A DNA stretch of 64,000 nt from a virus (lineage: Duplodnaviria > Heunggongvirae > Uroviricota > Caudoviricetes): positions 1-64,000 of the IMG/VR virus record IMGVR_UViG_3300028603_000027; one strand, given 5' to 3'. The notes under the pieces were generated by a model. That model was not told the origin of the DNA. It saw nothing but the letters and a program-made list of their open reading frames with translations, and did not search any database. Positions 1 through 64,000 of the stretch are shown here, piece after piece (within the stretch, counting starts at the first letter, position 1; every line of letters starts with the position of its first letter). Made by a program: the position numbers and the translations under genes.

Positions 1-221
1 TTCCCCCACAAGGAAATTACACTTCGGGCAATCCGGCTCAAACTTCTATTGCTTTGTTTAAAGAAGGTGCAGCAGAGGCTTTTCAGGCTAACTGGTATTG
101 GTCTTCAACAGAATATAATTCGTCGCATGGTTGGCTTCAGGGCTTCCACTTTGGTTATCAGAGCACCCGCTACAAGTCTGGTGCGCTCTGTGTTCGGGCC
201 GTTCGGCGTGTTCCAATCTAA
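1..221 (+). CDS. DGR target protein, 3' part (5' end outside window); C-type lectin/DUF1566-like C-terminus containing VR1
   Basis: Frame 3 is open from the window start to TAA 219-221. Translation ends ...NWYWSSTEYNSSHGWLQGFHFGYQSTRYKSGALCVRAVRRVPI, paralogous to the C-termini of ORFs 28997-29383 and 35736-36131. The last 84 nt match TR 903-986 except at TR adenines. Confidence 0.75.
   Translation, partial: PPQGNYTSGNPAQTSIALFKEGAAEAFQANWYWSSTEYNSSHGWLQGFHFGYQSTRYKSGALCVRAVRRVPI
118..201 (+). repeat. DGR variable repeat VR1
   Basis: 84-nt alignment to TR 903-986 with about 20 substitutions, all at positions where the TR has A. Ends with the shared GC-rich tgttcgggccg. Confidence 0.85.
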
Positions 222-225
222 TTGC

Positions 226-256
226 TTTAGCAATTGATTGCAAATGTTTGTTATGT
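226..256 (+). other. Inverted repeat (hairpin/cruciform) just downstream of VR1
   Basis: caatctaattgc-ttta-gcaattgattg forms an 11-12 bp stem with one bulge, 5 nt after the target-gene stop codon. Confidence 0.4.
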
Positions 257-376
257 TCGGGCATTCTCTGTTTATTTGAGAGGTTCGGGCCTTAGAGGGG
301 AGAGGAGCTTTGTGCTCCTCTCGTTATTTTATTCACATATTTTGTATGTTTTTTAGCTAGGCAATTTATTGCCTTT

Positions 377-721
377 ATGTTGGAAATGTTGAAAAGTAAT
401 TTTGTTAAGTATTCTGTAGGTAAAGATAAGTGCTTGGATAAGTACAAGAGTGCTGTTGACTTTATAAGTTCTATTACACATATTGTTAAACGCACATCAT
501 TTCCACTAAAGATAGTGGTAGGAGAACCAATTATTCAGATGGGTTATGACATTTCTGTAGCTTTACAGGAGTATTATAACAAGGAAGATGAGTTTTTCTA
601 CATACCTTCTAAAGTGGATTTAAATGCGCGTTTACGTGTTGCGAAAGATTTGGGCATCCTGAAGGACAAGGATTATGCTCGAATTATATTGCTAGTTGAC
701 AATATTTACAAAGATTTGTAA
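377..721 (+). CDS. avd: Accessory variability determinant (Avd)-like small protein
   Basis: 114-aa ORF lying between the VR-bearing target gene and the TR/RT, the canonical target-avd-TR-RT order. Basic, helical-looking sequence; no direct motif evidence. Confidence 0.5.
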   Translation: MLEMLKSNFVKYSVGKDKCLDKYKSAVDFISSITHIVKRTSFPLKIVVGEPIIQMGYDISVALQEYYNKEDEFFYIPSKVDLNARLRVAKDLGILKDKDYARIILLVDNIYKDL

Positions 722-902
722 AATACGACGCTAGCAAAATCGGGAGCAAAACATAACTGAATATTTTGGTATTCTCCCTGTCGAAAGACACGGATAAGTT
801 GTTTAAAGCTTTAATTAGATGTTTCATTTAATTGCGGCCTTAAATGACAACTGATCGGAACTTCTAAATGTTGTTCTGATTGGTGTGTAATAGGATACAA
901 AC

Positions 903-986
903 ATTCGTCGAATGGTTGGAATCAGAACTTCAACAATGGTAATCAGAACAACAACAACAAGACTAATGCGAACTATGTTCGGGCCG
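903..986 (+). repeat. DGR template repeat (TR)
   Basis: attcgtcgaatggttggaatcagaac...ttcgggccg, about 31 adenines, AAC-rich in the target reading frame (codes SSNGWNQNFNNGNQNNNNKTNANYVRA). Three cognate VRs differ from it only at A positions. Confidence 0.85.
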
Positions 987-996
987 CAAAATATGG

Positions 997-2079
997 TTGT
1001 GTTTTATTTGTTGCGCCCTTGAGGGTGTATTTAAAGGGTTGATTTTGCAGCACGTACCTTGCGATATTGAATTTGAAGAGTTGGTGGAAGCTTACTTCGA
1101 TTGTCGGCGTAATAAAAGAACCACACACTCTGCTTTAGATTTTGAAATGAACTTAGAAGAAAATCTTCTACAACTCTATCATGAATTGAGAACAGGAACC
1201 TATGAGATTGGAAAATCTATATGTTTCGTCGTTAAAATTCCTAGAGTGAGGGAGATTTGGGCAGCAAACTTTAGAGATAGAATTGTACATCATTTGATAT
1301 ACAACAGGATGTCTCCGAAGTGGAATAGAAGATTTAGTGCTGATAGCTGTGCCTGTATTCCAGGCAGAGGAACGCTATACGGTGCGACAAGATTGGAAAA
1401 GCATATACGATCTTTCACAAATAATTGGGAAAAGGATTATTGGTATTTGAAGTGCGACTTGTCAAACTTCTTCGTATCAATAAAGAAGGATGTTTTGTGG
1501 TCTTTAATGGAGCCTTCCATTGAGGATGGTTGGTTAAAAGACATCACTAAGTTGGTGTTGTATAGTGACCCCACTAAAAACTTCACTCTCAATTCAAGAG
1601 ATTGGGAAGCAGAACTCGTTCCCGAGAGAAAGAGATTATGTCTAGCAGGAGAAAATACAGGCTTGCCTATTGGCAATTTAACGAGCCAATTCTTCGCTAA
1701 CATCTTGTTGAATGAGCTAGATAAATTTGCTAAACATACTTTGAAAGCTAAGAAGTATATCCGTTATGTTGATGATTGTATCATCTTAGCGGAAGACAAA
1801 GAAACGCTCATTGAAATGAAGGCGAAAATGGATGAATTTGTGAAGACGATTGGACTTTCGTTCAATCCGAAGAAATGTTTCATTCATAAGATAAACAGAG
1901 GAGTCAGCTTTGTGGGCCAAACTGTCTATCCTCATCGTCGTGTGCCTTTAAAGAACACTGTAGACAAATGCATTGAGAAAGCGATCACCTCTCCAGATTC
2001 TATTCCCTGCTTTATAGCTTATTTTGAACAAGCAGAAAAATCTTATAATTTAGTACAAAGGTTTTTGATAAACACGTAA
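997..2079 (+). CDS. DGR reverse transcriptase
   Basis: RT motifs are present: LPIGNLTSQFFANILLNELD (the DGR-specific IGxxxSQ signature) and YIRYVDDCIIL (YxDD catalytic box). It lies immediately 3' of the TR. Confidence 0.9.
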   Translation: MCFICCALEGVFKGLILQHVPCDIEFEELVEAYFDCRRNKRTTHSALDFEMNLEENLLQLYHELRTGTYEIGKSICFVVKIPRVREIWAANFRDRIVHHLIYNRMSPKWNRRFSADSCACIPGRGTLYGATRLEKHIRSFTNNWEKDYWYLKCDLSNFFVSIKKDVLWSLMEPSIEDGWLKDITKLVLYSDPTKNFTLNSRDWEAELVPERKRLCLAGENTGLPIGNLTSQFFANILLNELDKFAKHTLKAKKYIRYVDDCIILAEDKETLIEMKAKMDEFVKTIGLSFNPKKCFIHKINRGVSFVGQTVYPHRRVPLKNTVDKCIEKAITSPDSIPCFIAYFEQAEKSYNLVQRFLINT

Positions 2080-2104
2080 CTTTAATACTTGACAGAGAAA
2101 ATTT

Positions 2105-2749
2105 ATGAAATATGTACAATTCACTTATGTAGATGTGCAGACAGGGGTTCCTGTCTCTGAAACCCCCGCAGCGAACGGGCCTACTATTCCAGAGGGAATT
2201 ATCCCTACTTTTGATCTTCAAAACACTCGTTCCCAACAGGCACCTATTGTGTTTGGATTTATTCCCGACGAAGCAGAAGAGCTTTTTGACACTCTCCCTG
2301 AGTTTATCAGAGAAGTAGACGAAGATTCCTTCTTCTCCGCTTTTAAGGAAGAACTTAAAGAAAGAGCAAGAACAAAAAGAATTCAAATGGAACAAGGTGG
2401 GGTCATGGTAAATGATTCTGTCATTGGTACTACGATTGAAGATCAAAACCGTGTTACAGGTATGGCTACCACTTTAATGATTGACCCGGATATGGAGAGT
2501 ATTGACTTTGAATACTCTCCAGGGCAATGGATTAACATTTCCCGCGAAGTAGGGTTAGCTATTGGTGTAGCTGTTGCTCGACACGTGCAACACTGCTTCT
2601 CGTGGTGTCGTAATGTTCACGAACAAATTGATTCAATGGAAATTGATATTAACTCCTTAGAAAACGCTATGCCTATTTTGGAAGCTATCAATTCTTTTGG
2701 ACTCACTGACTCTACTCCCGAGGGCGAAGAGCCTACGGACGAAGAGTAA
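2105..2749 (+). CDS. Hypothetical acidic protein
   Basis: 214-aa ORF with an acidic C-terminus (EGEEPTDEE); no recognisable motif. Confidence 0.45.
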   Translation: MKYVQFTYVDVQTGVPVSETPAANGPTIPEGIIPTFDLQNTRSQQAPIVFGFIPDEAEELFDTLPEFIREVDEDSFFSAFKEELKERARTKRIQMEQGGVMVNDSVIGTTIEDQNRVTGMATTLMIDPDMESIDFEYSPGQWINISREVGLAIGVAVARHVQHCFSWCRNVHEQIDSMEIDINSLENAMPILEAINSFGLTDSTPEGEEPTDEE

Positions 2750-2784
2750 TTTACAAATAAATAATTAAATTTAGGAGAATATAA

Positions 2785-2963
2785 TGGCTACTTTTGTAGA
2801 CCCACGAGTGTTGAAGCCTATCACTGACCGACTCACAGGCGAAGCTCTTGAAGCAATTAATGCTGCACTTGATGCTGTAGCAGCTATCCCTTCTGCACCA
2901 GAGACAGGAACTTTCCATCTAGTCTCAACAGATGGCGTTCTTTCTTGGGAAGCGGTTGAGTAA
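2785..2963 (+). CDS. Small hypothetical protein
   Basis: 59-codon ORF (MATFVDPRVLKPITDRLTGEALEAINAALDAVAAIPSAPETGTFHLVSTDGVLSWEAVE) preceded by AGGAG. Confidence 0.4.
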
Positions 2964-3004
2964 TTAAGGGGCTTTGGCCCCTTCCCTCTTCTAGGGGAAC
3001 GTAA

Positions 3005-3589
3005 ATGAAAAGATTCATCACAAAAAAGCTCGTTGCTTTAGGTCTTTCCGCTTCTGCGGCCTTGTCAGCAGGATATTTGATTGTGCCTTGGGAAGGTTCC
3101 GTTAAAAATAAGAAAGGTGAACACGTAGCATATATTGACGCCGTAGGTGTCCCTACTGCTTGTTATGGACAAACAGGAAGAGATTTATACGGAAAGACAA
3201 TACGGAAAGGTATGATTTATTCAGAGCAAGAATGTTTAATCATGTTAGAAAAAAGTGTTAAACATTTTGAAAGTGTTGTAGACAGAAATGTTCGTGTGCC
3301 TTATGCATCTCCCTACCAAAAATCAGCACTAATTTCCTTCACCTATAATCTGGGAGAGGGGAATCTCCGTAGCAGTACACTCCTAAGACAATTAAACGCT
3401 GGACAGCACGAAGCAGCTTGTGAACAGCTTATACGTTGGGTGTATGCAAAGAAAAAGAAATTGAAAGGCTTGGTTGATAGGCGTTCCGAAGAAATGCTAT
3501 GGTGCATGGGGGATGTTCCTTATGAAGTTGAAATCACTTTCTCTGAAATCACGGAGATGGTAAGAGATTTGAATAAGGAGCCACTATGA
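3005..3589 (+). CDS. SAR endolysin, GH24 (T4/lambda-type) lysozyme
   Basis: The N-terminus LVALGLSASAALSAGYLIV is a weakly hydrophobic Gly/Ala/Ser-rich signal-anchor-release type segment. The lysozyme motifs YIDAVGVPTACYGQTG and ISFTYNLGEGNL follow. Confidence 0.8.
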   Translation: MKRFITKKLVALGLSASAALSAGYLIVPWEGSVKNKKGEHVAYIDAVGVPTACYGQTGRDLYGKTIRKGMIYSEQECLIMLEKSVKHFESVVDRNVRVPYASPYQKSALISFTYNLGEGNLRSSTLLRQLNAGQHEAACEQLIRWVYAKKKKLKGLVDRRSEEMLWCMGDVPYEVEITFSEITEMVRDLNKEPL

Positions 3590-3993
3590 AGTTTTTTTCT
3601 AATATAAAAGATAAGATTGCTGTTTCACTAATAGCTGTACTTTCAGTGATTTGTATATTCCTCTACGTTGGTTCTCTCAATCAATCTCACACTATCAACA
3701 AACAAGAGATTGAACTTTCTGCCCTAAGTGAACAGTTAAAAGAAGAAAGAATTCGTGTTAAAAATCTAGTGGCTCTCGCTCAAGAATACGATGAGATAGT
3801 AACTTCTCAAAAAGAAGACACGAAATCTTTACAGAAGGCGACACAAGATGTTATTCAAGGATTAAATAAAAGTAGAGGAAAATTAAATGAAGAAGGAAAA
3901 GATAGTGGGAGCGTTCCTCTTGATGATAATGTTATCGGGATGCTTTCCGACTTATGTGAAAGAGTACGTGGAAGTCCCTGCCCCAATCCCTAG
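3586..3993 (+). CDS. i-spanin (Rz-like)
   Basis: N-terminal transmembrane segment (IAVSLIAVLSVICIFLYVG) followed by a charged coiled-coil region. Sits directly after the endolysin, and its 3' end overlaps the next lipoprotein gene. Confidence 0.5.
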   Translation: MKFFSNIKDKIAVSLIAVLSVICIFLYVGSLNQSHTINKQEIELSALSEQLKEERIRVKNLVALAQEYDEIVTSQKEDTKSLQKATQDVIQGLNKSRGKLNEEGKDSGSVPLDDNVIGMLSDLCERVRGSPCPNP

Positions 3994-4159
3994 TTCCCTT
4001 GTTCAACATCCTTGTTCACCTGTTGGGCCGGGGGAAACAGTTGATGACCTCATGAGAGGATATGCCTTAAATACTTCCTGCGTTGGGGAGTATAAAATCA
4101 CAGTAGACGGAATTAAACAGTATAACGACAAACAGCGGGAGATGAGAGATGGACAGTAA
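3887..4159 (+). CDS. o-spanin (Rz1-like outer-membrane lipoprotein)
   Basis: Signal peptide with lipobox LLMIMLSGC, proline-rich mature part; overlaps the 3' end of the i-spanin in another frame. Confidence 0.5.
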   Translation: MKKEKIVGAFLLMIMLSGCFPTYVKEYVEVPAPIPSSLVQHPCSPVGPGETVDDLMRGYALNTSCVGEYKITVDGIKQYNDKQREMRDGQ

Positions 4160-4484
4160 TGTGAGTGCGAACAGCGTAAACTCCCGTATTAATAAATTTG
4201 TAGAGAAGTTTGCTGTGTGGATTATCGGTGCGTTATTTTCGCTAGGCGTAGCGGGATGGAATAAGATGGATTCTGATATTGACAGGCTTGAGGAAAGAGT
4301 AGCGTTCTTGTATCAAGATAAAGTAAGCCGTCAAGAGTTGAAGGATGAAATGTTTCTTTTACGCACTCAGATCGAAAGAGACAATCAGGATATGCGTAGA
4401 GGGCAAGAGCAACTACGTGGAGATATTCTCAGCAGACTGGAACTTATCTTGAAGTTAGGAACTCCCCAAAAGATAGTGCAGTAG
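4149..4484 (+). CDS. Membrane protein with coiled-coil (possible holin/antiholin or lysis regulator)
   Basis: One predicted TM segment (FAVWIIGALFSLGVAGW) plus a charged helical C-terminus; position at the end of the lysis cassette. Confidence 0.35.
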   Translation: MDSNVSANSVNSRINKFVEKFAVWIIGALFSLGVAGWNKMDSDIDRLEERVAFLYQDKVSRQELKDEMFLLRTQIERDNQDMRRGQEQLRGDILSRLELILKLGTPQKIVQ

Positions 4485-4595
4485 GTAGCTCTAATCTTAA
4501 TTAAACAAACCTGTAAGGCATTTAAATATTGTTTTAAGGGAAGTGTATCAAATAAACAAAAGAGGGCTTAAAAAGCCCCTAAGACTCTCCTAGTT

Positions 4596-4637
4596 TTTAT
4601 AGCCCCACGCCTTTTGGTGTTGGGGCTTTTTCTTTTT
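4596..4637. terminator. Bidirectional rho-independent terminator
   Basis: agcccca-cgccttttggtgt-tggggct stem followed by tttttcttttt, between convergent genes. A second hairpin, gggcttaaaaagccc, lies at about 4565-4579. Confidence 0.6.
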
Positions 4638-4830
4638 ATAAAGAAATAAAAACATGAGTCAACTGCCGTGACTCTCTTCGTAGACCACTGTTAAACATTT
4701 CTTCTGCTACAGCGTCCCGGACATTAACACCCTTACGAAGCAAATCCAATAGGACAACACGCATGTCTTCATCCTCTGCTGCAAGCTTAACAACCGTTTT
4801 CTTATTCTTATCAAAACAATAAATTCTCAT
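4636..4830 (-). CDS. Hypothetical protein
   Basis: ORF only. Confidence 0.3.
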   Translation of the reverse strand: MRIYCFDKNKKTVVKLAAEDEDMRVVLLDLLRKGVNVRDAVAEEMFNSGLRRESRQLTHVFISL

Positions 4831-5114
4831 CAGTAAAATCCTCCTTCTCCATCGTATTGGCCGGGATGTCCGTTATACCCTAAGTCGTGCCATTCATCCA
4901 TGTCCATCGAATGTTCAGATCGTCTTTTCCTGTAGGTTAAAGTGTCTGCCATTTTAAATAAAACTAATAATTGTTTATCAGAAATTCTGTTTTGTTTCAA
5001 AACATTTTTTACAAACTCAAGATCACTAGAGCGTCCACCCAATAGGGTTATTCTTTCACAAAGTAATTTGGGAGTTGTTGCCCTAATATTGTCGTCCAAG
5101 CTGAACCATTTCAT
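4830..5114 (-). CDS. Hypothetical protein
   Basis: ORF only. Confidence 0.35.
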   Translation of the reverse strand: MKWFSLDDNIRATTPKLLCERITLLGGRSSDLEFVKNVLKQNRISDKQLLVLFKMADTLTYRKRRSEHSMDMDEWHDLGYNGHPGQYDGEGGFY

Positions 5115-5528
5115 TTTATTTTCCTAAATAGAAGATTTTCCTATAGAAAATAAACTTCACGTTTAGAAATTTCGATGACAGGAATATTTGCTACATCACA
5201 AGCAAATATCCAACGGTGAAGCTCTCTGTTGCTGAACAAATGTTTTTCGTAGAGTTTCCCGTTAGGAAGAAGAATGGTGAGCACCATTGACGTATAGATC
5301 ATATAAATTCCTTTAAAGTGAATGTAGAAGAATTGTAGAAGTGAAAACGAAAGTTTGCAAGTTGTACTTTTGCAACAACTATTGTTTTTTAAACAAGAAT
5401 TAGCTTGACAAAGAAAAATAAGTATGATATACTATTTAAAATTTTCCGACAGGGAAATTTACTAATATTCCTCCATTCTGTCTCATTTCTATTTTGATAT
5501 GTACAAATACAACATATCCCCAAAAGGA

Positions 5529-5558
5529 GTTGACAAGAAGATCATCAAAGACTATGAT
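5529..5558 (+). promoter_or_regulatory. Sigma70-like promoter upstream of the Prs-like/NAMPT-like operon
   Basis: TTGACA, a 17-nt spacer, then TATGAT, 30 nt upstream of the 5589 start. A second consensus-like promoter (TTGACA-17-TATACT) lies at 5406-5434. Confidence 0.45.
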
Positions 5559-5588
5559 GGCCTCCTATCCAACTTCTAAGGAAAAGGA

Positions 5589-6380
5589 ATGAGTAACGTC
5601 TACGTTTACAAAACTGATTGTAAAGTCTTTAACTTCCCTGCGGGAGAAGTATCTGTTCGTCTGAATGAAGATACTCTTCGGGATGTCTCAACTATTGTTG
5701 CCCATATTCAAAATAGCGATAATATCATGCAAATGCTACTTTTGAATGACGCCCTTCGTCGTGCGGGTCAACAAAAAATCAACCTACTCATTCCTTATGT
5801 TCCTTATTCTAGACAAGACCGTGTATGTAATTCAGGTGAAGCCTTGAGCATCAAAGTGTTTTGTGATCTTGTAAATAGTTGCAATTTCAATTCTGTGTTC
5901 GTCATGGATTGTCACAGTGATGTCACGTTGGCTCTCCTTAATAATGTCCAACATGCTCATCAAAGTGTTGTATTTAGCCAGATTGAAAAAGATTGGGCTA
6001 ATACAATAATTATTTCCCCTGATGCAGGTGCTTTGAAAAAGGCAGAACAATTTGCTAAAGATCGGGGAGCCAAGGGTGTAGTGGTAGCTAATAAGAAACG
6101 TAATGTCTCTACAGGAGACATAGAATATGTAAGACTAACAGAGTCCGTAGCTAATGAAGATGTGTTTGTCGTAGATGATATTTGTGAGGGAGGAGGGACA
6201 TTTCTTCTCCTTGCAGAGCAACTACAAGAAGCCAAGAGTAAAGAAATTGCTGTAAGTCATGGAATTTTTTCTCGTGGAACGGAAGTTTTGACAAGTGTGT
6301 ACGATAGGGTGTACACTACAAACAGTTATCACCCTGAGTTGGAATCCAAAGACAACCTTGTAGTGTTTAAGATTATTTAA
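5589..6380 (+). CDS. PRPP-synthetase-family pyrophosphokinase (Prs-like; candidate ADPR-PP synthetase Adps of NARP1)
   Basis: PRPP-binding motif VFVVDDICEGGGTFLLL and a Prs-type N-terminal domain. At 263 aa it is shorter than housekeeping Prs and is translationally coupled to a NAMPT homologue. Confidence 0.7.
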   Translation: MSNVYVYKTDCKVFNFPAGEVSVRLNEDTLRDVSTIVAHIQNSDNIMQMLLLNDALRRAGQQKINLLIPYVPYSRQDRVCNSGEALSIKVFCDLVNSCNFNSVFVMDCHSDVTLALLNNVQHAHQSVVFSQIEKDWANTIIISPDAGALKKAEQFAKDRGAKGVVVANKKRNVSTGDIEYVRLTESVANEDVFVVDDICEGGGTFLLLAEQLQEAKSKEIAVSHGIFSRGTEVLTSVYDRVYTTNSYHPELESKDNLVVFKII

Positions 6381-6393
6381 AGGAGAAATAAAT

Positions 6394-8106
6394 ATGTTCA
6401 ACCCACTTCTGATGGTAGACGGCTACAAGCTTGGACACCACAACCAATATCCTGAAGGGATGACTTACCTGTTTAGCAATTTTACAGCGCGAAGCAATAA
6501 AAACTTCAAGAAGATCGCGGCAGCGGAATTCTTAGATGATTTTGTAGTGGTATTTGGCACACAAGCTACAGTGTCCTATCTGAATGAGGTGTGGGAGAAG
6601 GAATTCTTTTCTAAGAAGAAAGAAGCTGTTGTAGATGAGTTTGCAAACATCGTTCGTATGTTTTTGAACGACAATTCTTTTACGGTGGAACATGCAGAAG
6701 CCTTGCACGATCTAGGCTATCTTCCAATTAAATTTCACTCTTTGAAAGAAGGGACTCTGTGTAAAGTGAATGTACCGTTCTTTACTTTGGAAAACACTCA
6801 CCCTGATTTCGCTTGGCTTGTCAACTACATTGAAACACAATTGTCTGCGATGCTTTGGAAGCCGATTACTTCAGCAACTATCGCACGGCATTATAAAAAG
6901 ATTTTGAACCGATATTACGAAAAGACATGCGACAATAAAATGGGCATGGAATTTATGGTGCATGATTTTTCGATGCGTGGCTTGTCTAATGTTTTTGATG
7001 CACATTTTTCTGGAATGGGCCATTTGACTTCTTTCAGCGGGAGCGATAACATTCCTGCTTTGGTTGGGGTGCGTAAATACTATGGATGGGACATTGAAAA
7101 AGAATTTTTAGCGGGTGGTGTTCCCGCAACAGAGCATTCAGTTACTTCCAGCAACATTCAATCCTTTGTTGTGACAGAAGGATGTGATGAACTTGAGGCT
7201 GAAAAGAAAACAATTGAATATTTGATTTCAAAATATCCCTCTGGTTTTCTTTCGTATGTTTCAGATACGTATGATTATTACGGAGTAATTTCAGAGGTGT
7301 TGCCATCTTTAAAAGACAAATTGATGGCTCGGGAAGGGAAATTTGTTGTTCGCCCTGACAGCGGTAATCCTATAGATATCATTTGCGGTTTGGATATTCC
7401 TACTGTAGGCGATTCCACAGCCGCTGCTTGGAATTTGTACGATCAAGTGTCGTGTGATACGCCGCACGGTGAACGTGGAGAGGATATTGTCTCAGGTGTA
7501 TTTCTAATCAACGGAGAATATCGTAACATCAAAATTGTAATTGATTGGAATCGTTACGACAAACAGTATTATTACACAGACGGTTATGAAATTATTTCAG
7601 ATGAAGTGGTTTCTCTGACACCGGAGATGAAGGGGTCGCTGCGTTGTTTGTGGGATGCCTTTGGCGGTACACTGAATGAAAAGGGTTATATGGTATTGGA
7701 TTCCCATATTGGAATTATCTATGGAGACAGTATCACCCCTCAGAGAATGCACGAGATTCTTGAGCGTATGAAGCAAATGGGTTTTGCTGCATCTAATGTT
7801 GTGTTCGGGGCAGGAAGTTTCACATATCAATATACGACACGAGATACCTTTGGCATGGCAATGAAGGCCACATATTGCGAAGTAAATGATGTTCCTGTCA
7901 AGTTGTTTAAAGACCCCAAAACAGGAGACGGCAGTAAGAAGTCTGCTAAGGGGATGTTGGTTGTTCAAGACGGTGTATTGGTGGACGACATGGTGTATGG
8001 AGAGTATTTGGGTCAAAAGAACAACTTGGAAGAAATCAATTCTACTCCTAAAGACACATTCGACGTAATTCGTCAACGGATTAACGAGGGATTAAATGCA
8101 AGTTGA
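6394..8106 (+). CDS. Nicotinamide phosphoribosyltransferase family protein (NadV/NAMPT-like; candidate Namat of NARP1)
   Basis: N-terminus MFNPLLMVDGYKLGHHNQYPEGMTYLFSNFTARS is the typical NAMPT start; 570 aa; the start codon is 14 nt after the Prs-like gene. Confidence 0.8.
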   Translation: MFNPLLMVDGYKLGHHNQYPEGMTYLFSNFTARSNKNFKKIAAAEFLDDFVVVFGTQATVSYLNEVWEKEFFSKKKEAVVDEFANIVRMFLNDNSFTVEHAEALHDLGYLPIKFHSLKEGTLCKVNVPFFTLENTHPDFAWLVNYIETQLSAMLWKPITSATIARHYKKILNRYYEKTCDNKMGMEFMVHDFSMRGLSNVFDAHFSGMGHLTSFSGSDNIPALVGVRKYYGWDIEKEFLAGGVPATEHSVTSSNIQSFVVTEGCDELEAEKKTIEYLISKYPSGFLSYVSDTYDYYGVISEVLPSLKDKLMAREGKFVVRPDSGNPIDIICGLDIPTVGDSTAAAWNLYDQVSCDTPHGERGEDIVSGVFLINGEYRNIKIVIDWNRYDKQYYYTDGYEIISDEVVSLTPEMKGSLRCLWDAFGGTLNEKGYMVLDSHIGIIYGDSITPQRMHEILERMKQMGFAASNVVFGAGSFTYQYTTRDTFGMAMKATYCEVNDVPVKLFKDPKTGDGSKKSAKGMLVVQDGVLVDDMVYGEYLGQKNNLEEINSTPKDTFDVIRQRINEGLNAS

Positions 8107-8319
8107 TAATCGACAATATTTTTCTTGGCCTTATGGGAAAGAAAAAGAAGAGAAGGGAGGGTTCTTTGATTTGCCCGGAAGGGCTTATCCTTGCTATTCT
8201 CCTTACCACAATTTTCCTTCTCATCTCTATATCCCGCCAGGGAAGGGGTATAGGCATGTATGCCCCGACTGCGGAGCAGTGACAGAAGTACACAACAATG
8301 CAGTATTTTAGGAAGATAC

Positions 8320-8781
8320 ATGATTGATTTTAATAAGCCAGTTCAAACTATTAAAGGGAAGCCTGTTATTGTAATCACAACAAATGGGCCAGATCAAAAT
8401 TTTCCAATTGTGGGGCATATCAAAAACAGTGAAGTTATTCGATCTTGGAATCTGTATGGTAAGTTGCGTAAAGGGAGCGAATCGTTTAACATACAAAATG
8501 CTCCACCACTAGACGACTTTGTTGTAGATATAGTGGATGGAAATGGAAGATTGATGGCTAATGTCAAAGTTATGCCAGAAGAGAATAGAATTTCTGTTGA
8601 AACGAAAGAAGGAATTTCTTTGTACAAGAACGGGAAGAGTGTAAATGAAGTTGCAATTAAACGAGAATCCGCCCCAGCACCTGTCCCTGAGGGAGATTTA
8701 GCGTCAGCGTTTTTTAAGCAGTTTAGCTCCAACGGAAGAATATTAGATGATGGTTTGGAGGAAACGGATGGTCAAGATTAA
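8320..8781 (+). CDS. Hypothetical protein
   Basis: ORF starting MIDFNKPVQ with AGGAAG upstream; the longer 8260 start seems less likely. Confidence 0.4.
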   Translation: MIDFNKPVQTIKGKPVIVITTNGPDQNFPIVGHIKNSEVIRSWNLYGKLRKGSESFNIQNAPPLDDFVVDIVDGNGRLMANVKVMPEENRISVETKEGISLYKNGKSVNEVAIKRESAPAPVPEGDLASAFFKQFSSNGRILDDGLEETDGQD

Positions 8782-8819
8782 ACAAATGTTATTTCACGTT
8801 ATACCTCAAGAGGTGTGAC

Positions 8820-18190: not shown

Positions 18191-19205
18191 AATAAAGAAT
18201 CCTGTTCTTGTATATGACTTAGATTATATTCTCTATGCAGCAGGGTTTGCAGGAGAAAAAAGGTCTATTGAGGCTACGCACAAGCCAACAGGAGATGTCT
18301 TTTCTTTTTCTAATCGTACAGAAATGTATGGTAAGGGTAAAGAAATAGGGGGATGGCTAAAAGAAACTAACGAAGCTAGAGTAAAGTCTAATCTCTCTCC
18401 TTTTAACATTGAAGATTTTGAAATCGTAGACATACAAGCGGCAGAACCCCTAGCTAATGTTCTCCATACCGTGAAGGCTATGGTGGAAACTCCGATTGAA
18501 GCTTTGGAAGCATCAAAAATGGTGGGGTTTATAGGGGGGAAGGGAAAACCGTTATGGCGGTGGGAACGAGCTACCTTGTGGGAATATAAGGGTAATCGGA
18601 AAGATGCTTTGGCTCCAATTTATAAACAAGATATTGTCGATTACTTGATTAAAAAATATAATGTCACAATAGTCAATGACGGAAAAGAAGCCGATGATCG
18701 AGTGATTATGGAATCCTATCAGAAATCTTCACATATTGTTGTAGGGGTTGATAAAGATGTACGAGGCAACCCTGTACTATCCTACAATCCTAATTATCCC
18801 GAGGAAGGGATTTTGGATGGAAGAGGATTTGGAAATATCTATTGGGACGATAAAAAGAAAGATGTTAAGGGAGCAGGCCGCATTTTCTTTTATTGGCAAT
18901 GGCTCTACGGAGATGATGTAGACAATTATAGGGCCAATTGCGCTTCATCAAAGAAGTGGGGCAAAAAGAGTGCATTCAATGTGTTGGCAAACTGCCGTAC
19001 CGATGTAGAGGCTTTTGAAGTAATCCGAGATGCCTACAAAACACTCTATCCAGAAGAAATTGAAGTGGAAGGATGGAGAGGAGACAAGATTAAAATTGAT
19101 TGGCTGTATGTAGCTAATGAGATTTGGGATATGGCAAGAATGTGGCGGTATGAGAATGATTATGTCACAGCCTCAGAAGTGTTAAGCAAATATAAACTTA
19201 TTTGA
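18177..19205 (+). CDS. 5'-3' exonuclease / flap endonuclease (FEN, T4 RNase H-like)
   Basis: Motif IVNDGKEADDRVI resembles the GxEADD box of 5' nucleases. Confidence 0.5.
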   Translation: MSNSEIKNPVLVYDLDYILYAAGFAGEKRSIEATHKPTGDVFSFSNRTEMYGKGKEIGGWLKETNEARVKSNLSPFNIEDFEIVDIQAAEPLANVLHTVKAMVETPIEALEASKMVGFIGGKGKPLWRWERATLWEYKGNRKDALAPIYKQDIVDYLIKKYNVTIVNDGKEADDRVIMESYQKSSHIVVGVDKDVRGNPVLSYNPNYPEEGILDGRGFGNIYWDDKKKDVKGAGRIFFYWQWLYGDDVDNYRANCASSKKWGKKSAFNVLANCRTDVEAFEVIRDAYKTLYPEEIEVEGWRGDKIKIDWLYVANEIWDMARMWRYENDYVTASEVLSKYKLI

Positions 19206-19357
19206 GGGAGATATGGCAGAGCAAGATAAGTATTATGTTATCACCAGCAAGGTTGGTGAGATTACTGAAGAAGTTCGCACTAATGATGTTTCTTTTGCTA
19301 TGTGGGCTATGGCACGAGGAGACGCAGATGAACAAGAAATTGCGGAGGAAATAAACT

Positions 19358-19804
19358 ATGGCTGAGAAAATTGATTGGGAAGATGCAGGGAAGTATTTTG
19401 AAGAGAATGTTTGTTTGTATGGTGCAACCTTGTTCGATGCATTCGCTCTTGGTGTTTCCTATGTAGAAGAAATGCAAAAGGTGAGGGAGACTTGGGGGCA
19501 GGAAAACTCTTCCCCTGAGGCAGAATATATCATACCAGGGGGTAAACATTATCTCTTTTCCTATAATGTTCCCGGCACTAACAACACAGTGAAGTCTTAT
19601 TTTTCTACTCTTGAGAATGCCCAAAAAGGTGTGGAACTTTCTGTTTTTCTTTGGGATGTAGTGGGCGCTTCTCTAAATCTCTCTGAAGACCTTATCGAAG
19701 AAAGAGAAGGTTCTCTCACAGTTGAGAGTATGTCTGTGATGTCAGATGGTACTGTAATCACCAATGAAAATGCATTGGAAGTGATGAAAGGATGTCTAGA
19801 TTAA
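19358..19804 (+). CDS. Hypothetical protein
   Basis: ORF only. Confidence 0.4.
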   Translation: MAEKIDWEDAGKYFEENVCLYGATLFDAFALGVSYVEEMQKVRETWGQENSSPEAEYIIPGGKHYLFSYNVPGTNNTVKSYFSTLENAQKGVELSVFLWDVVGASLNLSEDLIEEREGSLTVESMSVMSDGTVITNENALEVMKGCLD

Positions 19805-20307
19805 AGGGAAGGGATTTATTTTACGCTTGGTATCATAAAGAGACAGGGGAACGCCTAAGTTGGGTGTTCCCCACTCGTCGTAAAGCTCAAGAGTGGATGG
19901 ATAGTACATATTTCCGTTACAAGAAATATCCACGAATAGACGATTATTATCGAACGTTGCGGTCTGTGTCTGTCAGGAATTTCTCTAAGAAATATTGGTA
20001 CAGAGACAAAGAGGTAACAGAAAACTGTGAGCTTCGACCGGGGAATCTTGATGTTTTTGAATTAGATTTTAGGGGTAGAGACAAAAATCTAAAACAATGG
20101 AAAAAGGATAATTGGGAAAAATGGAATGACACTCCTCGCCCTGTAAGAGAATATCCTAGTGCAATCCAACCAAGCGGTAAAAGATGGACAGTTGAATTTG
20201 AATGGAAAGGTGGGGTATTTAATTTGGGATACTTTAGGAAGAAGGAAAATGCAGAGCAAGCTTTAGATAAGAAGTTGCGGGAAATTGGAGCGTGGGCAGA
20301 TGAGTAA
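19792..20307 (+). CDS. Hypothetical protein
   Basis: ORF only. Confidence 0.4.
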   Translation: MSRLKGRDLFYAWYHKETGERLSWVFPTRRKAQEWMDSTYFRYKKYPRIDDYYRTLRSVSVRNFSKKYWYRDKEVTENCELRPGNLDVFELDFRGRDKNLKQWKKDNWEKWNDTPRPVREYPSAIQPSGKRWTVEFEWKGGVFNLGYFRKKENAEQALDKKLREIGAWADE

Positions 20308-20860
20308 AGTAGAAAAGGTACTCAAGCAGTACCCGCATGTGTGGAAAACCGAGTCAGCTTTAATGAGTTATATACGAGGCGGGATTCGTAGGAGCCTGTG
20401 GAACAGGTCGCCCATTAAACTAGAATTCATTAAAAAGAATAGGGTTAAAATTCCTAACCCCAACCCTAGAGGTAAGGTGGTCGAGGTATGGGGTGGTGTT
20501 TGTTCTTTGACAGGGGCTACACTCCCCTTAAAAGATTTAGAAGTAGATCACCTAGAGGGAAACCACTCTTTAAGAAGTATGGATGATATACGTTCCTTCA
20601 TAGAAGCAATTGTTCTAGTAACAGAAGACGATTTAGCTTTTGTCTCTAAAGACGCTCATAGAGTGAAGACGTATGCGCAAAAGGAGAATATCTCTTTTGA
20701 AGAGGCTTTAGCAATTAAAAAAGCTATAGCAATTTGCAAAGCTAAGAAAGACAAGGAGTGGCTAGAGGAGAAAGGAATTATTCCAGCAAGTAATCAGGCC
20801 AAGCGGAGAAAGCAGATAGAGGAGGCTTTGCAAAGTGAAGCAGTAAAATTGTCTCTATGA
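20285..20860 (+). CDS. Possible HNH-type nuclease
   Basis: GVCSLTGATLPLKDLEVDHLEGNHSL resembles an HNH core (C..C/G ... DH ... N). Confidence 0.3.
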   Translation: MERGQMSKVEKVLKQYPHVWKTESALMSYIRGGIRRSLWNRSPIKLEFIKKNRVKIPNPNPRGKVVEVWGGVCSLTGATLPLKDLEVDHLEGNHSLRSMDDIRSFIEAIVLVTEDDLAFVSKDAHRVKTYAQKENISFEEALAIKKAIAICKAKKDKEWLEEKGIIPASNQAKRRKQIEEALQSEAVKLSL

Positions 20861-20874
20861 AAATTTGAGGAGAA

Positions 20875-21120
20875 ATGGTAGTGGAAGATGTAAGAACTAT
20901 TGATATTAAGATACCTGAGCAGTGGTTAGAAGCTGTAAGCAGAGAAATGGAGAGGGTGTTTAATATCCCGAAAAGACAAACAAAGCAATATTTACAAGAA
21001 CACATGCAAGCTCAATATAACGCCTTAGAGAATAAAGAGGGTAGGGTGAGTATTGAAGTCCCTACAGTAGAAAATTTTAAAGAATATATTCACGGCAGAA
21101 TGGTAGGGACAACAGCATGA
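20875..21120 (+). CDS. Hypothetical protein
   Basis: ORF only. Confidence 0.35.
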   Translation: MVVEDVRTIDIKIPEQWLEAVSREMERVFNIPKRQTKQYLQEHMQAQYNALENKEGRVSIEVPTVENFKEYIHGRMVGTTA

Positions 21121-22088
21121 GAGAGCAAGCATGGCATAAAGAAGCAGACACATTGTACTTGCAAGGGTATTCGGGAAGAAAGATTGCTGACACACTTGGA
21201 ATGTCTAAAACTCAAGTGAATGATTATCTCCGGTATGCTTTCCGGGGCCAGGAGAGGTCTACCACGGCGTTAAACAGAGAGGGGCAAGGTCAACACTCAT
21301 TCCAAACAAATAAAAGCTCTAGCGGCCCTAAAATCCTTGTTTATGACATTGAAACTGCACCTTTGAAAGCACATATTTGGAGTATGTGGCAACATGGTGT
21401 AGGGCTAAACCAGATTGAAGACGATTGGTTTATTATGAGTTTTGCTGCAAAGTGGCTAAATGAAGACGAAGTGTTTTACTTCGATCAGTCACAAGCTGTA
21501 GATATGGAAGATGATTATTTACTTTTACACAAGTTGTGGAATCTATTAAATGAGGCTGATATTGTTATTGGACAAAACGTTAAGAAATTTGACACTCGTA
21601 AAGTTAATGCCCGGTTTATTTTAAATGGACTTCCTAAGCCCTCGACATATAGGCAGATTGACACTGTAGAGATTGCCAAGCAACAGTTTGGCTTCACTTC
21701 AAATAAACTGGAATATATGACTGACAATCTTTGTTCACAAACAAAGAAGAGTAAACATCAGAAATTTCCGGGCCACGTTCTTTGGAGTGAATGTCTGAAG
21801 GGAAATCCTGAGGCTTGGGAAGAAATGAAGAGCTACAATATTGATGATATTCTAGCCACTGAAGAACTTTACAACATTCTTTCTTCCTGGGACAATAAAC
21901 TCCCCAACTTTGACGTTTACGTTGAAGAAATTCTAGATATGGATGAATGGGAAAAGGACGGATATCATTATACTAACCTTGGGAAATATCAAAGATATAG
22001 AAACAAGGTTACGGGAATCCAGAGACGGAGTAGAGTAAATCTTCTCTCGAAAGAAAAGAGACAATCGTTACTAGCAAACATTGTATGA
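21117..22088 (+). CDS. N-terminal HTH plus DEDD-type 3'-5' exonuclease-like domain
   Basis: LGMSKTQVNDYLRYAF is HTH-like. ILVYDIETAPLKAHIW looks like an Exo I motif. Confidence 0.35.
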   Translation: MREQAWHKEADTLYLQGYSGRKIADTLGMSKTQVNDYLRYAFRGQERSTTALNREGQGQHSFQTNKSSSGPKILVYDIETAPLKAHIWSMWQHGVGLNQIEDDWFIMSFAAKWLNEDEVFYFDQSQAVDMEDDYLLLHKLWNLLNEADIVIGQNVKKFDTRKVNARFILNGLPKPSTYRQIDTVEIAKQQFGFTSNKLEYMTDNLCSQTKKSKHQKFPGHVLWSECLKGNPEAWEEMKSYNIDDILATEELYNILSSWDNKLPNFDVYVEEILDMDEWEKDGYHYTNLGKYQRYRNKVTGIQRRSRVNLLSKEKRQSLLANIV

Positions 22089-22263
22089 GGAATTGAAATG
22101 GAAGAAATTACAGCAAAAGACACATTGGAAACCTTTGTAGAGTACATGGCTATTGTTCGGGATGTACTCGCAGTGAGTTTGGAGAGACAAGACATGGAAG
22201 CGGTTGTAGAAATTACAGACGGATTGACAAATGTTCTTGATACCTTCCTAGAAGGAGACGATA

Positions 22264-22782
22264 TTGCCTAATAAGAGTAGTATCATCAAGTTTAATTGTA
22301 TTAAAGGCGATTCTCCGGTAGGTATTGACGGAGATAGGGAAAGATTTTGGCAACAAATTGAGCATCAGGCCAAGCTTGTATTAGAAGAAGCACAAGAACA
22401 GTATGATGCGGCAGTTGCTAGAGATATTGTAGAAGTTGTAGATGGGGCTTGTGATGTTGACTATCTACAAACTTATTTAGATGTTCTGTTGGAAGCGGTA
22501 GGCGTGGACTTACCTCAAGCCCGAGAATTAGTAGCTGACAATAATAATCAAAAATACACTACTAATGAACACCTTGCTCTACGGAGTGCTAAGAAGCACA
22601 GCGACAATGGAGTTCCAGCTTACGCTGAAGAAGTGGCATACGAAGGTGAGTATTATTTTGTTGTAAAAAGAAAGGAAGATGGGAAGGTATTAAAATTGAT
22701 TGGACATCAAAGCCCAAAGATTGCAGATGCCATTCCAGAGAAGACATTCAAAATGGTGGGAGAGAAAGATGTGGCAGGCTAA
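22264..22782 (+). CDS. Hypothetical protein
   Basis: ORF only. Confidence 0.4.
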   Translation: MPNKSSIIKFNCIKGDSPVGIDGDRERFWQQIEHQAKLVLEEAQEQYDAAVARDIVEVVDGACDVDYLQTYLDVLLEAVGVDLPQARELVADNNNQKYTTNEHLALRSAKKHSDNGVPAYAEEVAYEGEYYFVVKRKEDGKVLKLIGHQSPKIADAIPEKTFKMVGEKDVAG

Positions 22783-23683
22783 GATTATTGCTTGGAGTAG
22801 GTCTGAAGTTACAGGGAAAGACATTATTACATGGGAATTAACCTACCCCCGTTTCATTCATAGTGAAGTGATGACTCATCGTGTCCTTTCTCGTAATGCT
22901 GCATCTTCAAGAGCAATTCCAATTCAGAAAGTGATTGACCTAGTAAGGTCTTCTCCTGCAATGCCTGTTCATTGGGGTAAGAATCAAGCAGGAATGCAGG
23001 CAAAAGAAGAGTTAGATGTTCACGCTAAACATTATGTTATGGACGAATGGCGTAGAGCTTGTTTTCATGCTGTTGACGTAGCAGATTCAATGAATCAAGC
23101 GGGAGCACACAAACAAATAGTTAATCGAATTCTTGAGCCTTTTCAATGGATGAAAACTGTTATTACAGGAACAGAATGGGAGAATTTTTATTGGCTCCGT
23201 AACCACGAAGACGCTCAACCAGAGTTTAAGTATCTCTGCGAACTCATGCTAGAAGCCAAAGAACAGTTTAATGGTATGGCTGTTTTACAGCCCGGAGAGT
23301 GGCATACACCTTATTACGGTGCTGGGTACTGGATTGAAGGGCTAGACGATTCTTTAGAAGATGCTCTAGCAATTAGTATGAGTTGTTGTGCTCAAGTTTC
23401 TTACAGGCTATTGGACGATAGTTTAGAAAAAGCAAAGCGTGTTGTGGAAAGATTAAATCTAGACGGTGCAGATGGAAATCCTGTACACAGTAGTCCTAGT
23501 GAACATCAAGCTACACCTATGAAAAGCCCTTGGGGAGATTTATATGGAATTAACAATTATATGAATGTCCTAACGTGGGAAGATGGAATTACAGCTCAAC
23601 ACAAGGATTTAGGCTTAATGAGTGGAAACTTCGCGGGATGGATTCAAAACAGACAGTTAATTCCCAACAATACTAAGTGGTAG
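22769..23683 (+). CDS. thyX: Flavin-dependent thymidylate synthase ThyX
   Basis: Signature HRVLSRNAASSRAIP is close to the ThyX RHRxxxxxSxR motif. Start set at MWQAKI after GGGAGAGA. Confidence 0.7.
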   Translation: MWQAKIIAWSRSEVTGKDIITWELTYPRFIHSEVMTHRVLSRNAASSRAIPIQKVIDLVRSSPAMPVHWGKNQAGMQAKEELDVHAKHYVMDEWRRACFHAVDVADSMNQAGAHKQIVNRILEPFQWMKTVITGTEWENFYWLRNHEDAQPEFKYLCELMLEAKEQFNGMAVLQPGEWHTPYYGAGYWIEGLDDSLEDALAISMSCCAQVSYRLLDDSLEKAKRVVERLNLDGADGNPVHSSPSEHQATPMKSPWGDLYGINNYMNVLTWEDGITAQHKDLGLMSGNFAGWIQNRQLIPNNTKW

Positions 23684-23693
23684 GAGACAAATA

Positions 23694-24095
23694 ATGAAAT
23701 GGATGTCCGTGTGGGATATGTGTCGTATCCCTGAAGTAAAAGACATCCTTCTCGCTGACGATTTGACAGAAACTTATAATCTGTTGTATGATGTTGGATT
23801 CGATATTAACAAAGAAATTTACGTTGAGTCTTGCTATCATAGAACAATATACAAAGAAGTGGTATATGCCCCTCGTTTTGTAGGGGAAGAAAGATTAGAT
23901 GATAGCTGGATAAATAGTGGCTACGCTTCAGAAGAAGCGTGGAAAATTTTAGTCGGAAAGAAGGATGTATCGTTGTTACGATTATTGGAAGAGATGAGTA
24001 AGGAGTCTAACTTCACTGGAGAGATTACAGAACATCTCTCAAACTATTGGGGAAGTGGTAGTGAAATGACAAGGTGTATTGAAGTGAGTTTGTGA
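23694..24095 (+). CDS. Hypothetical protein
   Basis: ORF only. Confidence 0.4.
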   Translation: MKWMSVWDMCRIPEVKDILLADDLTETYNLLYDVGFDINKEIYVESCYHRTIYKEVVYAPRFVGEERLDDSWINSGYASEEAWKILVGKKDVSLLRLLEEMSKESNFTGEITEHLSNYWGSGSEMTRCIEVSL

Positions 24096-24149
24096 CATGC
24101 AGGGCGTTACAAATATAGGTTTAAACAATAATTGGGAGGTAATTTCATT

Positions 24150-25163
24150 GTGAGCGGTACGGTTAGAATTTTGACTCCAAAGGAAACATATACTACTGAC
24201 TATCCTCAAGCAGTTGCTGCTGCTGAAGAACAAGCTAAAATCATTTGGTTTGCTAAAGAGTTGGGTGTAGAGAAAGATGAAGATGACATCAGAACAAAAT
24301 GTACAGAAGGTGAGCGGCATGGTATTACAACTGTCCTGCGTTTGTTCACACAATATGAATTGATGTTAGGAGGAGATGAGTTTTGGGGAGGAAAAGTATA
24401 CAAAATGTTTCCTCGTCCTGAAATTCAACGGATGGCTTCTACCTTCTCTTTTATTGAGTTGGGTGTTCATGCGCCATTTTATGATCTTATAAATAAAACA
24501 TTAAATATTGCCACAGATGAATTTTATTCTTCGTGGAAAGAAGACGCAGTATTAAAGGAGAGAATGGCCTTTGTTTCCAAGTATGCAGATGAAGACGACC
24601 CTTTAATTTCTACGGCAGCGTTTGCTTTCATGGAAGGTGCGGTATTGTTTAGCAGTTTTGCATTTCTGAAAAGTTTTAACAGTGGAGGTCATGGCTTGAT
24701 TCCGCACATTACTGCTGGAATTGACGCTTCAGCTAAAGATGAAAACTTTCACAGCATGGGCAGTGCATGGCTGTTTAATCAATGTTTTGAAGAAATGAAA
24801 GAAGCTAAATTGTTCCCTAAGGGTAGACAGAAGGAAATTCGGGAAACAATTTATGCTATTGCTCGTACTGTCTACGACCATGAATACAGAATCATTGATA
24901 TGATTTTCGAGAAAGGCGGTATTCGTACAGTAACAAAGGCAGAAATGCTTCACTTTGTTCGCAATAGGATTGACGTTGTTTTGTCTTATCTAAAGATGAA
25001 GCCTTTGTTTGGAGATGAAAAAGGTGTTGTTAGTGAGTGGTTTTATAATCAATTATCCTCTTATAAGTATTCTGATTTCTTCCATGCACAACAAATTCAG
25101 TATGTACGTTCATGGGAAAAGCATAAATTGACTTTCAGACCTTATATGGAGGAGCAGGTGTAA
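24150..25163 (+). CDS. Ribonucleotide reductase small (beta) subunit, class I
   Basis: Ferritin-like motifs FAFMEGAVLFSSFAFL and IDASAKDENFHS; immediately upstream of the large subunit. Confidence 0.7.
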   Translation: MSGTVRILTPKETYTTDYPQAVAAAEEQAKIIWFAKELGVEKDEDDIRTKCTEGERHGITTVLRLFTQYELMLGGDEFWGGKVYKMFPRPEIQRMASTFSFIELGVHAPFYDLINKTLNIATDEFYSSWKEDAVLKERMAFVSKYADEDDPLISTAAFAFMEGAVLFSSFAFLKSFNSGGHGLIPHITAGIDASAKDENFHSMGSAWLFNQCFEEMKEAKLFPKGRQKEIRETIYAIARTVYDHEYRIIDMIFEKGGIRTVTKAEMLHFVRNRIDVVLSYLKMKPLFGDEKGVVSEWFYNQLSSYKYSDFFHAQQIQYVRSWEKHKLTFRPYMEEQV

Positions 25164-26857
25164 TGGCAAAGAGTTTTGAACAATTAAGCGATGAACGGAA
25201 AAAGCTACAAGCAGAAGGGCTAGTACCTGAGTGGTATACAACACAATCTTATCAGATGTTTACTTCCAAGTATGCGTTTCCAGGCGAAAATAGTGTACGG
25301 GGAAGGTTTGAAACAATTGCAAGAACGTTGGCGAAGCACATGATAGGTCAAGAAAAAGAATGGGAAGAGAAATTCTTTAATCTTATGTGGAAAGGATGGC
25401 TCTCTCCTGCTACGCCCGTTCTTGCAAACACAGGTACAGATCGTGGTATGCCAATTTCTTGCAGTGGCGGTGTGATTGGGGATAGTGTCGATAGTTTTTA
25501 TAAAGCTCTCCATGAACAAGCAATGCTATCCAAGTATGGCTTCGGGTGTTCGGGGTATTTTGGAGATATTCGCCCACGAGGGAGCAATATTAGTCGAGGA
25601 GGAAAAGCCAGCGGCGCTGTCCCTGTCATTGAAGATTTTGCTTTGATGGCATCCAAGATTTCTCAAGGGTCTAGTCGTCGGGGTGCTACAGCATCTTATC
25701 TACCTCTAGATCATGGAGACTTTGATGAGCTTATTGACTTGCTTGAGCATGAAACAGACGGCCTTCACATTGGGTGGGTGGTGAGTGATGGTTTTATTGC
25801 CAAACTCAAGACAGGAGATAAGGAAGCTAATCGGCGTTTTCAACGTGCTTTGTATGTCAAGCTTGTTACAGGGAAAGGGTATTTCTTTTTTGTAGATAAG
25901 GCGAACAGGCAACGTCCACTTATGTATAAAGATTTGGGGCTTGATATTAAAGCTACTAATCTGTGCAGTGAAATCATGCTTCATTCATCAGAAGCACTTT
26001 CTTTTTCTTGTGTCCTTTCAAGCATGAACCTTTATCGGTATGATGAATGGAAAGACACGGATGCTATCTATGAATCAACTGTGTTTCTGGATTGCGTGGT
26101 CAGCGAGTTTATTAATCAATCTGAAGGTGTACCCGGTCTAGAGAAAGTAAGGGACTTCACTATTCGCGGTAGAGCTATTGGCTTGGGAGTGTTGGGGTTC
26201 TCTAGCTATCTACAAAAAAATAGGATTGCTTTTGAAGACCTAGAAGCTCATTTTCTTAATAATGAGATTTTCAAGGCATTGCACGATGAGTCTCTAAGGG
26301 CTTCAGAGTGGCTTGCACAAGCTTATGGAGAACCAGAGTGGTGTAAGGGTTATGGGGTGCGTAATACGCATAGAACGGCTTTAGCTCCTACAAAGTCCAC
26401 TAGCCTGCTTCAGGGCGGGATGAGTGAATCTGTTTTTCCTGACCCAGGTATGGTGTTTGAGCAATCAAGTGCAGCAGGTGGTATGAGTCGTATCACTCCT
26501 GAGTTTTATAAGCTCATGGTGGAACGAGGGAAGTACACGCAAGACACAATTGACAGTATTATTAAAAATGTGGGAAGTGTACAACATTTAGACTGGCTTA
26601 CAGAGCAAGAAAAAATGGTGTTCCGTACTGCGTTTGAAGTGAGCCAAGATACGATTCTTCGTTATGCTTCTGTAAGGCAGAAGTGGATTTGTCAAGGACA
26701 GTCTTTAAACTTCTTCTTCTCGGAAGACGGCGATGAAGATCGGATTGCAGAGATTCTCACTAAAGCATTTTTGGATGAAAACATTCTTTCTGTGTATTAC
26801 TTTTATTCTCGGAGTGGAGTGATTGTTAGTGCAGATTGTGAGGCATGTTCTGCGTAA
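25163..26857 (+). CDS. Ribonucleotide reductase large (alpha) subunit
   Basis: Active-site motif KATNLCSEI and C-terminal ...CEACSA. Confidence 0.7.
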   Translation: MAKSFEQLSDERKKLQAEGLVPEWYTTQSYQMFTSKYAFPGENSVRGRFETIARTLAKHMIGQEKEWEEKFFNLMWKGWLSPATPVLANTGTDRGMPISCSGGVIGDSVDSFYKALHEQAMLSKYGFGCSGYFGDIRPRGSNISRGGKASGAVPVIEDFALMASKISQGSSRRGATASYLPLDHGDFDELIDLLEHETDGLHIGWVVSDGFIAKLKTGDKEANRRFQRALYVKLVTGKGYFFFVDKANRQRPLMYKDLGLDIKATNLCSEIMLHSSEALSFSCVLSSMNLYRYDEWKDTDAIYESTVFLDCVVSEFINQSEGVPGLEKVRDFTIRGRAIGLGVLGFSSYLQKNRIAFEDLEAHFLNNEIFKALHDESLRASEWLAQAYGEPEWCKGYGVRNTHRTALAPTKSTSLLQGGMSESVFPDPGMVFEQSSAAGGMSRITPEFYKLMVERGKYTQDTIDSIIKNVGSVQHLDWLTEQEKMVFRTAFEVSQDTILRYASVRQKWICQGQSLNFFFSEDGDEDRIAEILTKAFLDENILSVYYFYSRSGVIVSADCEACSA

Positions 26858-26945
26858 TTACAACATTGAAAATTAGTTGTTGACATTGAGGGCGATGGGA
26901 ACTATAGTTGTTCCTGTCGCCTTTTCTTTTATCTAGAGGAATTAA

Positions 26946-27281
26946 ATGCAACCTACTGAAGAACAAGTTGTTAACAAGTGGATTTCACTAAAGAACAGTG
27001 CAGCTAGTCGAAAATTGAAATTTGATTTGACCGTTCTTTCGGTTAGAAATCTTCTACGAGCAGAAAAATGTTTTTATACAGGCGTTAGCTTTAATTCTAA
27101 GATGAGGGGTTTAGGTAAAACAATAGATCGGATAGACCCTAATAAGGGGTATGTCAGAGGGAATGTGGTAGCGTGTACAGATGGGTACAATCAAGCTAAA
27201 GCCCAATGGGAGAAGCTAGATAAGAAAGGTGTAAGAGCCATGATTAGACAGTTGAAAATTATTGAGGAGAGAATGAAATAA
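26946..27281 (+). CDS. Hypothetical protein
   Basis: ORF preceded by the promoter TTGACA-17-TATAGT at about 26876-26905. Confidence 0.4.
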   Translation: MQPTEEQVVNKWISLKNSAASRKLKFDLTVLSVRNLLRAEKCFYTGVSFNSKMRGLGKTIDRIDPNKGYVRGNVVACTDGYNQAKAQWEKLDKKGVRAMIRQLKIIEERMK

Positions 27282-27595
27282 TGTACAAGCTTTTTATAGA
27301 TGATGAGAGATTTCCAATCGACCCTCATTGGTTTGTAGCCAGGAATTCTTTTGAAGCAATCAAAGCCATAGACCTTTACGGCATCCCTCAAGAAATAGCT
27401 TTTGACCATGATTTAGGTGGACAGGATACGGCTATCATCTTTATAAATTGGTTGGAAGACAAGTTGGTAGAAGGGGTGTATAATCTTCCTCAAGGCTTCA
27501 TTTGGAGTGTACACAGTCAGAATCCAATTGGGGCTAAAAACATACAGGCACGAATGGAAGACCTAGCTGATTATTTTGGAGAAAAGCATGTCTAG
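27281..27595 (+). CDS. Hypothetical protein
   Basis: ORF only. Confidence 0.4.
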   Translation: MYKLFIDDERFPIDPHWFVARNSFEAIKAIDLYGIPQEIAFDHDLGGQDTAIIFINWLEDKLVEGVYNLPQGFIWSVHSQNPIGAKNIQARMEDLADYFGEKHV

Positions 27596-27932
27596 CTACT
27601 ACCCTGATGGATGGCAGTTTATTAAAATTGAACACAGCGGTAATGTTTTAATTAAGGTGTTTGGAAGTTGGATGGGCAGTTTCACAGAAGGGGAGCATTG
27701 GCGTCTGAACAGCGGTTGTATGAAAATTGAGACAGAAGAGGATACGCTACTTGCTCACGGATACTCAGGTAGTGTATACTTCTTAGATAAAATTACAGAA
27801 GGAAAGCTAGGAAGCTGGAATGGGAGTCAATTGCAGTCAATTATTGATAGTTATCAAGGTGTGCATAAGATTGAACGAATTTCAGCAGAAGAGGCAATTC
27901 TTTTAATTTCAGGAGAGGAAAATGGCAGCTAA
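27576..27932 (+). CDS. Hypothetical protein
   Basis: ORF only. Confidence 0.4.
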   Translation: MEKSMSSYYPDGWQFIKIEHSGNVLIKVFGSWMGSFTEGEHWRLNSGCMKIETEEDTLLAHGYSGSVYFLDKITEGKLGSWNGSQLQSIIDSYQGVHKIERISAEEAILLISGEENGS

Positions 27933-28323
27933 CCGTATGCTGGCACAAATGCGTGGCATTTCGGCTGAAAACGTTGAAGCAATCGACTTAATTCACGAAG
28001 AATTGGAGAAAATGATTGAGAACCACGTTTCTCTAGGCACAGAAGAATCTCTAGTGCTAGAGAAAATTGAGCGGTTGGAGTATCGTCTTCAAGAGTTGTG
28101 GAAGTTTCCTCGTGACCCCGAGAAACATACGTGGAAAACTAGGTATTTATTTAAAAATAATTGGGCTAACACCACATGGAGATGTGAGGAAACAGGAGAC
28201 GTTGTAACAATTCCGTTTGAAGTGGAGGAGACGGATTTCTTTTTAATTGGAAACGGATACATTGATGTGGGAAGGTGGGGAAGCTATTCTCGCCGCGCTG
28301 GTAACTTAACTAAAATCGCTTAG
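27922..28323 (+). CDS. Hypothetical protein
   Basis: ORF only. Confidence 0.4.
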   Translation: MAANRMLAQMRGISAENVEAIDLIHEELEKMIENHVSLGTEESLVLEKIERLEYRLQELWKFPRDPEKHTWKTRYLFKNNWANTTWRCEETGDVVTIPFEVEETDFFLIGNGYIDVGRWGSYSRRAGNLTKIA

Positions 28324-28334
28324 GAGAAACATAA

Positions 28335-28562
28335 ATGCATTATTACAAAGATTCTTACCTGTTTTCTAGCCTTCCCGAAAAATACCATGTAGAGCTTCTT
28401 GAAGTGGTGGACATTCTAGGGGAATACTCTGAAGACAACCCCAACGGAGTGGCATTAGGGCAAGATTTACTTGGTGCTTTCTTTTGGGAGTTAGCTCCAC
28501 AAGGTATTTTATATTGGGCAGATGTGTTTGAAGAAACTTCAGAGGGACAGGAGAATGACTAA
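28335..28562 (+). CDS. Hypothetical acidic protein
   Basis: ORF only. Confidence 0.4.
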   Translation: MHYYKDSYLFSSLPEKYHVELLEVVDILGEYSEDNPNGVALGQDLLGAFFWELAPQGILYWADVFEETSEGQEND

Positions 28563-28860
28563 GAAGTATTATCTCATTGAAGGAGATTTTTTAGAAACAT
28601 TAAAAAATTACTTTCATACCCGAGGGATGGAACACACGGAACAACTCTTGAGCGACATTCTGATGGACGTAGATGTTTCTGTTTTGAAAGAAGAAGCAGA
28701 GATGTTTCGTTATATCGAAAACATTTCCTTTCCCTATGAAGAAGAGGGTGAGTTTTATTGGGTGGTAAACGATTTACCCGACATGGCAGGCAAGACAATG
28801 GATTTTCGTAGTTATTTAAAATTTATTATGGAAAAACGTAATACAGAAACAATCCATTAA
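28522..28860 (+). CDS. Hypothetical protein
   Basis: ORF only. Confidence 0.4.
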   Translation: MCLKKLQRDRRMTKKYYLIEGDFLETLKNYFHTRGMEHTEQLLSDILMDVDVSVLKEEAEMFRYIENISFPYEEEGEFYWVVNDLPDMAGKTMDFRSYLKFIMEKRNTETIH

Positions 28861-28996
28861 CAAACCATTGTTTTAAAAAGATTGTGGAAAAATAGATACA
28901 CTGTCATATAAGTTGTTGCCAACAAGAAAAATGATGGTATAATTCTAGACATTGGTGGTGAGATTTATGTTTATGAAATTTTTAAGGAGAAAGAAA

Positions 28997-29383
28997 ATGT
29001 CCAATATCGAACTCGTGAAGGATGACGTAGCGTATGTGAATGGCAAGGCTTACAAGCTGGTTCCTATTCCTACAGAGAAGATTTTTATTGGCGAAGTAGA
29101 CGGTAAAAAGTATTACCTTGGCCCTGAGGCTGATCGTCAAATGAATTGGGAGCAGGCTAAGAAGTGGGTCGCGTCGGCTGGCGGTCAACTGATGCCACGA
29201 GAAGTAGGCGTTCTTGCATTCAAAAAGGCTGAAATCCGCAAACAATTTCGTACCGATGATTGGTACTGGCTTGAAGATGAGTACAGTTCGTCGCATGGTT
29301 GGATTCAGTACTTCTACAATGGTAGTCAGGGCTACAGCACCAAGCCTGATGCGTTCTATGTTCGGGCCGTCTTCGTTGAATAA
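28997..29383 (+). CDS. Remote DGR target 2: small C-type-lectin/DUF1566-like protein with C-terminal VR2
   Basis: MSNIELVKDD... start after AAGGAGAAAG. The motif WEQAKKWVASAGGQLMPREVGVLAF is DUF1566-like. The C-terminus SSSHGWIQYFYNGSQGYSTKPDAFYVRAVFVE is encoded by VR2. Confidence 0.75.
   Translation: MSNIELVKDDVAYVNGKAYKLVPIPTEKIFIGEVDGKKYYLGPEADRQMNWEQAKKWVASAGGQLMPREVGVLAFKKAEIRKQFRTDDWYWLEDEYSSSHGWIQYFYNGSQGYSTKPDAFYVRAVFVE
29286..29369 (+). repeat. DGR variable repeat VR2
   Basis: 84 nt aligned to TR 903-986; all mismatches are at TR adenines. Confidence 0.85.
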
Positions 29384-29401
29384 TTTTCTGAAGGAAAATC
29401 C

Positions 29402-29518
29402 ATGAGTGTAGTGTTTACGCTTACAGGCGCAACAATTTTTGTGGCCCTAGTGATTTATGGGGTTAAACAATTGGTTTCTAACGTCAAGTTTAAAGGAGAT
29501 GACGATAATGCAAATTAA
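29402..29518 (+). CDS. Small single-TM peptide upstream of SPFH gene
   Basis: MSVVFTLTGATIFVALVIYGVKQLVSNVKFKGDDDNAN, about 38 aa. Short and speculative. Confidence 0.25.
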   Translation: MSVVFTLTGATIFVALVIYGVKQLVSNVKFKGDDDNAN

Positions 29519-30368
29519 AAATATCATTGCAAGTGTTGTTCTGGCAATTGTAGCCATCATTGGTCTTACTATTGGTTTGGGCAGTTGGTATACCGTGGAT
29601 GAAGGGGAACGTGCTGTTACGCTTTCATACGGTAAGGTGTCAGGCTCGGCAGAGCCAGGGTTTCACTTCAAGATGCCTTTCGTGGAAACTATCGAACGTG
29701 TAAGTGTACGAGCACATACGGTAAGGTTCGATACAGTAGAAGCATACAGCCGTGACCAACAACCTGCCACGCTTGCAATCAGTGTTACATATCGCATTCC
29801 AGCAGATAGCGTAGAATCCCTGTACACCATGTACGGTAATCGTCAGAATATGCAAGGCCGTGTAATTGACCGAAAGCTTCCAGATGAAGTGAAGAATGTG
29901 TTTGGACAATACACAGCTATCCGGGCCATCCAAGAACGTGCTTCTCTTGTTATTGGTATTAATGAGGCTCTACGAAAGAGTGTAGAGGGACAGCCCGTTA
30001 TTATTGATAGTGTTCAAGTAGAAGAGATTGCTTTTTCAGATGCTTATGAACAATCTGTTGAACAGCGTATGAAGGCAGAGGTGGAAGTGTTTACACGAGA
30101 ACAAAACCTGAAAACAGAGAAAATCAACGCAGACATTGCTGTTACGCAGGCTAAGGGTCGTGCCGATAGTGCGCTTGCTGAGGCAGAAGCTCAAGCAAAA
30201 GCTATTAAGCTGAAGGGTGAAGCTGAAGCTCAAGCAATTCGTGAACGAGGTGATGCTCTTCGCCAGAATAGCCAGCTTGTTGATCTGATTGCAGCAGAAC
30301 GTTGGGATGGTTCACTCCCTGCCACTATGGTTCCTAACGGTGCTCTTCCTTTTGTGAATGTTCGTTAA
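29508..30368 (+). CDS. SPFH/Band-7 (HflK/flotillin-like) membrane protein
   Basis: N-terminal TM (IIASVVLAIVAIIGLTIGL), an SPFH core starting YTVDEGERAVTLSYGKV, and a C-terminal Ala/Glu coiled-coil AEAEAQAKAIKLKGEAEAQAIRERG. Confidence 0.65.
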   Translation: MQIKNIIASVVLAIVAIIGLTIGLGSWYTVDEGERAVTLSYGKVSGSAEPGFHFKMPFVETIERVSVRAHTVRFDTVEAYSRDQQPATLAISVTYRIPADSVESLYTMYGNRQNMQGRVIDRKLPDEVKNVFGQYTAIRAIQERASLVIGINEALRKSVEGQPVIIDSVQVEEIAFSDAYEQSVEQRMKAEVEVFTREQNLKTEKINADIAVTQAKGRADSALAEAEAQAKAIKLKGEAEAQAIRERGDALRQNSQLVDLIAAERWDGSLPATMVPNGALPFVNVR

Positions 30369-30371
30369 GTG

Positions 30372-30404
30372 GTAATCGGAAGCCCTTCGGGGCTTCTTTT
30401 TCGA
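30372..30404 (+). terminator. Rho-independent terminator
   Basis: gaagcccttcggggcttc followed by ttttt. Confidence 0.55.
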
Positions 30405-30593
30405 TAAAGGAAAAACAATGACAACATTCATATTGGTGTTATACATATTCGGATATAAATCCGCAGCAGCGGAGATGCAAGAATTTAATTCTAAAGCTGC
30501 GTGTGAACATGCAATTATGGAGATAAAGAAAGCCACTGGAAAGATAGCTCCTGTACTGGTTTGTGTTCCTAAGTCCTTGGAGGAAATATAGAA

Positions 30594-30893
30594 ATGACAT
30601 ACGATGAGATTTTGGATTATGAATGGGAGTTTGAAGATGCAGATGCCAACTCCATTCGGGAATACTTGCAAGAGCTATTGTTAAAGCTATGGCAAGAAGG
30701 GGAAGGCTTTTCAGGAAAGCGTCCCTTTGGTAACAGCGGGTGGGAATATGATTTACTCTATCCCCTCGTAGCTATGGGAGAAATTCCAGGGAAGTTAGAT
30801 GACGATGGGTGTCTAGAGAGCGTTAATGGAGAGGCAGGCTATGAGATGGTAGAAAGTCTTATTTACTACGTATTTTCTAGCACAGAAAAATAA
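30594..30893 (+). CDS. Hypothetical acidic protein
   Basis: ORF only. Confidence 0.4.
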   Translation: MTYDEILDYEWEFEDADANSIREYLQELLLKLWQEGEGFSGKRPFGNSGWEYDLLYPLVAMGEIPGKLDDDGCLESVNGEAGYEMVESLIYYVFSSTEK

Positions 30894-30914
30894 CGATTTA
30901 ATCAGGGACGGCTT

Positions 30915-31829
30915 ATGCAAAGTGTTGACATCAACGGGAAGAAATATATTCTCGCAGAACAGGAAGGGATGATTAACATCACCTCTCAAAGCAAGAAAGA
31001 AATAGAAAGGCTTGAAGCTTCTTTTTGTACGGATATTGTGCCGTGCCTCGCAGAAGCCAATGCTGTATTGGCAGGCGGCGCTCTCACAAGTCTTTTTACT
31101 AACAAAGAAGTAAATGATTACGACATTTATTTTAAAAACGTAGAAGGCTTTCAAAGTATTATTAATGATATTTATGACACTCCTGAAAGCGGAAGCGTCT
31201 TGAGCAGTTATGATGTCATAGTAAATTTTGCCACTGATCGGAGTATCCTCTGCAAAGAGAAGTGGAGCGAAAATGCGATTCAATTCATCGTTTATAAAAT
31301 GTTCCCCGACATTCAAGACATTTTTAATGCTTTTGATTTTACTGTTAATATGTGTGCTTACGATTTTGCAACACAACAGATGTGGGCGCATCCAGATTTC
31401 TTGAAACACTGTTCACAGCGTTACCTCTCCTTTAATGGGAGAACAGATTATCCTGTTGTGTCAGCACTTCGGGTAATGAAATATACAGAACGAGGCTATA
31501 CAATATCTAAAGCAGAAATGCTTAGAATTCTCTTCACTATTGCAGCTAAGGAATATAAAGATTGGCAGAGTGTGAAAGAAGAAGTAGGTAGTATGTACGG
31601 AATCCCTGTTGACAAGCTATTTGACGAAACAAAAGAATTTAATCTGGAAGAAGTAGTGCTGCAACTGAACAATTGCGTAGCGTTAGACAAACCTAGGGTT
31701 ATGGCAGAAGCTTACGACACTAAAGATTTGGCGACGAAGTTCCCGCATCTTTTAGATCAAAAGTGGGCAGAAAATAATAACTTTTGGTGGGCGAAAGAGG
31801 CGTATGGGCAAGAACAAGTTCACCTCTAA
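30915..31829 (+). CDS. Pol-beta-superfamily nucleotidyltransferase domain protein
   Basis: The hG[GS]x9-13Dh[DE]h pattern is matched by AGGALTSLFTNKEVNDYDIYF. Confidence 0.4.
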   Translation: MQSVDINGKKYILAEQEGMINITSQSKKEIERLEASFCTDIVPCLAEANAVLAGGALTSLFTNKEVNDYDIYFKNVEGFQSIINDIYDTPESGSVLSSYDVIVNFATDRSILCKEKWSENAIQFIVYKMFPDIQDIFNAFDFTVNMCAYDFATQQMWAHPDFLKHCSQRYLSFNGRTDYPVVSALRVMKYTERGYTISKAEMLRILFTIAAKEYKDWQSVKEEVGSMYGIPVDKLFDETKEFNLEEVVLQLNNCVALDKPRVMAEAYDTKDLATKFPHLLDQKWAENNNFWWAKEAYGQEQVHL

Positions 31830-32217
31830 CCTGAAGATACAATACCTTCAAAATAAAGGACGCAGAGCATTGTTTTCTTTGTTAGAGGGGTTCACATTCT
31901 ATTCAGACGATATGCTAGCGGGACAGCGGGTTTGGGTGGATGTTCCCGCAGGGTTTGTATCTGATGGCGCTTCGACACCTCGTTGGACATGGATATTGTT
32001 CCCGCCTTGGGCAGATTATGGTCAAGCGTGTGTTTTACATGATTTCTTACTAGAAAAGAAAACATACACAGACGGCATAAATACTTTTAAAGCAACAGCC
32101 AAGCAAACAGATATTGTTTTTAAAGAAGCTTTAAATGTGTTGAAAGTTGCCCCTTGGAAAGTATTTTTGATGTATAATGGTGTACGTGTTTGGAACATCT
32201 TTAAAGGAAGGTATTGA
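31804..32217 (+). CDS. DUF1353-like protein
   Basis: VDVPAGFVSDGASTPRWTWILFPPWADYGQACVLHDFL resembles the DUF1353 core. Confidence 0.35.
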   Translation: MGKNKFTSNLKIQYLQNKGRRALFSLLEGFTFYSDDMLAGQRVWVDVPAGFVSDGASTPRWTWILFPPWADYGQACVLHDFLLEKKTYTDGINTFKATAKQTDIVFKEALNVLKVAPWKVFLMYNGVRVWNIFKGRY

Positions 32218-32534
32218 AAATGGAAGATCAAAAGCATTGGTGGAACACGCCAGAAGGAGTCGAATGGTTGTCTAACCAACCGGAAATTGAACAAATGTTT
32301 CTTGAGAGTCAACAAGAGAATTGGTATTGCCGGGGGCAACGTTTTTATATCTGTGAAGAAGGAACACAGGAGTATATCTTAGCTTCTATTACCCGGTATG
32401 GAATGTCTTTAATCTGTTTAGTTGACGGTAACAGGTGGTCGGAGCCTGTAGAAGTAGAAAACAGCTTACGTGTGACAAAAGATGAAATGTCTCGTATAAC
32501 TTGTGGCAGTTCCTACATTCTTTTGGAGAAATAA
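32214..32534 (+). CDS. Hypothetical protein
   Basis: ORF only. Confidence 0.4.
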   Translation: MKMEDQKHWWNTPEGVEWLSNQPEIEQMFLESQQENWYCRGQRFYICEEGTQEYILASITRYGMSLICLVDGNRWSEPVEVENSLRVTKDEMSRITCGSSYILLEK

Positions 32535-32897
32535 ATGACTCTTGCTTTTATTGTTTATTTTATCGGTATGCTCACTCCGTTGAAGATTGCTCTAGTAGCT
32601 TCGTTGATAGGGCTAATAATCTTTGGAATTTTCTATTCTCTTTATTGGATGGATGAGTTGTCTAACTACGAAGATCAGCCATACAACAAGAAGTGGTTGA
32701 AGATTTTGATTGGAATAGTAGCTGCACTGGTGATTACACCTTCTGAACGTACAGCTTACACAATGGCAGGGGCGTATGCAGCGCAACAGATCGCTACACA
32801 CCCTAACACTGCTGAAGTGGGTAGTAAAGTGATGGGTATTCTTAATCAGAAATTGGATGGATACATTAAAGACACTGCTGAAAAGAAAGAGGATTGA
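32535..32897 (+). CDS. Membrane protein (2 TM)
   Basis: Two hydrophobic helices. Confidence 0.4.
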   Translation: MTLAFIVYFIGMLTPLKIALVASLIGLIIFGIFYSLYWMDELSNYEDQPYNKKWLKILIGIVAALVITPSERTAYTMAGAYAAQQIATHPNTAEVGSKVMGILNQKLDGYIKDTAEKKED

Positions 32898-32902
32898 TAT
32901 TT

Positions 32903-32991
32903 AGGATTATGGGTGGCCCTTCTAATTAGAGAATCGCATAGATATTTCAGATTATGGAGGGCTGTCCTTATTAAGAAAACGCATATACATG
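32903..32991. repeat. Two tandem ~45-bp imperfect direct repeats
   Basis: ttaggattatgggtggcccttctaattagagaatcgcatagata versus ttcagattatggagggctgtccttattaagaaaacgcatataca, about 75% identical. Confidence 0.5.
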
Positions 32992-33636
32992 ATGATTTCG
33001 TAGAAGTGTTTACAGAGCTTCAAAGACGTTTTTAACAGAACACGTATGTTTCCTCAAGTAAGGATATTCAACTTGTTGTAGCCCCTATAACGGCGTCCTA
33101 CAGGTATTGTAGAGACGGTTACTGCTCTCTTGTCAAGGCGTGGCAGTAAATGTGTATGTAAGTAAGGGGTCAGGTGTGTTGTAAGGAAGGTACACAGCTT
33201 GTTGCAATGTAGTCTTTTGTAGTATGCTTCACGTTTCCTTTCCTAGCCTTACAGCTTAGGCTGTTTTCTTCTCTCTGCTTGTTGCACGATAGGAGGCTTG
33301 AGAACAGGCTACAGCATTTTTAGGAACGGGCTGAAGCATTAAAGAACGGGCCAGGACATTATAAAGTTCTAGCTAGAGCATTATGTCCTAGCCAGAACAT
33401 TAGCTGGCGGGAAAGATATCGGCAGCACAAGGGCCAGAAGTCGGAGGAGACAAGAAAATTTTCACTGTTACAAATTTGTGTCTAAAATACAACAGTGGTA
33501 TAAAAACAACACTTGTAACAGATAGAGAAAATCTATCAGAAGTGGAGAGTGATAGAAAAATTCAATTAGAAAATGTTTATCGGTTCGGCAATAATTCTAA
33601 CGTCTTTTAACAGTAGCAACAAAAGGAAACGTAGCA

Positions 33637-33930
33637 ATGCAGCAACAGCAACATAACATAGCTTCTAATATGTCCCATGAGGAAATTTTACGCTATACTA
33701 ATGTTTCAGATGAAGTGCGTAAGATCATAGACGACATGCTAGACACTATTGTTAGCTATGAAAAAGAGATAGAAGCCTTGAACAGGAGTGAAGAGCGGCT
33801 ATCGGAGCAACTAGATTTTGCGCGTGATCTGGTGGAGACGCTAGACTACACAGTAAACCGTTATTCTCGTATGGCTGATTTTAAGAAGGAATACAGCCGG
33901 GTTAGACAAGATACCTATTTTGAAATTTAA
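33637..33930 (+). CDS. Hypothetical protein
   Basis: ORF only. Confidence 0.4.
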   Translation: MQQQQHNIASNMSHEEILRYTNVSDEVRKIIDDMLDTIVSYEKEIEALNRSEERLSEQLDFARDLVETLDYTVNRYSRMADFKKEYSRVRQDTYFEI

Positions 33931-33941
33931 GAGGTGATGCC

Positions 33942-34220
33942 ATGCCAAGGGACGTAAGACTAATTAAAGAGTTCATAAAAAGCCAAGGGAACAAGTTTTT
34001 TACTGTCGAGTTTGAGAAGAAAGACGGAACGCTACGGAAGATAAACGGGCATATAAGAGCAGTACCAGGGCATGACGGAATCAACCCTACAGCACACATA
34101 GACAAATATTTAACGGTAGTATTGGCAGAGAAGGACAAAAACGGTAATGAGCAATGGAGAAATGTTAATATAGCTACCATAAAATCATTAGCTATTGCTG
34201 GTAAAGTGTTTAAGTTTTGA
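33942..34220 (+). CDS. Hypothetical protein
   Basis: ORF followed by a terminator hairpin gccgccac...gtggcggc-ttttt at 34240-34275. Confidence 0.4.
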   Translation: MPRDVRLIKEFIKSQGNKFFTVEFEKKDGTLRKINGHIRAVPGHDGINPTAHIDKYLTVVLAEKDKNGNEQWRNVNIATIKSLAIAGKVFKF

Positions 34221-34496
34221 ACCACAAACGAGAAACCGCACAACATAGCCGCCACACCTAACAAGCGTGGCGGTTTTTCTTTGTCTGTTTGGTTTGTGTC
34301 TGTAATGTTTGATTGGTTGCTATATGTTCCACGTGAAACAGCAGCCCATAGGGGAAAGCCCTTACGCCTTTTGCATTAGGGAATAATTCGGAACGAAATA
34401 ATACGTTTTCCCTATATGCACCGTATTTGCAAATCTTCATAATGGGAACCGTAGACACCTACAACACACCACGAAACAACACAAGGAGATTTCACC

Positions 34497-35015
34497 ATGA
34501 ACAACACTATTACCCGCCAGCAAGCCCTAGAACGTTTGATTTCTCTTGAGTCAGAGGCCGCCCAACTCAGGAAAGTGTTAGATGAAAAATCCTACCCCGT
34601 TTCCCTCTTACCTTACCCCGATAAAACAGACAACCAACAAGCATACTACATAAAGGATGGCGAAAACGGACAATTTGAAGTAGGGGAGATGAGCAGCAAG
34701 AAAACAACAGAAGACCATGCTAACGTGTTTTCTAGTAGAGAAGATGCAGAAGCATACAAGGACGCTATAAATACTTTCTTGATGCTTCGCAAGTGTGAAG
34801 GCAGCACGACAACGAAAGAACGGGTAGCACAATGGTTAATCGAATATGACGTAGAAGCAGAAAAGGTAATTACTACAAGGCGTTATGTACTGAGTAGCAA
34901 GATTTCCCGCCTTAGCCCTGCATTCGATACGGAAGCAAACGCGCAAAAAGCAATTAAAACGATAGGCAAAGACAAGTTAACAGCCTTGTTCAAAACTTCA
35001 CACCACGTAGAATAA
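34497..35015 (+). CDS. Hypothetical protein
   Basis: ORF followed by the terminator gccctgttg...caacagggc-tttt at about 35025-35058. Confidence 0.4.
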   Translation: MNNTITRQQALERLISLESEAAQLRKVLDEKSYPVSLLPYPDKTDNQQAYYIKDGENGQFEVGEMSSKKTTEDHANVFSSREDAEAYKDAINTFLMLRKCEGSTTTKERVAQWLIEYDVEAEKVITTRRYVLSSKISRLSPAFDTEANAQKAIKTIGKDKLTALFKTSHHVE

Positions 35016-35062
35016 AGAAAGACAAGGACACGCCCTGTTGTATAAAAGCAACAGGGCTTTTA

Positions 35063-35263
35063 TTGGACGCTTGCAAAATGAAATTATTTGATGCTAAAAT
35101 ACTAATAAATAACGATGTATTTCATTTTTATATTGAGCCTGGAAAGGATTGTTTTGTAGCTTGTTTGGACGTTAACGGTAAACCTTACGCTGTTTTAGGT
35201 TGCATCGAACAGAAAGACGCTATACAATTACTAACAGAATGGCTTAATGCTTGTCTTAAATGA
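35063..35263 (+). CDS. Hypothetical protein
   Basis: ORF only. Confidence 0.35.
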   Translation: MDACKMKLFDAKILINNDVFHFYIEPGKDCFVACLDVNGKPYAVLGCIEQKDAIQLLTEWLNACLK

Positions 35264-35344
35264 GGGAAACAATGGGCAAGAAAATAGAGTTAATCACTTG
35301 TGCAGCTTTAATGTTTTGTGTTATGATGTTAGTAACATACACAG

Positions 35345-35554
35345 TTGAAAGGATGTAAGGACATGGAAAGCCGGTACAATTGCGTTATTCGTTTTGCTGA
35401 TGGCAGCTACTACACAGGTAGAGCAGGAGAACACGCAACAGGAAATAAAAGCGAAGCCCTGCCATACTCTGAGGTAGAAGCAAAAGCAAAAATTGCAAGA
35501 CTCCAACATACCCCACTATTCAGTAAAGCAAGCATCGAAAAAGTTACAAATTAA
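35345..35554 (+). CDS. Hypothetical protein
   Basis: ORF only. Confidence 0.35.
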   Translation: MKGCKDMESRYNCVIRFADGSYYTGRAGEHATGNKSEALPYSEVEAKAKIARLQHTPLFSKASIEKVTN

Positions 35555-35735
35555 GGGGTTGACAAGTTAAATTTAACACTCTACAATAGCTTTACATTGA
35601 ACGAAACACAAAAGGGTAGGACATGCGGAAGATCACACAAGAAGCAATAAACGCCTTTATGAGCGGGAATGCTTATAATAACGGGAATACAAGGGTTGTT
35701 GGATTGATAAACACACTTTCAAAAAAGGAAACATC

Positions 35736-36131
35736 ATGCAAGCAAAAACAATCATTATTGACGGCGTAGAATACAGCCTTACCCCTGTTAACCAAAACGG
35801 ATTTATCGGAGAGGTGAACGGCAAGCGTTATTATTTGGGGCCGGAAGCAGACGAACAGATGACACAGGAAGAAGCCCGCGATTGGTGCGCTTCCCTGGGT
35901 GATAATTTCGAGCTTCCCTCACGTGTTGTAATGCTTTTGTGTTATAATAATAAGGAATTGCGTAAACAGTTTCAGACTGATGATTATTACTGGACAAATG
36001 ACGAATACGAGAATGATTCGTCGCGTGGTTGGTATCAGACCTTCACCAGTGGTCATCAGGGCTACCACAACAAGACTACTGCGAACTATGTTCGGGCCGT
36101 GCGTGTCGAGGAGGCGAAGCCCCAAAATTAA
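35736..36131 (+). CDS. Remote DGR target 3: small C-type-lectin/DUF1566-like protein with C-terminal VR3 (paralogue of target 2)
   Basis: Paralogous to 28997-29383 (GEVNGKRYYLGPEADEQM..., ELRKQFQTDDYYW). C-terminus SSRGWYQTFTSGHQGYHNKTTANYVRAV is encoded by VR3. Promoter TTGACA-17-TACAAT at about 35566-35595. Confidence 0.75.
   Translation: MQAKTIIIDGVEYSLTPVNQNGFIGEVNGKRYYLGPEADEQMTQEEARDWCASLGDNFELPSRVVMLLCYNNKELRKQFQTDDYYWTNDEYENDSSRGWYQTFTSGHQGYHNKTTANYVRAVRVEEAKPQN
36016..36099 (+). repeat. DGR variable repeat VR3
   Basis: 84 nt aligned to TR 903-986; all mismatches are at TR adenines. Confidence 0.85.
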
Positions 36132-36234
36132 AATGTTTTGCTTTTGAACGTTTTAATACATAGCATCTTGCAAATTAAAAAGTAGGGTGCTATAATTAAA
36201 ACATTGAAACGAAGTTGTTTTATCTTTAGGAGAT

Positions 36235-36585
36235 TTGAACATGCAACAGGCTATTTTGGAATCGGTTATCGGTAGTTTCGCAAAGAAAAACAAAATCAGT
36301 AAGGCAAAGCTTGCGGAGTTTGCAGCAGAAGTACAACAGATCAAACCGGAGCGTAAACCCGCTATTACGGCAATTTCTAAGGGTATCCGCGAAACTATCA
36401 TGAGTAAGGCGCAGGGTTTCACATCGGCAGAGATTGCAGCAGAAACCGGAGCCACTACAGTACAGGTTAATAATAATTTGTTCGCTTTGCAGCGTCAAAA
36501 TATTGTAATACCGACAGGTGAAAAGCAAGCAACAGGCGGCAGGGGCAAGCCTGCTACAGTTTGGGCAGTAGCGAAGAAACATTAA
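36235..36585 (+). CDS. Small winged-HTH DNA-binding protein
   Basis: FTSAEIAAETGATTVQVNNNLFALQRQNIVIPTGEKQATGGRGKPATVW; paralogue of 38216-38464. Promoter TTGCAA-17-TATAAT upstream. Confidence 0.45.
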   Translation: MNMQQAILESVIGSFAKKNKISKAKLAEFAAEVQQIKPERKPAITAISKGIRETIMSKAQGFTSAEIAAETGATTVQVNNNLFALQRQNIVIPTGEKQATGGRGKPATVWAVAKKH

Positions 36586-36844
36586 AAACGTGGGGTTATA
36601 CCTAGCACACTCTAACGGGAGTGTGCTATAATAAACCTACTGAAACAACATTAGCCAACATTTTCGGAGCATGACGCTATGAAATGGGTAATCATTTACT
36701 TTCTAACCCTCATAATCTTCCCTTTAGGTTTGCCGCTTGTTATTATTGCCCACATTCTAAGCAATGCAGAAAAGAACAGAAGCAAGAAACGAGAGAAAGA
36801 AATTGAAAACGCGGTAACACGTGCTTTAAGCAAAAAGGCGTAAC

Positions 36845-37033
36845 ATGAAACACTGGATATTAACACCAGATAGGGCGCAAAGCATCATTACATCACTAGA
36901 TTTAGGAAAGATGACGCTAAAGGCCGCTAAACTTTATTATTCAGCCTATGGGGTGGAAATAAAGGGAAGGACAAAGCAACAATTTATTAAAAACCTTACT
37001 GAAAAAGTGTACGGAGAAGGAAACGCGGTATGA
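36845..37033 (+). CDS. Hypothetical protein
   Basis: ORF only. Confidence 0.35.
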   Translation: MKHWILTPDRAQSIITSLDLGKMTLKAAKLYYSAYGVEIKGRTKQQFIKNLTEKVYGEGNAV

Positions 37034-37361
37034 ATTGGGCAGACGACGAACACGGTATTTTTGTTCCACGTGAAACGCTAAAGCGTAAAGGAGGGAAAAA
37101 GCCAGCAGAGACAAAACGGGAGAAAATAAAGCCCTGGAAACGCCAACAGAAGGAGAAACGGAGTAGCCGTTATGTGTCCCTATCTTCTGCGGAATAGTTG
37201 AATGTCTAAAATAGTATGGTTTTTTGTAGTATTCTTTGTTGTAATGTTAGTGTGTCCTGTTTTGTTGCCTGCCTTGTTCCTAGACAAGCATTAAAACATT
37301 AGACAAATACAACAAAGTGCAGTAGAATTAAATTGTTCTCTACCCTTACTAAGGATATGTA

Positions 37362-37694
37362 ATGCCAATTGTACAAACCTTGACAGAATCCGCTTTTATT
37401 GATGCTTTCCAAAAGGTACGGCCTGATAATTTCTCATCGCGTGGTTTATCTTTGTTGTTTGAACACTACGAAAGTTATTCAGACGACACAGGCGAAAACG
37501 TAGAATTTGACCCGATAGCTATTTGTTGTGAATGGTCAGAATATAACAACATCGAAGAAGTGCGGGAAGAGTACGACTTGACAGAGGAAGATTATCCCGA
37601 ATTTTCCGATATGCTAGACCATTTGGAAGGAGAAACAACAGTATTGTACGATGACGACGAAGACCCGGAAATAATCATTATTCAAAACTTTTAA
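37362..37694 (+). CDS. Hypothetical highly acidic protein
   Basis: Asp/Glu-rich. Promoter TTAGACA-17-TAGAAT upstream, terminator at about 37715-37748. Confidence 0.4.
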   Translation: MPIVQTLTESAFIDAFQKVRPDNFSSRGLSLLFEHYESYSDDTGENVEFDPIAICCEWSEYNNIEEVREEYDLTEEDYPEFSDMLDHLEGETTVLYDDDEDPEIIIIQNF

Positions 37695-37785
37695 TTACAA
37701 TCTTTTACACATATAAGCCCGTTAACAGTTGACGGGCTTTTTCTTTATTGTTATACTGTCTTCACAATGTTTAGGAGATAGAAAA

Positions 37786-37977
37786 ATGAATATCGTTTAT
37801 GCTCTGGTGTTTGTAGCTTGTTTTAACGGAGAGTGTGAAGAATACGTTTTAGACACTTTGCCAAGTATGGCCGACTGCGGAGCATCGCTAATGCTTCATG
37901 CTCCAGAAATATCTAATTATGATGAAACGGGCATGTACGCTCTTTCGTGTGAAAAAACTATTGTTGAAAAGGTGTAA
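37786..37977 (+). CDS. Small Cys-rich secreted/membrane protein
   Basis: MNIVYALVFVACFNGECEEY... hydrophobic N-terminus. Confidence 0.35.
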   Translation: MNIVYALVFVACFNGECEEYVLDTLPSMADCGASLMLHAPEISNYDETGMYALSCEKTIVEKV

Positions 37978-37979
37978 AA

Positions 37980-38183
37980 ATGTTATTCTTTGTTGACGAT
38001 ATAGCCGGATGCTACTTAAAAGGGTATAGGCTAGAAGACGATCACGTTATGATTGAACAATACAGTATGAAAGGAGGCAATGATTGCATTACGTATTTTC
38101 TTTCAACAGAAGTTTTCAAAAAGACATATAAAACAAGTGTTGACAATCTACCCCTAAAGCCTTATAATTACCCCATAAATTGA
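37980..38183 (+). CDS. Hypothetical protein
   Basis: ORF only. Confidence 0.35.
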   Translation: MLFFVDDIAGCYLKGYRLEDDHVMIEQYSMKGGNDCITYFLSTEVFKKTYKTSVDNLPLKPYNYPIN

Positions 38184-38215
38184 ATTACTGATTAAATCAC
38201 TCAGGAGATATTGAC

Positions 38216-38464
38216 ATGGAAGCGAAGAAAGGAAAGCCCGTAAGCATGGAAGCCGCACGACTCCGTTTTGCTGTTTCTTCATGGGCTAAGGAAAAGAAGC
38301 CAGGGACAATAACATCTAAGAGCCTAGCGGAGCGTTTCGGGGCTACTGTGACAAACACTAATAACGCTTTAGCCTGGGCAGAGAAACAAGGGATTGTAAG
38401 ACGCGCAGGACATGCAGATAAAGAGGGTAAAGGCCGGAAGCCTGTTGTATGGCAGCCCCATTAA
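38216..38464 (+). CDS. Small winged-HTH DNA-binding protein (paralogue of 36235-36585)
   Basis: ITSKSLAERFGATVTNTNNALAWAEKQGIVRRAGHADKEGKGRKPVVW parallels the 36235 protein motif-for-motif. Terminator at about 38493-38525. Confidence 0.45.
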   Translation: MEAKKGKPVSMEAARLRFAVSSWAKEKKPGTITSKSLAERFGATVTNTNNALAWAEKQGIVRRAGHADKEGKGRKPVVWQPH

Positions 38465-38564
38465 AACACAAAGATTTGTTACAAAATAATTGACGCTAGG
38501 GGCTTGCCTTTAGCGTCTTTTTCTTTTATAATGGTTTTAATGTTAGTCAAATAAGAGATTAAAA

Positions 38565-38837
38565 ATGATTGAGTTCGGCAAGAAGAAAACTAAACTGTTT
38601 AGCTCAGGCAAACAGCCCACAATCGAAGTTATACAAGGGTATTACCTTGTCAGAGAGTCAGACGGACATAGGTTTTTCATATCAGAAGAAATAAACGGTT
38701 TTGCATTGGAAGATGTAGCGGAGCGTGTATTAAACGATAAAACAGGATATGATTACTGGATTGATTATTGCATGGGATACGATATAAACGGTGTACTAGC
38801 TTGGAGCAATCTAGATTTTATAAACGATTTTATCTAG
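38565..38837 (+). CDS. Hypothetical protein
   Basis: ORF only. Confidence 0.35.
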   Translation: MIEFGKKKTKLFSSGKQPTIEVIQGYYLVRESDGHRFFISEEINGFALEDVAERVLNDKTGYDYWIDYCMGYDINGVLAWSNLDFINDFI

Positions 38838-38913
38838 CAGGACGCGGCCAAAATAAGGCCGCATAGTTTGCCAAGTAGAAAGAATTGTTTTATAATGAAC
38901 ATGCATTAATGGA

Positions 38914-39180
38914 GTGTTTGAAATGTCACAATACAAAACGGTAGAATGTTACAAAACTTTTGACGGTAAACTGTTTGAGAATGAAGAGCAAGCAAAAGCC
39001 CATGCTGATGACATATTAGGCGAAGAGTTAGACGGCTTGCTAAAGCTTGCTAACCTTGACATCACACGTACACAAGAATATAAAGCTTTGTTAGCCTGGA
39101 TGAAAGACAGAGAAAACTTGACAAAAACAATAAATCAATTGTACAATATATTAAACTTTGAAGATGATAGCCAAGGGTAA
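38914..39180 (+). CDS. Hypothetical protein
   Basis: ORF with TTGCCA-17-TATAAT promoter at about 38861-38890. Confidence 0.4.
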   Translation: MFEMSQYKTVECYKTFDGKLFENEEQAKAHADDILGEELDGLLKLANLDITRTQEYKALLAWMKDRENLTKTINQLYNILNFEDDSQG

Positions 39181-39183
39181 GAT

Positions 39184-39402
39184 ATGCACCACGTACAAAC
39201 CAAAGTAGCAGACATTATGCACGAAAACGGCAATTATTGGGTGTGCCGTGATAAGAAACAAGAAATGTACATTGTTTTCAAAAGCGGTATTACACATTCT
39301 GTTAGTGATAGTGCATACCCGTTAACAGAAGATGGATTATCAATTGCTATTGCTAGGTGCGATTATTTGGCAAAAAGGAATAGCAAAGCATGCGTACAAT
39401 AA
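39184..39402 (+). CDS. Hypothetical protein
   Basis: ORF only. Confidence 0.35.
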   Translation: MHHVQTKVADIMHENGNYWVCRDKKQEMYIVFKSGITHSVSDSAYPLTEDGLSIAIARCDYLAKRNSKACVQ

Positions 39403-40052
39403 ACTTGTATAGTAAACGGTGGAGCGTAGCCAGGGGCTTACACTGGCAGCTAGAAAGAGAATGTTCTAAAGAAAATGCGCAAGCATGGTTAGCAGTGTTT
39501 CAAAAAGATGAACCGGAAATTGAATTTAAGCTTTCAAAGAAAAAGCCTAAACTGTGAGAAAGAGCATGAACAAAGAAAGGTTATACCATATTGTAGCCAT
39601 AAACGAAAAGACAGGAAATAAAACCTATCTTACAGCCTATCCCATGAATCACAAGAAATGCTGTGTAATGCTTAGTAAGCAATCCCATTACCCGACAATA
39701 CGTAAACAATTGGAAGAGGTGCAATAATGTCTGATGCTTTTGCCATGTATAATATCACTGAGGAAATAGGGAAATGAATAAACGTCAGTATTTAGGCTTA
39801 TTGCTGAAACAATCCCCTGAATGGATAAGACAATCAATGAATAACCCTACTGAATATATGCGGCCCATTCATATAAAATTACATGCTCTAGCTTTACGTA
39901 ATTGGGGTAAATAGATGAAATGAGCAAAAAGCCTGCATTAGCAGGCTTTATTTTTCTTCATAAATCACACATACATTTACAATTGAAAGCTTGTATTGTT
40001 TTAATTATTTGCTTATAATGTAATCACTGAAACACACAACAAGGAAAACATC

Positions 40053-40256
40053 ATGCAGCATACAGAAAAACGTATTGTAAAAGTAGGACTAGGACAGCTA
40101 GAAAAGAAGATGACAAAGGAACAAGCCAAACGCTACGGAAATAAAAACATACCGTTAGACGTAAAGAAGGCAGGGTTTGAAACTGTTATTTTTGTTTCGG
40201 ATGCAGAGATAAACGGAAATACATTTTACCGTATCAACTACGGTAAGAAATGCTAA
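40053..40256 (+). CDS. Hypothetical protein
   Basis: ORF with TTGTAT-17-TATAAT promoter upstream. Confidence 0.35.
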   Translation: MQHTEKRIVKVGLGQLEKKMTKEQAKRYGNKNIPLDVKKAGFETVIFVSDAEINGNTFYRINYGKKC

Positions 40257-40265
40257 GGAGCGAAC

Positions 40266-40451
40266 ATGCCAATATCAGACAACCCGTTAATGGAAGCATA
40301 TAAAACAATCAGACGGTACGGTACAATTGTATATGACAATTCTATAACAACAGCAACAGGGCATATAAGAACATTAAGCATCATATACAAAGAACAAGAA
40401 TATATGATAAGATTAAAGAACGGAGAAATTAAATCTATTCGTATGTTGTAA
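40266..40451 (+). CDS. Hypothetical protein
   Basis: ORF followed by the terminator aagcccctgataggggcttt-cttttg. Confidence 0.35.
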   Translation: MPISDNPLMEAYKTIRRYGTIVYDNSITTATGHIRTLSIIYKEQEYMIRLKNGEIKSIRML

Positions 40452-41233
40452 TACTAAGCCCCTGATAGGGGCTTTCTTTTGTTTGTTTCATACAACAAGC
40501 TAACACACAATAAATAATACGTTAACAGGGCCAGGGAAGGCCATTAGAAGCCCTACAATCAATTAAAACAATCAGGGCTAACACTTCATACAAGAAAGAC
40601 AATAGAAGGGCTTAGAACGCCTGTAATCACTCATGAGGTAATACCCTTATGTTACATAGGGTAGTATTAAACAATGTTTGTCGTTTTTCCACTACAAATA
40701 CAAACGACATTAAAATTGATATACAAGACATATAAATAACAATAATTACTCTCAGTGCGAGGCCAAAACGTCAGGTTTGGTCAAGCCCCTATTAATATTA
40801 TTCATTACTAAAAGTAATAATAAAACAACAAATAATGAATTTAATACATAATTATATGTTCCTCTTAATATTAAAAGATGAGGAACATTAATATTCTTTC
40901 TATGATTATTTATTATTCTGTAATGAACATTTAATGTTTCACGTGAAACTTAGTTGAACGTATCCCCTAAGAGTAGGGAACATTAAAATTATGTTCATCT
41001 TAATGTTAAATCTTAGTAGGGTAATGGGTATAGATATTTTAATATTATGGGTGAGGGAATATTAATTGGTGTGGGGCGCGTTAAGCCCCGCTTTTATCAA
41101 TCGGGTCATAAAGCGTCCTACTAAGAGATATTTATATATGTTGGGGCTTCCCCTTCGGGGATATTTCAATGAGAAATTTTAGAGGGAACATTAGAATAGC
41201 CCCAATTGATTTTAGAGGGTGTATAATATATTA

Positions 41234-41390
41234 CGTCCAAAACTGACACACCCATCTAAGTGTTTGATATTATTAACAAAAAGAGTGTTAGTGTATATGT
41301 CAAAGTGACACACTTCAGAGAGAAAAATGACACATATTTATTGTTTTTCTTGACTTGCTCACCTTTATGTGGCATAATGACACAGTTATA
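41234..41390 (+). promoter_or_regulatory. Promoter with four TGACACA operator-like repeats
   Basis: TGACACACC, GTGACACAC, ATGACACAT and ATGACACAG copies about 35-45 bp apart. The last overlaps the -10 of TTGACT-18-CATAAT just upstream of the HTH gene. Confidence 0.45.
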
Positions 41391-41974
41391 TGGGCTATAT
41401 TTTAAAGGAGTGTATGAAAGAACAAAGAAACATATCCATACACTTGGATAGAGAGGAAGGGTTTTCGATTAGGGAGATTGCCCGTAGGAATAATTGTTCC
41501 ACTACAACAGTACAGAAGGTATTGAAACAAACTCCTCCTGAAGATATTTCTATGTCCGAGGCTGTTGATTCTATTTATACTCTTGCTTCGAGAAAAGAAG
41601 GGGTGTTGTTTTCTGAAGAGTATTCTTGTCTAAAAGAAATCTTCGGGGATGAGATAGAGAAGGGTGTTGTAGGGCAGGTAAGACGGAAAGTGAAGGCAAA
41701 AGCTTCCAAGAAAGGAACATCAGTTTTGTTTATCCCTAGCTGGTTAGGCAGAGAAGATGTTATGGAAAAGAGAGATAGTATTATGTCTCTTGCAAATGAA
41801 CTTCATGAGCGAATGTATGAATACATAGAACAAGCAGTGGATGAAACAGGCGCTTCTTGGAATGAATGTAGAGATATTTTGTTGTCACTAGCTATTCCTT
41901 CTTATAGTAATATCCCTGTTTCCGTTCAGTGTGAAAGGATAGATGAAATTATCCACAAACTACAGATAAAATAA
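41390..41974 (+). CDS. HTH transcriptional regulator
   Basis: N-terminal HTH FSIREIARRNNCSTTTVQKVLKQ. Last + strand gene before the strand switch, followed by the bidirectional terminator tagcccctaaaggggcta-tttgtttt. Confidence 0.5.
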   Translation: MGYILKECMKEQRNISIHLDREEGFSIREIARRNNCSTTTVQKVLKQTPPEDISMSEAVDSIYTLASRKEGVLFSEEYSCLKEIFGDEIEKGVVGQVRRKVKAKASKKGTSVLFIPSWLGREDVMEKRDSIMSLANELHERMYEYIEQAVDETGASWNECRDILLSLAIPSYSNIPVSVQCERIDEIIHKLQIK

Positions 41975-41998
41975 TAGCCCCTAAAGGGGCTATTTGTT

Positions 41999-42238
41999 TT
42001 AGCAATACTTTCTATATTGCTCACGATGTTCTTTACTGTCATACCTTGCTACCATACCACAATCCAGACATTTAACAACAACCCAATAAAAATCTTGATA
42101 ATCCCAATTATCTGTATTGGCCCCTCTTTTTGTTTCCACGTTTTCATGTGGACATTGAGTTTGTAATACCCTGATCTGTTCTTTGTACCAATCTTCTCTT
42201 TCCTTTAGATAGGTGAACACTTGTTTTATTTCATTCAT
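41999..42238 (-). CDS. Small zinc-ribbon protein
   Basis: CPHEN...C(x2)C pairs. Confidence 0.35.
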   Translation of the reverse strand: MNEIKQVFTYLKEREDWYKEQIRVLQTQCPHENVETKRGANTDNWDYQDFYWVVVKCLDCGMVARYDSKEHREQYRKYC

Positions 42239-42705
42239 TGTTTTTCTATCCTGTGTGTATTAGTTCTTACAACGGCTGTCAAGAAACCTTGATTAAAAGC
42301 ATTCCACAACCACTTAACATCTACGGGATGTCCCTCCCGTTCCACCCGACCGATGTATTCCCCGTAATCATCCTTGTCAAATGATTCAGGATAGTGTGTA
42401 TAAAGAATCTTCACGTAAGATTCAAAGTTTTCTTCTAAAGAAGATTTCTCTCTCAAACTCTTCACCTTCTCAGCCAGTGCAAGAGGATAGGGAATATATT
42501 CAATCTCCTTTATCCTGTTCTGCTGAATGTATCTGTCGATAGTGGTTTTAGCATAAGACTCGCTATACTTTCTTTCTGTGTGGAACATCCCTTCTACAAA
42601 GATTTCTTTCCACTTTTCCCCGTTAAACACTTCAGGAATGTAGTCTTCCCATCCAGCAAAATGTACTTTCTTTTTAATCCTTGTGACAATATTGTCTAAA
42701 TACAT
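42235..42705 (-). CDS. Hypothetical protein
   Basis: ORF only. Confidence 0.4.
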   Translation of the reverse strand: MYLDNIVTRIKKKVHFAGWEDYIPEVFNGEKWKEIFVEGMFHTERKYSESYAKTTIDRYIQQNRIKEIEYIPYPLALAEKVKSLREKSSLEENFESYVKILYTHYPESFDKDDYGEYIGRVEREGHPVDVKWLWNAFNQGFLTAVVRTNTHRIEKQ

Positions 42706-42707
42706 GT

Positions 42708-43055
42708 CTACCCCTTCTTCCCTATTTTAACGGCTACACGAACAATAGCTAATCGTGTTGCTTTCACGTTATCCCGTTCTTCTTCCGTGGAAATATAAGA
42801 AAATGAAATAGGTTTACAAAGCTCTGGTTCATAGGGGTGCTCTATGATTGCTTGTCTTCCGCTTACTTTCATTCCGAGGAATATCGCAAGCTTGAAAGCA
42901 TCTTCGTCATTTTCTAAAGGATTCCAATACACTGAACAATCATCTTGGTTGGTATATAATAAAGCACAATAAAAGTCTTCATCGCCTTCTACAAATCCTG
43001 TTTGAACTATCCCTGCTGCTTTTGCAGCAAGTTCTAGTAATTCTCGATCTTTCAT
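42708..43055 (-). CDS. Hypothetical protein
   Basis: ORF only. Confidence 0.4.
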   Translation of the reverse strand: MKDRELLELAAKAAGIVQTGFVEGDEDFYCALLYTNQDDCSVYWNPLENDEDAFKLAIFLGMKVSGRQAIIEHPYEPELCKPISFSYISTEEERDNVKATRLAIVRVAVKIGKKG

Positions 43056-43085
43056 TAATTGTTCCTTACAAATTCCTCAACTTGT

Positions 43086-43394
43086 TCATGATGTCAATAG
43101 CCACTGCTTCCTCTTTGCATCAATTATCTCTTTCATCCGTGCAGAAAGCCATTTCATTTCTTTATATGAGAGATTGTACATGATATAACCACAAGATGCG
43201 CTGGCTGTCCGGTATTGGAGTTCTGGGTAGTATTTCAATCTCACCTCCCCATTCTCCCAACACCAAAGTCCAATTATATTGGATGGCTCCACTACATCCA
43301 GCACTTTCTCTTTAAGAATCTTCACCCTTTCTGTAGGAGGGGAAGACGTTCTAGATTTAAATCTCTTAATCCATTTAAACACTACATCTCCCAT
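43086..43394 (-). CDS. Hypothetical protein
   Basis: ORF only. Confidence 0.35.
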   Translation of the reverse strand: MGDVVFKWIKRFKSRTSSPPTERVKILKEKVLDVVEPSNIIGLWCWENGEVRLKYYPELQYRTASASCGYIMYNLSYKEMKWLSARMKEIIDAKRKQWLLTS

Positions 43395-43687
43395 CCAACA
43401 ATCTCATATCTAGGCTTCACTTCCACTAACTTGAAATTTCCATTAGGCTTTACCCACCAAGGATGTCCCTTCCACTTCTTAGCAAAAGCGATAGCTTCTT
43501 CTTGTGTGCGAAATGTTTTTATTTCTCGTGGAACGCCTTCTGTAGAGAAAGTTAACGATTTCCCCGTAGCCTCCACCCACCCTTCTGGCTCTTTACAAAC
43601 GTAGTATTCCTCTCCCTCCCTAGATAGTGGATTGCCGTAACTACTTATCACCTCTTTGCCTTCTACAATAAGAATATACATTGTCAT
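43382..43687 (-). CDS. Hypothetical protein
   Basis: ORF only. Confidence 0.35.
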   Translation of the reverse strand: MTMYILIVEGKEVISSYGNPLSREGEEYYVCKEPEGWVEATGKSLTFSTEGVPREIKTFRTQEEAIAFAKKWKGHPWWVKPNGNFKLVEVKPRYEIVGWEM

Positions 43688-43690
43688 TCC

Positions 43691-43993
43691 TCAAGGATAT
43701 TTGATATAACTCACTTCTACAACAGTGCGTTTCTTAGATTCAGCCTTCATACGCTTCTGACTCTCTAGAAACCAATCAATCTCTTGTTGTGCGGACTCTA
43801 ATGTAAAGAATGGGCCACGTTCACTAAACACATCAGTGACAACCCAACAAGGCCAATCCGTCCAGTGTTGTCTCTGTGGAATGTATTCTGCAGAAACATT
43901 ACCATAGAAATCTGTCTTCTCCACCACCTTAATTCTTGTCCTCATAACACCCCTCAATCCTTTTGTTGTGCAGGGACAAATTGTAGCACACAA
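43691..43993 (-). CDS. Hypothetical protein
   Basis: ORF only. Confidence 0.35.
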   Translation of the reverse strand: MCATICPCTTKGLRGVMRTRIKVVEKTDFYGNVSAEYIPQRQHWTDWPCWVVTDVFSERGPFFTLESAQQEIDWFLESQKRMKAESKKRTVVEVSYIKYP

Positions 43994-44164
43994 TACTCTG
44001 TTCGTGGCAATGCCATCTCACATTCTCGCTTCATCTCCCTTGCTTGGTGCAAGAATTCTTTTTGTTGATCTGTCACTAGATTCCCAGAGGAATCTAATAC
44101 CACCCAAACGGAGAAAATTATGCCTCCAATAACTATGAATAGGAACCATATTACATCTCTCATT

Positions 44165-44413
44165 CTAATTCCTTTCTAATCTCTTGCCACAGTCTTCACA
44201 CCACACTTCATACCATGTTTCTCTTTTGTGGTAATCGAAGTCTTCTTTTTCTTTTTTGTTTATATGTGGGCATGTTTCTTGTAGGGCTGCAATCTGATTG
44301 TTACACTCTTTCCATACCTTTGCTTTTCGCGCAGAAGCTTCTTCCTCAATAGCTTTAATTTCTTTTTGTCTGAACTCATCTAATTCTAGTCGAAGTTTTT
44401 TATAAATATTCAC
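44165..44413 (-). CDS. Small zinc-ribbon protein
   Basis: CPH...CEDCG motifs. Confidence 0.35.
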   Translation of the reverse strand: MNIYKKLRLELDEFRQKEIKAIEEEASARKAKVWKECNNQIAALQETCPHINKKEKEDFDYHKRETWYEVWCEDCGKRLERN

Positions 44414-44414
44414 A

Positions 44415-44645
44415 TTACACCTTTACACAAGAAAGCTGATAACCTCCAACCCCATCACGAGAATAACACACTACTTTGTACTGAGGCGTAATGTCTTCGT
44501 ATTTATATATTGTGTGGCCCCCTTTTTGAATCCTATAGCTTCCAGCACCAGCATGTTGTGGGAACATAGTGACCAGAGACAGTACAGCCAAAATCATTGC
44601 TACAAACAGAAGAATTAAACTTCGATTTTCTTTAATTACTTTCAT
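44415..44645 (-). CDS. Small secreted/membrane protein
   Basis: N-terminal hydrophobic segment LILLFVAMILAVLSLVTMF. Confidence 0.35.
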   Translation of the reverse strand: MKVIKENRSLILLFVAMILAVLSLVTMFPQHAGAGSYRIQKGGHTIYKYEDITPQYKVVCYSRDGVGGYQLSCVKV

Positions 44646-45145
44646 GCTGCTTCCTTTCTAAAGAAACTTTGGAATTCTTGAGGGATGAGTCCTTGCCTAT
44701 ACACCACCATATATTCATTTTCATTCTCCACCCTACCTGCTATGGAATCTGCAAAATCCATCCTCTCTTGGTCATTATCTCTAGAAAAGGATTTCTTAAT
44801 ACACTTTACTACTTTTCTTGCATCTACAACAATATCGCTTTCTGTCAATAAAACAGGAAAAAGGAAACTTCCTTCCGAGAAATTATCTGAAAAATAAGAG
44901 ACACCACGAACATCAGAACAAGACAAGATACCAGAATGGGTGATCTTTTTCTTTTTGTTCACTAGATTTATTCTGCGAGAATGAAACAATTGAAGTTTTT
45001 TCGCTTTCTGCCAAGGAACAAAACATTCTTTAGGTAAATTTTTAATATTCCAAAGCTTTGTATACCTACTCCTCGCCATAGAAGAATAGGGGTCATCGGA
45101 AAACAAATATTCGTAAGTGAGATGTAAGGCTTGCTCTTCAGTCAT
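44642..45145 (-). CDS. Hypothetical protein
   Basis: ORF; start set at MTEEQ. Confidence 0.4.
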   Translation of the reverse strand: MTEEQALHLTYEYLFSDDPYSSMARSRYTKLWNIKNLPKECFVPWQKAKKLQLFHSRRINLVNKKKKITHSGILSCSDVRGVSYFSDNFSEGSFLFPVLLTESDIVVDARKVVKCIKKSFSRDNDQERMDFADSIAGRVENENEYMVVYRQGLIPQEFQSFFRKEAA

Positions 45146-45289
45146 AACAATTCTCAGCCATAAACATGCACAGGAAGGCACCAGACGCCCTGTATGCGAT
45201 TTAAAAGTGTAAGGATAGGGGAAGCCTTAGGCGTTGTGTTAAAACGCCTTAAAAGGCTTCTAATTAGCTTTGTCGTATTTATACTTGTT

Positions 45290-46000
45290 TCATAAATTTA
45301 AAACCTCTCTGTCCTTCTCCGTGTAAGGAGGCCATTCTCCAAAAACTTCATAGTAATATTTGTAAACAACTTTAGCGGCATCCTCTTCTGTCTCAAAGGT
45401 TCCTAAATGGATAGGCTTACCTTCCACCGTTAAAGAACAAATCCATTTCTTGTGTTGCTTGTGGAAATAGACATATTTGAATTGGCTAGTGCCTCGCAAT
45501 TTCCGTTGATTTTTGTTTTGCTCTTCTCTGAGGCTCCATTTTACATTCCCTTCTTCATAATTTCCATTACTGTTAATTCTATCCAAGGAATGTTTTTCAG
45601 AAGGCGCTTGCCCTACATGAGAGAGGAAATCCTCGAAACTACTAATCCAATTTTCTTGGACAGAAATCCCTCGTTTTCCATAGTATTTATATCCTATAAA
45701 ATTAGGATTCAAACAACGACGTTTCATTTCTATCCAAGCGTCATATTCTTTTGTACCCACCTTGCCGTGATCTGTTGCTCTCTCTTTAGACAACTCTCTC
45801 GACAAACAACCGCAAGACTTAGAAGTGCCTCTTAACAAGTATTGTTTGCGAACAACTTGTATTTTACCGCAACTGCATTGACAGAGTAATTGTTTGTGCC
45901 TCTGAGATTTTAAACTATCTTTACTAACCCAAACATAGGAAGGGGCAGTATCTATTACCTGCCACCTCCCAAACTCTTTTCCTTTGTAATCTTCACTCAT
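45290..46000 (-). CDS. HNH homing endonuclease with AP2 DNA-binding domain
   Basis: HNH core HSLDRINSNGNYEEGNVKW. AP2-type domain YVYFHKQHKKWICSLTVEGKPIHLGTFETEEDAAKV. Confidence 0.6.
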   Translation of the reverse strand: MSEDYKGKEFGRWQVIDTAPSYVWVSKDSLKSQRHKQLLCQCSCGKIQVVRKQYLLRGTSKSCGCLSRELSKERATDHGKVGTKEYDAWIEMKRRCLNPNFIGYKYYGKRGISVQENWISSFEDFLSHVGQAPSEKHSLDRINSNGNYEEGNVKWSLREEQNKNQRKLRGTSQFKYVYFHKQHKKWICSLTVEGKPIHLGTFETEEDAAKVVYKYYYEVFGEWPPYTEKDREVLNL

Positions 46001-47129
46001 AAACCGTAATCAATTTCTCCTGAGGGGAAACTTCCTTTACCGTTGCATATTCAACACAAAATCCGTGATGGGAATAATAATTGTAAAACACTTTATAGAA
46101 AACACTATCCACCTTAATCACTGAATAACAATCTTCTGACCCACCTTCACCACCGCCTTCCTGTTCAATAAACTCCACGCGATTGTTTTCAGGGAAGTCT
46201 CCCATAAGAATGTCAACATCGTCCCATTCATCGTCCCAACGAGGGGTTTCGCCCTCAGCTAGCAGGGCTTCATTAACCAGGGAAGTGAAGTCGTCCAAAG
46301 TAATAGTCTTGCTCATATAAATCTCCTTTAAATTTAAACGGGATAAAACATACAACATTTCTTTTTCAAGAGGAAAGAGAAATTCTTCAATATTCTCGAC
46401 TATGAAATCACAAAAGATTCCTTTAGTCAAGCGTGTAACGGTTTTGTGTAGACTTTTGTTCCAAGCTTGTTGGATAGTGAACACATTTTTTTGTTTTGAA
46501 AGAGTAGGGATGAGCCAACGCTCTAAAGCAATCACTGCAATCTCTTCCTTCATCATCCTGATCTTTCGGGTAGAAGGTAGAGCATTCCATTTTTCTTTAT
46601 CAATAAAAACATCGTGACCTTCTTTTAGACAAGAAGCGTACACCGGAGAGTCAGGAAATGCTACTAATTCATGCAGATAATCATGTTCATGCAACTTAGG
46701 TACAAAATCATCAAAGAATTTATCTTTTGTTCTGTAAAGAGACAAGAAATCTTTATTCCCAAACTCTTCTACCCAATGTTTTTTTAACACCCCGCACAAT
46801 TCCTTATTGTACTTCCCTTTTGTAAGCTTTTTCAATAAAAGGACATCTTGTTTGTGTTTATGCCAGAAAATGTCATAAGCGAAGTGAGACAGCTTAATTG
46901 CCAGCAAATCCTCTAGTGTTGCTGCACCTTCAAATTTAGACTGTTCTTGAAATGCATTCATTACTTCTTGAGACATTACAATACGGTCTAGACGAAGCAT
47001 GATCTTGTTTGAAGGTTTCCATTTATCTTCTAGAGTCCACACATCAGTATCTGTACTTTTAGAAGAAATAGATATACCTAACTCTTTTAGTCTTCGGTTC
47101 AAAGCTGTTCGGCCTACGACTATCCACAC
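45993..47129 (-). CDS. Hypothetical protein
   Basis: 378-aa ORF with no recognisable motif. Confidence 0.45.
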   Translation of the reverse strand: MWIVVGRTALNRRLKELGISISSKSTDTDVWTLEDKWKPSNKIMLRLDRIVMSQEVMNAFQEQSKFEGAATLEDLLAIKLSHFAYDIFWHKHKQDVLLLKKLTKGKYNKELCGVLKKHWVEEFGNKDFLSLYRTKDKFFDDFVPKLHEHDYLHELVAFPDSPVYASCLKEGHDVFIDKEKWNALPSTRKIRMMKEEIAVIALERWLIPTLSKQKNVFTIQQAWNKSLHKTVTRLTKGIFCDFIVENIEEFLFPLEKEMLYVLSRLNLKEIYMSKTITLDDFTSLVNEALLAEGETPRWDDEWDDVDILMGDFPENNRVEFIEQEGGGEGGSEDCYSVIKVDSVFYKVFYNYYSHHGFCVEYATVKEVSPQEKLITVYE

Positions 47130-47141
47130 TTCTGTCTCTCC

Positions 47142-47339
47142 TTATCTGTATTCCCAATCCGAAGGAATGTCGAAATCCTCATCCCTTTCACGTGGTTCTA
47201 GGGGAGCTTCACAACAGTCACTAACATATTGTTTATCTACATGATTGATTACACTGCCCCAAAACTCATCAAGACCAAGACCATAATCTATCCACATCCC
47301 CGTACAAGGTTTCTCACAAAATTCACAAATTTCTTCCAC
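47142..47339 (-). CDS. Hypothetical Cys-rich small protein
   Basis: CEFCEKPC...C motifs. Confidence 0.35.
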   Translation of the reverse strand: MEEICEFCEKPCTGMWIDYGLGLDEFWGSVINHVDKQYVSDCCEAPLEPRERDEDFDIPSDWEYR

Positions 47340-47340
47340 T

Positions 47341-47586
47341 CTACATCTCCAACTTTTCCTTGATAATTTTCACTAAGTCTAGATCAACCTTATCTAGCTT
47401 ATCCTGTTCTGCCTTTTTAATAATTAAACTTAGCTCTTCAATCATTTCTTGTATTTTATTGCAGTCTGCTATCCATCGCTCTTTTATTTCAACGAATAGT
47501 CTTTCTTTGGCTCGATAATATGCGTCCCTTTTCTTAGGGTCGGCAAGAATTCTTTCTTTTCTCTTGTTCATTCTCCTACGCTCCAC
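47341..47586 (-). CDS. Hypothetical coiled-coil protein
   Basis: ORF only. Confidence 0.35.
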   Translation of the reverse strand: MERRRMNKRKERILADPKKRDAYYRAKERLFVEIKERWIADCNKIQEMIEELSLIIKKAEQDKLDKVDLDLVKIIKEKLEM

Positions 47587-47888
47587 TCTACAACTTTAAT
47601 ACCGCTTTCTTTAATCATCAACTCGCAGGCGGGACAGGGTTTAGCTAAAAGAAAATCTCCTCTCTTATTTGTCCTAGAAACAAAAATTCTATGAGCTTTG
47701 GACAAATCCCTACACTTCAGGATAGCTGCGGCCTCGGCATGGAGATAGATTTTATGGGGCGTTCCTGCACGTTCAGCATATTCCGCTTGCACACGATGAG
47801 TTTTGGTGTAAGAATTTTCTCCTACAGACAACACCCTTCCCCTTTTATCGTATATCACCGCTTTCAAGGCATGTTTCACAGACGACAC
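47568..47888 (-). CDS. Compact CDA-fold (cytidine/tRNA-adenosine deaminase-like) zinc deaminase
   Basis: LHAEAAAIL (H[AC]E) and AKPCPACELMI (PCxxC) zinc-binding signatures in only 106 aa. Confidence 0.5.
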   Translation of the reverse strand: MSSVKHALKAVIYDKRGRVLSVGENSYTKTHRVQAEYAERAGTPHKIYLHAEAAAILKCRDLSKAHRIFVSRTNKRGDFLLAKPCPACELMIKESGIKVVEWSVGE

Positions 47889-47894
47889 TTCTAT

Positions 47895-48485
47895 TTATTC
47901 CTCTTTAACCACCATTTCATCGCCCCAAGGGTCTACAGGAAATCCAAGTGACTCAAGAACATCGTTTTTGATTTTAACAACGTATCCTTCGTCATTTACA
48001 GACACGAGAACAGTTTGTGTCTTTTCTCGCTCTTTCTTTGGTTTTGCATTTTTCTTTAATGTTACGTGGGGGTACTCCCATCCAACAGCGTGGTAAATGT
48101 CCAAAAGTTGTTGGTAGAGAGGATTATCGGAAGATACATAAGTTGCAGTGAGCCTCCCTTCCAAACCAATATCACGAGCTACACGTTTGAATTCTCCTCC
48201 ATGTTTCTGGTCAATACCTACGGCAATGTGAATACATTCGTGAAGCAATACTTGTAGGAGTTGCACCTTATCGTGATTACCCAATTCAGGAGAAATAAAA
48301 ATATGGTGTGTTTTGCCGTCTTCACATGCTTCTTTGTCCCAAGCTTGGCCTATGGCCGACGCCGAAGAAGGAAACCCTACACTCACTTTCCAAAGTTCTG
48401 GAAGACACGTTTTGTATTTAGAAAGAATATCCTCGTTCAAAAGGATAGCTGCCTCTCGTAGCCAATCTTCTCTTGTTCTGTTCAT
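47895..48485 (-). CDS. SprT-like zinc metalloprotease domain protein
   Basis: HExxH in VLLHECIHIAVGIDQKHGGEFKRVARDIGLEG; start set at MNRTRED. Confidence 0.5.
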   Translation of the reverse strand: MNRTREDWLREAAILLNEDILSKYKTCLPELWKVSVGFPSSASAIGQAWDKEACEDGKTHHIFISPELGNHDKVQLLQVLLHECIHIAVGIDQKHGGEFKRVARDIGLEGRLTATYVSSDNPLYQQLLDIYHAVGWEYPHVTLKKNAKPKKEREKTQTVLVSVNDEGYVVKIKNDVLESLGFPVDPWGDEMVVKEE

Positions 48486-48495
48486 TCGATTTCCT

Positions 48496-48846
48496 TTAAT
48501 ATAGATTTTCTGAAAAGAGACGACCACCATTCATAGTATCTCCTCCTACCCTACGTACAATTTGGTTAGTCTTTTCAGCAATTTTCCATGCTTCTTCTCT
48601 TGTAAGGAAATCTCCCTTGTTGCAAATAAACCCTTGCTCAGATTGACTCCAATCGGTTGTAGATGTCTCTGCCCCTTCATACCCTTGAAGGGAATTATCG
48701 GCCAAAATATGTCGATGGATTGCATTACGCATGTGCATGCAAAAGTGCCTCACCCCTAAAACAATTTCTCCGTTCTTGCGTCTATTTGCTGCACATACAA
48801 TTCTTCGTTCCATTTTATTCTCCGTGATATTGCCACAAGACAGCAT
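48496..48846 (-). CDS. Hypothetical protein
   Basis: ORF only. Confidence 0.4.
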   Translation of the reverse strand: MLSCGNITENKMERRIVCAANRRKNGEIVLGVRHFCMHMRNAIHRHILADNSLQGYEGAETSTTDWSQSEQGFICNKGDFLTREEAWKIAEKTNQIVRRVGGDTMNGGRLFSENLY

Positions 48847-49090
48847 TACAATACGAGTGGACTGCCCCTATAGTCAATCCTGTAGTGTGACAGTGGTGTA
48901 GATGAATAGGATACCGGAGAAATTCTTCCCTGCCAGGAAAGAGGCTCCAATTTATTTCCTTATCATGTATAGGGCTAGCTTTCAAGTTTCGTTGGCAATA
49001 ATAGCACAAACCTTGTTGATGTTCAACGTATTGTTCTCTTACAGTCCTTTTCTCTTGCCAAGTTAGGTCTTTATAAATCTTTGGTAGCAT
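48815..49090 (-). CDS. Endonuclease VII-like / HNH nuclease
   Basis: CYYCQ...HLHHCHTTGLTIGAVHSYCN matches the phage recombination endonuclease VII zinc/HNH pattern. Confidence 0.5.
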   Translation of the reverse strand: MLPKIYKDLTWQEKRTVREQYVEHQQGLCYYCQRNLKASPIHDKEINWSLFPGREEFLRYPIHLHHCHTTGLTIGAVHSYCNAVLWQYHGE

Positions 49091-49092
49091 AT

Positions 49093-50112
49093 TTAACTAT
49101 AAGAAGAAAATAAAATTTGTGCCAAAGCTTCAGAAGCTAGCCCTTGCTTGAAACATTCTTCCAAATCAAACACTTCTTTGAATCGTTTCATAAACATTCC
49201 CAACTCCTTACCCTCTAGCCCTGTTACAGTTCGAGCTATATCTCCGTTCCACCACAACTTCATTTTAAGTTGTTCTAAATGTGCAGTAACTTCCTCAACA
49301 TATATCTCTCCCCATCTAGGAAAGACACGAAACGACTGTTGAAGAGCCAAAGTTTTAACCATTTCTTTCAGTTCAACATCATCAGGCCAAGGGTAGTAGA
49401 AATCTTCGCTTTTTGTCTCCTCACACCACCTCAAAAATTCATTATAAGTTTTTCTCTTAGAATCGCGTGTCCTAGCTTTATAGTTTCTATTATGTAGTAA
49501 GTAAATTTCAGGATTGAAATATTTACCGCTAGCTACAAACTTAAAAATATCTTCAAGATCGTTAAATCCCTTATTCCATTCTTCAAAAGAATAACCCATA
49601 AAAGGAAGGATTTCTGTCCAATCTGTGCTTATGATTTTCTCTGCATAAACATTATCGCCGTCTCGAAAAACATACTTCAATCCGTCGTGTCCAAACTTAA
49701 AGCCCATCTTATGTGCAATTCTACCCAAAAGATTTCCTAGATCATTAAAATCAAAATAATTGGCTGCTACATTTATGTTGTCAACAAATATAAAATCCAA
49801 TTGTACAATTTTAGAAGAATCTATAAAATTAACTTGATATGCAATGGAAACGACATCAGTGTTTCTTACAATCTTGCTCACTCTGGAATGTTTTTCTGCC
49901 AAGAAAAGGAAGTCTTCTATTGTAATACAAGACTTAGCTATTACAATGTCCAAATCTCCGAAATCTTCTTTATTTCTGTATGCCCTTACAATCTTAAAGT
50001 GATCGCCCTGTTTCAACCACATCCCTTCAATGAAGGATACAGTCTCAGCTTGAACTGAAGCATATTCTTCGTTAGAAAATCTTTCACTAAACGGAATTGC
50101 GTTTCCACCCAT
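49093..50112 (-). CDS. Hypothetical protein
   Basis: 339-aa ORF. A NKEDFGDLD stretch is faintly reminiscent of a ligase/NTase motif but is unconvincing. Confidence 0.4.
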   Translation of the reverse strand: MGGNAIPFSERFSNEEYASVQAETVSFIEGMWLKQGDHFKIVRAYRNKEDFGDLDIVIAKSCITIEDFLFLAEKHSRVSKIVRNTDVVSIAYQVNFIDSSKIVQLDFIFVDNINVAANYFDFNDLGNLLGRIAHKMGFKFGHDGLKYVFRDGDNVYAEKIISTDWTEILPFMGYSFEEWNKGFNDLEDIFKFVASGKYFNPEIYLLHNRNYKARTRDSKRKTYNEFLRWCEETKSEDFYYPWPDDVELKEMVKTLALQQSFRVFPRWGEIYVEEVTAHLEQLKMKLWWNGDIARTVTGLEGKELGMFMKRFKEVFDLEECFKQGLASEALAQILFSSYS

Positions 50113-50125
50113 ATTTACTCCTTGC

Positions 50126-51262
50126 TTATTCTAAAGGTTCCCACGTATTAGGGTCAACTTCTCGGATACGTAGACCGACAGGCTTGGTTGGGACTCCCGC
50201 ATCAGAGATGTCTTCGTATTCCACTTCAATCCATTTACCTACCACCAACTCCCGATTACCATACAGACGAAGGTTTACATTTGGGTCTGCATCTTTGCGC
50301 ATTTTAACCTTAAATTTAATTCCTTCTTTTAATGAGCAATGTAACACTGCTTCATTGTTTTTATCTTCTTCAGCTCGTTCAACATACGCTTCTACTGTGT
50401 CTCGATTTTTCAACTTCTGAGCATCATACGATCTTTTACCAAATTCGTAAAGCCCTTGTTGATTTCTCACTACAATACCTTCTTCTTTGTCAATCCCACT
50501 ACGAACGAAATGTTTCTGAACATCGCTCTCACTGAAAGCAAAGCTGCAAGGCAAAGCCACGAGACTGTTCAACGAAAACTGTCTGATAATGTCTGCGATA
50601 TAGCCTAGACGTTCGTTACGTGTAGAGAAGAATTCATTAGCCTTAGGAATATCATAAATCCAATACTGTAGGCGAGGAGTGTTTTCATTTTCCTTACGAA
50701 AGGCAGAAACAATTTCTTGGAGAGAAAGACCGCCTTTGTTCCTATTTCCTGCAAAAACTTCGCCATCCAATCCATACCAACTATCGCCTAGAATATCTTT
50801 CAGCTTTGCAATATCCTTTAAGATATGTTCCGGGATAGTGTAATCTTCTCCTGCTTTACTTTGGGCTTTTAAATCTGTATCCACCAAAAGTCGAAGACCA
50901 TCCAACTTCAGAGAGAAATAGCACGGATATGCAATTTTATGCCCTTGCTCATTGAAGTTTTGAAGCTTCATGGGCGTCATTTTTACTGAGGAGCGGGCTT
51001 CCTCTTCTGTTTTGAAATAACCCCGTTTGAGTTGTTTATCAAACTTGGCCTGCGCCTCTCGAACGGCCTGTTCTTCAGGGCTAGTTTCATTTGCCCTGCC
51101 TACGTTCTTCCCTTCTACTTTGATCGTCTTGGAAGTGATTTTTCCTCCTTTCATTCCATGACTCATGATGTAGGAATTTCCCTCTGCCTCAATTTCCCAA
51201 GTGCGAATTTCTCCTTTGCTTCCCTTAGAGTATAGAGTAGGCCATTGATTTGTCTCACTCAT
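50126..51262 (-). CDS. ATP-dependent DNA ligase
   Basis: Adenylation motif KLDGLR (KxDG); start set at MSETNQ after GGAGGTGAAA. Confidence 0.55.
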   Translation of the reverse strand: MSETNQWPTLYSKGSKGEIRTWEIEAEGNSYIMSHGMKGGKITSKTIKVEGKNVGRANETSPEEQAVREAQAKFDKQLKRGYFKTEEEARSSVKMTPMKLQNFNEQGHKIAYPCYFSLKLDGLRLLVDTDLKAQSKAGEDYTIPEHILKDIAKLKDILGDSWYGLDGEVFAGNRNKGGLSLQEIVSAFRKENENTPRLQYWIYDIPKANEFFSTRNERLGYIADIIRQFSLNSLVALPCSFAFSESDVQKHFVRSGIDKEEGIVVRNQQGLYEFGKRSYDAQKLKNRDTVEAYVERAEEDKNNEAVLHCSLKEGIKFKVKMRKDADPNVNLRLYGNRELVVGKWIEVEYEDISDAGVPTKPVGLRIREVDPNTWEPLE

Positions 51263-51572
51263 TTTCACCTCCGCCCACCAGTTCGTACTTTTCCAAGAAA
51301 TCTTCTTGATTCCATACAATAGCGTTATCGTTTTCATCAAAAACTAACATATCCCCAAGGAACAATACTTGCAGCACTCCGTTCTGGATAAAAGTAATTG
51401 TTATTGTATGCGTAGTATCTGCCAATTGCGGATTGTTTGCTACAACAGTTAAATAAACGCTAGTAGCCTTACTGTCGTATAGATTTTGAACGATGTCTCC
51501 AATAGCATCTGTATCTTCAAACAGTGCAGCTTCGACTACAGCATCTTTAGTTGTATAAGTTTGATAGTACAT
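51255..51572 (-). CDS. Hypothetical protein
   Basis: ORF only. Confidence 0.4.
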   Translation of the reverse strand: MYYQTYTTKDAVVEAALFEDTDAIGDIVQNLYDSKATSVYLTVVANNPQLADTTHTITITFIQNGVLQVLFLGDMLVFDENDNAIVWNQEDFLEKYELVGGGENE

Positions 51573-51833
51573 TTAATCCTCCATCCTAAAAGTGGGAATG
51601 AAATCCAACTCGTTAATTACATCATCAGGATTATGGTAAAGATCGAATTCATCCTGCTCTTCAATAGCCTTCAACACTCGCATATCTTCTTCGCTAGTCT
51701 TCACAACACCACTCTTATTAAACGTAATCATAACCACCTGATTTAGATTTCGTAGAACAAATAACCCACCACCAAACAGGAATGCAAATCCCTAAGAAGG
51801 TGATCGCCACCACACTAGACATTGGAATCACCA

Positions 51834-52235
51834 TTATTCTGCCTTCATCTTTCGCGTAGCGTTTAGAAATGTTTGCCGAACAAATTCATAACAGTATTCG
51901 TGAATGTCGTCTGTCTGGATACAATGATTTTCTTTTTCTTGGTCTTTCAAAAGATTGTGAAACAGAGAAACAGTTAGGCTTGTATCCCCATCCAAGGGAT
52001 AGATATATTCCTTCGCCTGCCGTGCAATAGTTTTGCCAAGTTTCCTCTCAAAATTATCTTGATTACAAACACTCCACTGTGCCTTTACTGTACGTGCTGC
52101 ATAATCTACTGTAAAAATAATAGTAATACCGTGCAGGTTATCGTGTAGACACAAAGGAAATGAATCGTAAACATCTGGTCGAATATAACGCACCACTTCA
52201 ATAATTTCAGGCTTCTTCATAGTTTTCTCCATCAA
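51834..52235 (-). CDS. Hypothetical protein
   Basis: ORF only. Confidence 0.4.
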   Translation of the reverse strand: MMEKTMKKPEIIEVVRYIRPDVYDSFPLCLHDNLHGITIIFTVDYAARTVKAQWSVCNQDNFERKLGKTIARQAKEYIYPLDGDTSLTVSLFHNLLKDQEKENHCIQTDDIHEYCYEFVRQTFLNATRKMKAE

Positions 52236-52473
52236 TAAATTTCACATAAATGTTGTTTTCAATCAAAATCTGTTCTAGGGAAGTTAGAGTGATTGTATAA
52301 GCCAAATCTCTATCTGTCAACAGCCCTTCGTCTTCTAATACAGCAATAAAACAAGCTCTCTCAGAGTACATGGGTTGTCTGTGACAAACAGATATGTCTT
52401 TTGAGAAATATTCATATTCATCCCACTCTGGAGAAAGTCCTGAAGAATAAAGTTCAAACGTATATGTTTTCAA
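52207..52473 (-). CDS. Hypothetical protein
   Basis: ORF only. Confidence 0.4.
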   Translation of the reverse strand: MKTYTFELYSSGLSPEWDEYEYFSKDISVCHRQPMYSERACFIAVLEDEGLLTDRDLAYTITLTSLEQILIENNIYVKFIDGENYEEA

Positions 52474-52477
52474 AATA

Positions 52478-52915
52478 CTACCCTTTATTTAAATTTTCAA
52501 ATTGTTGGAGGATTACTGTTTCTCCCACAGAACGATTATCTCTCAGTGCATCTCTTTTAATACACGTTTCCAAAGAAGTGTCCATTCTGAAAAATTCCAC
52601 TTCATATCCAAGCGTCTCCAAAAGGAATTTTACTTTATCCCGTTCTTTCTTTTTACAAAGCGTGTCAGAAATAATTATATTCCGACACAGTTCTTGTGCT
52701 CTATAAATCTCAGAGTGCCAATAAAAAGTTACTACGTCTTCCCAAGGAGAGAAAGGCTTGTAGCCATTCCATCCGTTTTCATGAAAGCCTGGAATAACTT
52801 CTGCTCGAATAACATCCCGTTCAATCCGTACAGCATATTCCGCACCATCCAGCACAGATTCTGCTAGAGTAGATTTACCAGACCCCGAAGGGCCGTAAAT
52901 AATCAATGCTTCCAT
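52478..52915 (-). CDS. Polynucleotide 5'-kinase (T4 Pnk kinase-domain-like)
   Basis: LIIYGPSGSGKSTLAE, RDVIRAEV and IIISDTL parallel the T4 Pnk motifs GCPGSGKST, RDDYR and IISDTNL. Start set at MEALIIYG. Confidence 0.6.
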   Translation of the reverse strand: MEALIIYGPSGSGKSTLAESVLDGAEYAVRIERDVIRAEVIPGFHENGWNGYKPFSPWEDVVTFYWHSEIYRAQELCRNIIISDTLCKKKERDKVKFLLETLGYEVEFFRMDTSLETCIKRDALRDNRSVGETVILQQFENLNKG

Positions 52916-52923
52916 TATATCTC

Positions 52924-54204
52924 CTAAGACACTGTTTCCATGTCTACAACATCTGCAAGCCCTTCCATTACCCGGAAGGGGTAACTTTTGCATTTGAAAA
53001 ACTTGGGGTTTGTTTTATTAGTGTCTACTCTGACAATAATACCTTCTCCGATCATTCCTGAAAACTGATGGTCTTCTCCAAGATGTTCAGGACGCTCCGT
53101 GAGCTTTTCCACCAACTCACGCAAGGCTTCTTCGTCTCCGTTGTAGATCATCTGAGGGTGAACTTCAAATGTGGATTCAATTCCTCTATTCTCACACCAT
53201 TGTTCCATTTCCTTTTGAGACAAATCAATGTTTTTACCATCAACAGTTTGCCGGGTTATCCGGTAAATGTGCCACTTGTATTCACCTTCTGTGCAACCGT
53301 AGTGAAACACATTGGTATTACCATATTTCTCTGTGTACCGCTTGTCTTTCAAAGCTTTTATGTCTCCATTAGGCATAATAGCCTTACCGTTGACAAAACC
53401 AACAATTTCTCCATACACGGTCATTCCATCTTCTAACAGAGGATAGATTTCTCTACCTACCTCGAAACGGAAAGATTCACTTCCATGAAAACCTTCTTTG
53501 TATTCTTGTTGTAGCGTGACATTTCTACTTCCAACCACCATTTCATAATCCCCTGTAAGAGGAAAGATAGGCGCAATCTTGTTAATCAGTTTCTTCCAAC
53601 GAGGAAGTTCTACTGTTCTTCGCATTTTGGCTACTCGCATGGAAGTGCCATGCCGCTTGTTATGAAAAGAAAGAAGAGCACCCACAGGAATGTTGGCCGC
53701 AAAGTGTCGGAAGTTATCGGTGTCAGAATGTTTTTCAAACAAAGGAAAAGCGTTAGCCTTTACTGTCTTGGTTCTTTGGTTTCCTATTGCCTTTCGAGCC
53801 TGTTCAGTGATGTATTTTTGACAAATTTTAACACCATTGAGTTCATCAAATTCTGTTCCAAGTTGAGTAGGCACTTCTCCGCAGAATGCCAAGCTCTCCA
53901 GAGAAGAGAAATACCCGCTACTACGAACTTTCAAAAAGGGTTGTGCTCGTACTTTACGATTATCATCAAAGAAACCTTTCTTATCAGAATCAGCATTCTT
54001 TTCAGAATTACGGAAAAGATTATTTTCTCGGCAATATTGTTCTGAAAGTTGAACATCTACAGGAAAGAATACACCTATAAACCCTACAGGCAAATCCTTT
54101 GAGACAACGACAGGTTCACCAAGTACGTAGGCAATTTGAATTCGATCTGCACCGGGGATAGTCTCTACTTTATCAATCTTAGCGATAATTGCTTTGTGTG
54201 CCAT
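52924..54204 (-). CDS. Putative RNA ligase (Rnl2-like nucleotidyltransferase)
   Basis: FHNKRHGTSMRV fits the KxHGT[NS] motif I of Rnl2-type ligases. Lies between the Pnk-like kinase and a metallophosphoesterase. Confidence 0.4.
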   Translation of the reverse strand: MAHKAIIAKIDKVETIPGADRIQIAYVLGEPVVVSKDLPVGFIGVFFPVDVQLSEQYCRENNLFRNSEKNADSDKKGFFDDNRKVRAQPFLKVRSSGYFSSLESLAFCGEVPTQLGTEFDELNGVKICQKYITEQARKAIGNQRTKTVKANAFPLFEKHSDTDNFRHFAANIPVGALLSFHNKRHGTSMRVAKMRRTVELPRWKKLINKIAPIFPLTGDYEMVVGSRNVTLQQEYKEGFHGSESFRFEVGREIYPLLEDGMTVYGEIVGFVNGKAIMPNGDIKALKDKRYTEKYGNTNVFHYGCTEGEYKWHIYRITRQTVDGKNIDLSQKEMEQWCENRGIESTFEVHPQMIYNGDEEALRELVEKLTERPEHLGEDHQFSGMIGEGIIVRVDTNKTNPKFFKCKSYPFRVMEGLADVVDMETVS

Positions 54205-54219
54205 ACTCTACCTCTTAAA

Positions 54220-54444
54220 TTAGCTCAGAAGAGCGGAAATCTTCGCAGCAATATTTTCCGCACGATTAGCCTCTTCCTTGCTCTTCTTTTGTTCAATCTG
54301 AAGACTATTAATCTCTGTTTCAATACGTGAGACGTTATCTTGTTGCTTCTGTACAATTCCTTCAAGGCGGTCAAGTACAGAAGTAAAATCTGAAATCACA
54401 TTATCAACAGTATCAGTCTTCTTAAAGATATTTTTAATTTCCAT
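54220..54444 (-). CDS. Small coiled-coil protein
   Basis: ORF only. Confidence 0.35.
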   Translation of the reverse strand: MEIKNIFKKTDTVDNVISDFTSVLDRLEGIVQKQQDNVSRIETEINSLQIEQKKSKEEANRAENIAAKISALLS

Positions 54445-54633
54445 TTAATTCTCCTTTATTGCGATTTTTAAAAGTTTTTCCAAGTGTTGAATTTGGTTTC
54501 TGCCTTCTCGAAGAGCATAAGATAAAATTTTATAATCTCTTTCTTCAATGGGCTTGCTACTTAGCGATATTGCTTCAAGCAGTGTAATCGCTTCTTCTAG
54601 TGTTGTCAACGATTCCTTAGATGTTTTCTGCAT
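54445..54633 (-). CDS. Small coiled-coil protein
   Basis: ORF only. Confidence 0.35.
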   Translation of the reverse strand: MQKTSKESLTTLEEAITLLEAISLSSKPIEERDYKILSYALREGRNQIQHLEKLLKIAIKEN

Positions 54634-55114
54634 TTTTACTTCTCAACTCTTTTACTACGTCTTCAAAAAGAATTGGCTTATATTCTGTGTGTTCCAGACA
54701 AACGTTTCTGTATCGCCCATCAGGAATAACATTGGAATGCATGTGTCCGTGTACACAAAACTTTCCTCTAAGCTCTACAGGATGGATAGGAGCATGAGAT
54801 AGCCAACATCCTTTCTTGTTATGCAAACTATACACTTTGTTATACGTTTGTGTCAACAGTGAAAAGTTTAGGCGCTCTACATCGTGATTACCAAGAATTA
54901 AAACTTTATATCCAGGCCACTTAGCAATTTCCTCTAAAGCTTCAGACGTAAACGCCACATCTCCAAGAAACATAACAGTATCACGTTTAGTGACAACTGA
55001 ATGATATTGTTCTTTTACAAATTCATCGTGCTCTTCCGCAGAAGCAAAAGGTCGATATTTATGGATATTCCTATGCCCTCTGTGCAAGTCACTTGTTACA
55101 AAAACTCTACTCAT
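54617..55114 (-). CDS. Calcineurin-like metallophosphoesterase
   Basis: Motifs SDLHRGH, FLGDVA and LILGNHDVE. Confidence 0.7.
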   Translation of the reverse strand: MSRVFVTSDLHRGHRNIHKYRPFASAEEHDEFVKEQYHSVVTKRDTVMFLGDVAFTSEALEEIAKWPGYKVLILGNHDVERLNFSLLTQTYNKVYSLHNKKGCWLSHAPIHPVELRGKFCVHGHMHSNVIPDGRYRNVCLEHTEYKPILFEDVVKELRSKNAENI

Positions 55115-55343
55115 CTACTTTTCTCCCCAAAGCCAAAGCCACCTTATCTTGCGTTGAATAATAACAATAATCACTCTCGTAGGGAAGATCGTCAAGCTGC
55201 TGAAGAATATTTTCTACTTCCTGTGCATCTTCTTCCATAATCAAAATATAGTCGCTACCGCAATTCATCCCTCCGTCTAACATATAACTAATTTTTCGCA
55301 CCAATTCTAGTAAATTGTTAATGACTGTATCTTGGTCAACCAT
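55107..55343 (-). CDS. Hypothetical acidic protein
   Basis: ORF only. Confidence 0.35.
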   Translation of the reverse strand: MVDQDTVINNLLELVRKISYMLDGGMNCGSDYILIMEEDAQEVENILQQLDDLPYESDYCYYSTQDKVALALGRKVDE

Positions 55344-55578
55344 TTAATATATTCCCCATAGCGTCGGTTTCGACTTCTTTTAATCCTTTGTACTCTGCTA
55401 CGATATAATAATCAGGAGCAACATCAGGAAGGTCTTTATTGCAGTCTACTACTGCTTCTTTAGCTTCTTGTTCTGAGTCAAAATAGCGAATCCAAAAATC
55501 GCTACCCCATCCACGTTCACTTTCTCGATAAAGAACAGCGTATTTCTTTGTGAAATGTTTCGTAATAACATTAACCAT
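55336..55578 (-). CDS. Hypothetical protein
   Basis: ORF only. Confidence 0.35.
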   Translation of the reverse strand: MVNVITKHFTKKYAVLYRESERGWGSDFWIRYFDSEQEAKEAVVDCNKDLPDVAPDYYIVAEYKGLKEVETDAMGNILNG

Positions 55579-55861
55579 CTGTAGACTCCTTTATTGGATA
55601 GTAATATGGCATTCCGTCCCAAGAGTGCCATCTCTTCACTCTCGTAAGCCAACGAATATTAGAAGTTTTCACTCCGCTACGGGCCTCCAGCACTACTGGA
55701 TGCCACGCAAACCAAAGTTCTTCTGCATCTATCGTACTTTCCTTCTTACAAAACGGGAATACTAGGAAGAAACAAAGTATTTGTAACCAAAACAACACAA
55801 AGAAAATAATGAATTCTTTTGACCCACTAAGAAATGCTTTTAAAAAATAAACTATATTCAT
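55571..55861 (-). CDS. Small membrane protein
   Basis: Hydrophobic N-terminus FIIFFVLFWLQILCFFLVFPF. Confidence 0.35.
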   Translation of the reverse strand: MNIVYFLKAFLSGSKEFIIFFVLFWLQILCFFLVFPFCKKESTIDAEELWFAWHPVVLEARSGVKTSNIRWLTRVKRWHSWDGMPYYYPIKESTDG

Positions 55862-57078
55862 TTCTCCTCCCTTTCTCTGTATGCTTCATTTACTTCCTTA
55901 ATCAATTTTACGGCTAGTTCTTTTAATACGGGCGAATCAACTGTTTGATTACACTCTCTATACATTTGCTGACAGACCCAAACGTTGTTGTTCACCAACT
56001 GCAAACCTAGCGTAGCTTCTTCCTTTCCGTCTGAGAGGTGGTAAACAAGATATTGCCCACTTGCCACGTGATACGCATATCCTGCAACACAATGATGCAT
56101 GATTTTACCTTCTTTGTCTAGCTGCTCTGTTGTTAAAATAGCAACAGCATTAGCATCTTCATAAGAAGATTCCTTAGGAATCCAAGAATTAGTTAGATCA
56201 AACATTCTATCTTGATCTTGTTTAACCCTCCATAAGTCTCTTTCTCTTTGGGCGAGGTTGTCGTGAAAATCCAACAAAATGTTTAAATCATTTAGAATAT
56301 TATTGGGAACTCTTTCTTGCAGTCTTTGAGCCATTACTAAAGAGTCTCCTAAAATCGTAACAGTCCTTTCAATAGGGCCGAGTCGTTTTATATGAGCTAC
56401 AGGCCATTGCTTCATATATTTAAGAATATTCTTCACTTCTTCTCTGCGTCTACGCCGCACCACAGTTGCGAATATTTCAAAGAAATTAGAATTATAAGAT
56501 TTAATTTCTTCGGCAAAATCGGGTAAAGGTACTTTATCTACGATTCTAGAAATTTGCTTGTTTCTATGGTGGGAATTTTTAGCAAGATTCTTCCACAAAC
56601 CCTTACCATATAAATCTTTCATCTCTTGAGGTGATAAGCCTGTAGTAAGGATAAGAGGAAGAATGTTAGTTTGATTATCTTCTAGGGCTTGCGTCAGCAC
56701 ATCTCTGTGTTTATAGATTTTAGCTACAGCAGGGAAATGTACAGATTGTTTTTTACGTCTTCCGTACATACTGACTAAACGTTCATTCGGCCTCACTACT
56801 TTCTCAAAGAAGGTTGCCCAAGCAAATTTATACAGGAGACGAGGGGGTCTTCCCATATTATTATTCACTGCTTGATTCATTTCTTTAGAATAATAGAAGG
56901 TTGGAGAATCAAAACTAAATCGTGCGGAGTTCAACCACTCTTTCACCCTGCCTAGCCTAACAAAACAGCCTTCAATCCAATGTGTTCCGTTGGAGACTTT
57001 GGCCTTAAAACCATTAGGGTAAACAGAAATAATTTCTACAGTAATTTTAACATCGTTTTTGACACTTGTAGAACACAT
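55858..57078 (-). CDS. Hypothetical protein
   Basis: 406-aa ORF with no recognisable motif. Confidence 0.45.
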   Translation of the reverse strand: MCSTSVKNDVKITVEIISVYPNGFKAKVSNGTHWIEGCFVRLGRVKEWLNSARFSFDSPTFYYSKEMNQAVNNNMGRPPRLLYKFAWATFFEKVVRPNERLVSMYGRRKKQSVHFPAVAKIYKHRDVLTQALEDNQTNILPLILTTGLSPQEMKDLYGKGLWKNLAKNSHHRNKQISRIVDKVPLPDFAEEIKSYNSNFFEIFATVVRRRRREEVKNILKYMKQWPVAHIKRLGPIERTVTILGDSLVMAQRLQERVPNNILNDLNILLDFHDNLAQRERDLWRVKQDQDRMFDLTNSWIPKESSYEDANAVAILTTEQLDKEGKIMHHCVAGYAYHVASGQYLVYHLSDGKEEATLGLQLVNNNVWVCQQMYRECNQTVDSPVLKELAVKLIKEVNEAYREREEK

Positions 57079-57595
57079 GATCGTCTAACTCTCCTACTTT
57101 TGTAAATATCCTAGACCAGTACGGCTTTACTTGTTTAGTATGGTAGTGTGTTACTTTTTTGGTGTCAACCCCTAAATCTGCTTTAGCGTTGCCAGTTAAC
57201 AACCTATAAGCCAATTTATAACTCCTCTGCCATTCTTTTAAGTTAGCTTTACGACGACCTATACTACCATCACAAGTATAACTAAATTGGCACCCATCAT
57301 AGACAACATCTTTAATTGTATTCGGCCATCTCGGGTGGGCAACCCTGTTAAGAACAGTCTGCATCACTGCTAACTGTCCCTCATCGCTCTGATTTCTTGA
57401 CTCGTAATACCCGATTTCAGATAGTAATCTACATTCCTCACTTTGTAAACAAAGGGATTCCGCATTGATGTATTTTTTATACAAAGGGATATGACTGTTG
57501 TGTAACAATGGAATTGTTTCTTCTAATGAAATTACATTATGAAGCATAACCCCAAAGGAAAACAAAAATGAACATAGAAATTGTTTAAATATCAT
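57047..57595 (-). CDS. SleB/CwlJ-like cell-wall hydrolase (Hydrolase_2 family) with signal peptide
   Basis: EGQLAVMQTVLNRVAHPRWPNTIKDVVYDGCQFSY resembles the Hydrolase_2 core; N-terminal hydrophobic signal. Confidence 0.5.
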   Translation of the reverse strand: MIFKQFLCSFLFSFGVMLHNVISLEETIPLLHNSHIPLYKKYINAESLCLQSEECRLLSEIGYYESRNQSDEGQLAVMQTVLNRVAHPRWPNTIKDVVYDGCQFSYTCDGSIGRRKANLKEWQRSYKLAYRLLTGNAKADLGVDTKKVTHYHTKQVKPYWSRIFTKVGELDDHVFYKCQKRC

Positions 57596-58010
57596 TCTCT
57601 TTAAACTTCTCCACGGCTACACCATATTTTCTCAAGTAGTCCAATCCCTCTGAGCATCTATATTCATGTTTAAAAATAAATTTTACTATCCCTGAATCTA
57701 CAATATCAATAGCACAAAATTTGCAGCAAGCATGCGTACAAAACAAGGTGGCTCCAACAGCAGTTTCATTAGATTTAATCAAACCCATCAACGCATTCTT
57801 TTCGCTATGCCTCACTTCAGGTCGTGTAACGTTGTTCTCATCTTCCAGCGGGCCATCAATGTGCTCTGGCAGCGCATTGTAGCCACAAGAAATTATCCTA
57901 TTGTTTTTAACTATCACGCTTCCCACTTGAAGTCTCTCCCCAACGGAGCATTGGGCAAAAGCTTCTGCACACTCCATGTATGCTTTTTTATGCTTTGTTT
58001 TCATACTCAT
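57585..58010 (-). CDS. dCMP deaminase
   Basis: HSEKNAL (H[AS]E) and a cysteine-rich stretch CTHACCKFCA (the expected second zinc-ligand region); 141 aa. Confidence 0.55.
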   Translation of the reverse strand: MSMKTKHKKAYMECAEAFAQCSVGERLQVGSVIVKNNRIISCGYNALPEHIDGPLEDENNVTRPEVRHSEKNALMGLIKSNETAVGATLFCTHACCKFCAIDIVDSGIVKFIFKHEYRCSEGLDYLRKYGVAVEKFKENDI

Positions 58011-58546
58011 CCTTCTAAATATCTTTGAAACCTGGATTGAACTTCATCATACCATAAGTTGTAAATTGGTATATTATTTTGTTGAGCTAATACAACGGCT
58101 GTCCTAGTCCCACCACTGATTTCTCCACTCTTTGTCTCCTTCGCCCAACATATTAAAAACTTGCTTGGAGTTTCTAAATCCTTTCCTAATACTTGATAAC
58201 AATTGCGTGTATGTAAAGCCTTGGCCCCATCTGAGAGTTTATCCCAAGCAGGGTGGACTTCACTTGCTAAAGCCTCTGCTTCGTGCCAGTTATCCCAAAA
58301 CTTAGGGAACAGTAAACTTTCCGTAGAATAAAGGTTATTAAAACCGTACCAAGGGAGATATATTTCAGGGGTAATATCTTCTGTTGTGCCTCCTTGAAAA
58401 GCTAAGTCAGCCCCATCAGCACCGCCTGACCTAAGAATCCAATTATCTTCGGATAGTTTTAAGGATATTTGTTTTACTATTCCGCATATATGTTCAGGTG
58501 TTTCTCTGCTTCCTACTCCGGTAAAATATTTCATTTGTTTCTCCAA
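58007..58546 (-). CDS. DprA/Smf-like SLOG-clan Rossmann-fold protein
   Basis: YFTGVGSRETPEHI...ILRSGGADGADLAFQGG matches the DprA/SLOG pattern tGSR...SGgAxGiD. Confidence 0.4.
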   Translation of the reverse strand: MEKQMKYFTGVGSRETPEHICGIVKQISLKLSEDNWILRSGGADGADLAFQGGTTEDITPEIYLPWYGFNNLYSTESLLFPKFWDNWHEAEALASEVHPAWDKLSDGAKALHTRNCYQVLGKDLETPSKFLICWAKETKSGEISGGTRTAVVLAQQNNIPIYNLWYDEVQSRFQRYLEG

Positions 58547-58602
58547 AAGAAAAAGGCACTAACAACCTAAGTTGAAAGTGCCTTATGATACTTCAATCTT
58601 TA

Positions 58603-58899
58603 CTAACGGGCAATAGCCTTTACAACTTGTTTCACCGTAAAAAACCCATTACCATAGATTTTGTCAGATAGGGCCGAAGCTGTCAGCCTACTTCTAGTTT
58701 TAAAATAAACGCCATTACCAAAAGCATCAATTATGTAATACTTACAAGGCGCTTTAAATTCATCCGAAAGTCTATCTTCTTCCGAAACAACCACCACCTT
58801 TTTCTTCAGGTCTTTGGGCGTTCCTTCTGGCAGATATTGCTCCATGTCTTCAAGCACTCTTTTTCCTTTGTCGTGTTGACAGTTGTTTCTCAGGAACAA
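58603..58899 (-). CDS. Hypothetical protein
   Basis: ORF only. Confidence 0.35.
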   Translation of the reverse strand: MFLRNNCQHDKGKRVLEDMEQYLPEGTPKDLKKKVVVVSEEDRLSDEFKAPCKYYIIDAFGNGVYFKTRSRLTASALSDKIYGNGFFTVKQVVKAIAR

Positions 58900-59503
58900 T
58901 AATTTCTTGGGACTCTTGTTTCTGTATGTACTCTTGACGCCGTTGTAGTCGTTCTACAATTTCATCGTCAAACATCCAGTATTCCATACTGTTTTCGATC
59001 ATGTCTTCAATTTCTTCTTCCGACATGAAACCTTCATACACTTCACCAATCAGTTTTCTTGCCCATTGGAATTTAAAATTACTTTGGTCACGTAAAGATT
59101 TTAAATCTCCCCAAGCTCCCCACGTTGCCGAATGGCACATCATTAGAGAATTCTTCATTACAATAACATCATCACAAGCAAGCGGAATAAATGTTCCTGC
59201 ACTGATTGCTGTTCCGTCAATAATTGCACGTGTACGAGCACTTGCACTCAAAATTCCATTATAGATTGGGAGCGTTGAAAACAAGTTGCCACCAATGGTA
59301 TTGATTCTGAATTCTACAACATCGTTTTCAGTTGCACGTTCTAACGTGTTAACTACATTTCGATACTTAGAAGGCTCTGTGATTTCTTCATCTAGAAAGA
59401 TGCGATAAATCTTTTGAACATTATTTTCACAATACACTTCCAAAGTATCTTTAATGCCGAAGTCTAACTCACATCCCTCATCAAACATTTTATTATTTGT
59501 CAT
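58850..59503 (-). CDS. ClpP-family serine protease (candidate prohead protease)
   Basis: IDGTAISAGTFIPLACDDVIVMKNSLMMCHSATWG resembles the ClpP/S14 active-site region. Confidence 0.55.
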   Translation of the reverse strand: MTNNKMFDEGCELDFGIKDTLEVYCENNVQKIYRIFLDEEITEPSKYRNVVNTLERATENDVVEFRINTIGGNLFSTLPIYNGILSASARTRAIIDGTAISAGTFIPLACDDVIVMKNSLMMCHSATWGAWGDLKSLRDQSNFKFQWARKLIGEVYEGFMSEEEIEDMIENSMEYWMFDDEIVERLQRRQEYIQKQESQEIIVPEKQLSTRQRKKSA

Positions 59504-60285
59504 TAAATCCCCTTATACTTCTTTTCAACTTGAGATACTGCACCTTCTGTTTCAAATATCTCTACGAATTTTCTTGTTAGTCCTGATCGTACAATATCCT
59601 CAAAGGAAAACTCTACTACCCCACAGCTAGGAATATCGTTGTTTTTAATTAGATCAGCTAAATAAACAATTCCACTTACGCCGGGGATGTCTTTCTGTTT
59701 ATCATCTCCGCAAAAAGCTAAATAAGCACCTTCTTCGGTTCTAGTAACTACACTTCTGATTTCCTCAGGCGTCATGTTTTGCGCTTCATCTACGAGTAAA
59801 TAAGTTTTAGGTTCAAAACTCATTCCACGAATAGATTCCATTGGTTGAATAACAATGGACTTCCCGAATTCAGATTCAAAACGCTGATTCCCAATTCGTT
59901 TCTTGATAGTATTAAGAATCGGTTGAACGTAAGGTTGAATCTTCTGCTCCATCGTTCCAGGCCAAAAGCCTGTTGATCTACCCATACCTACAATAGGGCG
60001 GGTGACAACAATTGTATCAACCTCACCACGCAGATATTTGTTTGCTGCCACTGATGCCGCCAAATAGGACTTACCAGTTCCTGCGCTACCCTTCCCCACT
60101 GTGAGGGTGTTTTTCTGCAAAGAATCTAGATATTTTTTTTGATTTTCATTCTTTGCTGTAATTGGTTTGATAAGACCTTCACGCTCTTCTATAAATTTCT
60201 CCTTTACTACCTTCACTGTTTTATTTGACCGTTTTTTACGTCCACGACGACCTACACCGTAATCTTCACAATCTTCGTACACCAT
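59503..60285 (-). CDS. phoH: PhoH-like ATPase
   Basis: Walker A VGKGSAGTGKSYLAASVA and a PhoH-type C-terminal region. Confidence 0.7.
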   Translation of the reverse strand: MVYEDCEDYGVGRRGRKKRSNKTVKVVKEKFIEEREGLIKPITAKNENQKKYLDSLQKNTLTVGKGSAGTGKSYLAASVAANKYLRGEVDTIVVTRPIVGMGRSTGFWPGTMEQKIQPYVQPILNTIKKRIGNQRFESEFGKSIVIQPMESIRGMSFEPKTYLLVDEAQNMTPEEIRSVVTRTEEGAYLAFCGDDKQKDIPGVSGIVYLADLIKNNDIPSCGVVEFSFEDIVRSGLTRKFVEIFETEGAVSQVEKKYKGI

Positions 60286-60829
60286 GCCTCCTTTAACAAC
60301 AAAAGAAAATAATCCCTTTCAAAATGTACTTTAGTCCATCCTTGTATAAATGTCAAGAGTTATGTGGCTAAACAACATATTGTTGCAAGTACGCCACGTT
60401 TGACAACATTGGATGTACATTAGTTGACATCCTAGCACAATTGTTGTAGAGTGGATGGTTCTGAGGGTTTTTGTTGTACCAATTGTTCTTGACTCAGAAG
60501 AATGAAAATTCTAGCGCAAAAGAAAAGCAAGGCGCAAACAGGGAAGTTGCCGAATGTACGCTGTACACGGTAGGAGCACTGTGCCAAGACTCTATCACGA
60601 GAGGAAGGCTCCTAGGAGATTGTGTGATAAATCAATCTCTGTCTCATATCTTAGGATATTTTGCCATGTGCGGCAAGCAGGATAGCTTCGGGGAGAATGC
60701 TTACTGTGAAGACTCAACTTGAGGGAGATTAGGGATATTAATATCAACCTAGCCCTCAAGGGGAAGTTATGTTCACAGAATTCAATCAAAGAGAATAGAC
60801 AATATAATATACTAATAAAGGAGTAGAGA

Positions 60830-61324
60830 ATGGAAGATATTCTCCCTGTTAAGGGATTTGAGGGATATTTCGTTTCAAAGGAAGGAAGAGTATTTTCTAA
60901 TAAGAAAGGTAAGTTAGAAGAAATGAAATACTATTTTGTTCCATCTTCTTCTGGTTTAACTTTCAAGTCTGTGATGTTATCTCGTAATTCTGTTGTCATG
61001 AGAAAATATGTCCATAGGCTTGTATATGAAACATTTTCAGGCAGAAACATAAAAGGAAAAAGACTTTTCTTTAAAAACTTTGATTGTTTAGATTGTTCAT
61101 TTTCAAATATTACAGAAGAGTTTCCTCCTTATGTTTTAGAAGAAGGTGAAGAGTGGGTGAAAGGTTTTGAAGGAAGGTATACGGTGTATAAAGGAGACGT
61201 ATATTCTGTATGGCAGAAAGATTTTCCGAAACGTCTAAAACCCTCATCTTATTTTAAGAATAAAAAATATACTCTGTATAATAAAGAGGGTGTCCCGTTT
61301 TCTTTTTATTTAAAAATCAAATAG
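60830..61324 (+). CDS. NUMOD4-motif homing-endonuclease-like protein
   Basis: ILPVKGFEGYFVSKEGRVFS and a second copy WVKGFEGRYTVYKGDVYSV match the NUMOD4 pattern. Confidence 0.45.
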   Translation: MEDILPVKGFEGYFVSKEGRVFSNKKGKLEEMKYYFVPSSSGLTFKSVMLSRNSVVMRKYVHRLVYETFSGRNIKGKRLFFKNFDCLDCSFSNITEEFPPYVLEEGEEWVKGFEGRYTVYKGDVYSVWQKDFPKRLKPSSYFKNKKYTLYNKEGVPFSFYLKIK

Positions 61325-61786
61325 GGTTGTAACTTATTTATAGTTAAAATATAATAACACTTATATTGAGGTGAAAGATGAAAGCTTTGATGAGTGATTT
61401 AACTAGAAAGATTTTGAATGACAAGGAAGCTTCAAAGCAACTTCAAGAGGCTTTTGAAAATAACTTTCAAGGGACAGTGTTCTTTGAAGGAAAAGAATAT
61501 AAAGTGGTGGTTGTTCCTAAAGCCTTATAAGGAAGGAAGGATAGATATGTATTACGAACAAGATTTCGGGTATGGCAAGGATAAACGTCCTAGCCCTTAA
61601 ACAAGTCTACGAAGCGTTTGCTTGCGTCTTGAGTCTTCTTCCGTGTAAACGTTGAAGAAGCAATTTACAGAAAGGAGAAGACGTTTTCCTGAAGACCTCG
61701 GATATGTGAAAGCTTAGTTAGATAGCCTCTTTATAGACGCTTCTAAAGTGCTCAAACGTCACAAACGGGGCAGAGATAATTTTATT

Positions 61787-61862
61787 GTTGGTATAGATTA
61801 ACGGATAGATCACAACCCTTTCAAGGTTGCGGCGTAGGGTTCAACTCCCACTACCAACTCCA
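61787..61862 (+). tRNA. tRNA-Glu (anticodon TTC) candidate with weak T-stem
   Basis: Acceptor gttggta/taccaac, D-stem gatt/gatc, anticodon stem caacc/ggttg with loop ctttcaa, T-loop ttcaact, encoded CCA. The T-stem has only 3 clean base pairs. Confidence 0.35.
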
Positions 61863-61909
61863 AACATTGCTTATGTTAGGCATAAGCTGAAGTCAACTTA
61901 GGCTTCTTT

Positions 61910-61983
61910 CTTTCTGTAGCGTAATGGTAGCGTACTTCGTTTGGGGCGAAGTGGTCGAGGTTCGAGTCCTCGTGGAAAGACCA
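61910..61983 (+). tRNA. tRNA-Pro (anticodon TGG)
   Basis: Anticodon stem cttcg/cgaag with loop tttgggg, T-arm cgagg-ttcgagt-cctcg, acceptor ctttctg/tggaaag (two G-U pairs), encoded CCA. Confidence 0.55.
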
Positions 61984-62055
61984 ATTTAGACCCGTAGAGC
62001 ATTGCAACTTTCCTCCTTTAATGTGGTGCTCCGGGCATATACTTGTATTCCGAAA

Positions 62056-62436
62056 GGAGAGAAAATGTCAGAAGAAAAAGAACTTCCCAAGACAGCTTGG
62101 AAAGCTGGTCAGACAGGGAATCCAAAAGGAAGACCCAAAGGCACTTCAAGGCCCATTAGTCGTCTACGTTCTACGCTGAATAAATTAAAAGAATTAGAAC
62201 CAGATGCGGTAGATATTATTGCTAGAGCCATAGAAGGAGACGGCACTTTAGATAAGTCTCAACTGGATACAGCTAAATGGGTGATTCAGAATATCAACAC
62301 ACTAACACGTGGGGCGATTGCTGAAGAAAGCTACAAACTGGATGTCAAAGATAGACAAGAAGAAGAAAGAGCTAATGGCACAACGGGTGTTAGACCAAAG
62401 CCACGTTTAAGCTTAAAGATTATTGACGAAGATTAA
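62056..62436 (+). CDS. Terminase small subunit-like protein
   Basis: AGQTGNPKGRPKGTS motif typical of phage small terminase/DUF5681 N-termini. Start MSEEKE after AAAGGAGAGAAA. Confidence 0.55.
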   Translation, partial: GEKMSEEKELPKTAWKAGQTGNPKGRPKGTSRPISRLRSTLNKLKELEPDAVDIIARAIEGDGTLDKSQLDTAKWVIQNINTLTRGAIAEESYKLDVKDRQEEERANGTTGVRPKPRLSLKIIDED

Positions 62437-62652
62437 GAATTTTCCTGGGCCGTTATAGTTACGGGAAAGAAACAAGGGGGCTGCTACCCTTTCTTGTTTC
62501 CGTATCATACGACGATATAGTATGTGTGGAGAGGGGGCAAATTCTTGTGTCCTATTTCTAACAGCAGGTAGGGTGGCTGTTAGTCAGATTAAAATTTATA
62601 AACGGGAGCTTAGGCTCCCTTTATTTTTCTTATAAGTATTAAAGGAGAAAAC

Positions 62653-62988
62653 ATGGAATTTAAAAAGGTAATTGTGTCTACTGTTAGCACTCGTAAGTTT
62701 GTTGAGGGTCTTCTATACCTTGGAAGCATTGGGGGTGTTCTTGAAGATAACTGTACAGTAATTAAGGGCTTGTATCTTAGAGCAGAAGTTATGGTTCCAG
62801 CAGATACACCAGTAGATGAGACACCAGAAATTAAAGTTGCTGCGGGTGTTCCTGTAAAGAAAGAAGAAAAGCCTGTTGCTAAAAAGACAACTGCAAGAAA
62901 AACTACAAACAAAAAGAAAGAAGACGCTGAAAAACAAACCGAAGAACAAGATGCTCCTGAGGCAGAGGGAGAAGTTAAGGAGGCTTAA
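62653..62988 (+). CDS. Hypothetical Lys/Glu-rich protein
   Basis: ORF only. Confidence 0.4.
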   Translation: MEFKKVIVSTVSTRKFVEGLLYLGSIGGVLEDNCTVIKGLYLRAEVMVPADTPVDETPEIKVAAGVPVKKEEKPVAKKTTARKTTNKKKEDAEKQTEEQDAPEAEGEVKEA

Positions 62989-64000
62989 TGTCTAAAAACC
63001 TTCCTGGCCCTTGCTCGGTACGCCAGTTAATGTATGTAGAGAGCGAGGCTGATGTCACGCTCTACGGGGGCGCAGCAGGTAGTGGTAAGTCGGAAATTGG
63101 AGTTATCGACTTTTTAAAATATACAGATATTCCAAACTTTATTGGAGTAATCACTAGAAGAACAACTCCACAATTGACTGGCCCTGGCGGGATGCTAACT
63201 AAATGTAAACGTGTGTTTGGTCAAGCGTATACTCCTGATGAGTATACGTGGAGAGCAAAAGACGGAAAGTTTGTGTTCCATAAATCAGGTGCTGAAATAT
63301 ATCTCAAACACTTCGAGAACGACCAAGCAGACGTTAATTGGCAAGGTTCCGAAGCTAACCTATTCTACGTAGACGAAGGCACTCAATTCACGCAACACAT
63401 GATTCAATACATCATGTCTCGTATGCGTAATCCTTCTTGCCCTGACGTAAAACCCCACCTAAAAATCACCTGTAACCCGGATGCCGACCATTTTCTCAGG
63501 AAGTGGGTGGAGCCTTATTTAAACGAAGACGGCACACCAAACAGGGAAAAGGATGGCTTGATACGTTACTTCACTTTCCAAGACGGTGATTTTATTTGGG
63601 GAGACAGTACAGAAGAGTTAGTTCAGAAGTATGGAGTAGATGCTGAAGACTGCTTGAGTTTCACTTTTATTTCTGCAACTGTCAAAGATAACCCTGTTAT
63701 GTCCAAAGTTAACCCCAAATATGTTAGTTGGTTGAGAGGGTTGAAGGGTGTTGAACGTGCAAGACTTCTCGAAGGTAACTGGTTTATTAGGGAAGAAGCT
63801 AGCAGCTATTTCAACAGAAATTGGGTTACAGAGATACACCATGTAGACGAAGAAGATGTCTGGTATACAGTGAGAGCATTTGACTTCGCTGGAACGTTAG
63901 TTTCAGATTTAAATCCATCCCCCGACTATACCACTTCAGTACGTATGCGGAAAATGAAGAATGGTGATTATGTTATTGATGATATAAGACGATGCCGTAT
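62988..64000 (+). CDS. Terminase large subunit (partial; continues beyond window)
   Basis: Walker A LYGGAAGSGKSE near the N-terminus. SD GGAGG upstream. ORF open to the window end. Confidence 0.75.
   Translation, partial: MSKNLPGPCSVRQLMYVESEADVTLYGGAAGSGKSEIGVIDFLKYTDIPNFIGVITRRTTPQLTGPGGMLTKCKRVFGQAYTPDEYTWRAKDGKFVFHKSGAEIYLKHFENDQADVNWQGSEANLFYVDEGTQFTQHMIQYIMSRMRNPSCPDVKPHLKITCNPDADHFLRKWVEPYLNEDGTPNREKDGLIRYFTFQDGDFIWGDSTEELVQKYGVDAEDCLSFTFISATVKDNPVMSKVNPKYVSWLRGLKGVERARLLEGNWFIREEASSYFNRNWVTEIHHVDEEDVWYTVRAFDFAGTLVSDLNPSPDYTTSVRMRKMKNGDYVIDDIRRCR

What the first reader, a model, noticed from the sequence alone, without database searches (positions are those of the whole stretch)
52478..55114. 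RNA-repair style cassette: T4-Pnk-like kinase, Rnl-like ligase and metallophosphoesterase
The kinase shares the T4 Pnk kinase-domain motifs GSGKST, RD..R and ISDT. The adjacent 426-aa protein has a KxHGTS lysine-adenylation-type motif as in Rnl2-family RNA ligases. A calcineurin-type phosphoesterase (DxH, GD, GNHD) follows after two small ORFs. Together these supply the 5'-kinase, 2',3'-phosphatase and ligase activities needed to heal anticodon-nuclease-cleaved tRNAs, as the T4 Pnk/Rnl1 pair does against PrrC. With four or five phage tRNAs, a Y RNA/Rsr candidate and a pol-beta nucleotidyltransferase (30915-31829) in the same genome, the phage looks heavily invested in countering RNA-targeting host immunity.
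Basis: partly seen in the sequence, partly recalled or inferred. Interest (0 to 1): 0.6.

Follow-up and report, generated by a model that had tools for sequence, protein, structure and literature searches.

The report
Phage RNA-break repair gene cassette
An uncultivated phage carries, in one tight operon, a polynucleotide kinase that has lost its usual phosphatase half, a nick-sealing RNA ligase and a separate metal-dependent phosphoesterase; this is a rearranged version of the known phage toolkit for mending cut RNA, interesting but not surprising.

Summary
Five co-directional minus-strand genes lie at 52478-55114: metallophosphoesterase (MPE), two small ORFs, a 426-aa ligase, and a kinase.

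- **Ligase.** The motif I lysine K183 is invariant in 30 homologues. The AlphaFold model matches Naegleria RNA ligase over its full length. It is therefore Rnl5-type (N-terminal OB plus adenylyltransferase), not Rnl2.
- **Kinase.** It most likely starts at ATG 52915 (145 aa). It keeps every residue essential in T4 Pnk but lacks the HAD 3'-phosphatase domain.
- **Relatives.** This ligase sits beside a Pnk-type kinase in about two-thirds of related phage loci, usually a full kinase-HAD Pnkp. All 8 kinase-only loci with enough flank carry an MPE, against 3 of 11 full-Pnkp loci. Those MPEs come from at least two lineages only 27-30% identical.
- **Against the MPE link.** The family is common in phages that have no such kinase or ligase, and its fold does not reveal its substrate.

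Best reading: an RNA end-healing and sealing module in which an MPE replaces the HAD domain in trans. The tRNA/anticodon-nuclease target is unproven. This is a new variant of a known kind, of moderate interest.

The parts
54617..55114 (-). Stand-alone binuclear metallophosphoesterase (165 aa, aq_1665-like). Candidate 2',3'-cyclic phosphodiesterase / 3'-phosphatase for end healing.
54445..54633 (-). Small ORF, 62 aa, unknown function. It overlaps the MPE stop codon.
   Evidence: No Pfam, NCBIfam or PHROG hit. Two small ORFs occupy the same position in L103 and L104, but without detectable sequence similarity.
54220..54444 (-). Small ORF, 74 aa, unknown function. The sequence looks helical, possibly coiled-coil (my reading of the sequence, not a computed prediction).
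   Evidence: PHROG 2380 (unknown function) 4e-10. Its ATG follows directly after the stop codon of the preceding ORF.
52924..54204 (-). ATP-dependent RNA ligase of Rnl5 architecture (426 aa): N-terminal OB domain plus adenylyltransferase domain, with no C-terminal module.
   Evidence: PF21189 plus PF09414, and PHROG 968 1e-49. Invariant K183/H185/G186/T187/S188 (motif I), E266, E387/G388/R392, and K404/K406 in 30 homologues. The AlphaFold model has pLDDT 89.7. Foldseek top 13 hits are NgrRnl, E 5e-17 to 7e-15, target TM 0.68-0.72, covering the full length.
52478..52915 (-). 5'-OH polynucleotide kinase, kinase domain only (145 aa; the ORF is open back to 52993). No HAD phosphatase domain.
   Evidence: AAA_33 5e-15. 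PHROG 505 4e-25, matching only positions 3-142 of 295. In the alignment, kinase-only proteins end exactly at the kinase/HAD boundary of full-length Pnkp. The family profile hits T4 Pnkp 1ltq at 1e-77. K14, S15, D34, R37, D84, R125 and E59 correspond to T4 K15, S16, D35, R38, D85, R126 and E57. An RBS AGGAG lies 6 nt before ATG 52915.
50126..51340 (-). Context, not part of the cassette proper: ATP-dependent DNA ligase 1.1 kb downstream. It is syntenic in the closest relatives.
   Evidence: PF01068 2e-10 and PHROG 114 5e-66. It lies downstream of the kinase in L004, L103, L037 and L076.

Best explanation
This is a three-enzyme module for healing and sealing broken RNA, expressed as one operon: MPE, two small ORFs, ligase, kinase.

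Proposed mechanism. [quoted passage not shown]
1. The Mn-type metallophosphoesterase opens and removes the 2',3'-cyclic or 3' phosphate. This step is inferred.
2. The kinase-only Pnk homologue phosphorylates the 5'-OH. This is inferred from complete conservation of the T4 Pnk catalytic residues.
3. The Rnl5-type ligase seals the break. It is adenylylated on K183, transfers AMP to the 5'-phosphate, and joins it to the 3'-OH. This probably happens where the two ends are held in a duplex or nicked context, such as a nicked tRNA or rRNA helix.

In most related phages the first two steps are done by one bifunctional kinase-HAD Pnkp. Here the HAD phosphatase half is missing, and a separately encoded MPE most likely supplies that activity in trans. 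That makes the cassette a split analogue of the bacterial kinase-MPE-ligase fusion CthPnkp.

The likely biological purpose is to undo host RNase damage during infection. The actual RNA target is unknown.
For: Shown:
- The ligase has the Rnl5 fold and invariant nucleotidyltransferase motifs.
- The kinase carries all T4-essential residues and lacks a HAD domain (residue roles from PMC2831316).
- The MPE has all metal ligands.
- Gene junctions overlap or are at most 15 nt apart, and no minus-strand terminator was found within the cassette.

Comparative evidence:
- Of 25 non-redundant ligase loci with at least 4 kb on both sides, 16 have a Pnk-type kinase near the ligase. Eleven are full kinase-HAD Pnkp and five are kinase-only (for 24 of them, plus L103).
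- The pairing also occurs in mycobacteriophage Porky, gp87 and gp90.
- An MPE lies near the ligase in 8 of 8 kinase-only loci that have enough flank, against 3 of 11 full-Pnkp loci. One-sided Fisher P is 0.002, or 0.013 on the strict set of 5/5 against 3/11.
- Kinase-only loci sit at four or more places on the ligase tree.
- Their MPEs belong to at least two lineages only 27-30% identical to each other, while the ligases are 50-71% identical to the window's. This suggests repeated recruitment of an MPE.
- Gene order differs between loci. In L018 it is ligase, kinase, small ORF, MPE.
- Bacillus phage PBC2 fuses the kinase to an HD phosphohydrolase next to the same ligase family. The phosphoesterase partner is therefore interchangeable.

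Precedent:
- The MPE domain of CthPnkp and lambda phosphatase hydrolyse 2',3'-cyclic phosphates (PMC2190708).
- Calcineurin-like and HD phosphatases have been proposed as partners of RNA ligases in some jumbo phages (PMC7824862).
- A separate ATP-dependent DNA ligase is present, so this ligase is not needed for ordinary DNA sealing.
Against: - The MPE family is not specific to this context. Of its 80 closest viral relatives, 76 have no Pnk-type kinase and no such ligase within 10 kb. They sit mostly beside DNA polymerase A, a putative 5'-3' exonuclease (assigned from the sequence and phage annotations, not a domain search), DNA ligase or dCMP deaminase.
- 948 sequenced phages carry the MPE, including phages with a full Pnkp.
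- An MPE also accompanies some full-Pnkp loci.
- The MPE lacks the GDxxDR arginine that CthPnkp needs for monoesterase activity (PMC2190708).
- The locus counts are not corrected for phylogeny. The trees are unbootstrapped neighbour-joining trees.
- Characterised Rnl5 ligases seal duplex nicks and their physiological role is uncharted. DraRnl loss affects genome reassembly after irradiation (PMC5397189).
- No activity was measured here.
Confidence: 0.5

Rival explanations
1. The kinase and ligase form a genuine RNA end-healing and sealing pair, but the MPE is only a neighbour. On this view it is a general phage phosphoesterase acting on nucleotides, signalling molecules, proteins or DNA ends. 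Removal of the 3' phosphate is left to a host enzyme, or the breaks repaired already carry a 3'-OH.
For: - 76 of 80 close viral MPE homologues have no kinase or ligase nearby. Their usual neighbours are DNA polymerase A, a putative 5'-3' exonuclease, dCMP deaminase, PhoH and ClpP.
- 948 phage records carry the family, mostly annotated as phosphoesterase or Ser/Thr phosphatase.
- The window's MPE nests inside this general clade.
- Structure does not favour an RNA-end phosphatase.
Against: - All 8 kinase-only loci with enough flank have an MPE, against 3 of 11 full-Pnkp loci.
- Two or three divergent MPE lineages occupy the same context.
- The genes are arranged for translational coupling, in one operon with the ligase and kinase.
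- In L018 the MPE sits directly after the kinase.
Confidence: 0.25
2. The module works on DNA or on RNA-DNA junctions during phage replication or repair, not on host-damaged RNA. The kinase and MPE would clean 5'-OH and 3'-phosphate DNA ends, or the MPE would nick single-stranded DNA. The Rnl5 ligase would seal nicks whose 3' end is ribonucleotide-terminated, for example primer remnants or ribonucleotide patches. All of this would run alongside the nearby DNA ligase.
For: - Loss of DraRnl sensitises Deinococcus to radiation and delays genome reassembly. Rnl5 enzymes accept DNA in the 5'-phosphate and template strands (PMC5397189).
- T4-type Pnkp acts in 'nucleic acid repair' generally (PMC2831316).
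- The cassette sits among DNA-metabolism genes: DNA ligase, endonuclease VII, an SprT-like protein, a DprA-like protein and dCMP deaminase.
- The DNA ligase is syntenic with the kinase in the closest relatives.
- The MPE family usually neighbours replication genes.
- The nearest NCBIfam model is the DNA-repair nuclease PdeM, though far below its cut-off (PMC7826289).
Against: - Rnl5 ligases strictly need RNA at the 3'-OH end (PMC5397189).
- The phage has a dedicated DNA ligase.
- The commonest partner of this ligase family is a T4-type Pnkp, the classic RNA-repair healer.
- The same genome invests in tRNAs and in a Ro/TROVE-like protein with a possible Y-like RNA.
Confidence: 0.2

Closest known systems
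Mycobacteriophage Cluster E (Cjw1, Porky) Pnkp plus RNA ligase pair
   Same: Same ligase family: 29.6% identity over 92% of the window ligase. The gene is annotated RNA ligase and lies three genes from a polynucleotide kinase, Porky gp87 and gp90. The Cjw1 and Omega Pnkp enzymes were characterised biochemically (Zhu et al. 2004, cited in PMC2831316).
   Different: There the healer is a full bifunctional kinase-HAD Pnkp of 313 aa. Here the kinase has no HAD domain, and an MPE is encoded in the operon.
Rnl5 nick-sealing RNA ligases (Deinococcus DraRnl, Naegleria NgrRnl)
   Same: N-terminal OB domain plus C-terminal adenylyltransferase domain, with the protein ending shortly after motifs IV and V. 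Best structural match by far: Foldseek E 5e-17, target TM 0.72. The N-terminal domain profile also hits NgrRnl residues 9-68. Phage homologues of DraRnl were noted in 2007 (PMC1807946).
   Different: Only about 15% identical. About 85 residues longer (426 aa against about 340). Scores 16 bits against a 151-bit cut-off for the DRB0094 equivalog model. Its motif I has His where the NgrRnl D172A mutant listed implies Asp (my reading). Activity is untested.
T4 Pnkp / Rnl1 tRNA repair against PrrC
   Same: Same logic: a 5' kinase, a 3' phosphatase and an ATP-dependent ligase encoded by a phage. The kinase is homologous to the T4 Pnk kinase domain and keeps all six essential residues (PMC2831316).
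   Different: The ligase is not Rnl1, the tRNA-loop specialist. Rnl1 is only a weak core match (E 5e-4). The phosphatase is not the DxDxT domain. No anticodon nuclease target is known for this phage.
Bacterial Pnkp (Clostridium thermocellum CthPnkp) of the Pnkp-Hen1 system
   Same: Uses the same three chemistries, with a binuclear metallophosphoesterase as the 2',3'-phosphatase (PMC2190708, PMC1920235).
   Different: CthPnkp is one fused polypeptide, and its phosphatase is lambda-phosphatase-like with the GDxxDR arginine. Here there are three separate proteins, and the MPE is aq_1665-like without that arginine. Hen1 was not looked for.
Kinase-HD end-healing enzymes
   Same: Bacillus phage PBC2 gp158, next to the same ligase family, is a Pnk-type kinase fused to an HD domain. 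This is another case where the HAD phosphatase is replaced. From my own knowledge, Runella HD-Pnk is a characterised enzyme of this type.
   Different: That case is a fusion with an HD phosphohydrolase, not a separate MPE.

Membership tests
Rnl5 RNA ligase clade (DraRnl/NgrRnl) | N-terminal OB domain fused to a C-terminal adenylyltransferase domain, with no C-terminal appendage | tested here: met
   PF21189 covers residues 6-85 and PF09414 covers 183-405. The protein ends 20 residues after motif V. Foldseek alignment to NgrRnl spans both domains with target TM 0.72.
Rnl5 RNA ligase clade (DraRnl/NgrRnl) | Motif I lysine nucleophile plus nucleotidyltransferase motifs III, IV and V | tested here: met
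   K183, E266, E387/G388/R392 and K404/K406 are invariant in 30 homologues of 51-71% identity. Assignment of residues to motifs is by inspection.
Rnl5 RNA ligase clade (DraRnl/NgrRnl) | Passes the curated sequence model for the family (TIGR02306 RNA_lig_DRB0094) | tested here: not met
   16 bits against a cut-off of 151. The protein is a distant structural relative, not an equivalog.
Rnl5 RNA ligase clade (DraRnl/NgrRnl) | Mn-dependent sealing of duplex nicks with an RNA 3'-OH strand | not testable with these tools
   Needs a biochemical assay.
T4 Rnl2 family | Adenylyltransferase domain followed by the Rnl2-specific C-terminal domain | tested here: not met
   There is no C-terminal domain. 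T4 Rnl2 matches only the core (E 7e-6, target TM 0.41), far behind NgrRnl.
T4-type bifunctional Pnkp | P-loop 5'-kinase domain with the T4-essential residues Lys15, Ser16, Asp35, Arg38, Asp85 and Arg126 | tested here: met
   K14, S15, D34, R37, D84 and R125 are present, plus E59 corresponding to Glu57. G8, S12, G13, K14, R33, D34, R37, E59, R121 and R125 are invariant in 17 sequences. The profile hits T4 Pnkp at 1e-77.
T4-type bifunctional Pnkp | C-terminal DxDxT (HAD) 3'-phosphatase domain | tested here: not met
   The protein ends at the kinase/HAD boundary. PHROG 505 matches only positions 3-142 of 295. The only HAD hit in the window is an NT5C-type deoxynucleotidase at 17107-17715.
Binuclear metallophosphoesterase superfamily | DxH, GD, GNH(D/E), H and GHxH metal-binding motifs | tested here: met
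   D9, H11, D52, N76, H77, H107, H124 and H126 are invariant. They are conserved in all three cassette-associated MPE lineages.
CthPnkp / lambda-phosphatase clade of RNA-end phosphoesterases | Close structural or sequence similarity, plus the GDxxDR arginine needed for monoesterase activity | tested here: not met
PdeM / P. putida MPE DNA-repair nuclease | Passes TIGR04123, and is encoded with an Lhr-Core helicase, an exonuclease and a DNA ligase | tested here: not met
aq_1665-like minimal MPE | Structural match to PDB 1xm7 | tested here: met

The most novel reading that the evidence does not exclude
The small aq_1665-type metallophosphoesterases are polynucleotide 2',3'-cyclic-phosphodiesterases / 3'-phosphatases. 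They have repeatedly displaced the HAD domain of phage Pnkp. If so, this cassette gives the first functional context for an orphan structural-genomics fold and for a gene carried by about 950 sequenced phages. [quoted passage not shown]
Probability: 0.3. Interest if true: 0.55.

Novelty: new variant of a known kind. Interest (0 to 1): 0.36.

Why it matters
Phage RNA repair is the classic counter-measure to host nucleases that cut tRNA. Interest in it has grown as many new defence systems turn out to cleave RNA.

This cassette shows a modular version of that toolkit: a kinase stripped of its phosphatase, plus a separately encoded metallophosphoesterase and an Rnl5-type ligase.

If the comparative signal holds (loss of the HAD domain always accompanied by an MPE), it does two things:
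- It assigns a testable activity to a very common phage gene of unknown function.
- It points to the natural substrates of Rnl5 ligases, whose physiology is described as uncharted.

If the signal does not hold, this is simply another phage Pnk and RNA ligase pair.

Tried and rejected
- **Nucleotide similarity.** Megablast of the 2.6-kb region against 50,697 phage records found nothing. No close cultured relative exists. The best ligase match is Alishewanella phage Slicko01 at 47.6% protein identity, and that phage has no kinase or MPE within 7 kb.
- **Ligase against solved structures by sequence.** The single-sequence search found nothing. The profile search gave only a marginal hit to the NgrRnl N-terminal domain. 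Structure prediction was needed.
- **A missed phosphatase elsewhere in the window.** A profile of the Pnkp HAD domain found only an NT5C deoxynucleotidase at 17107-17715. I rejected it as the missing 3'-phosphatase.
- **PdeM.** The NCBIfam hit is far below its cut-off. Membership rejected.
- **RlaP (RNA-ligase-associated pol-beta NTase).** Neither 49093-50112 nor 30915-31829 returned any Pfam family at the E-value limits used, and neither has a match among solved structures.
- **The two small ORFs.** No informative family was found. Their position is conserved in L103 and L104, but their sequence is not.
- **Promoter and terminator scan.** It showed only that no minus-strand terminator interrupts the cassette. 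The promoter-like hits were not used as evidence.
Full report
**What is there**

Between about 42 and 60 kb the window is transcribed on the minus strand. ORF listing and GC skew both show this.

At 55114-52478 five genes follow each other with overlapping or nearly abutting junctions:
- a 165-aa metallophosphoesterase (MPE, 54617-55114);
- a 62-aa ORF (54445-54633);
- a 74-aa ORF (54220-54444);
- a 426-aa ligase (52924-54204);
- a kinase.

The kinase ORF is open from 52993. However, an AGGAG sequence overlapping the ligase stop codon lies 6 nt upstream of ATG 52915. All homologues also begin at that methionine. The protein is therefore most likely 145 aa.

No minus-strand terminator-like site falls inside the cassette.

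**The ligase**

- Pfam finds an RNA_ligase adenylyltransferase domain and an N-terminal PHA02142 OB domain.
- PHROG 968 'RNA ligase' matches end to end at 1e-49.
- In an alignment of 30 homologues (51-71% identical) the motif I residues K183, H185, G186, T187 and S188 are invariant. So are E266, E387/G388/R392 and K404/K406, which I assign to motifs III, IV and V by inspection.
- An AlphaFold model built on that alignment is confident (pLDDT 89.7, pTM 0.86).
- Its 13 best Foldseek matches in the PDB are all Naegleria gruberi RNA ligase (E 5e-17 to 7e-15, target TM 0.68-0.72). These alignments cover both domains.
- T4 Rnl2, REL1, archaeal Rnl3 and T4 Rnl1 follow at E 7e-6 or worse, and match through the adenylyltransferase core only.

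The family should be corrected, though. This is the Rnl5 architecture of DraRnl and NgrRnl, not Rnl2.

It is a distant member: about 15% identity, about 85 extra residues, and far below the cut-off of the curated DRB0094 model.

According to PMC5397189, Rnl5 enzymes seal duplex nicks whose 3'-OH strand is RNA, occur in bacterial viruses among other taxa, and have uncharted physiological roles. In Deinococcus, loss of the enzyme delays genome reassembly after irradiation.

**The kinase**

- It matches AAA_33 and PHROG 505 'polynucleotide kinase'. Only the first half of the PHROG profile is matched.
- I aligned it with eight other short kinases and eight full-length Pnkp proteins from related loci. 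It stops exactly where the DxDGT HAD phosphatase domain of the long proteins begins.
- The family profile hits T4 Pnkp at 1e-77, and the Pnkp1 of a bacterial Pnkp1-Rnl-Hen1 repair complex at 4e-60.
- The window protein has K14, S15, D34, R37, D84 and R125. These are counterparts of the six residues reported as essential for T4 kinase activity. It also has E59, the counterpart of Glu57 (PMC2831316).

It is therefore a credible 5'-OH polynucleotide kinase, but not a bifunctional Pnkp.

All 40 listed cultured-phage hits to it (41 records in total) fall in genes annotated as polynucleotide kinase or Pnkp/PseT, apart from one hypothetical protein and one unannotated record. Most carry the full 5'-kinase/3'-phosphatase name. 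No kinase-only form is evident among isolates.

**The metallophosphoesterase**

- All metal-binding residues are invariant.
- The model is excellent (pLDDT 96.4).
- It lacks the arginine of the GDxxDR motif, which CthPnkp needs for monoesterase activity. It keeps the GNH histidine, which is important for cyclic phosphodiesterase activity (PMC2190708).

Structure and sequence alone therefore do not say what it hydrolyses.

**Comparative genomics**

I fetched loci around homologues of the ligase from viral and metagenome collections and from assemblies. I then searched them with profiles for the kinase, the HAD domain, the MPE and the DNA ligase.

Among the 25 non-redundant loci with at least 4 kb on both sides of the ligase:
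- 11 carry a full kinase-HAD Pnkp, usually immediately downstream;
- 5 carry a kinase-only gene;
- 9 carry neither.

The same ligase-Pnkp pairing is seen in mycobacteriophage Porky. The ligase is thus habitually partnered with an end-healing enzyme. This is the strongest argument that the module deals with breaks carrying 5'-OH ends.

The informative contrast concerns the MPE:
- Every kinase-only locus with enough flank has an MPE near the ligase. There are eight: the window, L103, L104, L004, L018, L064, L066 and L076.
- Only 3 of 11 full-Pnkp loci do.
- One-sided Fisher P is 0.002. On the strictest flank criterion (5/5 against 3/11) it is 0.013.

Three further observations bear on this:
- Kinase-only loci are scattered over at least four positions of a neighbour-joining ligase tree.
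- The MPEs involved are not orthologous. The MPEs of the window, L103 and L104 are 52-57% identical to generic phage MPEs. They are only 27-30% identical to the L004/L064/L066/L076 clade, and 37% to L018. The ligases of these same loci are 50-71% identical to the window's.
- Gene order also differs. In L018 it is ligase, kinase, an 82-aa ORF, then MPE.

In Bacillus phage PBC2 the kinase next to this ligase family is fused to an HD phosphohydrolase instead.

Together these observations suggest that the phosphoesterase partner of the kinase is interchangeable (HAD, HD or MPE). They also suggest that an MPE is recruited when the HAD domain is absent.

**Evidence against the MPE link**

I ran the reverse test. 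Of the 80 closest viral relatives of the MPE, 76 have neither a Pnk-type kinase nor this ligase within 10 kb. Their commonest neighbours are DNA polymerase A (26 loci), an HNH protein, a putative 5'-3' exonuclease, a lambda-phosphatase-like protein, dCMP deaminase and DNA ligase. These neighbour names come from reading the cluster representatives and from annotations of cultured phages, not from a domain search.

The family is found in 948 cultured-phage records, including Acinetobacter T4-like phages that have a full Pnkp. MPEs also accompany a minority of full-Pnkp loci.

The family as a whole therefore does something that does not depend on an RNA ligase. The window's copy belongs to that general clade.

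The locus counts are not phylogenetically corrected, and the trees are unbootstrapped.

**Interpretation**

I consider it well supported (about 0.85) that the kinase and ligase form an end-healing and sealing pair.

That the MPE supplies the missing 3'-end healing is the best single explanation, but only about even odds.

Two rivals remain:
- The MPE is a bystander.
- The whole module serves DNA or RNA-DNA junction repair. It sits beside the nearby DNA ligase (50126-51340), endonuclease VII, an SprT-like protein and a DprA-like protein. This reading is consistent with the Deinococcus phenotype.

The specific claim that the cassette rescues anticodon-nuclease-cut tRNAs is not supported by anything beyond analogy. 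Characterised Rnl5 ligases are nick sealers, not tRNA-loop specialists like T4 Rnl1.

**Novelty**

The concept is known:
- T4 Pnkp/Rnl1.
- The Pnkp and RNA ligase genes of mycobacteriophages.
- The fused kinase-MPE-ligase CthPnkp (PMC2190708, PMC1920235).
- A comparative review noting that calcineurin-like and HD phosphatases accompany RNA ligases in a few jumbo phages (PMC7824862).

What appears new is the split arrangement: a kinase-only Pnk, an aq_1665-type MPE in trans and an Rnl5-type ligase. Also new is the comparative pattern linking HAD loss to MPE presence. I rate it a new variant of a known kind, of moderate interest.

Noticed in passing
window 13255-13368 (+), 13507-14892 (+), 14968-15215 (+): A full-length but sub-threshold match to the Y RNA-like family YrlA (RF02553, 37.7 bits against gathering score 69, E 5e-6 in a 2.9-kb search). 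It lies about 140 nt upstream of a 461-aa DUF2828/DUF7788 protein (PHROG 850 'RNA-binding protein', 5e-149). That protein is followed by three tRNA genes (Arg-TCT, Gly-TCC, Leu-CAA). This looks like a possible phage Ro/TROVE-like protein with a Y-like RNA.
   Followed up: partly
window 49093-50112 (-): A 339-aa protein with a GDLDIV motif, which from memory resembles a pol-beta-type nucleotidyltransferase signature. PHROG 24943 'DNA polymerase' scores 5e-43. It has no Pfam family and no solved-structure match. A 36%-identical homologue lies 5 kb from the ligase and Pnkp in L025. Its role, and any link to RNA repair, is unknown.
   Followed up: partly
It has strong hits to PHROGs of unknown function (phrog_18122, 3e-69) and a weaker hit to a 'nucleotidyltransferase' PHROG (7e-13). 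It has no Pfam family and no solved-structure match.
   Followed up: partly
L003 5283-6278 (Bacillus phage PBC2 gp158): This gene is annotated hypothetical. It is a Pnk-type kinase (AAA_33, 7e-17) fused to an HD domain (6e-6), immediately downstream of the phage's Rnl5-like ligase. The ligase itself is mis-annotated '2'-5' RNA ligase'.
   Followed up: partly
L034 8399-9052 and 10001-10735: The ligase gene of this viral contig is detected as two pieces (residues 3-228 and 185-426) separated by about 950 bp. This may be an intron, intein or homing-endonuclease insertion.
   Followed up: no
L004 4714-5988: A 424-aa glutathionylspermidine-synthase-like protein (Pfam GSP_synth) sits directly upstream of the ligase in the 61%-identical relative, and an acetyltransferase sits next to that locus's MPE.
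   Followed up: no
L018 11736-11984 and 12727-13329: An 82-aa cysteine-rich ORF lies between the kinase-only gene and the MPE. A YfbR-like HD protein (weak hit, 3e-5) lies two genes further downstream.
   Followed up: no
window 6394-8106 (+); 55858-57078 (-); 58007-58546 (-): The phage also encodes a nicotinate/nicotinamide phosphoribosyltransferase (NAD salvage), a PcfJ-like protein and a DprA/SLOG-like protein. Relatives of the ligase locus often carry NAPRTase and ribose-phosphate pyrophosphokinase next to the ligase.
   Followed up: no
window 51834-52473 (-): Two ORFs of unknown function (88 and 133 aa) just downstream of the kinase are conserved in the same position in L004, L103 and L104. 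No family matched them.
   Followed up: no
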